Source: Saccostrea echinata
Taxonomy: Eukaryota
Reading direction: 5' to 3'
DNA length: 64,000 bases
Assembly: GCF_033153115.1 (NCBI RefSeq)
Contig: NW_026889814.1
Span: forward strand, 930,001 to 994,000
In this document: one piece after another, positions 1 to 64,000 of the stretch
Layout: every line of letters starts with the position of its first letter
How positions within the stretch are numbered: position 1 is the first letter of the stretch
Notes under the pieces: model-generated
What the model saw: the letters and a program-made list of their open reading frames with translations, nothing else
The model's database searches: none
What the model was told of the DNA's origin: nothing
Program-made: the position numbers and the translations under genes

Positions 1-494
1 TCAAACATCTTGATTAACAACTGCATTAAAGCATACTTTTTTTTTTATTTATTTTTTTTTATTATTATTATTTTTTATTTTATTTAATTTTTTTTTTTTT
101 TGGAACGTAGTATATTTCTCATTGTGTTTTAAATTCGATAAGTATGATATACTTTTTATAGATATAACTCTCTGGAACCAAACAAGACGCTTTTTGTTGA
201 AACACAAAAGCATATTCTGTTCTGTCCGGAACTTAAATATCACTTCCCTTTTAAAATTATTTGAAGCAAAGGCACACATTATAGGAGAACATTTAATATT
301 TTCTGTCAACTAAAAAACAAAAATAAAAAAATAGGGTCCATTTACTTGAAAGTTGTTAAAATGAACCGACAGTTTTATTTCCATTTCCACTACTTTAAAA
401 TTTAACTTATTTTAGGTTAAATGTGCGTTATAGTAATTAACCTCCCAGCAACAAAGTTAATTTACTTTAAAAAGTATTCTAGGTAAATATTTAC

Positions 495-750
495 CTTCTA
501 ATGTTAGCGGAATGAGCGTATCTCCACAAGTATCACTTGTAATTCTTCTATGAAGGACTCCGTTTTTCATTACGACAGGATAAAACTCCGGATCGAGAGT
601 ATTGGTGTAGTTGTACCACATCATGGTAAACTTATAATCAACATCAAAATCAAAGTAACAGACATTCTTAACACAGTTCTGGTGAGGTCTCACCACTCGA
701 CATTGGCACTCAAATAGGAAGAGGACGAAGAAGAGTAGCCGCACAATCAT
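495..750 (-). CDS. First coding exon of a secreted multicopper oxidase / laccase-like gene (continues off the left edge)
   Basis: Signal peptide MIVRLLFFVLFLFECQC, then C-x4-C-YFDFDVDYKFTMM...YPVVMKNG, resembling invertebrate laccase N-termini. Donor GAAG|GTAA after 495. Polypyrimidine + AAG acceptor 4 nt before the ATG. No copper motifs lie in this exon, so the product call is from recognition only. Confidence 0.6.
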
Positions 751-1103
751 TCCACTTAAAAAAAAATGGCAAACAAAAAAAAACTTGTTTTACTTCGACA
801 CTCTTCTTCCTGTTCTTTTGCAATGTATTTAACAAAAGAAAGAAAACACTTTATAAAGAGTCTTTATTTGATATTTTTAATGATTAATGTACTTTTTCTT
901 GTCTCTATCGAGGTGACCTTTTACAAATTCCACTTCCGGCATGTTAAGATTTAAATATTAGGTCCTACTCTAAGTCAACCTCCTAGTTTTGGTTTTATGA
1001 AGTTTAATGTCAAAAAGTAAAAATTTCATTTATATATAGACGACATCATATGTACTAGCATATAATTTAATTAAGTCCCAAATGTAAACCTATTAGTATA
1101 TTA

Positions 1104-1292
1104 CAGGCCCAAAGCCTGAAAAAAATCTGACAAGAAGAAAAAAGTGTGTTTGTGTGTGTTGGGGGGGGGACGTACATCAAAAACTGGGGGGGGGGAACCA
1201 GCATCTGAAGGAAATTTTACTACAGCAAATTACTCAGAAAAAAGTGTGATGGGGCCCCCACTGCCCCCCCCCCCCAGCGTTCTACGGGCCTG
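1104..1292. mobile_element. Small non-autonomous DNA element remnant (CAGGCCC...GGGCCTG ends)
   Basis: 7-bp terminal inverted repeat enclosing a GC-rich island with G/C runs in AT-rich DNA. No clear TSD. Confidence 0.4.
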
Positions 1293-4200
1293 TATTATGC
1301 CCCAATCCATTGTAGTAAGGTTCGCCAATAGCAGCAAGGTCCTGTGGTATTTGGTTCCATCTGAAATTCTCAAACGGTCTTATCTAAAGCAGAATGTCTA
1401 GAAATAGAACCAGTCTATTTTTTAAGCATGATACAACCCGGAATGCATTTAGTTAAACGACCTTCGACAAACACGGTTCAAGCAGCAAACAAATCACCAA
1501 AGCAAGCAGGATTCTCAAAAAGGAAAATGTTGTTTTTAGTATGACTGTGCAGGCTATTTAAAAAGTAGGTGTATATTTTAAAAAATACTCAAATTTTCGA
1601 ACTCAGTGACAGATATTTTACATGTACATATGATCGAATACTTTGAATACACTTTAATTTATCAAAGTGTGGTTCTAACCATTAATTAGGGATCAAATTA
1701 TTTTCAGAAATATTATAAGAAATATGTTTAAAAAATCTTCATAAGAACATCGTCTATAATTTGTCAGTGTAATTCAAATTTAGAATAGTATCAACATGCA
1801 AAATAGACTCTTTTTGCGAATATTATTTTGAACTTTTATTTTGAATTTATATACATGCACGTTTTATCAATCATTCTTCTTGGCATACGTTCCAAATCTT
1901 TACTTATTCTTGGACGGCGAATTACTTAATTATTTACTTAATTTTACAGTGACAGTTGCGGGACATTTGTTGAGAACTATAAAAGGACGGCGTTGGACAA
2001 TTTAGCGGATTGACAAGACGTTTTACCGAATAAATATGAACTTTGTAGCGGGAAAATATGTGGACATGTTAGGGGAAGATCTGTAGGACATTTTAGTGGA
2101 ATTCGAAACAGGATGCGGACATTTAAACGGAAAATCCAGTTAAATATATACATGTATATTTCTCTTCCGCTATTAGTCTGCAGCTCACCAAACAGGTAGA
2201 CAGGAGTATGACTTTGAGAATGGTCGGGGAATAACTCTTAGTTCGAATACGAGGTTTGTCGTTTTTCTTTGAAAATTTCTAAGAAACAGGGTCTGGTTTT
2301 AGGCAAACCATCATTTTTACCGTGTTCTCGTATATTTCCCTGAATGAATATGAGTTGGGTTTTGATTGTTTACCTGTGCCATTGAAGCCTCCGTTAGTCT
2401 AAGAGTTGATTACTGAGTAATTAATTAATCAATATATCCGTTAAAATGTCCATTGAATTTTTCCAGGTAACTGATTTTTCTTCCTCTAAAATGTCCTTAG
2501 TCCCAAAAAGGGTAGGGTTTAATACCCTCATCACTTTCTAATATATGTACTTTATAGAAATAGTCGTGTAATGATCTGATTTATCTTTCTTTCTTGCCCA
2601 TGTTAATATGTTGACGGTGTGACCGTTAGGGCGAGCGCAGATACCTTTCAGTTTTAATTAAAACCGGGCTCGTCAAACCGCACGTGATATTTGCAACGTC
2701 TAGACTCTGACGTCGCACTTCGTATGTGCATTACCAAAACGAAGTTTGAACAGTGCTAATTTTAATCAAAAACGTTTAATCTACTATCTGTCTGCTATAC
2801 ATGTATATCCATTAAATCAAGGTGATTTTTTTTGTTGAATATTTTTGTTGCTACCGCGAGAATGTAGTTTGCGACGAGATGCATTCCGCTAAGCATTATG
2901 GGACCACAGGTAACTGCGGAAAAAAATCATTTGGATCAATGTGCAAAGTCCGAATTTTCTCTTCGCCCAGGCGTTGCTTTAAGGGCTCGCAGTGACGAGC
3001 GGCGCTTCGCGCCGCTCGCTGCGCTCGCTATAAAGATGCTATCAAGATCAGAACTCCTTAACAGCTTGCATGTATATATTTAATATATAAAACACATAAT
3101 ATAAAGAATTGAATAGTTTTATATATGTATGTATATATAATATGCATGTAATGCAACAAGTCTACTATAATACGCAAGTTTCGAGATTAATTATCTCCCT
3201 TAGTGTGCTCTTTTGTTACGAAAGGTCATTTTGTTTCCCTGTAAATCGGCGGGTCATTCTCTATCCAGAGTTGTCGTTCCCGCTACGCTCCCATATACCC
3301 ATAGATCTGTCAACACTGGAAAATTTGTAAATGATGAAAAAATGTATAATTAATAATAGATTTTAATTATATTTCTCAACTGAAAACAGGATTTATTCTA
3401 ATCTATTACCTTTTAAAAGGATTTTTAAATTAAGTTTTTAATTTTTGCTCCGCAAAATAGTTACCTTTAGTTAAAACTTTAGAAATAAATCGTTTTGAGG
3501 GATGATAGATTTAAGAAAGAGAAACCTATAAATAAAAAAATGTATAGCTTCCATAATTGTAATCCTCTTTGATTTTATTCTGGGAAAATAATGTGCAAGA
3601 AATAAAAATACATGTATAGCCTTCGTTTTTTCTTTAGAAGTTATAAGAAAGGTTAACGTTTTAGAATCCTACCTAAATAAATTTTAGTGAAAAAAATGGA
3701 AGATTGATAAGAAAATTCGATCTCGTAAATACCTTTTATTTTATAATTAATTTCTATGAATAAAGTCTAAAACTTCTCATTAAGGTATAGGGAAGATTAC
3801 ATTTTGGAAAAAAATAAATTGTGTAAATCAACATACCTTTGACCTTCGATATCATGGGCACAAAAAGTGATTACTGTAGATCATAATCTTTAACGATGTC
3901 TTTTGTTTTTTAATAGTGTCAACAAAATCTTTAACAAAATGAGGCTTTTTACATAAAAAAAATTGATTGCTTAAAAAAAGAGGTGTTTGGTATACCAAGA
4001 ATTGACACAAGTCTGTACACGGTAGTTTCGTCTTTCCCCTTTCTAGTTACATGTTAAAAAAAATACCAATAGAAAAAAAACCAGAATGTTGCATTATAAA
4101 AAAAAGCTTCTTAGTCTTATTTACATAATTTTTTTTCCTGTGTATGATTGGTAATATTAGCACTTTTGAAGTTGCGTGTGCAAAAAATATAGAAAAAATA

Positions 4201-5633
4201 TAGAACTGTACAAAAAGTATTGTAACTTACACATTGTATCAAAATCAAGTACCATGCGAGATTCGTATAAGTCTATCTATAGTGGCGAGTTTAATTTGAA
4301 GGCGTTACGGGGTTGTAACCCACTCTTTAAATTTACTAGTAGCCTATAGAAAAAAAATTCCCTTCTGGCCATGTACATCTTTTTCTATAAACAAATTAAG
4401 CATTCTTGCTGACTGAAACGAGGTTTAAAAATATAAAAGGGTTTTTGGATGAAAGTGAATCTTTAGGATAAAAGTGAAACTTCGTTTTCCTTTCACCGAA
4501 AATCCTCTTATAAGGATTTTATTTACATAATGCATATGTGCATTGTATTGCAGGTTGTTTTAAATTCATTACGATTTATAAATTGTATCTCTATAATGAA
4601 TGGTACATGGCTTGAGGAGGGCGCCTTGCGCGACACGGCAAACTTGTAACAATTAATTTTTAAGCGCGCATTTTGCATGGCTCTCTTCTTTTGTTAAATG
4701 GTTCTACTGCTTAACGGAATAATTGTAATTTGCCCAGAAGCATGGCTAAGGCCTGTTATAAGGTGAACATTTACTCAAATTACACTGATGGCCCAACGGT
4801 AAATCATTTAACACTATCCATTCAACAGCTATGGTTAGTAGAGTAGAACCATGCAACAAGTAAAGGTTACATGTAGATTTTACTAACAGTCCGCATTTGA
4901 ATAAAGCGTCAAAGGAACATTCATCTGCAGTGAGAAAATATGAAACCACGTAATGCGTAGAACAACGAGGGAGTCATGATGCAAATGCATTTTGGCTAAC
5001 ATTCAACGCAACGACACGATATCTTAACAGGAAAAAATTATTAATATATAAAATATGAGTAAACTGAATGCATACAAGAGAAAGGGAAAGTGAATATCAA
5101 ACCCTTATTACATACTTGATCAAATAAAGAATATTTTAAAGACCTCCTTTCAGCACGTGGATAATTTAGATACTTCTCATAACGGTACAACAAATAATAT
5201 TCAACTGGGATTTCAAGCTGACATATCATCTTTCTTGAATGTTAGTAAACATATAATTATTGTTCTACAAGCATATAAACTTCTTCTTAATTAAATACGC
5301 AAACAAACAACACAATGATCCATGCAATTGTGAACTGGGAAGCAGTTTTTTTTTCTGTTGCGTACAGTTATCGCCCGCATAAATTTAAATTGCATTCATT
5401 TTTTTGCATAAATAAACATTTCTGCTAAATCCATTTTAAAGTAAAAATATCAAGAATAAACATTTTATAATTTATTTAAAAATAACACTAGAAATATTCT
5501 CTTTATTATAGAATAAGTATTTTCCTAATTATTTTTATTGTAAAAAACTATGAAACATCAATGTATTAGGCATATATATAATTTATTTTACGAGGATAAA
5601 TTGTAACTTAGTCAGACGGACAAGAAATAAATA

Positions 5634-6427
5634 AAGAGAGAGGGAGAGAGTGGGGAGGGAGGGAGGAGGGGGAGAGAGTGGGGAGAGAAAGAGAGTGAGT
5701 GGGGAGAGAGAGTGTGTGGTGGGAGAGGAAGGGTGCAAGTGGGGAGAGAAAGAGAGAGAATGGAGAGAGAGAGAGAGAGAGAGTGGGGAGTGGAAGGGTG
5801 TGAGTGGAGGGTGAGTAAGGGGGAGAGAGGAAGAGAGCGAGTGGGAAAAGAAAGTGGGGAGACAAAATGAGTGAGTGGGGGAGGGAGTGGGGCGAGAGAA
5901 TGTGTGGTGGGAGAGGGAGGGTGCAAGTGGGGAGAGAGAGAGAGAGCGAATGGGGAGAGAGAGTGAGGAGAGAGAGCGAGTGGGGAAGAGAGAGAGTGAG
6001 TGGGGAGAGGAAGGGTGCAAGTGGAGAGTGAGTGGGGAGAGGAAGAGCGCGAGTGGGGAGAGAGAGTGAGTGGGGAAAGAGTGTGGGGAGTGGAAGGGTG
6101 CGAGTGGAGGGTGAGTGAGGGACGAGAGGAAGAGAGCGAGTGGGGAAAGAAAGTGGGGAGACAAAACGTGTGAGTGGGGGAGGGAGTGGGGAGAGGAAGG
6201 GAGCAAGTGGGGAGAGAGAGGGTGGGGAGAGAAAGAGACCGAGTGGGGAGTGTGGGAAGAGAAATAGAGAGAGGTATTTGAGAGAGAAGGGAAAGAGAAC
6301 GAGTTGGGGGAGAGAGACATCGAGTGGAAAGAGAGTGCATGAGTGGAGTGGATAGAGAGAGGGGGAGTAGGTGGGGAGAGAAATAGTGAGACTGAGTAGA
6401 GGGGTAAAGTGGGGAGAGAGAGAGAGG
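5634..6427 (+). repeat. Polypurine low-complexity satellite (GAGTGGGGAGAG-like units, ~300-bp higher-order period)
   Basis: Almost only G and A on + with repeated GTGGGGAGAG. Block 5781-5890 recurs at ~6081-6190. Confidence 0.9.
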
Positions 6428-6600
6428 TGTTTCAGTTTCATGTAAAAGTTATGTCAGTGGTTTTGAAAATACAACTTAGCTGACATGTTTTGTATTTTTT
6501 TATGTTATAAACTTTGCTTCTCTGGGATGGGTACTTCAAAATTTGCTCTTCTTTTGACCTGCTTGTTATAATACTTGTATATTTCTTTTATTTGTATAAA

Positions 6601-7122
6601 TAGAGGATATTCAATGTTTTGTAGATGAATATGGAATTTATTTCACGAGTGGGACAGGATTTTTTGATATTTTCACGAGTGCGAAACACGAGTGAAAATA
6701 TAAAAAAAAAATCCTGTCTCACGAGTGAAATAAATTCCATATTCATCTACAAAACATTGAATTTTCTTTTTATTACATTTTCTTTGATTTTCCCTTTGCC
6801 TCTGTCTTTTCTTAACACAGTGTCATAGGTTTGACGTCATAGTTGAGCGGTTGAGACGTCATACTTAGCAGTTGTGAGATTGAAAACATTACATAGCATG
6901 GATTTTAGCAACATATTTGAGAAGAAATTTGCTGTTTTAGCTCTATCAAGATGGTGAGTTACTAGCTCTATCTTATGACAGGCCAGAAATTATTTTTTAC
7001 TTACTTTGATATCCTTTCACACTGTGAGAGAATATCATTTTGGCATCCTTTCACACTGAGAGAGAATATCACTTTTATTCAATAAATAAATCACAGTATT
7101 TCACTGTTGAAAATGTAATAAA
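6601..7122 (+). mobile_element. Non-autonomous terminal-hairpin element, copy 1 (possibly Crypton-type)
   Basis: Palindrome 6609-6762. TTTATTACATTTT (6769-6781) pairs with terminal AAAATGTAATAAA (7110-7122). Internal TGACGTCA. Confidence 0.7.
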
Positions 7123-7493
7123 ACAAGATATTTAACTTAAATGTGTTGCAAGTAACTTGCATGTTTTCATTGTGTTGCAATACAATCAGTTCTCTACCGT
7201 AACATGTTTTCCAGTATCTGTATGTAAAGTCGCGCAATTCACAAGTTTACAAAAGTAAATTCTACAAGTTTGTCAAATTTTGAAAATGAGAAATTATGGT
7301 GAGATAACCGTGCTACAATTTTTTACATTTTTTTTTCTAATTTCTTGGTTTTTTTCCCAAATTTGTTTCAAAAATGTTATTTTTTATTTCTTATTTTAAT
7401 TAGATTAAAATTTTCCAGTTTTATATTTTTTTCTTAATGTCATTTTATTTAACGATATTTAACGATTAGCGATTTCCAGTAAAAGTTCTTCCA

Positions 7494-8028
7494 AACCTGT
7501 TTCTTTACTCCTCTCTAAAATATTAACAACAGTAAAGAAGAAACTTCAGGAGTACCGTGCATCAATATATTCGAGAAGTTTTGTGAATCAAATGTGGATA
7601 CTTAAAAATTCCAAGGAACTTTCGAAAAAAAAAATTAAATCACAAACCTGGCTTTTTGACATTATTGACAGCTCTTTCTCAATAAAAATGGAATTTATTT
7701 ACCTTGTCATTGGTCAATTAATGGAATTTATTTACCTTGTCATTGGTCATTTACAAAATTATTTTGTTAAAAATATTCTTATTTCAAACACAAGTACTCT
7801 GATATTGATATTAAAAAGATACTTGAGTTTCTGATTGACTATATCTATGTTTTTTTTGGAGACTAGGTCTTCCAACAATCTGTCTGAAATCCCATGGGTA
7901 CCAAATGCGCCTCGTACTAAGCAGACCTTTCTTGTATTCATATGAAGCAGAATTTATCTAAAATCTTATACATGAGAAGAAAACACTTGCTGTGACCTTC
8001 AACTCGACATTTAGATGTATCGACGACA
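7494..8028 (+). pseudogene. Penelope-like retroelement RT fragment (degenerate)
   Basis: Frameshifted translation gives ...KILTTVKKKLQEY...VNQMWILKNSKEL...IPMGT...ADL.LYSYEAEF...TFNSTFRCIDD, matching Penelope-type RT motifs. Confidence 0.75.
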
Positions 8029-8053
8029 AATAATCAATTAACAATAGTTATTC

Positions 8054-8208
8054 AACCACTGAGCGAGCGCTCTACCGACTAAGCTACATGTATCGTGACG
8101 GTAACCTCTTATAGAATTAGAACAGAAAAACGTTGACATTCGCTTCGTGATAGGGAGGCCCGGATTCGATTCTCGTTCGCTATGCCGCGTCAAACGTAAA
8201 ACGTTTAA
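8054..8208. mobile_element. Two tRNA-derived SINE head fragments in opposite orientations
   Basis: gcgctctaccgactaagctac (minus-strand A box) and ttcgcttcgtgatagggaggcccggattcgattc (B box), the latter matching the head of the SINE at 28193-28556. Confidence 0.55.
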
Positions 8209-9184
8209 GGGGATGAAGGACACATGGTCACATGACTCTGTTTTACTACGTCATAGTCTCCGTTTATATAAGTGCAAAACGTGTAGAGCATCAGTTCTTG
8301 TATAATTTTTTGACAATTTCTTAACTTTAATTACCATCTTATATAAAAAAAATTAAAAAGTTTTAACATTCTTGTAAACATTAACAAATTATGAAAAAGA
8401 TTGATCCACTCCTCTGTTTCCCTAAACTGCGCGTCCAACATACACGATCTGTTAGTACAGCAAGATCATACTCGGTGAACATAGAGGCGGTATTATTAAT
8501 ACATGTATGTAAAAACAGGTCATAATCAGTATATGATGAAATATTTTGAGAAACGGGGAACACAAAAATTATTTTTGCATGGTTGATGACGGAAATCTTA
8601 TGTAGGTATATCTTATTTCGCTTATTTAGCTTAGGTGTGACGTAATAGTTGGTTTTTCCCGTACTCGAGAAATGTAACATGACATGTTTTTGTCATGCTC
8701 ATGTCCTCTTTAACAATGTCCTGTGAAAAAATGAGGTCAGCTTCATCATTCCAAATTTTTACAGTTAATCAATAATTTGAAGGATTTGCATTTCAACATA
8801 AATTAAAAAATATTGAATGATCGAATTTTTTGTAAATAACGTTTTTTTATTGTTTAAGTTGTCTTGAAAAGTGTGTAATTTTCCCTATCCAGATACAGTG
8901 TGATAGACAAAACTTGCTTTTTCGAATTTTAAATCCTAGTTATACTCTGAAATATTTTAAAAGATACATGTCCACTTTGATATTTTTTATGTATGCTTAA
9001 AAAATCCCATTATGGACAGATTTATGAGCCCGGAAACATGGAGAATTAAAACTGCACTTAGATACTGTAGGGCATAGTTTTTGCCAATGAATATCTCTAA
9101 AACAAGGCAAGAAACCTTATCATATAACTGCTTTAAAATATGTTGGACATGCGGTAGGTACGATAAAGAAACGTTACTGCTCAA

Positions 9185-9780
9185 TGGCCCTGGGTGCCGC
9201 GTTTAGGTTTTAACTTGAAGCTCTTCACCGGTAGTTTTGGACGAGACATCTTTACTCCTCATTACCACGCACCTAGTTTATCTAAAGGGAAGAGAGGACA
9301 TAAGTGATCATTAGAGTCACGCTCTTAAATCAGAACCAATGTTCTGAGCCCAAAGATATCAAAATCTAGAAAAAGGCACTTTTTCTCAACATAACCACGC
9401 ACCTAGTTTATCTACTATATATATAGGGGAGAGAGGATATTTTCACTATATGATCATAAGAGACCCGCTCTTACATGTACTTTAGAACCCCTCACCCTGA
9501 GACCATAAATTTTACAATTTTGGTAGAGGGCTCAATGCTTAATGCTTGATGTCCAGAGGTAAAGAGGAATTTTTTTGAAATCTGATCTCTTTTGATGATT
9601 TTAGACTCTCTCCTTATCTTCCAGGGGAGCAGGGACCATGAAATTAGCATTTTTGTATCCCTTCAATCATTGATGGTACAGTCTAAAATTGGTTTAAATT
9701 CATTCAGAGGTTCAAGAGAAGAAGCTGAACAAGTTTGAAAGTGTACGATCGATGCACGTCACACGAAAGACGCTGGACTA
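9185..9780. mobile_element. Degenerate Helitron/Helentron-associated (HINE-like) repeat
   Basis: Internal duplication accacgcacctagtttatcta. Motif aaattttacaattttggtagaggg is shared with the ~165-bp tandem units at 29.3-30.2 kb. Confidence 0.4.
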
Positions 9781-11406
9781 CGTAAGACATACAAAATCAG
9801 ATAGAAATATATTTATTAATATTTCTCCAATAATATACATATATACTAATGGGAGGCAAGCAAAAAGCATACCACACACATTGTATATGATGATAATATT
9901 AGGACGTGGAGTTAAGGAGAGAGAATGTACTTTGCTCCCAAACATACATTTGAGAGTATAAAAAAAATCAGGAGACGCAGTTACATGTATCTCTGGGCCT
10001 TCGCCGACCTCTCCCCCAAACCCTGGGATTAACGCGTATTTCATTTCTAAAACTTCACTAATCCGGACACTACTGGTTCCATAGAAAATGGCCGGATTAG
10101 GCAACATTCCGGATTAGACAAAATTTAAACCAAATGAATTTACTGAAATGGACTTAAAGTTAACATCGTATTAAGCAAGATTTCGGATTACACATCCGTA
10201 TTAGACAAGCTTTACTTGTATTATATAATATAGGTAAAAAGTAGAGGGTCAGATTTCTATGAAGTCATTTTTCAAAGTTTGTGGAGTCGTAGAATAGTCG
10301 TAGAGGCCTGGAAGGGTTTCCTACAGTCGAAAATGACCCTACTTGCAGTATAATATGGACCGGGGGTCACTTTTCCACGTAGAAAATTGACCCCCCCCCC
10401 ATGGCTAATATTCTACAGAGGTCACTTTTCGTCGTTACACCGGCAGGTGGGACAGTTATTTGAAACGTTACATCATGGATATGCCAGTCTATTATAACTG
10501 TTTGTCGGGATGCACTCATAAACTCGAAAGTAAGTAAAAGTAAAGTAAGTAAAGTCAATTTCTTTCTACCAAAAAAATTGGAACAGAAGGAAATATCAGT
10601 GGATAAGGCTTATCAGACGAAGAAGAGAGATGGATCTCGAATAAACAGCTGATAAATACACTTGCATCTGATAATTGCACGTCGGCATTATGAATGACAC
10701 ACTGACTCTTTCCATTATAATAATTTCAAAGAGTCCACTAACTTCTTAGAAAAAGGTTAGTACAATCAAGGAAGCGTCTATTTCACAAAGTAATCTGTTA
10801 AAAACTATGACGGTTCTTCAGTTTTCAAGTATCCTAATTGAAAGTAGATTTGTATAACCTTTATAGTAGAGCTCAATAAATCATCAAAATCATCGCTGTT
10901 TGACCTTATAATCTAGCTATAACATTAAATTAATTTGAAGAGCCCTATAGCTACATGTAGTCATCGTTTATTTATTTATGCACGTTTGTGTACATTGACA
11001 AACTGTCTCACTTCATTGCTGATATGGATACTATTTGCGCCTCTATCGTTGGAGAGCTACAATCTCGAAACTTGCGTATTGTTCATTTTGTACATGTGTT
11101 TTATTGTCTGATGTGCCATAGGCAGTGGCGTATATTCCTTTCTGCTGATGTGTAGGCTTGTGTGAAGTCACAGATTTAATCTGAGTCGCACTGTGAGTAG
11201 GCAATATCATGATATGAAGACCACTTAACAAAATTAAGAACTTTTAACTATTTTTATTCTGTTTAGAAAATATGGAAACTTCCTTTCTGAATAATCGTAA
11301 TACGATCAATACGTTTAACTTTCTACTAACCAAAATATTTCCAGTTATCAATTTCTCTTCCTGCACTAATCCTGTTGCTGTCGATGGTTTTGAAATTCTC
11401 TGATAT

Positions 11407-11444
<38 letters not shown>

Positions 11445-11512
11445 CTTTATTTAATACACAATCTGTTATATCATAATATAAAACACAGTTTAACATTTTT
11501 ACAGACTGTGGT

Positions 11513-11554
<42 letters not shown>

Positions 11555-11722
11555 AAGAGGAGGAGGGAAGGAGAGAGAGAGATATGATATAATACAAAGT
11601 TTAACATTTTTCAGACTGTGGTTTTTTAGAGAGAGAGAGAGGGGGGGGGGGGAGAGAGAGAGTTGGCATGTTACAATGTATTTCAATTTTCATTTAATAC
11701 ATGAATAATTAATATAACAGAT

Positions 11723-14700
11723 TTATAAAAACAATTGATTCCATTGATTCCAGTTGGTGTCAAATACCTCTTTGTCTCCATTTTTGTATGATAAATATTT
11801 CTGAGTTTCATAAAAAAGTTTAATATGTGAAGTTGCAGGTCTGACATCTAATTTTTTTCCTAAACATCTCATTGTATAAATATAGTATTTTATCCACAAG
11901 GCCAACAAGTTATGAATATCTTTGTTTTTTTCCTAGAAACCCCAAAATAAAACTTTGCTTTGTGAGTGAAAGTTGCAGCCCTATCTTTTGCTCACAATAT
12001 ACTTCAAGACTGTTAAGAAAAGTGTGTACATTGTCACATTCCCATAAAACTTGTATTATTGTTTCTTCTTCCATATTGCAAAAAGAACATAGTTTATCAT
12101 CTCTTTTCCTAATTTTATATAGATAGGAGTTTGTACCAAGTATTTTATTTAAAATTCTATATTGAAACCATTGAAGTTTACTATTTTTTGTAATTTTAAA
12201 AGGAAGTGTAAAAATCATCTTCCATTCATTTTCCCCAAGTCAAAAATATCATTCCATCTTGTTTTCCCAGTGGGTTCAACATCATTAACATTGATTATTT
12301 CATAAAACTGTTTTGCTTTCTTACACTTTGAAAGAATATGAGTGCTAGACAAAATTAATGGGTTTGGTAATTTTGCAATAATATCATTAATGTTCATTGC
12401 TTTCATCCATGCTTTTACAGCATGTATTATACCTGCAAATTCTAAGAAGTTGAGTTTAATATTTGGATATATATCACGAAAACCCTCATAACTGTAAAAG
12501 AAACCATTATCATCTATAAGATCATTTATAAATCTAATATTCAGGTCATACATATTCTTATTATAAATAGCTTTCCCACCAATGACAATTTTAGGATTAT
12601 AAAAATCGGTACATCTCCTGAAACCTTACAGTCAATAGAATATTTATCATTTAAAACAGTCCAAGCCTCAAAGACATCTTTCCAAAACTTGTTTTTTAAA
12701 TTCTTCATGATAGTTTTAATATATTCAATGCCACATGTTAATATTTTTATCAAATCTATATTAGGTAAAAAGTTTTGTAAACCTTTATCTGACAGAATGA
12801 GCTGTCTCATCCAAAATAATTTAAGAGATGCAATGAAAGCTTTAAGATTTATCATTTTTAGTCCGCCTTCTTCGTATTTTTTTACTAAGACATCTTTCCT
12901 CACTCTGTGATGTAAAGCATTCAATACAAATGAAAAAATTAATTTTTCAAGTTTTTTCAAAAAATTTTCTGATGGGTTGGGAATAGCCATTAGTATATGA
13001 TTTAAGAGACGTAGAACAAGAGTTTTAAGAACAGTTATCTTCCCAATAGGTGTCAAATATCTCTTACTCCACTGGCTAATAGTGGCTTTTATTTGTCTTA
13101 TTTTGGGTTCATAATTAAGTCTTTCAATTTCACTTAAATCAACATCATAATGAATTCCAAGTAAGGTAAATCTTGTACATCCCCACTTAAGATTATACTC
13201 ATGACTTAATATTTCTTGACTATATTTTTTGGAACCAATCCAAACTGCATGGGATTTTGAACAATTGATATATAAACCAGACATTTTTGAAAATTTCTTT
13301 AATATTTTCATTACTTCTGTCAGTGATTCTTTACTACCATCTAACAGAATTGAAGTATCATCTGCTAGTTGTGATATTTTCTTTTCCATGTTCTTTACAG
13401 TTGTTCCCTTGATTTTTTTATTTTTTCTTATCAGAATTGCTAAAATTTCTGCACACAAGATAAAGATATAGGGTGATAGAGGATCCCCTTGTCTACAGCC
13501 TCTCTGAATGTTAAAACTTTTTGAAAAGTTACCACTCTGATTAATCGTGGAACTTATATTAGTATAAAACAATTCCACCCATTTTTGTATTGAGGGACCA
13601 AAGTTAAAAAACCTCAGGGAGTTCTGAATGAATTTCCATGAAATGGTATCAAAAGCTTTCTCAAAGTCAATCAATAGCAACAAGCCTGGTATATTTTCCT
13701 CTTCTGTATACTGCATAATATCATAAATCAAACGTGTATTTTCTCCTATGTACCTATTGGAAATAAAGCCAGTTTGATCGCTGTTTATTAATTTGTCAAG
13801 CATAATTTTTATCCTATTAGCAATAGTACCTGATGCAATTTTGTATACAGTATTGAGGAGTGTTACTGGCCGCCAGTTTTTGAGAAACTGTCTTGGCTTG
13901 TCCCCCTTTGGTAAAAGTGTTATTATACCATGTCTCTGTGTGATAGACAGTAGATTATTCTCATATGCATAGTTAATTGATCTGACAACAAAGTGTCCAA
14001 GGTATTTCCAAAAAACTTTAAAAAATTCTGTTGAAAAACCATCAGAACCTGGTGATTTGTCTGATTTCATTTTACTTAGAGTGCTAGAAGCCTCTTGTAA
14101 AGTTATAACACCTTCTAATTCTTCAGCTTCTGCATTAGATAACTTTGGAGTATCCTCAATTTTTAGATTAGACTCAAACTCTTTCAAATTTTGACTTAAA
14201 ACAGATTCAGAATATAATTTCTCATAAAATTTCTTTGTTTCTTCTAAAATTTGTGCTTGATCATGAATTATCTCTCCTGTGTCTAATTCTAGCATAGGTA
14301 TTATTTTACTAGTATAGTTCCTAGATTCTAGAGAACAGAAATATCTTGTAGGTTTTTCTCCTTCGTCTACCCATCGTGCCCTACTTCTTACACATATACC
14401 TTGTAATTTATGTCTTCTTAAGCTTTCAAATTGTTGTTTTTTGTTTTCTAAATCTAGAACATTTTCATCTGTAAGATTTTCTTCCAGGTGTTTTATTTCT
14501 TCTCTCAATTTTTTTTCTGCATTATCATTTTTCTTTTTTAAGTAGGAAGAGTATGAAACACTTTTGCCCCTCATTTCCATTAAGAGAGTTTCGAGAAACA
14601 ATTGATCATTTATAGTGAAACATATATCTTTACCGTGAAGAGAATCTATATATTTTCTTTCATAAACTGGTACAGCATACTGCATTTTAACATTATTGAT

Positions 14701-15501
14701 TACCTCTTTAATGCAATCTAAGTACTCTTTGTCCCTTAATAGAGAGTTATTAAACTTCCAAAAACCTCGTCCTTTTTTAAAGTCATAAAATTTTAACACC
14801 AAAGAAATCATGGAGTGATCTGATCTATAGCTAGTTTCAATGTCACATTTATTTACGCAGGGCAGGAGTGTTTCTGACATGACAAAAAAATCAAGTCGAC
14901 TTTGTTTGAAAAGTTTTTTTTACGCCAAGAATACCTTCGATCTTTTTCATGAAGTTGTCTAAAAGGGTCTATATATCCATTGCCCTCCATGATCTCTAGC
15001 AGTTTAGTTCTAGCTTTTGGATTATTTACATGTTTGTAATTAAAATAGTCTAATTCTGGATTCAACACTTAGTTAAAATCTCCACACCATATAACATTAC
15101 TACAATTCATGTCCTCTATATATGTTTCAATATTTTAAAAAAAAATCAGGAGAATCATTATTTGGACCGCACACCGTACATATTACTAATTCATGACCCT
15201 GGATACAAGCTTTTATAATATGAAAATTTCCATCTTTATCACCTTTCTCTGATATGACCTTGAAATCAAAGTTGTTATTTACAAGAAATGCAACACCTCT
15301 GGAACTACTCGTAAAAGAACTAAAAAAGCATTCATAACCCCACAAGTTTCTCACTTCATTTTCAATTTCAGATGAGAAATGAGGGTCTTGTAAACAGTAT
15401 AAGTTATATTTTAGTGTTTTTAGATAATGGAAAACATCTCTACGCTTTGCAACATCACCCAGACCTTGACAATTAACTGATAATATTTTAACTTCCATCA
15501 A
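11723..15501 (-). pseudogene. LINE ORF2: APE endonuclease + reverse transcriptase + C-terminal Zn-knuckle, disrupted
   Basis: SVNCQGL...LQDPH, GDFN, SDH (APE). KSPGSDG, NWRPVTLLN, DFEKAFD, GCRQGDPLSP, QLADD (RT). CSFC-x-EETIIQVLWEC. Broken by several frameshifts and an in-frame TAA after GDFN (~15069-15071). Confidence 0.92.
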
Positions 15502-15807
15502 AACAGAGTTCCGGCATAGAGTATTGACACCAACTGGAATTCATTCTGTGTAAATGTTTAGTTTTATGATACTTATTCTGAAAACATGCCATAAGGAAAA
15601 AGAGAGGAAAAGAGTGTATGAGAAAGAAAACATGAAAATAAAAATAAAAAAATATTTTGCGTCACAGTAATGTCTGTAGAAGACTTCACTGGCAATTTTC
15701 ATACCATTGACCACATGGTATGTCGTATAGCTCACAACCGGTTGTTTATATGATCATTATAATATACAGAACCCGTGCTTAATGGAATAATTTCCGGATT
15801 AGAGGTT

Positions 15808-17694
15808 TCACTCCTGGTCGTCTTTGAGATTTAATTTTTCCTCAATATCATCAAAAATATCAAACACAACCTTTTCACTCCCCACTTGACCATAGATGTG
15901 TCCATTAAAATACCATGCAGCCTTGATCCTGGGGTTTTCGAGAAGATCGTTTATAAGTTTGCTGTTCAAGTAGGTCACATCGTCACTGAGGCGAATCGAA
16001 GAATTCGTGTTTTTTTTTTTCATTGTTGATCTATGTATCATAATCCTGGTCTTGGCTGTATTGTTTTTCATTTTCATCAGGATTGGCCGTTGATACCCTT
16101 GTCTTCCCGGAATACGATGTATAGCTATGATATCATGCTCCGTAACTTCCACTCCATTGTTTTCTTTAATAATATCTTGTGCAACCTTCATGACATTTTC
16201 TCCCTTATTTTCTTTCACCCCATGTATTTTAATGTTGTTTTTTTCTCGAATATTGTTCATTCCAGTTTGATTTGGCTAGTGCTGATTTAGCAATTTGCTT
16301 TATTTCCTTGTTTTCTGCTTTTAGTTTTTCTATGTCGGATCTTTGATTGTCAATAGTTTCATGTAACGATCTTATTCTCTCCTCGTACATTTCTTCCATT
16401 TTTTTATTGTGATCAGAAATGATTTCGTTAACGATGGTACTACGCGAAATGTAATAACAACGCAAAATGTAATAAACCCGGATTATTGCCTTTTGCGTTA
16501 TTACATTTTGCGTCAATATCAACGCAGAATGTAATAACGCAAAATGCAATAACAGATGTTTTAGGGTTATTACATTTTGCGTCGAGGTCAACGCAAAATG
16601 TAATAACGCAAAATGTAATAACACGATTTTTTGATTATTACGTTTTGCGTTGTTACATTTTGCGTCGAGATTAAGCAAAATGCAACAACGCAAAATGTAA
16701 TAACACACTTTTTGGTCAGTGAGGCTGAGAATAATTTCAATTGAGTAGTGGATGAAGAAAATATACGGAAAGAAAATAAAACAAAAGGAAAAATAAATAA
16801 ATGCTAATTCTTACATTAGATCTGATTTCATCATATATTGATTTCATAAGCCATCTAAAATCATTTGATATTCAAATCATTGGTGTGGCAAATTTTAATG
16901 GACCCATGGTCAATCTTCGGTAATTTAGAATGTCTGTAATGGATATAAAATACAAAATGATTTTTAAATAGACATGTCATTCAAAGTTAAGTTAATGTTT
17001 TATAAGTATTCAATAAAAATATTAGAAACAGAGTAAACAAAATTTCACAATTAGATTTTGTAATTTCCGTAAAAGCCGAAACATTTGTCTCATAGTCATA
17101 GGTCTCTGTATGTTTATTTAGTAAAGCCACTTTCCCTATTGTTATACGTTTAAATCAATTTTCTTATGTTTCGCGTTGAACACAATACAAAAAAAATAAT
17201 TATATTTTGTTTAATTACATTTTGTTTTATTACATTTTGCGTTGTCCCCAAAGCAAAAATTAATTAACGCAAGATGTAACAACCAAAAAGTGTATTATTA
17301 CATTTTGCGTTAATCCCAACGCAAAATATGATAACGCAAAATGTAATAATCCAAAATTCGTGTTATTACATTTTGCGTTTTTACATTCTGCGTTGATCTC
17401 GACGCAAAATGTAATAACGCAAAATGTAATAATCCCGGTTTATTACATTTTGCGTTGTTATTACATTTTGCGTTGTAACAATGGTACTAACAATAATTTT
17501 CAGGTCATCATTTTTCACAGTTTTTTGACACTTTCCTTCAGAGACTTTAGATCCGCCAATATACTTTTCAAGATCTCGTCACCCTCCGATTGTTTTTCAC
17601 AGATTGTATCATCACTAACACTGACATTAGCACTGACATTTGCAGATGCACTCCTAGCATTAGCCCTTTTCTTTTGACCTTGACTGCCGGACAT
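15808..17694 (-). pseudogene. LINE ORF1 (coiled coil + RRM/transposase_22-like), interrupted by an insertion
   Basis: ATG at 17694 (MSGSQGQKKR). Removing the insert restores ...DDLKIIVSTIVNEIISDH.... NEQYSRK.NIKIHGV and IIAIHRIPG motifs. Two homopolymer frameshifts. Confidence 0.8.
16441..17480. mobile_element. Foldback-type non-autonomous DNA element with ~260-bp inverted arms made of short repeats
   Basis: Arms of AACGCAAAATGTAAT / ATTACATTTTGCGTT units. Right end ...TGTAACA. Target duplication ATGGTAC(TA), 7-9 bp, at 16434 and 17481. Confidence 0.85.
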
Positions 17695-19372
17695 TTTTGA
17701 AAAAAAAGGTTTTTAATGCACTGGTAATCTGTATATACTGTACTGAACACTGATGAACACTTTTCACGAGCACTACACGAACATCTCCATAAATTATGTC
17801 CCACAATCAATAAATAACAATAATGACTTACAGCAATGTAGCTTTTTGTAGAGTCTTAAGTTATATCATACTTTTTGAAAGTTTAAAGTGGGTACTATAC
17901 CACCAATATTGCCAGTTTTTTACGGAGCTGTCTACTCAACGTCCGCTTTGCTCTCCGCCATTACCGGAAGTTAATAAGCTGATAAGACTTAAGGAGGCTC
18001 ATTACACCACTTTTTGATGACGTACTACACAGTAGTTTTCTACTGGGGACGAATTGTACAGGTTCGCTTTGCTGATGATCTAAATCTTTAAAACGCTCTA
18101 AAAATAGACTACATGCGATGTTGTAAACAATAGGAATTTGGTAACAGATTAATAAATAAATCACGAACGAAGAAGGGTTACTTTTAAGTAGAGACCAAAG
18201 AGAATGACAGTCAAATCTTCGCTACCCAACTATTGTACAATGTCATAGCGAAAGCCGCATGTTCTATCCATGACAACATGTATGTATAGAGGAAACTCGC
18301 GTTGAAATTTACAACCTCGTTGAAATAAATTATAATTAACTTGCGCTTTTAGAGAACTGTACTCTTGTTGGTTTGTGTGCTTGTCTTTATTTCTTTGAAA
18401 AATGTATATTTATTTTAGAAACTTTAGCTTATTCTGAATCTGATATGATCAACCGTTCCTGAGTGTTTTGAGTAAGGGGGATTTAGGAAAGATAACTCTT
18501 GCAAGTGGACTTTTTATTCCAATTATTTTATAGATTGGAATTTTCATTTCCTTAAAACATTTTTCATTCAATTTGTCACTTGTTATTCATTAATATACAT
18601 TTCTTGTTTATTTATAACTGATTTTCCAAATTATTCATGCAAAGATTAAGAAGAAAATCACATTAATTCTTTTTTGGGAGAAAATTGTTTTTTCTAATAA
18701 AAATAATATTGAATATTATGAAGTGTTATTATATTTCTTACATATCTGATCTGAAGATGATATCCATCACTTGACACTGAGATTTCTGCAATACTTTCAA
18801 TCAGAAACTTGAAATAAAACATTTTACCAAAATCAGAAAAAAGATTAAAAATTCTTTAAAAAATATTTATTGTATCATAACCTCCATTTGGATATTTGAA
18901 ATCTTCATAAAAAGGGGTGCTGTAATGAAATCTAAAATAAACTGTGGGTGTAATGAGCCTCCTTAATATAACACTTGAATTTCGGCTTAAAAAAGCAAAA
19001 CTGAAATCATTTACATGGGATAGGTATAAAAGTGCGGACTGCTAAGAATGCTTTTTTTTTTGGCATTTGCAACAAAATAATATTAATAGGCAAGATTTAT
19101 TATCAACTCCCCTTTTCCAATTTTTTCAACTAAGTTTTTATCCCTGAGAAAATGATGTGTAGGCTACAGCCTTTTTGCCTATATGGAATATACGCCACTG
19201 ATAGGACATAAGAAAAATTAAGCTTTTCACAGGTTATGTAATTTACTCAATAAATGTCATTTTATATCTCAATTTGCCAGTGTCTAAGAATTCTTTTAAA
19301 TAACAATGTCTTAATTTTATGTACTAGTTCTAAGACCAATGGAATACCTTTTCCAGATTATTTCATTTTTTC

Positions 19373-19411
<39 letters not shown>

Positions 19412-20063
19412 AACTTAAAACCATCGGAGGATCGAATTGCTTTATTTGAAAAAGTTACTTAGAGGTATTTCACCGCCGGTTGCGTGCTTCGGCACTTGGC
19501 ATTTCAGTGGATTTACAGAATTTAGCGGGCAAAATGGACGCTTTAGCAGAAAATGTTGTGGACGATTTAGTTGCAGTGCCCCCTAATTCATTGAATTTGC
19601 CAGTATTAACTGTACATTATATATAATTAATAAAATATAATTGTACAACAGAAAACGGTTTTAACTCCCCCACCCCATCTCAATAAATAATAGAAATAGA
19701 AAATAATGTTTAATATCTGCTTTTCTCTCTCTCTCTTAAGTATTGTCGTATAACTTTCTTTTTATTTTGATTATCAAGATCTCTTGTTAATGCCCTCCAC
19801 CCACCCCAATGAAATTGATTCATTAATATAAGGGCCTGAAGTATGTGTTATATTTAACTTTTTCTCACGATTATATTTAACTTTTTTTTACTATGTATTT
19901 CAATACACTGAGAATTAACCTTTTTTAAAAAAATATTATTATTATTTTCCTTAAATTGTTCCTTATTATAATTGTTGATGCAATACCGGAAGACAAACTT
20001 TGTTACATTTGTAATAGTTCGACCTTGTTTTAATCCGAATTATGTGAGACCAACCCATATCGA

Positions 20064-20098
<35 letters not shown>

Positions 20099-20235
20099 GG
20101 AGAGTTGCAATGTTTATAGTATTGAAAGCAAAAGAGAGTTTTCTATCGAGTTAACTGAATTTAACAACAAACAATTCATGCAGTCTCATGCATTCTCTTT
20201 GTGTCTTATCTATTCTATATTCAATGTTCTTGAGA

Positions 20236-20372
20236 NNNNNNNNNNNNNNNNNNNNNNNNNNNNNNNNNNNNNNNNNNNNNNNNNNNNNNNNNNNNNNNNN
20301 NNNNNNNNNNNNNNNNNNNNNNNNNNNNNNNNNNNNNNNNNNNNNNNNNNNNNNNNNNNNNNNNNNNNNNNN
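20236..20372. other. Assembly gap
   Basis: Run of N. Confidence 1.
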
Positions 20373-20793
20373 AATTTTAAAACAAGTATTCAAACAAACT
20401 GATTTTAGGTAGCGAAAATTTTAAGGCATTTGGTGAAGCTGTTCTCAGTTCCCGAGTTTATACGGATTGACAAAAATGTTAGAAATAGCGAGAAAAAATT
20501 GTGAATTGAATAAGTAATTTCATAAATGATATTGAAACAACTTTAAACTTAACAAGTTAGTTTAAAGACTTGATACTGGATGGGTTAAGGTGGTTTAATT
20601 AAGTTTGGACATTAAGCCACCATTAAGCTGCAGCTTAAAGGTGGCTTAATGGTATCTTAATGAAGTTTGGACATTAAGCACCTAGAAGCTGCAGCTTAAT
20701 GGTGGCTTAAAGGAATTAACTTCTATAATTCACCATTAAGCTACCATTAAGCCACCATTAAGCGGTTGCTGAAAGATGATCTTTCGTCCTGTG
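20373..20793 (-). mobile_element. One end of a second copy of the CACTA-like element at 37900-40048, running into the gap
   Basis: Reverse complement of ~37900-38322, ending ...TTTCGTCCTGTG at 20793. Confidence 0.85.
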
Positions 20794-22729
20794 GGATCTC
20801 TCCACCATTTAACAGTTGTGGTATATAGATATTACAAAAACATATTGGTGATTAATGCAAAATAATAAATAGATAAGGCAGGTGTGAAATATAAAATACT
20901 AAGTTTATTGCGTTGCTATAAATGTGAAGTATGGGAATTCTAGGTCGGGGAGCGCAATTATTTTTTTTTTCTTTATAAACGAACAAAATTTTCTTATATT
21001 ACAAGATTGTGATACAAATAATTTTTAAACGATGAGTTATTTATAGTCTTTTTATGCATAAAATTGGTTGATTAATAATTGTCTTATAAATGAATCATAA
21101 TTCACATGCATCGGCAAATACAATGTTAAATATTTCCGGGGGAGGGGTGGGGTGTTCAAATGTAAACACAAACTTTGAGTTTTTGTTATTAACATGTTTT
21201 TATAGATAATTTTCTTTTTAAAGAAAATGTTGGGTTTTTTTCGGGATGCGCCTGATGCACCCCTTAAAAATGTATTGGAATCTTCATTACACTTCCAACA
21301 CTCTTCTTACGACTGTGATCGAGGTCATTTTCAACAGCGTGCCGGGAACTGAAAATTTGTTCTGCTACATGTATATGTATTATAGTTTGTCAATCATGGC
21401 TAAGATGACACCCAACAATAACGATTGATTTTTAATTCGTGAAATTTAATAGTTGTATTAGTATTTAATGGGTAAAAATAAGTACCCGTGGATTTTATTT
21501 CTTAAATTTATCCGATTCTCTGTAAACAGTGAATTAATTTCCCAGTGTATTCGTGAATAATAAAAAATAAACAGCTGATAAAGAAAAAAATCCGGAGTAA
21601 TCATAAATTTGTTGTATTATTAATCACGCAGTTCTAGAGCATATGTTTTTAGTTTTTAGGACACTGGACATGTATTCATGTATATTGAATGTATTGTTAA
21701 GAGCCGCAACTATTGATTACATTTTTTTTTGTCTAGACGGGATTTGAAATCAAGGATTTTGCAAGGTGGTGGGTATATTGTTTTTATTTGATAAACAATC
21801 CCCCCGTCTTCTCTATCATATTAAATTTCAATGATAAGTCAAAGTTTTTTTTTTTCTGTAATGAAGCGATATATTTACCATTCTAATTAAAGTGCAGTTA
21901 ATGAATTACATGTATCTGGTCCCGCTGGAGATATGGATATCCTTTTTTTTTTTTTTTTAGAAAGGACATTTGTTTCTATAATAATTTCTTCCCAATGGTA
22001 TACTTACTGAAACAAGTGTCAGTTACATTAAGCCATGAACAGAAGCAAGGTCTCGGTAATCTATCCCCCCCCCCATCCTGCACAATGTTCTTATTTGATA
22101 TAGTGTACATATTACCTTTGCAAATTATAAACAGAACCTAATTCAATCAAATGAAAGTATTTATTTACTAAATCAAAAAATGAATAAATCAATCAATAAT
22201 AGAAAAAAAGGAAAGAAAATCAATCCGTTTACAGAAATCATACACAATTTAATCATTTTTTTTTTCAAATCAATAACTGGGTTTATTTGTCAGCAATAAA
22301 ACGATTTATTAATATCAAGCTATAATTGTCAAAAGATTGAATGCTGTAAAGATTATGAATGACAAATATAATTATTTTTTCAGTGTGTAATTTAGTCTAG
22401 TGAAAAAGTTTTGTACATAGAAGATGATAGGCATTTCACCGGGCGCGTCACATACTCAGTGACAACTATAATATTAATAAAATACAACTTAACATTGTGT
22501 ATTTTTATCTGTTAATATAGTACTGGTGTAGCGAGTTCTAATCCTAACTTAATCTGAATGATTGCAATTCTTAACTAATCTTTGATTAATCCGTTATTTA
22601 CTTAATTTAACTAAAGTCCGAGAGATTCCGAATAGAAAATCCAGATCGAGGCCAAAACGTGCGAGAATCGTGTACAAAGCGTGTGAGAAACGTGTAGAAA
22701 GCGTTTTGTGCAGCCTTTCGTGCAAATCC

Positions 22730-23457
22730 CAGGGATTGACGTTAACGGTTGTCCAATTGCCCGGGACAAGTAAATTCTCAGTTCGAGCAAGTGAAACTGT
22801 CGAAGTACTTGTCCGATCGGGCAAGTAATTTTTTTTTATATACAAATGTATATATCATTTAGTTTTCATTAATTCGTAAATAGACAATAAATTGAACATT
22901 TGATTTCCGCCAGGTACTTGACTGACATCATTCGGAATTCCTTGATAGCGTTTCTAGATTATACCGTTCATTTAAAAATCGGGTTCAGTTTTCTTTCGTG
23001 GTAAAATACGCTAGAACCTCCAACAACTTTGTTACCTACTTCGTACTTATTTAGATTATTTATTCACTTACAAATAAGTAACATCTGATATATAACCTGA
23101 TCAAATATACGTTTCGTAGACACTATCTTCTTTTAGCGTTGCTTCACAGATATCTCTGAAAATTACAATTCACAAAAAGATCCTACCGAAAATAATTTTT
23201 AAAAATGTGATTTTTATTAAAAGGAAGCGGAGGATTATTGCTGCATGGCAGTGTGTGTTAAGAGGTTAAATTGACAAGGACAGTTGTATACATTTAATTA
23301 CAAACGCATATTATAAGTGTTTTTTGATCACATTTTTTTCTTAGCATAATTTTCTTCTTTCCTATTTTGGGCAACCAAGTTTTGCATTCGGACAAGTCAA
23401 AGTTTGAGATCACTTGCCCGAAAGGCAAGTGAATATGAAAGTTAATGTCTATCCCTG
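22730..23457. mobile_element. MITE with CAGGG termini (hAT-like) nested in a GCGTTTCGTG-repeat element (~22650-23649)
   Basis: CAGGGATTGACGTTAAC pairs with GTTAATGTCTATCCCTG. The same GCGTTTCGTG repeats lie on both sides. No TSD seen. Confidence 0.55.
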
Positions 23458-23933
23458 AAAGCGTTTCGTGTAAACCGTGTAGCGTTTCGTGTAAACTGTG
23501 CAGCGTTTCGTGCAAACCGTGTAGCCAGCGTGTACCGTTCGTGCAGCGTGCGTGTGGGGTAGTAACACGTTTCAGGGTCTGTAGGTCGCTCCTGAATATG
23601 GAAACACCCCACAGTAGTGTAGGGTAAACTTGTGTAAATCATGGCCCTGAGGCTAAGGCGGGGCTGGAATAGCAGTAAAAGCTTTAAGTGGAAATATATG
23701 GAATAAATATTCTAATATAATAAGGGAAATAAAATGCACATAAAAAATTTTTGAGGATAAATATTTGGAATCAATATCTTTAATATACATTATATGACAC
23801 ACTGTACATAGTAAAAAAGTATTATGAATGTTCATGGTAATGTTCAAACCAAATATAAAATTTCTTCCATTTTTGTCTACATTGAGATTCATAAAAAATA
23901 TCATTAGGACATTTTGAATAATTAAAAAAGAAA

Positions 23934-25814
23934 TCATTGAAAACGCTGAAGGAGATCTCGAATTCTCATTTCTGTAGCAGTTTGTATTTGGTGATTGGGA
24001 TATTGTTGGAGTGATTGATGGTAGGAGTCCAAAGCAGCCTGGAGATTCCCACAAACCTGCTGACAGATTCCCAGTATCTGCCATGATATATCTTTATATG
24101 CGTCATCTATGTATCCCTCTCTGTTGTATTGTACCAGGACCTGTAGATCATACAGAGCCGTATGTGCTCTCCTTATATCGATGTGTTTGTAACACAAGAC
24201 CTCCAACATATGTAAGAGCACAAACGGTGGAATAGACACTAATGTTTCATTGTTCTGCATGCAATTCTGTTGTTCTGGTACTAATTCATTGATATATATG
24301 TTAATGATATCATTGTGAAGTGTTACATCTTTTGCCAGAGCCTTTCTTATCTTGGTAGACCAGGACAGTCCTCCAACAGCCTCAATATACCTCTCTTTAT
24401 TTACATTATTATCATACATAAGATATGGCTGTGCTAACCTGCCCTTCGTAATTTCTAAAACGGAGAGTGCTTCAATCCATCTGAATGTTTTGTAATAAAA
24501 TATTGCAAAGTACAACATGTCAGATATAAACCCAAACTTAGATGTTAGTTTCAGCATGTTGCGTGATATTTTGTCAGTGATAAACTTCACCTTATTTGTT
24601 CCTCTGTTTGGGTACATGTCTGCTAACACAAAAGCAGTTCCTTGGAGAATGTGGACAGTAAGTGCTTGTAATAGACCTGCCTGATATTCTGTCAGACATA
24701 AGCCTCGTATCTGTTCTACTGTATGTAGAGCCTTCAAACAATGATATAGGTCTTTTGTAGGTATTAGAGAGGAAATTTGTATTTCTTCACTTACTTCTGC
24801 GTCAAACCTAATTTCAGAGATAAGTTTTCGATCATTCGTACATATAATGCCTCCTGGAATAAAGAGCATTTTTATAACAAAAGACCCTATGCAGGCACTA
24901 TGCAGCAGGGAAGCTAAACCCTTCTCATACAGTCCATACAGCCTAGTGAATAAATCTTGTTGTGCTTCACCATGGATATTACTCAAAAACATGTTGTTCT
25001 CGGAAATGAAAAAATTTGGACAGTATCCCTGATATACCCATTTAATGATAAGTTTAAAGCATAACCAAAAACACTCCAAGAGATTCTCTGGACACCAGAA
25101 AGGCATTATGTTTGTCTGAATCATCCAGAAAACTGCTGTCTTGACATGATAGGAACACAGTAACTTATCCTTATCGTCCAAACCATTGTTGATTACCTCT
25201 TTTAAATAAATTTTAAGCAAGCCATATACCAAGAATTGACAGTGATTCATTGAGTTCACAAGAATTTGTTCCGCTAGAGAGAATGAAATTCTCCATTCAG
25301 TGTTGTAATGGTTTCCAAGTTTATGACCTATTGCTACACAATGACATCCATTTCGGACTATGTCATGAACAATACGAGGCTTGGGCCATGATTGACATCT
25401 GTCTACCCAAGAGGTGGCAGATGGGGGCCAAAAGTCACTGAAAAGACAATGAGCATCATCATAGTCATACAGACCACGATAATTTCCGTTGTTGCATGGC
25501 CCATGTTGAAAAAGGTTAGGTCTTGATTTAATTCCAAATCGCGCCATTCCTCTGTACTTAGAACTAGATAAATACAGTTTCCCATTCATTACAATACATG
25601 TTGGCGGAATTGGATATGTTACATCAGATGTGAGTAACTGAAGCAAAGTAAATCCAGGAGGACTATTAGAACAATCCGATAAGAACAACGATTCTTCGTG
25701 GTAAGACAGAACCTGAAAAATATTCCAGATTACTCGAAGGTTATTTTGCCAGTGCGTCGTGTCCCAGTCAGATTCTTTGAATCGGAACCCTTCTATTCTA
25801 CTTCCGCTTTCCAT
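23934..25814 (-). CDS. Mab-21/cGAS-like receptor (cGLR) nucleotidyltransferase with C-terminal TPR; 626 aa from the first in-frame ATG, canonical N-terminus (~25818-25960) out of frame
   Basis: SGSRIEGFRFKESDWD (hGS..DhD NTase signature), YDDAHC, WRISFSLAE, LCSYHVKTAVFW, CPNFFI.ENNMF (Mab-21 motifs). SWQILGICQQVCGNLQAALDSY (TPR). The listed ORF start at 25922 is GTG. Confidence 0.88.
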   Translation of the reverse strand: MESGSRIEGFRFKESDWDTTHWQNNLRVIWNIFQVLSYHEESLFLSDCSNSPPGFTLLQLLTSDVTYPIPPTCIVMNGKLYLSSSKYRGMARFGIKSRPNLFQHGPCNNGNYRGLYDYDDAHCLFSDFWPPSATSWVDRCQSWPKPRIVHDIVRNGCHCVAIGHKLGNHYNTEWRISFSLAEQILVNSMNHCQFLVYGLLKIYLKEVINNGLDDKDKLLCSYHVKTAVFWMIQTNIMPFWCPENLLECFWLCFKLIIKWVYQGYCPNFFISENNMFLSNIHGEAQQDLFTRLYGLYEKGLASLLHSACIGSFVIKMLFIPGGIICTNDRKLISEIRFDAEVSEEIQISSLIPTKDLYHCLKALHTVEQIRGLCLTEYQAGLLQALTVHILQGTAFVLADMYPNRGTNKVKFITDKISRNMLKLTSKFGFISDMLYFAIFYYKTFRWIEALSVLEITKGRLAQPYLMYDNNVNKERYIEAVGGLSWSTKIRKALAKDVTLHNDIINIYINELVPEQQNCMQNNETLVSIPPFVLLHMLEVLCYKHIDIRRAHTALYDLQVLVQYNREGYIDDAYKDISWQILGICQQVCGNLQAALDSYHQSLQQYPNHQIQTATEMRIRDLLQRFQ

Positions 25815-27854
25815 TTCAGATTGTAAACTCTTTGTCGATTTATCCAATTCACCACCATTTCCCTGAGGTCGGCCAAATCTCTCCTCCAGGCTACCTGTCG
25901 GGAGGTCCCCACCACATGACACAGTCTCAGGAACACAGCCCTCAAAATATGCTGCAGACAGCTAACACAGGTTTCACTGACAAGACGAATGAAGATTTAT
26001 AAGATGATATATAATACCTGGTATTATTATTCTGTGAAAGACGTAAACCGTAACACATGCGCTTTGGGTCATTGACTGAATGTCGAAAAATATGCTTGCC
26101 CTAGGATTAGCGCGGTAAAGCAAACCGAGCTTGCGTGACAGAGGGCGAGCATATTTCCCTATTTTAAGTTAATAACCTTTGTTTTTTAAATATTTTAATA
26201 TTTTACGTTCTTTCTGATTCATATAAACGGAATCTCGTGGGTTTTTTTTTTTTTTTTTTTTTTTTTTTTGGTCATCATTTTGTCAGCATTTCAACAACAT
26301 AAGTTACTGAATGTTTTGTAGATAACTATAGTTTTTGACATATAGACTTGCGAGTCAATCGGATAATTAGATAAAAGTGGTAGCGGGGGCATTTACAGTG
26401 CGGGTATATATGGCTTTGTAAAGCCCGGGTCTATCGAAAAAAAATATCTGAATAATGTACTTCTTGTAAATTTCAATTTATTTCATTTTAAATCTAAGGG
26501 CAGTTTACTCCAGCTGCAAAATAAAATACCATGGAATCAAAACGCTTTAGTGTATAGTGTATAGAGGGTTCTAAAAATTCAGTAATTAGCAAACATATAA
26601 ACTTTTAAGATTTATTGTTTATCATTAACGATAGCGAATGTTTTCATGATTGAATAAATGTTATTTATGTTCCATTGATTGTCTAAATACCTTGTCGAGT
26701 TGACGAAGCTTGGTTTTTGACCTGACAGGCAGAACCAGTAACACAGTGTTGAATTGAAAAAAATGTTATTTAATCAAAAATGACGAATATAAAACTTGTA
26801 CAAATAATGGGGGTCAGAAAAGACTAGAAAACATTGACAAACAAAGAGTATCTTCAATAAGTATTATGCAATCTGACCCCCAACAAACATAACATAAAAT
26901 TACATGAGAATCAACTTCTCAATTACCTACAAAACACAACCTGCCTGTCCACCAAAAAAGGTGGGTTATCTAAAAAATAAATGCCAGAAATCCAATAGGA
27001 TATTGGATCCGTAGCGAATGTTTTCATGATTGAATAAATGTTATATAGGTAAAAAAAAATTCTATGTTTCAGAAATTAAAATAACATTTAAATTATAGCA
27101 AACTTTATTACTTATATTTACTTATTAAACGTTTTAGATTATTTTACTTACATGGATGATGAAGAATTGTTACCCATTTTTCAAGAGCAGCTGATAATCA
27201 TTCAAAGATAAAATTTGAAATAACTCATACGGAAATAATAATAATAATATATCCCTAATCTAGAAATTTTTAGTTTTTTAGTTTTAGTTTCCGCAATTCT
27301 TATTCACATTTTTTTACATTTTCAGAGTTCTATTTAAGGACATTTTAAAAATATATTTCCCTCAGATGCAAGCCAGAGAACGTGCTACGATTAGTGATAT
27401 GAGACGGCAAAACAGATAAGGAAACAAGGAACTTTTTAGACTTTTATATCTTTTTATATATTAGAGTCTTATTATTGCTATCAGAAACGTTTAAGAAAAG
27501 AAGTACATTCATGTTAACCTCTAGGAAAATGACTGGGATATACCATAGAACGATGGTCGACAGCGGCCTTCACTTTTGATTATGAATGTTGTCATATTAA
27601 ATAGGTTTTTTTTCAATTTTCGTTGACAAATTACAACTAAATTGGTAATGCTACATGTACAGTGACTTAACTGACAATTTTTACCGAGGGGGAAATCAAA
27701 ATTCTTTCGTGTGATATGAATTAAACTTGGATATATAATCAAGTTACAGGAAAGAGATAACATTGGTTAGATCAGTCTTTTGATAATTTGTTTATAACAA
27801 GACTTGTCTTAAGTTCAATCAGAGATTCGATTTTTGTATGAAATCGGACATGTC

Positions 27855-27985
27855 NNNNNNNNNNNNNNNNNNNNNNNNNNNNNNNNNNNNNNNNNNNNNN
27901 NNNNNNNNNNNNNNNNNNNNNNNNNNNNNNNNNNNNNNNNNNNNNNNNNNNNNNNNNNNNNNNNNNNNNNNNNNNNNNNNNNNNN
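27855..27985. other. Assembly gap
   Basis: Run of N. Confidence 1.
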
Positions 27986-28192
27986 AAATAATCACAGAAG
28001 TTACCTCTAGTTTCCGTTAGCGTGCCACTCTGAGGAATAATTAGCCGACTGGAAGTTTTCGGAGGATGCATTCACCATACAAGCGACATGTTTCCTTTTC
28101 TAAAGTTTTGTTTTGCTACATTTCAAAATCTTGAGAGTGGATGCTCTTATGTAGAGCTGGTTTTTCTACCTCTACGTAATAGGTAGAATTGA

Positions 28193-28556
28193 TTGATTCA
28201 TTGATTGTATGCTGTATTACGTCCGATTCGAGAATTTTTCACTCATATAGAGACGTCACTGTGTGCCAGTGAATGATTTCAAATTCAGACCTATATTCGA
28301 CACTTAGGGCCATTGAGCCATTGAGCAGTGAGGGTTCTATATCGTGCCAACACCTACCGTAACATGGGACCTCGGTTTTAAGGTCTCAAAAATCAATTGA
28401 CCCGTGACTTTCACCTTTACTGCCGGGCGCTTGGCGAAGGAACAGTCACTACCTATTTTTACGTCTTAGGTTTGATGCGGCGCGGCGAAGGAGAATCGAA
28501 CACGGGCCTCCCGATCACGAAGCGAACACTCTATCACTAGGCTACCTTTACCGGTT
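28193..28556 (-). mobile_element. Full-length tRNA-derived SINE with (CAAT)n tail
   Basis: Minus-strand head GGTAGCCTAGTGATAGAGTG...GTGTTCGATTC (A/B boxes). 13-bp TSD TAGGTAGAATTGA at 28180-28192 and 28557-28569. Sister copy at 61412-61743. Confidence 0.88.
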
Positions 28557-29289
28557 TAGGTAGAATTGAGTTGTTTCATATCTCCTGAGATATATTGATC
28601 TCTTCCAATGTAACAACTGTATTACTTTTATCAACCTTTTTTACAATCCCAAGATATTTTTAGTGATATGTAACAAAAAAGAAGCGACAAAATGACAATG
28701 CTATGTCCACCTTCTAGGATTATTTGAGTAAGGGATCTAAGGTTAATTAAGAGTAAAAATCGCTAAAATGCACGTTCTATTTTAACCTTATTTCTTCAAG
28801 TTACGTGTTTTATGTATCTTTAATTTTATATCACACGAAAGAATTGTTTTGTTTTTTTTTGTTTTTTTTTTTTTTTTTTTTTTTTGCTGGTGGAAATCGT
28901 CACCTGAATATCATATGTTTAATTTAAACATATTTTTATTGAATAAATCAATAAGGATCGGGAAACAGGCAAAGCCAATACATACCCTCTCCTTGTATAA
29001 TAGGTCAAGACAAAGACAATAAATAATAATACTTGTACATGATAATAAGAATACTAATAGTGAAAAGTAAAGATTCACAGACAAATATCATTCATCAATA
29101 TTATATTAAAAAAGAAAGAAAAAACAGATGATGACCCCATAATATTACATATAAATTATTTACTTACTGTTCCAGCTTTAATGTGAGTATTGTAAAACTG
29201 TACATTTATTATTACAATATACATAGTTTAGTCTAGCTCTTAGTAGATTTAATAATTTCATAAGTTTGTCTTGTTGACCAACACAGCCC

Positions 29290-30170
29290 CACCTGGACCT
29301 GGGACTCTGAACTCAGGTGACATAAATTTTACAATTTTTTGAGGATTCCCTGTCATATTTTTGAAACTTGTTCCAACTTGCTAAAAATAATCAGTTTGCG
29401 TGCTTGATGCCCCATAGTAAGCAAGAAGTTCCAGGATATGATACATTTTCAGTATCAAAAAGTTAGCGCCAACTGGAAAATGTACCCCGGGGTCATGAAT
29501 TTCACAATCTTGGCACTGTACTCAATATAACCATGCAAACATTTTGCCTCCTTAATCTCCGTGCCAGGAATTGAAAATATTTTTTTAAAGATATGATACA
29601 TTATTGATAAATGATCAACTTAGATCAACCCTGGGGCTTGAATTTTGGGTCATGAATTTCACAATTTTGGTAGAAGGGTCATTACTCATTATATTTATGC
29701 CAATATTTTGCCTCATTGATGTTCAGAAGCGAAAACGAACATTTTACTTCCCAAGTGTTTTCAATATATATATATAGGATTTCCCATGATTTGTAGTTGG
29801 ATATGATTTTTATCCAACGAGTTGTGTGTTTTTTATCCCTGAGCCTTGGCGAGGGGATAAAAACACACAACGAGTTGGATAAAAGTCATATCCAACTACA
29901 AACCATGGGAGATTCTTTTTATCCCATGTTTAATACTTCACAACCAATGTTTTACACTGTTTTATATAGGACTCCACTTTTTTTTACTTCATCACGCTAA
30001 CGCAAAAACCATTGTGACGTCACAACTGCACTTAACTGTGGATTATAAAAAAAAATTATCCAATGAGTCATATCCACGGGATAAAGGGGTAAACATGGGA
30101 TAAAATTTTATATATGACTGACCTAACCTCACCCTGCGGCCTGAACCAATTGGTCATGAATTTCACGTGT
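29290..30170 (+). repeat. Degenerate ~160-175 bp tandem repeat (Helentron-associated satellite type), interrupted by hairpin element copy 2
   Basis: GGTCATGAATTTCACAAT-like motif recurs at ~29317, 29491, 29648 and 30152. The last interval is about one unit plus the ~330-bp insert. Confidence 0.6.
29774..30104 (+). mobile_element. Non-autonomous terminal-hairpin element, copy 2
   Basis: Palindrome ~29779-29913. TTTATCCCATGTTTA (29918-29932) pairs with terminal TAAACATGGGATAAA (30090-30104). TTGTGACGTCACAA at 30012. Sits in a (TA)n tract. Confidence 0.75.
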
Positions 30171-30348
30171 TCAGCAGCATATCTTGCTTATTTTCTATGA
30201 TAAATACATGTTGCAATATACCTTACGATGTGCTCATTTAATCTTCTTATGTGTAAAAATACAAACAAAGCAAGCATTGCCTGACATGCTTCTTCCAACT
30301 TTTCACATGATCTTAAAAGATCATGTGAGGATCATTATGAAGCTGAAG

Positions 30349-30396
<48 letters not shown>

Positions 30397-31821
30397 AAAA
30401 CAAAAACAACAAAATAATCTCTACTCGATATCAGTTCCGCCAATTTATTATCAGCATCTCTTGGGGCTTTTATATTGCATGGAATTTTTATTTCTATCCT
30501 GCTTTTTTGTAACAAAGAGCAAGGTTAAATTAATTGCTTCAATTTTAGATCCGCCGTTTTTCAGTAGCGAGAATTTTTTTTACTGTATGCTTTACCTTAT
30601 CTACCAAATTATAATTACCTGTAACTTTGATATTTGCATTTATCGCAACAAGGAAAAGTAGTATTGCGAGTTTAAATCTCCAGAGTTCATTTAACCCCAC
30701 AAAGCAATTGAATTGTTTGACAATTCAAGTACATTCTTATACATGTAATTCCATGATGTATTGTTAGTTATATTTCAACAGGCTATATGAATACTGCCTG
30801 ATATTAAAAATTTTATATGACATAAGAAAAGGAGCATGATTAGATGGTAACCCTTAAACTTGGAGAATGTCTCCGAAAGGTGTGACTTCCGGTGTTACTG
30901 ATAATGAAATGACCAAACCAAACCTTTTGATCATAGAAAACGGTAATAGCACCAATTATACTCTGTGAAATTAACCCAAATTTCCACTATTGATGATTGA
31001 CCTGAAAGAGGTTTTCTTTTCTTTTTATTTAAATAATAATACGTCACTGATTTATGTTAGGAATGATGTAAACAAGGACGTCACTGCCTACAAAAAGTCG
31101 AAACTATCGATAGATTTGTTATTTTAGCTTTTGGTTTTAAATTCCTGTACGCACGTGTAAAGTTAAAAAAAGGGGCGAGGTAGAAACGTGTTCGTACATA
31201 TGTAACCACTGAAAAGTTTCCAAGCGAATATACATGTATAAGATACAGTTTCCTTCTATTCAACAATCATTGATGACGGTAGTAAGAGATTGTAAACGTT
31301 TTATATATTTAACCCTCTTACTACCAGAGGGGTCATATATGGGCTCTACCCACTGGCTGCCACAGGGGTCATATATGACCCATCAAAAATATTTTATATA
31401 AAGTTTTGAACTATTCAAGATTTAAGCTCATAATGTATTTATTCTTATGCATATCTTTGCTTAAAGTTATAGAAATATTGTATCTTGTCTGTGGGCATAT
31501 ATTGAAGTAGGCTACAATTGTGATATGTTGACGACGTCAAACTCACATTGATGACGTCAAAAACATCACAATAAGTTATAGGCTATTCAAGACCCTTTGA
31601 ATATGGACGTGGCAAATTATAAACATGATAAATAAAACAACAATCGAGCTCTCTTTTTTATTTAAATTATAGATTCATTTTGAGATCTTCAAAAAAAAAA
31701 AAATAATAAAAATAAATGGAATATTACAAAGATTCATGATTTTGTCACCGGGTTCACAGGTGCGTGAAAGTCAGTCATGACATCTGAGGGTCTTGGGTCC
31801 GAGACCCAACGTTGGTGCCAT

Positions 31822-32309
31822 TGTCAAGGGTGTTAAGTTTTTTGATTAACAGTTCTCGGATAAGAGAAAACTCCGGACAGCTGTTCAATGTAATTTATTT
31901 ATTTTCCATCGACATGATGGTATTTGATGCAGTATTTACGTTATATCATCAATGACATTGACAACAAAATACAACAATACAAAATAAATATAAGAAACAG
32001 TTAATAAATTCACACGAATCGTTTATCCCAGAAATGTCCGTGAACCGCGTGAGATCTCAATGTGTATTCACAGTTGTGCACAAGTGTCCAGCTCCATGGG
32101 CGCATCCATCTTGCTTGTGACGTCACACAATAGGAAGTACGATAAGGTGAAAAATTTCCCGGGAAGTCAGGTTTTCTCCGCCCATATAACGGTACTTTCG
32201 TTGAGTAGTATTAGTGAACTGGTTTGACTAGTGGCAGTGCGCACTCAGGCCGTAAATGAATTTACACAATGAATAGAATTAAATAGACACAGAAAACTCT
32301 CCTTTCACA
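31822..32309 (-). repeat. Second LTR-like unit: shares the last ~137 bp with the other LTRs, different upstream part
   Basis: 31822-31958 matches 32398-32536. On the minus strand it ends ...CCCTTGACA, followed by a PBS-like TGGCACCAACGTTGGG. Possible start TGTGAAAGG at 32309 (boundary uncertain). Confidence 0.65.
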
Positions 32310-32378
32310 ATAACCACCATGGATTTTCCATCGATGAAGTATTAATATGAAATATGAATATTACGTTTGCGCCGGAGT

Positions 32379-32396
32379 CCCCAACGGTGGGCGCCA
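32379..32396 (-). promoter_or_regulatory. Primer-binding site, tRNA-Lys(CUU)-like; a second degenerate copy lies at 31801-31820 (-)
   Basis: TGGCGCCCACCGTTGGGG, 1 nt after the LTR-terminal CA. The canonical Lys1,2 PBS is TGGCGCCCAACGTGGGGC. Confidence 0.75.
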
Positions 32397-32397
32397 T

Positions 32398-32927
32398 TGT
32401 CAAGGGTGTTAACTTTTTTATTAACAGTTCTTTGAAAAGAGAAAAGTCCGGACAACTGTTCAATGTAATTTATTTATCTTCCATCGACATGATGGTATTT
32501 GATGAAGTATTTAATATTTTATATCATCAATGACATGGTGATCTACAATAAATATGAAAACTTACGTACCGTCCATTCACACATTAAATATTTAAATGAA
32601 ATTTATATCAAATATTTAATTCATAAATTAATTTACTGAAAATATAAAATAGTTTAAATAAAATATCTTACCATGTAGACAGAATTTAAGCTCCTAATTA
32701 TAAAGCTATGGGCAATGACAGTCCTCGTAACGTCCGTCTATATCAGAGGGTTTTCATAAAGTGATTTAAAATAATATTACTGCAACTGCATGCAAAGGTT
32801 AAAAAACCAGTTGGAATAGAGAACATTTTAACTTCTGTGTGTACATAAGGGTAACAAGCGTTAGAAGTTTCAAGAACATGTGCAAATTATCATACATAGT
32901 AACATAGTAAATACTAATCCTGTGACA
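32398..32927 (-). repeat. 5' LTR, inverted relative to gag-pol and to the 3' LTR
   Basis: Minus strand reads TGTCACAGGATTAGTATTTAC...AACACCCTTGACA. 32400-32801 is the reverse complement of ~41846-42248, and 32877-32927 of 41659-41709. Confidence 0.9.
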
Positions 32928-33714
32928 TTTGTAATTTTCTTATTCATTTGTCATGTTTCATGTTCGCAAGTGAGTTTCAGTTGAGTGGTGGTAAAATTCG
33001 CGAAAACTTTATTTTCTAAAGAATCTTCAAAAGTTTATATAAACACATTGACCTGAAGACATTTGAAATCAACTGTTTGTTATCTAACAATCCCTCACTG
33101 CATGTAGTTATTCAGTTTTACTAACACTTAACAGCAGCAGCAGAGCAGATTTAGAGAAAATTCGGGAGAGTGTAAGTAAATCAGTTGTATAGTGATCTTC
33201 ACATCAGTTTCATTCTCATTTTCATATCATATCATTACATTTAGCATATCCAGCACATATTAGTTTAAAAATTTTAAGGCAGTCTAATTCAAAGAGATAT
33301 TATTCAGTCTAAATATAGTAATATAGATCTACAGTCATGGTGTTATAGCAATCAATCTAGATTCAATTTTTAGAGTACTGTAGTCAATATCTGCAATTTG
33401 AATCACTTTGAGTTTAGTTTAGTGTTATTCAGGGTAAGAAGTTAGCAAGTCAGAGTTGATATTATGGTTTAAGAGAATTTTGACAGATTTATATTGACTG
33501 TTTATTTTTGCAAGAAATTCAGGTGTTTGGTTACCAGATATTGAAATTCCACTCCACACCTCGATATGGCTCGACTGTGTTGAACGTTCGGAAATTTGTG
33601 CGAATTCGAAGAACGGTTTTTCAGCAACAACACGGTGAGTGATTCATGTTGTATTGTTTTAGAAAATCTTTTAAAATATCAGAATTTCTTTTTCTGATTA
33701 TTATCATTTTCACC

Positions 33715-34950
33715 ATGGCTAACGGTGAGACAGCTGGTAAAAAACCAGAAATACCTTAGCTGAGAAAGAAGAGAATGCTGATGACATTCTTGAACACATT
33801 GAAAAGGTGAATCAAAATCCTAACTATAGGGTATTAACTATGGAGGAGTATAATTTACTTGTATCTAGTACTCCAAAGACAGGTAAAGTTACTGCACCAA
33901 AATTTACATTTGGTTCCGCTATGGATCAGTTAGGGCCAAGAATGAAAGGTTTGTACAATGTCATGCACAAGGCTAAGCCTAAGACTGAATCTTCCAACCC
34001 AGTCCCTGAAACTCCTAATCCCAGTAATCACAATGTTTCACTTATTACCAGTCAACTGAGTGTGCCTAAATTACCTATCTTCAGTAGCACTGATGAACCT
34101 CAAAAAGGTGAAGTGAAATATGAGGTTTGGAGTTTTGAGGTTAAGTGCTTAAGAAAGAGTGAACAATATTCAGAACATGTACTTTTAGAAGCAGTTAGAA
34201 GATCTCTGAAGGGTTTAGCTCATTCAATGTTAGTTCCTCTAGGTGAAAATGCACGCTTGTCTGATATTATGCACAAGTTATATGGTTTCTTTGGAAATTT
34301 TTTTACAAATGAAAATCTTATGCAATCATTTTACAGTGATTTTCAAAAAGAGAATGAGTCAATTGTTATTTATGCATCTCGCATTGACGAAACAATTTGT
34401 AAAGCAATACAGTTTGGTTTCATTGATGAGATAACTAAAGATGCCATGTTAAAAACAAATTCTGGACAGGTTTAGCTAGTCAGTCATTGAAAAATTCAAC
34501 CAGACATTTGTATGACTCTATTAAAGATTTTCAACATCTTCTTAGGGAAATCAGAAAAGTGCAACAGAAGGAAGTTCATGCAAGTTCTCGCCTACCAAAA
34601 TCCAAGCCAGCAACAGTTCATGTAGAGAGAGCAGAAGTGAAAGACAGTCAGGAAGACCTAAAGAAAAAGCTCAGAATCTTGATATCGAAGATGGAAAGGT
34701 TAGAACATAGCATAACTCTCAGTCTTCTGATTATCAAGACATTTGTAGGAGATTAAGTAACTTAGAGGTACAACACAGTAGAAACATTTCTTCTAATGGT
34801 CCACTAGGTCCATACAGAGAAAATAGAGGTTTCAACAGAGGAAAAGGTTTTACTAGAGGTCAGAGTAGAAATCTGTCTAGAGGCAATTTTAGAGGTCAGA
34901 TGAGTAGGAAAGGAGAGAAATGACCCAAAAGGGCAACCTCTTCTGTTGTA
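33715..34950 (+). pseudogene. Gypsy gag (PNMA/Arc-like capsid), disrupted
   Basis: CACCATGG start. LPIFS...GEVKYEVWSFEVKCL...VRRSLKGLA...QKENESIVIYASRI. RG-rich tail. Stops and frameshifts. Confidence 0.8.
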
Positions 34951-37899
34951 GGGCAAACTGAGGAGGTCAAAGGTCATTGCCCTGGAACTGAAAAGTTGAT
35001 TTCTAGAATGGTTGGACATGCTAACCAATGTAAGGTCAAATTATGTGACAGAGAAAATGATGCATTGGTAGACACTGGTTCAATGAAAACTTGTATGTCA
35101 AAATAATTTATGAGTCTCTACAACCAAAGCCAGAACTTAGAAAATTGGAAGATTTTCAACTGGATGTTTATGGTGCAGGGGGTCACTCACTTCCCTTTTC
35201 TGGGTATATAGAGGGTGAACTTGAAATCCCATTTTTAAATCAGAATACAAAATTTGCCCCTATATTGGTGAGTCATTCATCAAATGAAAAGGGTGGTTCT
35301 GAGTTTCCATTGATAATTGGCACCAATGTTATCAGAAATTGTAAAGAGATTTTAGTAGTTTGGAATGTGTTTCAGAAATACCCGAACTATGGAACTTAGC
35401 ATTTAAAAGTATGTGTGACACTGCTTTGAAGGTCAAAACAAGAAACCATTTTCCAATTAGCATAAGTCCTAATGAGGTCAAAACGATAACGGGGTTAGTC
35501 AAAAATCTTATGACTTAGAAGCAGCAATGACTGAACAGTTAGATACTTCACAGTCAGAGAGTTTAGTCATTTGTCCTAGAGTCATTAATCTGAAATCCAA
35601 GATTGGGAAAACGTCTAGAATACCAGTTAGAGTTTGTAATTTATCTGCACAATCAATTAAGATCCTACCAAAGTCTGTCATCTGTTCAGTTAGCCCTGTT
35701 AAGGTAGTCGATTCATGGAGACCCAAGTCAGAGGAAGAGGCCATTGAAAATAAGGGAGATAACTCAGATATTTTTATTGAGTCTTTAGGTGCTAAGATAA
35801 ACAAACAGAATCTTACAAGTGAAGAAATGACAAGAACAACAGAGTTATTGAATAGATGGAAACATATCTTCTCAACATCATTTACAAATATAGGTAAAAC
35901 AGATTTGGTTAAGCATGAAATCAAGCTTACTGACAATTTACCTTTTAAGGAACCCTACGGGAGAATTTCACCTGGGATGTATCAGGAGGTAAGACAGCAC
36001 TTGAAAGAAATGCTTGATGCAGGTGCTATACGGAAGTCACAAAGTTCTTACTGTTCAAATGTAGTCTAAGTGAAGAAATCTGATGGGTCCTTAAGGTTCT
36101 GTATTGATCTGAGAAAACTTAACAACAAAACCATTAAAGATGCCTACACCTTAGAGTAGATGAGACTATTGATACTTTGATTGGGAGCAAATATTTTACT
36201 AAACTCGATTTAAGATCAGATTACTGGCAGGTCGAAATTAAGGAAGAAGACAAGCATAAAACAACTTTTTCTCTAGAGCCTTTGGGGTTTTATGAATGCA
36301 ATCAGATGGCATTTGGCCTGACCAATGCCCCGGCCAGTTTCCAACGTTTAATGGAAACCTGCATGGGTGATTCACATCTTAGAGAATGTCTTATATTTTT
36401 AGATGACATTTTAGTTTTTTGTCAGTCTTTTGATGAACATCTTAAAAGATTAGATGGAGTTTTTGAGAAACTTGAGAAACATAACTTAAAGCTTAAACCA
36501 TCCAAGTGTGAATTCTTTATGAGTGAGGTGAAATATTTAGGTCACATAGTGTCGGAGGAAGGTATCAAAACCGACCCAAATAAGATTGAGGCACTAAAGT
36601 CATGGCCAGTACCAAAGAATATTAAAGAATTATGCTCATTTTTAGGTTTCACAGGATATAAGCGGCGTTTCATCAAAGACTATGCCAGAGTAGTTCAGCC
36701 ACTTAATGAGTTACTGGTGGGACACCCAACAGCGAAAAGAAAGAACCAGGGAAACAGGAAGAAAATACCATGGTTATGGGGTAAGGAACAACAATTTGCT
36801 TTTGAGACACTTATAAGTAAGTTGACAAATCCCCCTCTTCTCGGCTATGCAGATTTTTCTAAACCATTCGTCTTGAATATTGATGCCTCCACTGAGGGCT
36901 TAGGTGCTGTTCTCTATCAGAACCAGAATGGTTTAGAACGGGTGATTGCATATGGCAGTCGTGGTTTAAAGAAAAGCGAGAAGTTGTATCCAGCACATAA
37001 ACTTGAGTTTTTGTGTTTAAAATGGGCAGAAGTCGACAAGTTTAAAGACTATCTATACAACAATTCTTTTGAAGTTAGAACGGATAATAATCCGTTGACT
37101 TATGTCACAACTTCTGCAAAACTCTATGCCACAGGTCATCGTTGGCTTGCTGCTTTGAGCAATTACAATTTCAGGATATATTACAGATCTGGGAAATTAA
37201 ATCAAGATGTAGACGGGTTATCCAGACGTCCATATCATCTCCAGATTTTTCCAGAGGCTGTCAAAGCAGTTTGTCAAGCAGCTCTCATTGACCGAGAACA
37301 ACTTCCATTAGCTGAGAGTCTACTCATTACAGACACTGGTCAACTCAACCCGGATATGACTGAAATAGAATCACAGGAACTGAGTACCGTTAACTGGAAA
37401 GAGAAGCAGGATGAACATCCAGTGATAAGTAAGGTTAAGTACTTGTTAACAACTGGTGAGAGGTTAGATTCTGAGAATGTTGATATAGAGACAGAGGAGG
37501 TTAAGAAGTATCTTAGAGAGAGGAAAAGTTTTGAGATAAGGAAAGGTGTATTGTTCAGGAATACACAGATGGATGGGATGAATATAAGGCAACTTGTTTT
37601 ACCAAAGAGTATGATAGGGACAATTTTCAAAGGTTTACATGAAGATATAGGACATCAGGGAAGGGAAAAGACCAGTTGGCTTGTCAAGAAGCGTTTCTAT
37701 TGGCCAGGAATGAATACTGATATGAGAGAGAAAGTTGGGCATTGTGGGCGATGTGTTAGAAGTAAGACCAGGGAACATCCTAGATCAGAGCTTGTTACCA
37801 TCAAAACATCGCAGCCAATGGAACTAGTATGTATAGATTTTCTTTCTTTAGAGAAGTCCAAGGGTAACATTGAGGACATACTAGTTATTACAGATCATT

Positions 37900-40048
37900 C
37901 ACAGGACGAAAGACCATCTTTCAGCAATCGCTTAATGGTGGCTTAATGGTAGCTTAATGGTGGCTTATAGAAGTCAATTCCTTTAAGCCACCATTAAAAT
38001 GCAGCTTCTAGGTGCTTAATGTCCAAACATCATTAAGCTACCATTAAGCCACCTTTAAGCTGCAGCTTAATGGTGGCTTAATATCCAAACTTAATCAAAC
38101 CACCTTAACGCATCCAGTATCAAGTCTTTAAACTAACTTGTTAAGTTTGAAGTTGTTTCAGAATCATTTACGCAAATACTTATTCAATTCATAATTTTTT
38201 TTCTCGCTATTTCTAACATCTTTGTCAATGCGTATAAACTCGGGAACTGAGAACAGCTTCACCAAATGCCTTAAAATTTTCGCTACCTAAAATCAGTTTG
38301 TTTGAATACTTGTGTTAAAATTATTTTTATCCATAAATACATAATATATATTATTTTTTTTTTAAAAAATCACATATTTTCCTTCCGTGTTTGGAGAGCC
38401 ACGTTCCGCTGTCGAATTCATAGGAAATGTTGTAATTAGAGTCATTTTCTGCTGGAATATCTCTAAGTCTCTTAATTTTTCTTTGGGTAGAGAAATGTTT
38501 AAGATATATAAAAAAAATATAGGTATAGATTATATTGCCCATCATTGAATTACTTCATGAATAATTTGAATTAATTCGTGGTTAAGTGCCTTTATTTTTT
38601 CCTTTCTTTTAAAATACTGCAGAAGTAAGAATTTATTTAAAATAATGCAGCAGTAAGAATTGATCAAAATATAGTCGGTCTTCAATGATTGTTATTTCAA
38701 AATCAATTTTCAGAAGAACAGCCGATCAGATTAAACAGGGCATCCGACCAGATTTATACACATTGAGAAGCGGGGTAAAATAATCAGTGTACAGTATATC
38801 GACTAGTTAGACAATAGACCTTGATTAGGTGTCCCCACTAGTCCCCGGTCAATTAACAGGAAACTATACACGGGAACGTACAGTGACAGATTTTGATGAT
38901 ATATTATTTTTACAAAACTTAAAATTTACGCAAGCATATAACAAATTAGAAATTATGATTGTACACAAAAAGACAATTATTTTGATACCCATAATGATAA
39001 AAAAGAATTAAAACTGAAGATGATATGTTACAAAAATATTTTATAACTTACTTGTTACGCAAAGATTGTCAAAAATCGTAAATAGCCGCAGCATATATAT
39101 AAGAACTATAATCTGTTTTTTTTTTCCCCATCGTTCTCTTTCGATGATATATTCCTTTTTTATAACAAAATTTTGTTATATCTGTTGAATTTTAATCTTT
39201 TCATGCTTATAAATCTGCGAATAACAGAACGAGGAATTCAGTTACTTAAAATCAAAGGGTTGTTTCACACGATCACACCGAATTCCGGTCCACGGTTAAG
39301 AAATATTAACGTAATATAAAACTTTATAAAAATTTCTTTTTTCAAAAATATATAAATAAAATTATTTGTATTATTGATTAATAAATATAAACATCAGAAA
39401 AAAAATACATGTACAGGTACCTTTAACCATTCCAAACAAGTTTTGTTAAAAATAAAGTTGTTATATTTCACACCATTTTCAACAGCCTCGATAGCTCAGT
39501 GGTTAAAGCGTTCGTCCTCCAATCTAAAGGTCGAGGGATCGAATCATGTTGGGAATGTTCTTTTTTTTTCATTTATTTTTTTTTTTTTAAATTTTCTTTC
39601 TTTAACATTATTTTCGCCGAATTCACAAATGTATAAACTCGACATTTATAATTTTTGTGAAGAAATCATTATAAAAATAATATTTAACCCATAAAAGCAG
39701 TTTTATCGACTGCGTAATGGTGACTTAATGGTGGCTTAAAGGTGGTTTATTGGTAGCTTAATGGAGTTTGGACATTAAGCACCTATAAGTCTGGCTTAAT
39801 GGTGGCTTAATGGTGACTTAATGATTGTCTAGAAGCTACCATTAAGCACCTATAAGCCACCATTAAGCTACCTTTAAGCATCCATTAAGGACTTTGAGAT
39901 GGCTTAATGGTAACTTAATAGTGGTGTATTTATTACTTAAATGTAGCTTAAAGGTGCTTAATGGTGACTTAAAGACAACCATTAAACCCTCATTAAGGAC
40001 CTATAAGCCACCATTAAGCCAAACTAAAAGGAAGTGTTTCATCTTGTG
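37900..40048 (+). mobile_element. Non-autonomous CACTA/EnSpm-like DNA element inserted in the integrase
   Basis: CACAGGACGAAA...TTTCATCTTGTG termini. 3-bp TSD ATT (37897-37899, 40049-40051). Subterminal CCACCATTAAGC arrays in both orientations. Excision restores VITDHFSKYAVA. Confidence 0.88.
39485..39550 (+). other. tRNA-like (Pol III A/B box) segment inside the CACTA-like element
   Basis: GCCTCGATAGCTCAGTGGTTAAAGCG...GGGATCGAATC followed by T runs. No acceptor-stem closure. Confidence 0.55.
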
Positions 40049-41658
40049 ATTTCTCAAAGTATGCAGTTGCTGTCCCTACACGGAATCAGAAAGCTACAAC
40101 AACAGCTAAAGCGCTTTATGAAAATTTCTTCTGTTATTATGGATTTCCACAGAGAATACACTCGAACCAAGGCAGGGATTTTGAGAGTAAGTTAGTGAGA
40201 GAGTTATGTAACATCGCAGGAGTAAGTAAAAGTAGTACAACCCCTTACCATCCTATGGGGAATGAGAATGTAGAACGCTTTAACCAGACTTTATTGAAGA
40301 TGTTAGGTACGCTTGAGGATTATCAGAAAGAGGACTGGAAATCCTACATTAAACCTTTAGTGCAAGCCTACAATGCTACAAAGCATGACACCACAGGGTA
40401 TTCTCCACATTATTTGATGTTTGGATGTCACCCAAGACTTGCCATTGATGCTTACCTAGGATTGGATGAGTTGTCTGAAAAGCCTAGGAGTAGGGAAGAC
40501 TATGTGGATAAACTAAAGAAACATTTAGATTTTGCCTACAAAGTTGCTAGGACAAATATGGATAAAAACACAGACAGATACAAACAGAAGTATGATAGCA
40601 GAGTTAGAAATTCACAACTAGAAATAGGAGATAAAGTATTGATCAGAGTTTTAGTTAAGTCAGGAAAGAGCAAATTATCAGACAAATGGGAAAAAGAACC
40701 TTACAGGATTATTGACATTCCAAATCCAGAAATACCAGTTTACAAAGTCCAAAAAGATTCAGGTAAAGGAAAGATCAAAACTTTACATAGAAATTTATTA
40801 TTACCATTTATGTATATTTCAGATACCACTATTCCCACAGAAGGATTAAGAAGATGTCCAATGAAAACAGAGAAACAGACGAGACAGTTTACTAGATTAG
40901 TTGAAAAGGAGGATTCAGAGGAGACCTAATCATCGAGTGAGGATGAGCTGTATAGAGTACGTACAGGTAAGAGAGGTCGGACTAAGCCTGATACATCAAG
41001 TATCTACCAGTTAAATGATTTTCAAAAATCTTTCGGTACCGAGGGCAAAGTAAGTTCCGACAACTTAAGTCGTGGTTATCGTCAATCAACACAGTTCGAT
41101 CCAGATTTGACTGTAAAGACAGACAAAGAGTCTCACATTCTGTCTGTACCCAACATTGATTTACCACCTTTATCCCCATCTTTACTACAAGATGGAGATG
41201 TTAAAAGTGTAAGTCCTGTTACTGTAATTTCACCGCCTAGATCTCCTAGGAGATCTACCAGAATAAAAAAACCCTCCTGATAGATTTGGTAGTTGGTATG
41301 TGGGAAATCAGCAGGTTTGGTATGTATAAGTGACACAGAGAAATCAAGAAGTTGGTATATGTAAGTGACACAGGGAGAGAATATCACAGTATTTTATGAT
41401 ATTGAATTAAACTATAGATGCCATGATAGTGGTACATGGACTCTACTGTATATAGTTTTATGACTTGATAATGGTTACAATATATGTAACAATGGAGTTT
41501 TATGACGAGATGGTTATGATACATAACAGAGTATTTTTATGACTTAATGCTTATAATGCATATTAGATTTGTTACTTTAGTATTTTTCATAGTATAATGA
41601 TTCACAAATTATTTTCAGATAAAATGTCAGGAGACATTTTCCTCTTGCACAGGGAGAA

Positions 41659-42250
41659 TGTCACAAGATTAGTATTTACTATGTTACTATGTATGATAAT
41701 TTTCTCATGCGTCATCTCATTCATTCATTCATTCATTCATGGTTTGTAAGTTCATGACCTCTGATGTCATACCGTGAGTATGGGATGTGTATGGGTGTGT
41801 TTGACTGGTTTTTCCAGTCATTGCGCATGGCTGGCGCGAACTTTATTAACCTTTGCATGCAGTAATATTATTTTAAATCACTTTATGAAAACCCTCTGAT
41901 ATAGACGGACGTTACGGGGACTGTCATTGTCCGTAACATAGCTTTATAATTAGGAGCTTAAATTCTGTCTACATGGTAAGATATTTTAATTAAACTATTT
42001 TATATTTTCAGTAAATTAATTTATGAATTAAACATTTGATATAAATTTCATCTAAATATTTAATGTGTGAATGGACGGTACGTAAGTTTTCATATTTATT
42101 GTAGATCACCATGTCATTGATGATATAACATATCAAATACTTCATCAAATACCATCATGTCGATGGAAGATAAATAAATTACATTGAACAGTTGTCCGGA
42201 GTTTTCTCTAATCCAAGAACTGTTAATCAAAAAAGTTAACACCCTTGAAA
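41659..42250 (+). repeat. 3' LTR of the Gypsy element
   Basis: Begins TGTCACAAG immediately after the PPT. Ends CACCCTTGAAA (CA changed to AA). Contains AATAAA. Confidence 0.88.
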
Positions 42251-43003
42251 ATTTCATATATAGCATAGTATTCTAAAGAGAAGGCTTGAAATCTTTGTTA
42301 GCAATTTTAAAAAATTGAATTATATTTTTGCAAAGTATGATCAGTATACTAGTATTGTCTTATTTTTTTCCATAGAAACACAAATAAACTTAGGATGTTT
42401 GGATGTTTCCCTTTCGTGTTATTAAGGGGTTGACCATTTGATCCGGGGGGGGGGGGGGGTTATCAGAATTTGAAACCAAACACTTTGCCTTTGAAAATTT
42501 TGCATATACATGTGATTAATAATCTCTTCTCCACTAAGAACTATGGGAAGTTTTCTAAGTGAAAAAAGAAAATAAAAATTAAGTTAAAAAAACTGTCCCT
42601 TAGGTATAAATGTTCTGTCTGCAAGGGTATTAAAATAAACAATCTGATTCAAGAAAATCACCACCACGCACCATCCCCTGGGAATTTTAGTGTTCAAAGG
42701 TTAGTTTAATAAATATAATAAATAACTCTTTACATGACTGACTGAAATTTTGAATTAAGTCTAGGATTGCTTAATGATCTTGAGTATACAGAATATATAC
42801 AGGAAAATTAGTTTATGAAAATTTATCTCATTAAAAATAAATCAAATCAGAAAAATGTCTATTTTGTAAACAAACAAAAAAAAAACTACCCTAAATCCTT
42901 GCGTTGGAAACAAAAATTAAATAAATAAATAAAAAAAAAAGGAATGGGAATAATAGAAAATCATATCAGGAGAACTACAAATGGATCACAGGACCTATGA
43001 ACA

Positions 43004-43036
<33 letters not shown>

Positions 43037-44086
43037 GGCAAATAGTTTATGTTTTGAAATAAGGCATCTTCAATAAAATATCGATTATCATTAAGATAAA
43101 GAAAAAAAAATACTTTTTCGCCCGCACCAGCTATGGTTACATATTGATGAATCCGTTTCTGTGGAACATTTCTGATTTCTTTAGTTCCGATGTGTTTCTG
43201 AGCACATTAACATCCCCTCCCCTTTAAAAAGGAAAAAAAAAAAGAAAAATACAAAATCTTTTCAAGAGAGCACGTATTTTAATAAATTTGTTTCAGTATT
43301 CAAAGATAAATTCAAGATTTTGCATTATCCACACACTGCACATTCCGAGACTCAGTCTTACACTCAGAAATGTTGCCAATTTCTGTTGACCCCCCCCCCC
43401 CCCCTGCTGGGGGTGTTTATGATTCTCCATGCCCCTTTGCTTGAGTCAGAAAAACATCCACATTATCTTTGTCCAGCTATGCCACTGAAATAAACATCTT
43501 TAACATTATTCATGTTCTTTATCCTTTAGCTGTACATATGTACTCTTGAAAATTTTCGTTATTTGCAACCGACCCTGATATCGAAATTTTCCATCAATAA
43601 GAGAAGGAGAAAGTTGGAGGACAGATTGCTTATAACACACATACTATTGGTGGAAACTGTCATGTTGTAAATATTGAATTTACCGGGTGGCAGTAAATAC
43701 ATAATTTACAACATGACAACTGCCACCCTGTAAATTCAAAATTTACAACATGACAACACTTGTACAAGTTAAAGGTATTTTTGAGGTGAAATCATATCAT
43801 ATTTTACACTTCATGATAGTAAATTAAATTATAAGATTAAATTTGTTTAGCCCAATTTATACCCAAGGTATATATGTACTTGCTCAATTTTGGTTGGAAG
43901 AGTTTCAAATTAGTTCTTTCTTCTTAATAAACGGCTTTCATTGATTGGATTTGATCTGCTACAGTTTTCCAATTCTTTTTTCTGAAACAGATCGTTTTAC
44001 CATTAAAAAGAAAAATTTATAATCAATGTCTTTATCCATTACATGTATGACGATCAATGTCTTTATCCATTAAATAAAACATATCA

Positions 44087-46656
44087 GTAGGTGCTAACTT
44101 CAGCATGTGGGAAGTTTCTAGTATGCCGGTCCCCAGAATCATGCGATTGCGCATGAGCAGTTATTTCCCTTGCCGTTGCTATGCAGAATGTAAACAAACC
44201 GCCATTTTCCCCTCGCTTCAACAAAACGCATTCGATCGAGTGATTAGGCTTAGGGTATATTGTTTTAAGATTGGAACTGTTTTATAAATCCACTCTTAAA
44301 TCTTCCTGACTTTGGGCTAATTCATGTAATTTTTGCTTACAAAAGGCACTGCAAAGTGCCTTTTGTGACCAAAAACTTGCATGGATCAGCCCAATTTCGA
44401 ACCGTGCCGATATACAATCTTATAGGAGTAAAGCATTAACTTAAACAAACCGTTAATTAAATATGGCATTGTATGCGATCTACGGATTAGGGTTAGTGTA
44501 TACATGTATATAGCTCGGATATTGTAACTGTTTTATATTCACCCATCCTCGCATCTATATCACTTTGGGCTTATGCATGCAATTTTTGCCTACAAAGAAC
44601 CGGAAGAACAGGAAAGTTTTGCGAAACTTGGATGAATTAGCCTTGGTCTAATGTTGAAACATGCCCGATATTGTGCGCTAGGTTTTGGCAAGTAATTGGT
44701 AAAAGCGACTTACCGTTTACTTAAGCTCGATATCCTAACCTCCTAATGTCCATATTAAGAATATTTTTTCTTTCAAATCAATGGTGATGCACAATTCAAT
44801 CAACCAATTACGAGTAATTAGTTATCACTTGTTAAATCCCTGCATTTCTCACAAAAATCTCGTAATTTTAGTACCATTTCACTTTGAGTCATATCAGCTA
44901 CTTCTTCATCAGTCTTCATTACGTCAAAACACAAGTGACGCATGTCATGAATATTTATGAGATTACGTCAAAAACTGATCATGTGACCACATTCCTAAAC
45001 AACGTAAAATGGAGTTTTATCTCCTAAACAAGTACGTTATTTTACGAAACCTTTTAATTCTCATTTAAAAAACTGTGTTTAAAAAACCCCAGTTTTTAAA
45101 CACAATTTTTCACAAGGAACACGATTTCTGGCTCAATTTTGCGATTTGTGGCCTTTTTTTTTTCGATTTTGTCGATCGCTGTCGCGATCGTATTATATTG
45201 TACACAGCCTTCGGCGGCACCTATTTTAGCGCCATATTTATAGGGACCGGTTTACTAGAAGTGTTCCCAGCATGTTGCGTGATATTTTGTCATTAATAAA
45301 CATCGCATTGTTTGCACCTAATGGGATGTTGAATTAAGTTCCTTAATAAACCCGCTACTCTGTCAGACGTAAGTCTCTTGATTGTACTGTTGTGTGTTGA
45401 ACCTTCATACAATAATATAGGTCTCATGTATGCAATAGAGAGGAAATCAGTATCTCCTCACATACCTCTGCATCAAGCCTAGTATCAGAGATAAGTTTAA
45501 AGTAAAGTTAATAAGTCCGGGAATGATGAAAATTTTTATAATAATTTTATAACAAAAGGTCCTTTGGAGAAACTATGCAACAGGGAAGCCTATCCCTTGT
45601 CATACAGTCTATACAGTCCAATGAATAAGTCTTGGTATTCCTCACCATGGATAATTAGATAAAAACAGTTACGAAATACCCCTGATACGCATTTTTATGA
45701 TAAGTTAAAGGCTTATCCAGAAACACTCTAAAAGACTCCTTGGACACCAGTAAGGCATTATGTTTGTCTGAATCATCCAGAAAACTACTTTCTCCACATG
45801 AAAGGAACACTGTGACAGTAAAACTTATCCTTATCTTCCAATGCATTGTCGATTCCCTCTTTCGAGTAATTTTTATACAAGCCATAGTCTTTCTAACAAG
45901 CCATGAGCAAGTCCGAAAATTAAAAGTGATTCGTTGAGTTCACAAGATTTTGCACTGCCAGATAGAAAGAAATTCTTCATTCATTGTCGTAACGGTTTCC
46001 CAGTTTTTGTCGGCTACTAAATGACATCCATTTTGGATTATGTCACAAAAATATGAGGTTGGGGCCATGATTGGCATCTGTCTACCCAAGAGGAGGCAGA
46101 TGGGGCCAAAGTCACTGCAAGACACTGGTCGTCATCATTGACATACACTGTACAAACCACGTACAGTTCCGGTGTTGCATGGCCCATATGGAACAGTATT
46201 AGGTGTTAATTTTATTTCAAAACTGTAAAATTTCACTGTAACCAGAACTAGATATTTACAGTCTCCCATCTAATACAACACATGTTAGCGAAATTGGATG
46301 GGTTATCTCAAATGTATCTGAAGCAAAGAAAATCCTGTGGACTACTAGAACAATCGTAAAACAATGATTTTTTGTGACAAAATGTTTCAGATCATACAAA
46401 GGTTATTTGCATTATGTCCAAATCAGATCTTTTCAGTCGGAACCCTTCTTTTCGACTTCCACGTTCCATTTCTAGGTCGTAAACTCTCCGTCGATTAACC
46501 TGCTTAACCACCATTTCCCTATTGTCGGCCAAATCGTTCCTCCAGAGAAGCTCTCGGGAAATCCCCACTATATGATACAGTTTTACGAATATAGACTTCG
46601 AAATACGCTATATAGCCATAGGTGAGGAAAATCGGACAAAAGAACGAAGGTTCCAT
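44087..46656 (-). pseudogene. Decayed cGLR paralog, interrupted by a DNA transposon and lacking the TPR-encoding 3' part
   Basis: 45268-46620 aligns by eye to ~24552-25960. It reads FVKLYHIVGISRELLWRNDLADNREMV...MERGSRKEGFRLKRSDLD, then many indels. About 20 bp more homology lies left of the insertion. Confidence 0.85.
44109..45267. mobile_element. Non-autonomous DNA transposon, GG...CC ends, ~25-bp imperfect TIR, 8-bp TSD (superfamily unassigned; Merlin-like is possible)
   Basis: GGGAAGTTTCTAGTATGCCGGTCCC versus GGGACCGGTTTACTAGAAGTGTTCC. CAGCATGT at 44101-44108 and 45268-45275. Confidence 0.82.
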
Positions 46657-47696
46657 GTATGAGATGGAATATTATATTCATACTATGAAAAGTGTATACA
46701 ATAGGCTAAAGGTGATACGAAGTAATATTCTAAATGGACAATATTTAGGTATATAATCAAAGTACAAATGTAATTTATCTTATAATGGTGTGCAAAAACC
46801 TGATTGTTTCTTTACAAAGAAAAAAGCGTAAAAACCACTGATTTAACAACGATTAACATATTTGCAAGAAAATTCATTAGCAAGCATTTCAACTTACAAA
46901 TAAGATTCAACATGTTCAATGTGTATTCAAGCCTTTCATCATATGAAAGTCAGATGTTGATTTTATATGTTCATTGTATATCAAGGATTAAACATTTAAT
47001 AAAGTAGATTTAAGGTAAATGTAGATAAAAAGACATGTTTCCAAACTGAATTATGGATTAAGGAGGTTCGATCCTTTTAAGGAGATTTTTCTCTGAACCC
47101 CTAGTGTGAAAAGTTTGCATCGTAGTTTAGTTTTAACAATACATCCGTATTTTACAATGCCAATGAAACTATGTTGATTTAAAAACCCACGATTAAAAGT
47201 CAGAGAAAAACAATTAGGTGGGGAACTATATTTTTGGAAGAAGGATTTTTTAGAAGGAAATGATCAATGTTCTGTTTCAAAATATTTATAGAACTGTTGG
47301 GTTTGGCTTAATAGACTTTCATGCTGACTTACTGAGTTATTTTGTGCAATGGTTGATGTTATACAGGCCCCCTTTAACATATTGAATAAACTTTTAATGA
47401 ATTCTTTCATCATATTTTGGCAAAACATAACAAATTTTTGAAAAAGTCCAGATTTTTGCACAAAAATAATATATTTAATGTTATATCTTCAAGAATAATT
47501 AATCATTGATCCTTGCTTTTAGTTTTCTTATCTGAATATACACTATCATAATTTTGATCAGTGTACTGTAAATTTACTAAAATTGATACTTTCAAATGAA
47601 TTTTTTTATTGATAAATTTTAAATGCTAGAAAAATGACATTACAGGAGTGCAAAAATGTAAGAAAGTTGATTATGCGAAGTATCTTTGATAGAATA

Positions 47697-48754
47697 CGAG
47701 GGTTGTCCTGTAAAATCGTGGACAAAGCGTTTTTCTCGGAAAATAATGGGCGCACTAAGCTGAAATTTTCAGCAAATGTTTTTTCATCATATTTACGTGC
47801 ATCTTAATCTTTTTGTAAAATATAGACAAAAATAAAGATTTTATTATGCTTGAATGTGCACAGGGTACGGTCCTACGGCCCACGATAAAAAAAAACCAGG
47901 GGTTCATTAGCGAATATACAAGTATTATTTCGAAATAAAAGTATTAAATAGATAAGGTTGGGGTAAAAAATATCCTATTTTTAATTTACTATCTATTATT
48001 TCGTCTTTTGTAAAATATCAAGGCATTTGCTTGATTTTTGGCAGTTTCCTGAGCATTTGAAATGGGAAAGTGGTAAATGCAACACACGAAAACTGGTGAC
48101 GTTACGGCGCACCGGAGAGCAGTTCAGTTTGATTTAGATGTAGTAATGACGCCCTAAGAAACTTTAAATGACTACAGAAGAAAAAATATAAAAAACATCA
48201 CTAGATCTTTAGTATACAAGTGAAATGGGAGTTTTCTAAGCGGAAGCTTTTTGATCGGGTCCCCGGGTAGAAACATACGGACAAACAGCTACTGGCAATA
48301 GCAAAAGACGCTGTCACTGTAGATCGTCGATATAAGGTAGCCTATTTAGTTGAATGATAGTGAGAGTACTGTCCATAACTTACTAATAAATCTTCAGAAG
48401 TTCCCATGTGTGTGCGAGATTGGTTCCTCGACTGTTTATGGAGGAATGAAGGGAGAATCAAGTTTGTGCATCAATGAAATCCCCGAATTTAAGTAGGCTT
48501 ATCTAGCTTTTATTTAGCAAAGAAAAGACGTGGCGCTGCTTTAGACACTTTGACGTTATCATCCGTGCGCCGTAAGGCGATACCACACATTAAATAAAGT
48601 CTCATATTTTGTTTATTTGAGCAGATACCTATTTGAAATTTGCTATATATTTTGATGAAAAATGTACTAAAAAGTAAAGTGAAAGTTTTAGAACGCAGTG
48701 ATGATTATTTTTCAATCTAGACAACCTGTCCACGATTTTACCGAACAACCCTCG
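47697..48754 (+). mobile_element. Mariner-derived non-autonomous element
   Basis: TA|CGAGGGTTGTCCTGTAAAATCGTGGACA ... TGTCCACGATTTTACCGAACAACCCTCG|TA. Remnant CARLVPRL (WVPHEL-type motif) at ~48411. Confidence 0.85.
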
Positions 48755-49016
48755 TAAAACTATACTTTGTGACGTGATTAGTTCAGGTGAAAAATATTAG
48801 AGGAAAAAGTTATTTAATATGTGTATGTTTCAATTACATAAATATCATATATATATATAATGCATTCTACTGCTAAGCACGTCTACGTTTTATCTCTGAA
48901 ACTGCATGGGCTTGACGTCAAGGTATATACTACCTATGCAGGACCCACAGAAGGTCCATAGAATCTCTTAGATGGCTTCTGACTCTGCCTAAACTCATCG
49001 ATCATTAATTGAGAAA

Positions 49017-49427
49017 TAAGGTATCATTTTCAAACATCTATCGGGATATAAATACGGGTTGGTCACGTGATCAAATTCCATAAAGCCCGAAGGGTTTTAT
49101 GGTAAATTTGATCACGTACCAACTGGTATTTATATCCTGATAGATGTTAAAATTACTTATATTTACATTTTTCTTACATTACTTTACTCTTACATTACAC
49201 TTCTTTAAAATATATTTGCCTGAGGTTAATCTTAAATGCATGAAATGTTTTATTTTTCAAAATTCAACGGTACATTTTGATCCGTGAAATGTGCGTCAAC
49301 CTTTTTTGACATCACTGAGAAATAACGTAGAACATTTATGACGTGAGGAACTTGTGTTTATACAGATATAGGTACGCGATACTTAAATAATGTTATCTAA
49401 AAGAATACATTTGCAAATGTAAATATA
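49017..49427 (+). mobile_element. Non-autonomous terminal-hairpin element, copy 3
   Basis: Palindrome 49033-49148 with a CCC-GAA-GGG apex. TATATTTACATTT (49158-49170) pairs with terminal AAATGTAAATATA (49415-49427). Confidence 0.72.
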
Positions 49428-50719
49428 TGGCTGTATCAGGGTTATAATCCTAACATTTTCATCCCCGAAAATGAAATGTTTTAACATCTATATGGTGAAG
49501 CACAAGATTTATATATTTAGAGTGTATGGATTCTGTGGAAAGGGTTAACTTCCCTGCTGTATAGTTCCTCCATATGACTATTGTTAAAAATGTTCTTTAT
49601 TCCCGGGCTCATATTAAATGTAAACTTTGTCTTATTTATGATAGGGATGCAGGGGTATATGAGGAGATATTGATTTCTTCTCTAATACATACACAAGACC
49701 TACATTATGAAAGATTGGACTATACACAGTTTTAAAAGAGGCTTCCGCTTGACAGAGTATCATTCTTGTCAGTAAAAAGGTTATGTTTATTGCTGACAAA
49801 ATATCATGCAACACGCTAAACTTAACAGTCATCTAGATATGGGTTAATCTCCTACAGTTACTTTGAAATGTTTTATTTCAAAACATCCGTAATAAAGGTT
49901 AAGGTTATAGGACAACTATATCTTACGTATGATGATCATGTAGTTAGAGAGAGGTTTACTGGGGGTGAAGCAAAAGACCACTATGCCGCTTGCATATACT
50001 AGTATATCAATGAATTAGTAACGGAGCTGTAGACATAGAGAAAAGATTCAATTTAATTTTAATCCCACCGTTTTTGGTCTTGCAGCAACTAAAGAAGTTT
50101 TATCAAAGTCTATAAAAATCATAGCTACTAAAAAAAATTGTTGTTTTAAATTTTTTAGGTCATATATATTGACTACAAATAGACTACAACAAGAAGCATA
50201 TTTCTCTTTATGAATTTTTAATTTCTATGAACTTTGCCCTGGTGACTAAAACAAAATACATGTTAAGTGTTTTTGTCATTGTGTTTTTTTCTCAAGTCAA
50301 AATACCACTACGACTAATCTGATTTCAGTAATAGTACACGTCATGTAGACTACATTACAATAAAAAGTGCTGGGTAGTGGTTCTTGGTGTCAATAAAAGA
50401 TGTTTTCATGGTCACTTAAATCAAATTATCTGAAAAATTCTTTAAAAATGCTATTAACCCTGGGTTTTTTCTGATTTCAATATTTTGTCCAAAGTATGAT
50501 ACATAATTCTATTTTTCTCTTCTTTTTATATTTGTATGGACTTTGTTGTTGACAGGTTTACTAAATAACGATGGATCTGTTAAAAATTCTAAAAGTTTTT
50601 CTTGTTGTTCATTTTTGAATCTGTAATGATGAAAAAAAAAATTGGTACGCAAGTAAAGTACACCAGAACTCGTACTTTTCAATTCGAGGGATGTGTTGCC
50701 ATGCTTACTAAGAATAGAA

Positions 50720-51440
50720 TAAATTATGAAGCTCTTCAAATGTCATTCCTCAATAGTGTTGACCTGATTATATTTAAACTTTAACATTAAAAGAAGAAAT
50801 TTCTTGTTATGACCTTTAATTCGACATTTACATATATCATCAGCGTTTTATCAACTAAGAATATTCATTTTCATTCAAACGTTCATTCGATATATATCCT
50901 ATCGAACCCGAAATAAAAGACACCACAGAGTATGACACGTCTGTTTCATATCTTGATGTTTTACTAAAAAGACATTGATGGCAAACTTACAACTAAACTT
51001 TATGATAAACGTAATGATTACAGCTTTTCTATCGTAAACTTCCCTTATTTATGTAGCAATATACCATTATCACCTGCATATGGGGATTATTTCTTCCAGT
51101 TGTTTCGACACGCAAGAGTATGTTCTAGGTATGATCAATTCCTAAAAAAGAGTTACTGACAAATAAGCTGATGATTCATGGATATCAAGAATCTCGTTTA
51201 CAGTCAACATTTTGCGAATTCTTTGGTGGACACAATGACCTTTTTTGCAACTACAATCTTAGGTCGAAATCTTACTTTCTTACGAATTGAATTGTTAGGT
51301 CATTATTTTCACACTTAATTGTCTACGGATTTCTCCGTTTACCCGATCATGACAAAGAGCACATGGCGAGTGTGGGCGTTTGACAGGGGATACTCACTCC
51401 TCGATGGTAAGTTATCCAGCCTCTATTCTCAGAGGTCCCT
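50720..51440 (+). pseudogene. Penelope-like element, 3' part of RT (degenerate)
   Basis: MTFNSTF...EIKDTTE...SYLDVLL...GKLTTKLYDKR.D.SFSIVNFPYLCSNIPLSPAYG. Same family as 53088-53520 and 63860-64000. Confidence 0.8.
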
Positions 51441-51557
51441 CGCTCACAACTTGTATTGATTGGACTTTGAACATGACTACCCTTACTGAGCATGCTCCGA
51501 GTACGATCAACTTTTAAACAGAGGCAGAATGTTTCAGGGATGCCCCCGATTTGTATT

Positions 51558-51896
51558 GTGCATCAAAATTGGCACCGTATATGATTTACATTATGACCCC
51601 TGGGTCGAGGCCTCTGCGGGTGGACTGTTAGTCCCCGAAGGTCTCTACAGCCCAGTAGCTAAGTACTTCGGTACTAGTTTTAAAATACGGGCATATATTT
51701 GAGGTAGTCCGATCCTCAGATTCTGAAAACCAGCTTTTAAGTAATTGAAAATGCTCACAAAAATGTCTCTGATTTCACATAGTAACGTGAATTTACCCAT
51801 GGAATTTCTTCAAAGAAATAAGCATCACTGAAGAGACATAATTTGTCGAAATGCAGATCTGGTGCATCAAAATTGGTACCGTATATGATTTACATT
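51558..51896 (+). repeat. Penelope pseudo-LTR / retrozyme-like unit: 304-bp period with a 35-bp terminal direct repeat
   Basis: GTGCATCAAAATTGG(C/T)ACCGTATATGATTTACATT at 51558-51592 and 51862-51896. Confidence 0.7.
51828..51868 (+). ncRNA. Minimal hammerhead ribozyme motif
   Basis: CUGAAGA core, stem II GACA/UGUC, GAAA, stem III UGCA/UGCA, and AUC cleavage triplet ending at 51868. Stem I is not evident locally. Confidence 0.7.
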
Positions 51897-52837
51897 GTTT
51901 CAATGGACTTTTGAGCTTGATTTTTGCTCGTTATCTCCATATTTGATCTCAATCAAAGTCAGCATTTCTAAAATTCCTGGTTCATAATAATTAACTTGTT
52001 AGCAAATACATTTATTTTTCCATTTTTTTTTTTATTTTCAAGGTTATACATATTTTAGAATCTTAATGCCAAATTTACAAATACCCATGAAGGACATAAC
52101 TTTTATGAAAACGGAATATAATACAATAGTATGGTGCTGTGAACTCAGAAAAAATATGTTATTGTTCGGACACATTTTATATATTTTCTTACAAATAAGA
52201 TAATAGTTCTGACAGGTTATTGTTCTTCGCTCGGACAAACAAGATATTTGTGTGGACCAATAAGTCCTTCCTTTGGATAAATAAATAAACTTAGACGAAT
52301 GAGATTAAAATGTTTTGAACAGAATTGTTCGGACAAACTGGATAGTTGCTTGAACAACTTAGCAGATTACATATTTGTTCGAACAGATTTGATATTTCTA
52401 CAAGATTTATCATTCTTCTGATAAAGTTGATCATCCAGAAAATCAAAATAGTACATGTATAAGCACATGGATTAAACTTTGTGCGACGAGATATGGATAT
52501 CTGTGTTGTGGTCAAGTTTTTTATTGATTCTGTTCTTTTGTGGGTTTTTTAGGGTTTCATAGAAGTTTTACTTGCAGTTCAGGTTAAAATTGCTTGCATC
52601 TCCACTTTTGTTTGCTATATACAACGGATAGTTAATTATTGCTTGTTCTTTCAGTTTTTATGAAAATGTATTAAAAATATCTAAAATCACACAATTCTTT
52701 TTCTAATGAATGATTAGATACTTTAGCTATATGTCCGAAAATTACATATATGTTACACTGTTAAAATAATTGACTTAAAAATGCATGCCCTTAAGCGCAA
52801 CTTGATTATACGGTAGATAGACATTATAAACAAATTT

Positions 52838-52839
<2 letters not shown>

Positions 52840-52887
<48 letters not shown>
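52840..52887. repeat. (CT)n microsatellite
   Basis: About 23 CT units. Confidence 0.95.
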
Positions 52888-52889
<2 letters not shown>

Positions 52890-52974
52890 AATGTATGTTT
52901 TTTTATATCTTCTGAAAAATACTCAAGAAAAGTAATGTCAATATTAATTGTATTGATCTGGAATCATTCTTAGA

Positions 52975-53730
52975 TTTTGTTCAAATCCTGACACCGGAGG
53001 AAGGGGTTTTCAATAGGCAATCAAATTCTTACATAGAAATATAAAAGAAACACATCAAAAATCCTCTCAAGAACGGTAAAGGCATGAGTCACCTGCATAT
53101 GGGATTTATGTCTCTCAGTTGATTCGATACACAAGAGCATGCTCTACGTATGAACAATTTCTAAAACGAGGCAAGATATTGACAAACATGTTGATGAAAT
53201 TAGGATATTAACAGTCTCGTTTGAAGTCATCTTTTCACAAGTTTTACGGTCGATACAATGACCTTGTCATCACATACAACCTAGCATTGAGTCAAATGCT
53301 GACTGACGTTTTTCATACTAATTGTAAGACCATTATTTATACACTGAACTTTCTAAGGATTTTTCCGGGTTTTATTCCCGATCATTACAAGGAGCACACG
53401 GCGGGTGTGACCGGTCGACAGGGGATGCTCACACCTCCATGGCACCTGATCCCACCTCTAAATTTTGAGGTCCAAATTTGTATCATTTCCTTAGACTTTC
53501 GAGATTGAATACTGTTCGTTATTTTCATATTTCATTGTATAAATATAGAAGTAGTATAGATTCAGGTAGTATAGATTCAGTTTATTTCAAATTCTGGTCC
53601 TGGGGGTGAGGAGAATCCACAATAGAGGATCAGAGTTTTACATAGGTATATATAGGGGAATCTGCTGACAGAGAACTGTAAAGCCAAGTAGTGACTAGGT
53701 TAAGAGTTGTGGCCCATGGGCTTTTTGTCT
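52975..53730 (+). mobile_element. Degenerate Helentron-associated (HINE-like) element interrupted by a Penelope fragment (53088-53520)
   Basis: Two copies of TCAAAT.CTG...TTACATAG...AGAAC. Terminal GTGGCCCATGGGC palindrome. The inner segment encodes SPAYGIYVSQLIRYTRACS...LKSSFHKFYGRY. Confidence 0.6.
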
Positions 53731-54259
53731 TTCACTCTTGTAGAGATTACACAAAAAATTCTTTGCACTTTATAATATTGTCACTTCTTCCTTAGAAAAT
53801 ATAGAAATCACATGAAATCTTAAGTGTATTACTGAATCAACTTGCCTGTTTTTCAAGCAAAGTAGATGAGTTTTACAGATAAGTGTTTAAAGAGCTAAGG
53901 AAGGAAGTCTGCAAATATATTTTACTTAGAGAAAAATACGCATTTTGTTTAATATCACGTGACTCTTGCACAACAACTCTATCGACGGCCACGAAAGGGT
54001 AGGTTATTTAATGACTTGTCTAACGTGGAAAAAATATACAGAAACAATCTTAATTATATATGGTTTATATATATTGATATTTTGAATTTATTTAATTTGC
54101 AGATACAGTTGTGAAAAAATATATGCTACACATAGATTATATGCATCCTTTTGATCGACCAGGATTTCACTTGATGTAAGATCCATCTCACTTGTTGGCC
54201 TGGGAAACTGAGAGCTTTTTATTCGAGATGGAGGGTTGGCTGTAAAGAGGTTTGTTATT

Positions 54260-54791
54260 ATACAATCAATTACCCCTTATGAGGTCAACATGGTGAAATA
54301 AGGACCCGAGACTTGACCTGACCTGCGCGGCCTCGGTCAGGTCAGGTCAGCGAGTGGGCCAGGTCTCGGGTCCTTATTTCACCATGTTGAACTCATAAGG
54401 AGTAATCAATTGCTTTATTATACCGATATAAGTTAAGACAATTTTTGTAGGCGACCTACGAACTGTTATTATCAGTGTTTCATCGGGATCGGGATTCGCT
54501 AGTGAAGTTGTTTACTTTTCGCCTGCAAGTCTTGTAAGTTTTTGCACCGCCGATTTATGAAAACACTCTGTGATTGTCAGTAACATGCATTTTTATAAAT
54601 TCACAAATACCATTCCCGAGTACAATGACAATCAGGTTTATACTTTTACTGTACAAAAGAGCCAAGTCTGCATTCGTTGAATTTGACATTCATTGTAACG
54701 AAAGTTTCAATGAAAACGATAAATTTTTTGACGCATCAAAAGGACAATCGTATTTCGTATCATAAAAAGACTATGCATATTTTTTTAACGG

Positions 54792-54831
<40 letters not shown>

Positions 54832-55059
54832 TAGTGAACAGTCATTACTTTATGCATTAATTTTTAAATTTGAATGGAATTTAGATTAACAGGTCATTTT
54901 TAGCGGTCATTATTTATAATGACCAGGTCATTATACCCCACGTGCAATGATTCCTAGGTCATTATTGCTGTAAATAGTACTTTTTGGAGTCATTATTGAG
55001 TGTAAAAGCCTTCTAACAAGCCAATCAAATTTGAGTATTCTTAATAGATGTATGATAAA
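54260..55059 (+). mobile_element. Non-autonomous terminal-hairpin element, copy 4
   Basis: Palindrome ~54269-54406 with a branched GC-rich apex. TTTATTATAC (54414-54423) pairs imperfectly with terminal GTATGATAAA (55050-55059). Confidence 0.6.
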
Positions 55060-57942
55060 ACAATTTCTTAAACTTTAAAAATTTATAAATTTAATGTTCA
55101 ATGTTTAGCTATAGTGAAGTTATATTTCAGTTTTTTGTACAATGTTATGTAACGTGTTTATCTGAGCACACATTAGACAATCAGGGTTCTTTATAAGGGA
55201 TATATAATTTTCCTTGTACTTTGTCTGAGTTAAATGATTTGATAATAATTTTCCTATTACTCTTCCTGATTATAATTACTCTGTATATAGTTAGGAGTCA
55301 ATATATATCAGAGTTTTACTGGGTGCTACAGTATGTTTAAAGGACTAAATGTGACTGGGTAACCCGTCACCGCGTATTCTTGGTATAAGGGTTCCTATTA
55401 ATATAGTGAATCAGGCGCCTTGATCTACTTCCTGGCCCCAAAACTAATTCCACAAATACAACTACCGCTGGTGAGCTTATTCAAATTCCTACCCTAGCAT
55501 TACTTCGTCGACTATTATGTCTACTTTTTGCCTTCTAACCGCACTCTGCAGACTTCACAGCAATTCTGCCTCAGCTGCCAGCTGCTCTGACTTATACACC
55601 CTTTGGGCAGTTCATTTCCAAGGAATATCAGATTATTCCATTTTCATGGGTGTGTTCTATTACGTTTCACTTATTAGTAATTTTATTTTAATAACTGGGA
55701 CCTAAGGGTGTCTTTGTAAAACATAAAATTTATTTATGTCTAACCTACAACTAGGTCACAGAATTAGAATCTTGACAGAACTTGAAATAATTCCACAGTC
55801 TACAGACTTTGCTTGCTGACATTGGCTGGTACATGTACGAGGAAAGAAGAATTCAACATTTCTATAATGTTTTGTACTTCTTTAACAGAATGTTGATTTC
55901 AAGAAGGTATACGTTCTGTTTTCGTGCCAGGTCTGCTACGTTGACAGAGTGAGTGAACATATATTTGTCAAAAGAAAAAGTAAAGTATGTCACTCGTCAG
56001 CTTTTAAGAAAATTTCGGTCAGAACCTTTTATTTCAAAACTATTCATAACATTTCAATTTTTATAACATATTTGAAATAAAAAATGCAAATAATACAATG
56101 TTCAATTAAAAAAATGCTCACAAAGTCATAAAGAAACAAGATTTATGGGGGAATTTTTCTTGTTGTGGAAGGATATTAAGAAGAATATTCTTCAAATCTA
56201 CGCATTTGTTACATGTACACTTAATATCGTGGAACTTTAGACCCACATATTTTAACTCAGAAAATATGTTCCCTTATTATATGCTAGGAATTGTATATTT
56301 TTAAAACAAATTCTACACATTCACTCAACAGACATTGCCAAAAAATGAAAATGTATAAAAGAAGTCTAGATAAAAGGATGACCGCACTTAAGGACATGCG
56401 AAATTTGCGACAAAATAAACTTTCTACACAAGCATTTTTCTTTTCATTGCAAAAATGGTCAACATCCAGTCTACAACTTTATGTAATTACGTTTAATAAA
56501 TGTGTGTATTTACGAAGTTCGAATCTGTTTTCAAAGGCAGGGATCATCACAATTTCATGAATCTCCGTTCGATTATGAGGACGCCCACTTTTTTACTGAC
56601 TTTATACATAGTCAGCGCATGTTTGTCTATTGTTCTACGTTCATCAGTAGTTGTATATTTGCAGAATTAATAATATGTCAAAAGGAGATTAATAGACAAA
56701 CATGCGCTTATGGTTAAAAAAAAAAAACTGCTTCTTCTTATATTCGCTCTCTGTGTTGTAACCAAGGATTGTAACATGTTGAATATTATAATTCACCACG
56801 AGATTTCTTGCCTCAGGTAACTTTGTGAATACTTAATTCCGTCACGTGACTTGTAAGTTAGCATGTTTTGTGCTAACTAGGATATTGTGTTCGAACCCTT
56901 TAAGTCATCTGGCATTGATATTAAATCTGCTTTAATTACATATTGTTAATTTCGTTTTGAAACCTTTATCAAAAGTGTATTTGTGCCGTACAGAATAGAG
57001 AGGGAGATTGGAGAGTTATCACGTTCTTTTTTTCAAATATGTCATTGTTATTTATCAATTGTAATATTAGACCATTCTTACAATGTTAGCTCCACCTCTC
57101 TTGCATATCTAATGTTCAATCAAGGGCAGGTAAGTGTAAATTCACTATATTTCGCAGTAAGGGCAAAAAACATTGAATCATTTTATTGTATCACAGTCTA
57201 AAATCATTATAAGATTTAAATTTGGTTCCAAATTGACAGGATTCTTTCATAAGCATACAAAAGTGAAATAAGGTTTAGATGTAAAAGCAACAGAGGCAAC
57301 CGAAAAAGACCCCCAGAACAGGCATTAAGTGCAGTCATCCTTTACATTTTTTTTTTTTTTTTTTTTTTTTTTTTCTTTTGTCTGAAAATCGAGTATTTTG
57401 ACCAGTATCTTAAAATTTACATCACAGACACCAGTCATTAAAAGTTTGATACAAGAAAATATTTTGTTGCCTTTTTTAAATTTTTAATACCCCGATTATG
57501 ACATTTTTTTAATGCAATAAGGTCAAGCAATAATTTATGCGTATTAATTTGTATGATATGTTCAATGATACATATCTCAGATTATTTTACGTAAAATAAG
57601 ATTATATTTATTGTCATAATTAAATAAATATGATAATGATTAATCAAAGAGTCACAATTTAAGTGCAAAAAGGTCAAATTAAATGCACCGTTGCACAGTA
57701 CGATGCACACTGGCCCTCGATTTCCTTTACGATTTTGAATTATGCAATAGGAAAACCTATCTAAAATATACTTCTCAAAAATCCTTGATATAACTAATTT
57801 CATGAGTGACATACCTTAAGTCTGTCTTGGGGCCTAGATTCGATGGAACATGACCTTGTTTCTATGAAATTATTACAGAAATAAAGTGGACTAACGCTCA
57901 TAATTAACAATTTCTCTTACTTTTTCTTTCATAGATAAAAGG

Positions 57943-59607
57943 ATGGCTTCATTAAATTTAAGACAAGGACAACATTACTTAGAATGTGATATTTGTAAAA
58001 GTCCTGTCGTCTTCACGTGCAAAAAATGTGTCGTTAAATTATGCAGCGTATGTGTAGGACCTCACATGCTTATCAAATCCGAAAATGGTCATGATGTTAC
58101 AAAATACAATAAACAAAGCAAACTCGAAGGTGGAGAATGCAAGAACCACCCCAAGCAACACTGTAGCGCCTTCTGCAATAATTGTGATATTCCTATCTGT
58201 GTTTTATGTGTATTGAACAAGCACAAGACACATGATATTATCGAATTATCCGAGAAAGTCGACAAATTATCCGATTTCATCACGAAAGAAAATAAGCGAC
58301 TACAGTCGGTGCAATCAGAATTGGAAAGAATATTGGAACATATAGGTAAAAGATCGGCAGCACTTCGACGTGTTTACAAACAGAAAAAAGATAAGGTTTC
58401 ATCACATGCCAAAAACTGGCATAAGGAGATTGATAAAGCAGAAAAGGCATTGCAGAAGGACCTTGATGAATTGCAAGAAAAGCATGCAAGTGTATTACTG
58501 AAGCAGAAAAAAGAATTTGAAGAAATACTAAAGAAATTGAAAAATCTTAAACAATCAGTCGTTAGCTTAGTAAAGTCCAAAGATGTCTCTGGTTTAATGG
58601 AACTTAAGCTTGATATTGAGAATCAACAGCTGCCCAGCTTTATAGAAGAAACACGGCCGGCATTCTTCCAGCCTTGCAAGTTTAATGAAAGTTATACAAC
58701 ATCGTACTTCGGTTACATAGAGACACTAGAATCGTGCAAACTGACAATTGACGATCTAACACAACAAGATCAAATCTCTTCACCACTACAAGCTCTAGAT
58801 ATACCTACAGTTCTGTCTATCTTTGATACAGCGTTCCCTGCCAACAAAGAAAACAACAACAGGCTGTATGACATAGTTCCCCTTGGTCATGACAGAGTTT
58901 GGGCAGGAGGAAACAGTAATGAGCTCAATCTTTTTGATCTCAAGGGCAGTCTCCACGACACTGTCACTATCACGTGTTTCGGTATGTACCTAACCCTTCA
59001 TGGTGGACACGTGGTGTACTCTGATACAAATGATAAAACCGTAAAGAAGATTATAGACGGTAAGGCGAATACGTTATTCTGTACCGGGGAGTGGGAACCT
59101 TACGGTGTCACCTGTACCGCGGCACAGGATTTCCTGGTCTGTCTCCGGACGACAGATCAAGCAGAGTCTAAGGTCGTTAGGTACAGAAGTTCCGGTGACG
59201 TGCTGCAGGAAATCCAGTACGACTCCCAGTACCAGCCCCTGTTTAAGTATACTGTTTACGTGGTGGAGAATGGTAACAGCGACATTTGTGTAGCTGACTA
59301 CGATAAAAAAGCCGTCACAGTCGTTGACAAGTTTGGAATATTCAGGTTCTCCTATATAGGGAACAAAACATACAAGGAAAACTTCATACCTACCTCCCTA
59401 ACTACAGACAGCTTGCATCACATCATCATCACTGACTATTTTAACGACAAAATTCACATGCTGGACAGGGATGGTCGATTCCTGAGGTATATTATTCCTT
59501 ATCAGGGAATACGGGATCCGCGCGCCGTGTGTGTCGTAAGGGAGGGGGAGTTGATAGTGGGGGAAAGCATAACAGGAATTATCGAGAGAATAAAGTACTT
59601 ACAATAA
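57943..59607 (+). CDS. RING-less TRIM-like protein: two B-boxes, coiled coil, NHL-like beta-propeller (554 aa, single coding exon)
   Basis: CDIC..C..C...LCSVCVGPH and CKNH...FCNNCDIPICVLC...HKTH. Long Lys/Glu heptad region. WEPYGV, NGNSDICVAD, PTSLTTD..HIIITD, PRAVCV repeats. Acceptor TTTCATAG ends at 57934. Confidence 0.9.
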   Translation: MASLNLRQGQHYLECDICKSPVVFTCKKCVVKLCSVCVGPHMLIKSENGHDVTKYNKQSKLEGGECKNHPKQHCSAFCNNCDIPICVLCVLNKHKTHDIIELSEKVDKLSDFITKENKRLQSVQSELERILEHIGKRSAALRRVYKQKKDKVSSHAKNWHKEIDKAEKALQKDLDELQEKHASVLLKQKKEFEEILKKLKNLKQSVVSLVKSKDVSGLMELKLDIENQQLPSFIEETRPAFFQPCKFNESYTTSYFGYIETLESCKLTIDDLTQQDQISSPLQALDIPTVLSIFDTAFPANKENNNRLYDIVPLGHDRVWAGGNSNELNLFDLKGSLHDTVTITCFGMYLTLHGGHVVYSDTNDKTVKKIIDGKANTLFCTGEWEPYGVTCTAAQDFLVCLRTTDQAESKVVRYRSSGDVLQEIQYDSQYQPLFKYTVYVVENGNSDICVADYDKKAVTVVDKFGIFRFSYIGNKTYKENFIPTSLTTDSLHHIIITDYFNDKIHMLDRDGRFLRYIIPYQGIRDPRAVCVVREGELIVGESITGIIERIKYLQ

Positions 59608-60199
59608 GTAGGAAGTCTGATGACAATAAATCTACTTGAAGTGTGATACGAGTTCTATATTCCATTACTAGTACCTTAAAGCTGAACATGATTCGTAAAA
59701 GGAAGAGAGTTACCTTTGCCTGCCATATTAGATTTATCAAGACCGTCGATCTCAAGCCACTATATAAGCCTCCGCTTTGTACAAAGTTCAATGTATTTTG
59801 CTTCACAAACTAAACCAGAAAGGATTTCTCCTTCATTGTCATTGTATTACACTTGGGGGCGACAAAAATGACTTCTGTTTGATACTGCCAAAAAAGTTAC
59901 CAAATATATTTGATATCAAATGCACAGATCAATTTGAAAAAGGGAAATACAATGTAAACACAAATGCACGTTCCATGAAATAAAATGTAAACAAAGAGGA
60001 CAATGTAAAAGACATACATGTACTACTCGTAGCACAAGGTAAAAGCAATTAAGTGTAACAAATTCGAAGGGTTTATATACCCCAGTGCTGACATAATGAT
60101 AGGAAAATTAAAGTGGCGTATGCCTATTTACGAGTCATGTTCAGCTTTAATGAATTGAAAATAACAGATATCGACGTAGCAGTTATCTAAACATTCTGA

Positions 60200-64000: not shown

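What the first reader, a model, noticed from the sequence alone, without database searches (positions are those of the whole stretch)
31743..42250. Gypsy retrotransposon with inverted LTRs: a precisely flipped 5' cassette bounded by integrase-type ends, TSD preserved
Seen: the 5' LTR (32398-32927) is the reverse complement of the 3' LTR (41659-42250), and both PBS motifs lie antisense to gag-pol. The flipped block 31743-32927 starts TGTCAC and ends GTGACA. ATTT flanks the whole unit. Re-inverting that block in silico gives a canonical layout: ATTT|TGTCACAGG-LTR-PBS-...-gag-pol-PPT-LTR|ATTT. Established: DDE-integrase LTR elements have direct LTRs; inverted terminal repeats are typical of tyrosine-recombinase DIRS elements, which this is not. 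Inference: an inversion breakpoint exactly at the LTR att end and at an att-like GTGACA ~60 nt past the PBS suggests an integrase- or replication-linked flip. That could be a family trait, a non-canonical replication route, or a switch that points the promoter away from gag-pol.
Basis: partly seen in the sequence, partly recalled or inferred. Interest (0 to 1): 0.9.

Follow-up and report, generated by a model that had tools for sequence, protein, structure and literature searches.

The report
Botched retrotransposon copy with flipped head
A dead Ty3/gypsy retrotransposon in an oyster-like genome has its first kilobase flipped, most likely because one round of reverse transcription went wrong before the DNA was inserted, so it is a one-off molecular accident and not a new way of replicating or a genetic switch.

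Summary
The left LTR, PBS and 440-nt leader (31951-32927) are the reverse complement of element positions 1 to about 1039. The gag-pol body resumes at position 1033, so one breakpoint is shared. Two paralogous empty sites confirm the 4-bp ATTT duplication around 31743-42250.

Its outer 216 nt consist of:
- the first 35 nt of a Helenus tRNA-bearing mini-LTR;
- a copy of tRNA-Lys(UUU) nt 38-76, including CCA;
- a second R-U5-like LTR piece from a different parent copy.

So re-inverting the block does not give a canonical element.

The junctions lie at or near landmarks of reverse transcription:
- U3 nt 1 with an unprocessed TT;
- roughly the predicted start of R;
- a tRNA read-through that stops beside nt 37;
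- Helenus U3 nt 1;
- the Gypsy U5 end.

Three full-length sister copies have direct LTRs, and the junctions are unique in the genome.

Best reading (0.6): an aberrant, multiply template-switched cDNA that was then integrated as one unit. It is not a family trait, a switch or a DIRS-like design. HIV-1 proviruses and plant LTR elements show comparable defects.

The Helenus-Gypsy chimera may be physical evidence of co-replication. Other agents of this scan already noted Helenus elsewhere in this genome. I could not check reads: no sequencing run was listed.

The parts
31739..31742 (.). Left copy of the 4-bp target-site duplication (ATTT)
   Evidence: The empty-site paralogs L063 and L062 carry a single ACTT between ATG and CAT.
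31743..31777 (+). First 35 nt of a Helenus (tRNA-bearing TRIM) LTR, starting at its nt 1 (TGTCACC...). Looser similarity runs on to about 31794.
   Evidence: 100% identical to the 5' end of many genomic mini-LTR copies (144 first-look candidates, 40 scored). These copies carry a tRNA-Thr(GGT)-like module, a Lys PBS, a PPT and 4-bp TSDs. The family is described in PMC10886601.
31778..31781 (.). Four unassigned nucleotides (TGAC) at the Helenus/tRNA junction, where the anticodon loop would lie
   Evidence: They match neither Helenus (ATAT) nor tRNA-Lys nt 34-37 (TTTA).
31782..31820 (+). Copy of tRNA-Lys(UUU) nt 38-76 including the non-encoded CCA. Read on the minus strand it is a PBS extended to 39 nt.
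   Evidence: 35 of 39 positions match the genomic tRNA-Lys(TTT) gene plus CCA. Canonical copies match the tRNA for only about 20 nt.
31822..31958 (-). Second, partial LTR (about LTR nt 448/455-592, R-U5-like), preceded by the single spacer T at 31821
   Evidence: It is 96-98% identical to other genomic copies but only about 92-93% to this element's own LTRs, and it lacks the small insertion those two share.
31951..32374 (-). Canonical 5' leader of the Gypsy element (about positions 616-1039), inverted. 31951-31958 is an 8-nt microhomology (ATGTCATT) shared with the partial LTR.
   Evidence: 93% identical and collinear with the leader of three full-length sister copies.
32375..32396 (-). [quoted passage not shown]
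   Evidence: Sequence. The same motif follows the 5' LTR in sister copies.
32398..32927 (-). Inverted 5' LTR, ending at U3 nt 1 (..CCTGTGACA on the + strand)
32806..32884 (-). 79-nt foreign patch inside U3 of the inverted LTR, replacing about 95 nt, with a further 32-nt deletion nearby
   Evidence: 87% identical to the single-copy sequence C18:2893794-2893872. Flanked by the microhomologies GCACATG and ACTGGT. Absent from the 3' LTR and from 22 other LTRs.
32928..32929 (.). TT between U3 nt 1 and the body. It is the complement of the AA that ends the PPT, the mark of an unprocessed cDNA end.
   Evidence: PPT/LTR border GGGAGAA|TGTCAC at 41652-41664. All sister copies read AA, not TT, before TGTCATTTTG.
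32930..41658 (+). Gypsy body from about position 1033: gag (33807-34475), RT/RNase H/integrase zinc domain (36177-37946), integrase core (40195-40929), PPT (41649-41658). The reading frames are broken into pieces.
37900..40048 (.). Later nested insertion of a 2149-bp non-autonomous DNA transposon (TIR CACAGG.., 3-bp TSD ATT, subterminal 11-bp repeats) inside integrase
   Evidence: Absent from sister copies. 597 candidate matches in the genome.
41659..42250 (+). 3' LTR in normal orientation. Its terminal CA reads AA.
42251..42254 (.). Right copy of the target-site duplication (ATTT)

Best explanation
The 10.5-kb insert is one aberrant reverse-transcription product of a tRNA-Lys-primed Ty3/gypsy element. 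It was built before integration by several template switches or end-joinings among replication intermediates, then inserted once by integrase.

Read on the + strand it consists of:
1. Helenus LTR nt 1-35.
2. tRNA-Lys nt 38-76 with CCA.
3. The complement of U5-R.
4. The complement of leader-PBS-LTR down to U3 nt 1, plus TT.
5. The body from position 1033 to the U5 end.

The left part looks like the 5' end of a minus-strand DNA with its tRNA primer still attached and copied into DNA (a read-through past m1A58 that stops beside nt 37). That strand jumped by an 8-nt microhomology into the leader instead of to the 3' R. It ran to the 5' end of a plus strand (U3 nt 1 plus the two unprocessed nucleotides) and was then joined to the body at the same place.

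The outer ends are the Helenus U3 end and the Gypsy U5 end. Both have family-type termini (TGTCAC... and ...GACA) that integrase could use, which would give the 4-bp duplication.

Shown: the anatomy, the duplication and the uniqueness. Inferred: the order of the switches, and whether reverse transcriptase or nuclear end-joining made each junction. The copy had no promoter upstream of gag-pol from birth.
For: - One shared breakpoint: the inverted block ends at about position 1039 and the body starts at 1033.
- A true 4-bp TSD around the whole unit, shown by two empty-site paralogs; 4 bp is the norm for both families.
- The inverted end is exactly U3 nt 1 plus TT, the complement of the PPT-terminal AA. 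Integrated copies never carry these two nucleotides. Two-nucleotide 3' processing is described in PMC5408687.
- tRNA-Lys nt 38-76 with the post-transcriptional CCA abuts U5. It matches 35 of 39 positions, and no other genomic locus could have served as template.
- The left terminus is nt 1 of a Helenus LTR, 100% identical over 35 nt.
- Microhomologies at the junctions: ATGTCATT, and GCACATG/ACTGGT around the U3 patch.
- The partial LTR comes from another parent copy, while the two full LTRs share a private insertion.
- The same classes of defect are documented in HIV-1 proviruses: tRNA-Lys3 inserts of 7-54 nt, junctions at the 5' end of R, inversions and asymmetric LTRs (PMC12657518, PMC9278108). 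Complex plant LTR elements with TSDs are described in PMC1950507 and 10.1101/452573.
Against: - It needs at least four or five switches or joins in one molecule that still integrated, which must be very rare.
- The junction at U3 nt 1 shows no microhomology, so reverse transcriptase and end-joining cannot be told apart.
- The start of R is only predicted from a TATA-like box at 42092-42099 and an Inr-like TCATTG at 42114-42119. A small palindrome at that spot, and a nearby deletion breakpoint in the C16 duplicate, suggest an alternative: a fragile or pausing site.
- The U3 patch could be a later gene conversion.
- There are no reads, no second assembly and no orthologous empty allele.
- The first six bases, TGTCAC, are shared by the Helenus and Gypsy LTRs.
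Confidence: 0.6

Rival explanations
1. Post-integration chromosomal rearrangement. A canonical copy inserted at ATTT. Later its first 1 kb was inverted by two breaks or by replication template switching (FoSTeS/MMBIR), and filler DNA, perhaps captured retrotransposon cDNA, was inserted at the left junction.
For: Microhomology at the leader/partial-LTR junction and around the U3 patch. The locus has since suffered other changes: a nested transposon, and a duplicate with a 13-kb deletion.
Against: One break would have to fall exactly between the TSD and LTR nt 1. The inverted end carries TT (the PPT complement), not flank sequence. The filler begins exactly at nt 1 of another LTR. The tRNA+CCA/U5 join has no genomic template.
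Confidence: 0.15
2. Helenus first. A Helenus LTR or TRIM inserted here and owns the ATTT duplication. Later most of it was replaced by a rearranged Gypsy cDNA captured at a break, joined on the right through the shared terminal GACA.
For: Helenus also makes 4-bp TSDs and is abundant. Both LTRs end in GACA. A second Gypsy/Helenus neighbourhood exists at C42.
Against: The right junction would have to fall within the last 4 nt of both elements, and no Helenus sequence survives on the right. The inverted U3 junction and the shared 1033/1039 breakpoint would still need a cDNA-level accident.
Confidence: 0.1
3. Half-site autointegration. Integrase joined the element's own U3 end into its leader before the other end integrated into the chromosome.
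For: The junction is exactly at the LTR terminus, and the orientation is that of an autointegration inversion product (mechanism in PMC2644782). Seven nucleotides (TGTCATT) occur on both sides.
Against: Integrase joins the processed CA-3'OH, yet TT is retained after CA. The overlap is 0-7 nt and ambiguous, not the family's 4 bp. This model does not explain the tRNA/Helenus block.
Confidence: 0.08
4. Assembly artefact: a mis-join or inverted contig piece.
For: No reads could be examined. Repeats are error-prone to assemble.
Against: The junctions do not lie in long identical repeats. The inverted LTR differs from the 3' LTR by 3-6% and by a patch. The leader occurs only once, so this is not a fold-back duplicate. 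There are no N's. The junctions have biologically specific positions.
Confidence: 0.05
5. One reading: a family trait, a non-canonical replication route with inverted LTRs, or a reversible promoter switch.
For: Only the existence of this copy.
Against: All three full-length sister copies have direct LTRs (further 5' LTR-PBS ends and solo LTRs are also canonical) and the structure is unique. The integrase is DDE-type with no tyrosine recombinase. The copy is degraded, and no repeats flank the flipped segment that could flip it back.
Confidence: 0.02

Closest known systems
Defective HIV-1 proviruses made by aberrant strand transfer (PMC12657518) and proviruses with inversions or asymmetric LTRs (PMC9278108)
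   Same: tRNA-Lys primer read-through inserted after the PBS (7-54 nt there, 21 nt beyond an 18-nt PBS here). Junctions at the 5' end of R after completed strong-stop synthesis. Integrated copies with inversions and unequal LTRs.
   Different: Here the element is an invertebrate Ty3/gypsy, germ-line fixed and old. Several defects are combined in one copy, and one terminus comes from a different, non-autonomous element.
Complex LTR retrotransposon insertions from abnormal template switching or recombination before integration (Sabot & Schulman 2007, PMC1950507; 10.1101/452573)
   Same: A composite element bracketed by a single TSD, with LTRs that are not each other's closest relatives, explained by events outside the chromosome.
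   Different: From their abstracts, the plant cases describe fusion or recombination of two elements before integration; I did not read their orientation details. This copy has an inverted 5' LTR, a tRNA copy and a Helenus terminus.
Helenus, tRNA-bearing TRIMs (TRIMp3; Kojima 2024, PMC10886601)
   Same: The left 35 nt belong to such an LTR. In this genome the family has a tRNA-like module, a Lys PBS, a PPT, 4-bp TSDs and tandem arrays. The paper proposes Gypsy helpers that use the same tRNA primers.
   Different: Only the first 35 nt are present here, fused to Gypsy replication intermediates. The paper inferred the helper from PBS similarity, not from a physical chimera.
Retroviral autointegration products (PMC2644782)
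   Same: An LTR end joined to an internal site in inverted orientation.
   Different: Autointegration uses processed CA ends and gives dead-end circles. Here TT is retained and the product is integrated in a chromosome.
DIRS elements
   Same: Inverted terminal repeats.
   Different: DIRS use a tyrosine recombinase and make no TSD. This element has a DDE integrase, a 4-bp TSD and canonical sisters.

Membership tests
Ty3/gypsy LTR retrotransposon | pol order RT - RNase H - DDE integrase, with gag upstream | tested here: met
   Pfam hits to PNMA-like gag, RVT_1, RT_RNaseH, Integrase_H2C2 and rve_3 in that order on the + strand.
Ty3/gypsy LTR retrotransposon | TG..CA LTRs, a tRNA PBS after the 5' LTR, a PPT before the 3' LTR, and a short TSD | tested here: met
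   LTR termini TGTCAC...TTGACA, a Lys PBS, the PPT ACAGGGAGAA, and 4-bp TSDs in at least 11 copies.
Ty3/gypsy LTR retrotransposon | The two LTRs are in direct orientation | tested here: not met
   Inverted in this copy. Direct in sister copies C18:5364070-5372753, C18:2910336-2917930 and C6:4590931-4599627. The family is canonical; this copy is an aberrant member.
DIRS-like (tyrosine recombinase) element | Tyrosine recombinase instead of DDE integrase | tested here: not met
   Only DDE-type integrase domains were found.
DIRS-like (tyrosine recombinase) element | No target-site duplication | tested here: not met
   A 4-bp TSD was verified against empty-site paralogs.
Helenus / TRIMp3 (source of the left terminus) | A short LTR with a tRNA-like Pol III module; a PBS and PPT in a very short internal part | tested here: met
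   ARAGORN and Rfam call a tRNA inside the ~134-bp LTR. The unit is 243 bp with PBS TGGCGCCCAACGT and a PPT.
Helenus / TRIMp3 (source of the left terminus) | 4-bp TSD in animals | tested here: met
   GAAA (L036) and TTTG (the L042 array).
tRNA-primer read-through product (deferred second-strand transfer) | U5 and PBS continue into tRNA-complementary sequence beyond nt 58, including the complement of CCA | tested here: met
   39 nt, 35/39 identical to tRNA-Lys(UUU) nt 38-76 plus CCA. Canonical copies diverge after about 20 nt.
Minus-strand strong-stop DNA as source of the partial LTR | The partial LTR begins at the transcription start (5' end of R) | tested here: inconclusive
   The boundary lies at LTR nt 448-461, next to a TATA-like box and an Inr-like TCATTG. 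No RNA data were available: no run was listed.
Integrase autointegration product | A processed CA-3' end joined directly to the target, with the family's 4-bp duplication | tested here: not met
   CA is followed by TT, and the overlap is an ambiguous 0-7 nt.

The most novel reading that the evidence does not exclude
The insert is a single cDNA chimera made inside one particle that held both the Gypsy element's and a Helenus element's replication intermediates. That would make it the first physical evidence of which autonomous Gypsy lineage co-replicates with, and so probably mobilises, the tRNA-bearing Helenus TRIMs of bivalves. It would also be a germ-line fossil showing that invertebrate Ty3/gypsy reverse transcription makes the same errors (tRNA read-through, misdirected strong-stop transfer, inversion) now being catalogued in HIV-1 reservoirs. 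A possible second Helenus/tRNA-Lys/inverted-U5 junction at C42:2078190-2078300 hints that such joins recur.
Probability: 0.4. Interest if true: 0.5.

Novelty: new member of a known kind. Interest (0 to 1): 0.35.

Why it matters
This copy does not overturn the rule that DDE-integrase LTR elements have direct LTRs; it is an exception produced by an accident. Its value is as a well-preserved record of reverse-transcription errors in a mollusc:
- a tRNA-Lys primer copied as far as the anticodon loop;
- an unprocessed U3 end caught in a junction;
- a terminus borrowed from a Helenus mini-element.

If the chimera arose in one particle, it links Helenus to a specific Gypsy helper, which so far has only been inferred from PBS similarity. 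For annotation, it warns that LTR finders will mis-call such loci, and that LTR-pair dating fails when the LTRs have different histories.

Tried and rejected
- **Whole left tRNA-like unit as one tRNA.** ARAGORN found no tRNA in 31500-32500. The 5' half resembles tRNA-Lys no more than shuffled sequence does (p about 0.06). So the left 35 nt are read as Helenus.
- **Rfam.** A scan of 30.5-43.5 kb gave only sub-threshold miRNA-like hits in the nested transposon's repeats.
- **Two adjacent, independent elements head to head.** Rejected because the inverted leader stops (about 1039) where the body starts (1033), and one TSD brackets everything.
- **Recombination between oppositely oriented copies.** Rejected because it preserves the canonical layout.
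- **Fold-back sequencing artefact.** Rejected because nothing is duplicated in mirror image.
- **Concerted autointegration circle.** Rejected because the left neighbour of the inverted leader is an inverted, not a direct, U5.
- **Donor of the U3 patch.** The ORFs there gave no meaningful Pfam hit.
- **LTR comparison.** It could not date the parts, because the family is a star-like burst with about 95% pairwise identity.
- **A slip on my side.** The script printed a majority line over the ~600-nt LTR alignment to count shared differences.
Full report
**Setting.** The window is G000:C65:930001-994000 of a 923-Mb eukaryotic assembly. Other agents' notes call it an oyster genome. Between 33.8 and 40.9 kb the + strand encodes a PNMA-like gag, RT, RNase H, the integrase zinc domain and the integrase core, split over several ORFs. 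This is a degraded Ty3/gypsy element. Its 3' LTR is 41659-42250, preceded by the PPT ACAGGGAGAA.

**Check of the observation.** The inverted repeat is real. 32398-32927 matches the 3' LTR in reverse complement over 297 nt (97%), 78 nt (96%) and 53 nt (94%). I aligned the window to three full-length sister copies (C18:5364070-5372753, C18:2910336-2917930, C6:4590931-4599627), all with direct LTRs. Window 31951-32927 is the reverse complement of element positions 1 to about 1039: 5' LTR, PBS and a 440-nt leader. The body follows from position 1033 in normal orientation. The inverted piece stops where the body starts, so these are the two sides of one breakpoint, not two neighbouring elements.

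The flanks belong to an older host repeat. Two paralogs (C1, C30) read ATG-ACTT-CAT across the site, while the window reads ATG-ATTT-[insert]-ATTT-CAT. The 4-bp duplication is therefore genuine. Four bp is also what at least 11 other copies of the family show.

The outer 216 nt of the 'flipped block' are not part of a canonical element.

- 31743-31777 is 100% identical to the first 35 nt of a ~134-bp mini-LTR present in hundreds of copies. These often sit in 243-bp tandem LTR-internal arrays. They carry a tRNA-Thr(GGT)-like module, the PBS TGGCGCCCAACGT, a PPT and 4-bp TSDs. This is the Helenus type of tRNA-bearing TRIM described in bivalves (PMC10886601). Earlier notes of this scan reached the same name.
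- 31782-31820 matches nt 38-76 of the genome's tRNA-Lys(UUU), including the non-encoded CCA, at 35 of 39 positions. After a single T it runs into the complement of the LTR's last ~140 nt (31822-31958).
- Canonical copies are complementary to this tRNA for only about 20 nt. The extended junction occurs nowhere else in the genome.
- This partial LTR is closer to other genomic copies (96-98%) than to the element's own two LTRs. It also lacks a small insertion that those two share.
- The inverted LTR itself carries a 79-nt patch in U3. The patch is 87% identical to a single-copy sequence on C18 and is bounded by the microhomologies GCACATG and ACTGGT.

So re-inverting 31743-32927 does not restore a canonical element.

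**The junctions.**

- *Left end.* The TSD is followed by nt 1 of the Helenus LTR.
- *Helenus to tRNA.* The join lies in the anticodon-loop region, with four unassigned nucleotides. The tRNA copy ends at nt 38, next to position 37. From general knowledge, position 37 is hypermodified in tRNA-Lys(UUU) and blocks reverse transcriptases.
- *tRNA to U5.* CCA, one spacer base, then the U5 end. This is the structure of a primer joined to minus-strand DNA.
- *Partial LTR to leader.* An 8-nt microhomology (ATGTCATT) at LTR nt 447-454 and leader 1032-1039. It sits next to a TATA-like box (42092-42099) and an Inr-like TCATTG (42114-42119), so it is near the predicted start of R. That is inference only.
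- *Inverted U3 nt 1 to body.* The sequence reads ..GTGACA-TT-TGTAATT... The TT is the complement of the AA that ends the PPT. It is what a minus strand would carry if, as in retroviruses, the free cDNA has two extra base pairs that integrase removes (general scheme in PMC5408687; not shown for this family). Sister copies read AA, not TT, before that body sequence.
- *Right end.* The Gypsy U5 terminus, then the TSD.

**Interpretation.** Every boundary sits at or near a natural end or stop of a reverse-transcription intermediate, and a single TSD brackets the whole. I therefore favour (0.6) a pre-integration origin: a multiply switched or end-joined cDNA that integrase then inserted, using a Helenus U3 end and a Gypsy U5 end. 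Both ends have family-type termini.

One consistent path is this, although its order is inferred. An elongating plus strand leaves the full minus strand at position 1039 for a second strong-stop DNA that still carries its tRNA-Lys. It reads through the tRNA to nt 38 and finishes on a Helenus plus strand. The strong-stop DNA in turn copies that plus strand to its 5' end and continues on the full minus strand from position 1033.

The retained TT and the lack of a 4-bp internal duplication argue against integrase having made the flip itself. Nuclear end-joining of free cDNAs cannot be separated from switching by reverse transcriptase.

**Comparison with known cases.** HIV-1 reservoirs contain proviruses with tRNA-Lys3 inserts of 7-54 nt, junctions at the 5' end of R, inversions and asymmetric LTRs (PMC12657518, PMC9278108). 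Plant genomes hold complex LTR elements with TSDs attributed to abnormal template switching or recombination before integration (PMC1950507, 10.1101/452573). The present copy is a new, unusually rich example of that kind. It is not a new kind. It is not DIRS-like, because it has a DDE integrase and a TSD.

**What remains open.**

- No reads or second assembly could be consulted, so misassembly is judged unlikely only from the nature of the junctions.
- A 95.5%-identical segmental duplicate on C16 keeps only LTR nt ~462-592 plus the right flank. Its deletion breakpoint lies 1-3 nt from the partial LTR's boundary, at a small palindrome (TCATTGATGA). This may mean that the site is fragile rather than the start of R.
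- At C42 a complete Helenus LTR, followed by tRNA-Lys nt 49-76 in sense and 11 nt of inverted U5, lies 6 nt beyond another copy's 3' LTR. This may be a second such join, but I could not fetch more sequence.

Noticed in passing
L042 (C27:10205787-10206172), C18:1565377-1566002 and many others: A Helenus-type TRIM family with a ~134-bp LTR holding a tRNA-Thr(GGT)-like module, PBS TGGCGCCCAACGT and PPT AAAGAGGGGGAATA. Units of 243 bp are often in tandem LTR-internal-LTR arrays; there were 327 first-look candidates. Its LTR termini (TGTCACC.. / ..CTGTGACA) resemble those of the Gypsy family studied here (TGTCACAGG.. / ..CCTTGACA).
   Followed up: partly
window 37900-40048: A nested 2149-bp non-autonomous DNA transposon inside the integrase gene. 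It has TIRs starting CACAGG/CACAAG, a 3-bp TSD (ATT), subterminal arrays of the 11-mer CTTAATGGTGG, and 597 candidate matches in the genome. It looks CACTA/EnSpm-like.
   Followed up: partly
L065 = C16:17116680-17120065: A 95.5% segmental duplicate of window 27242-28705 joined directly to 42120-44176. It keeps the same mutated LTR end and ATTT junction but lacks 13.4 kb. The breakpoint in the LTR lies within 1-3 nt of the partial LTR's boundary in the window, at the palindrome TCATTGATGA (42114-42123). The coincidence is unexplained.
   Followed up: partly
L002 2094-2290 (C42:2078183-2078380): The 3' LTR of another Gypsy copy is followed by ATTATA, a complete Helenus LTR, TT, tRNA-Lys nt 49-76 in sense (with a 6-nt gap and CCA), T, and 11 nt matching the inverted U5 end of that copy (10/11). 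This is possibly a second Helenus/tRNA-Lys/inverted-U5 join. PBS plus inverted PBS form an 8-bp hairpin there.
   Followed up: partly
L079 1501-1579 (C18:2893794-2893872): The single-copy donor-like sequence of the 79-nt U3 patch. It lies in the sense direction of a 114-aa ORF with no meaningful Pfam match.
   Followed up: partly
L031 1061-2133 (C18:5364060-5365130): This sister copy has an odd 3' end: the first ~80 nt of an LTR, then ~390 nt, then a full LTR preceded by the same 12 nt (caattaaataaa) that precede its 5' LTR. Its flanks do not form a clean TSD (TAAA vs TACA).
   Followed up: no
L004 and L005 (C59:1367670-1368254, C30:18808490-18809074): Two 5' LTRs with identical 12-nt upstream flanks and identical scores. 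This is probably the same locus present twice, either as a duplication or as an uncollapsed haplotype.
   Followed up: no
L071-L077 (C2:25.155-25.208 Mb): A repeated tRNA gene cluster with the unit tRNA-Ala(TGC), tRNA-Lys(TTT), tRNA-Arg(CCT), tRNA-SeC(TCA), present at least nine times.
   Followed up: no
window 31343-31742 and 42251-42650: The insertion target is itself an old interspersed repeat, with at least 36 and 26 matches at 70-87% identity. That is what supplied the paralogous empty sites.
   Followed up: yes
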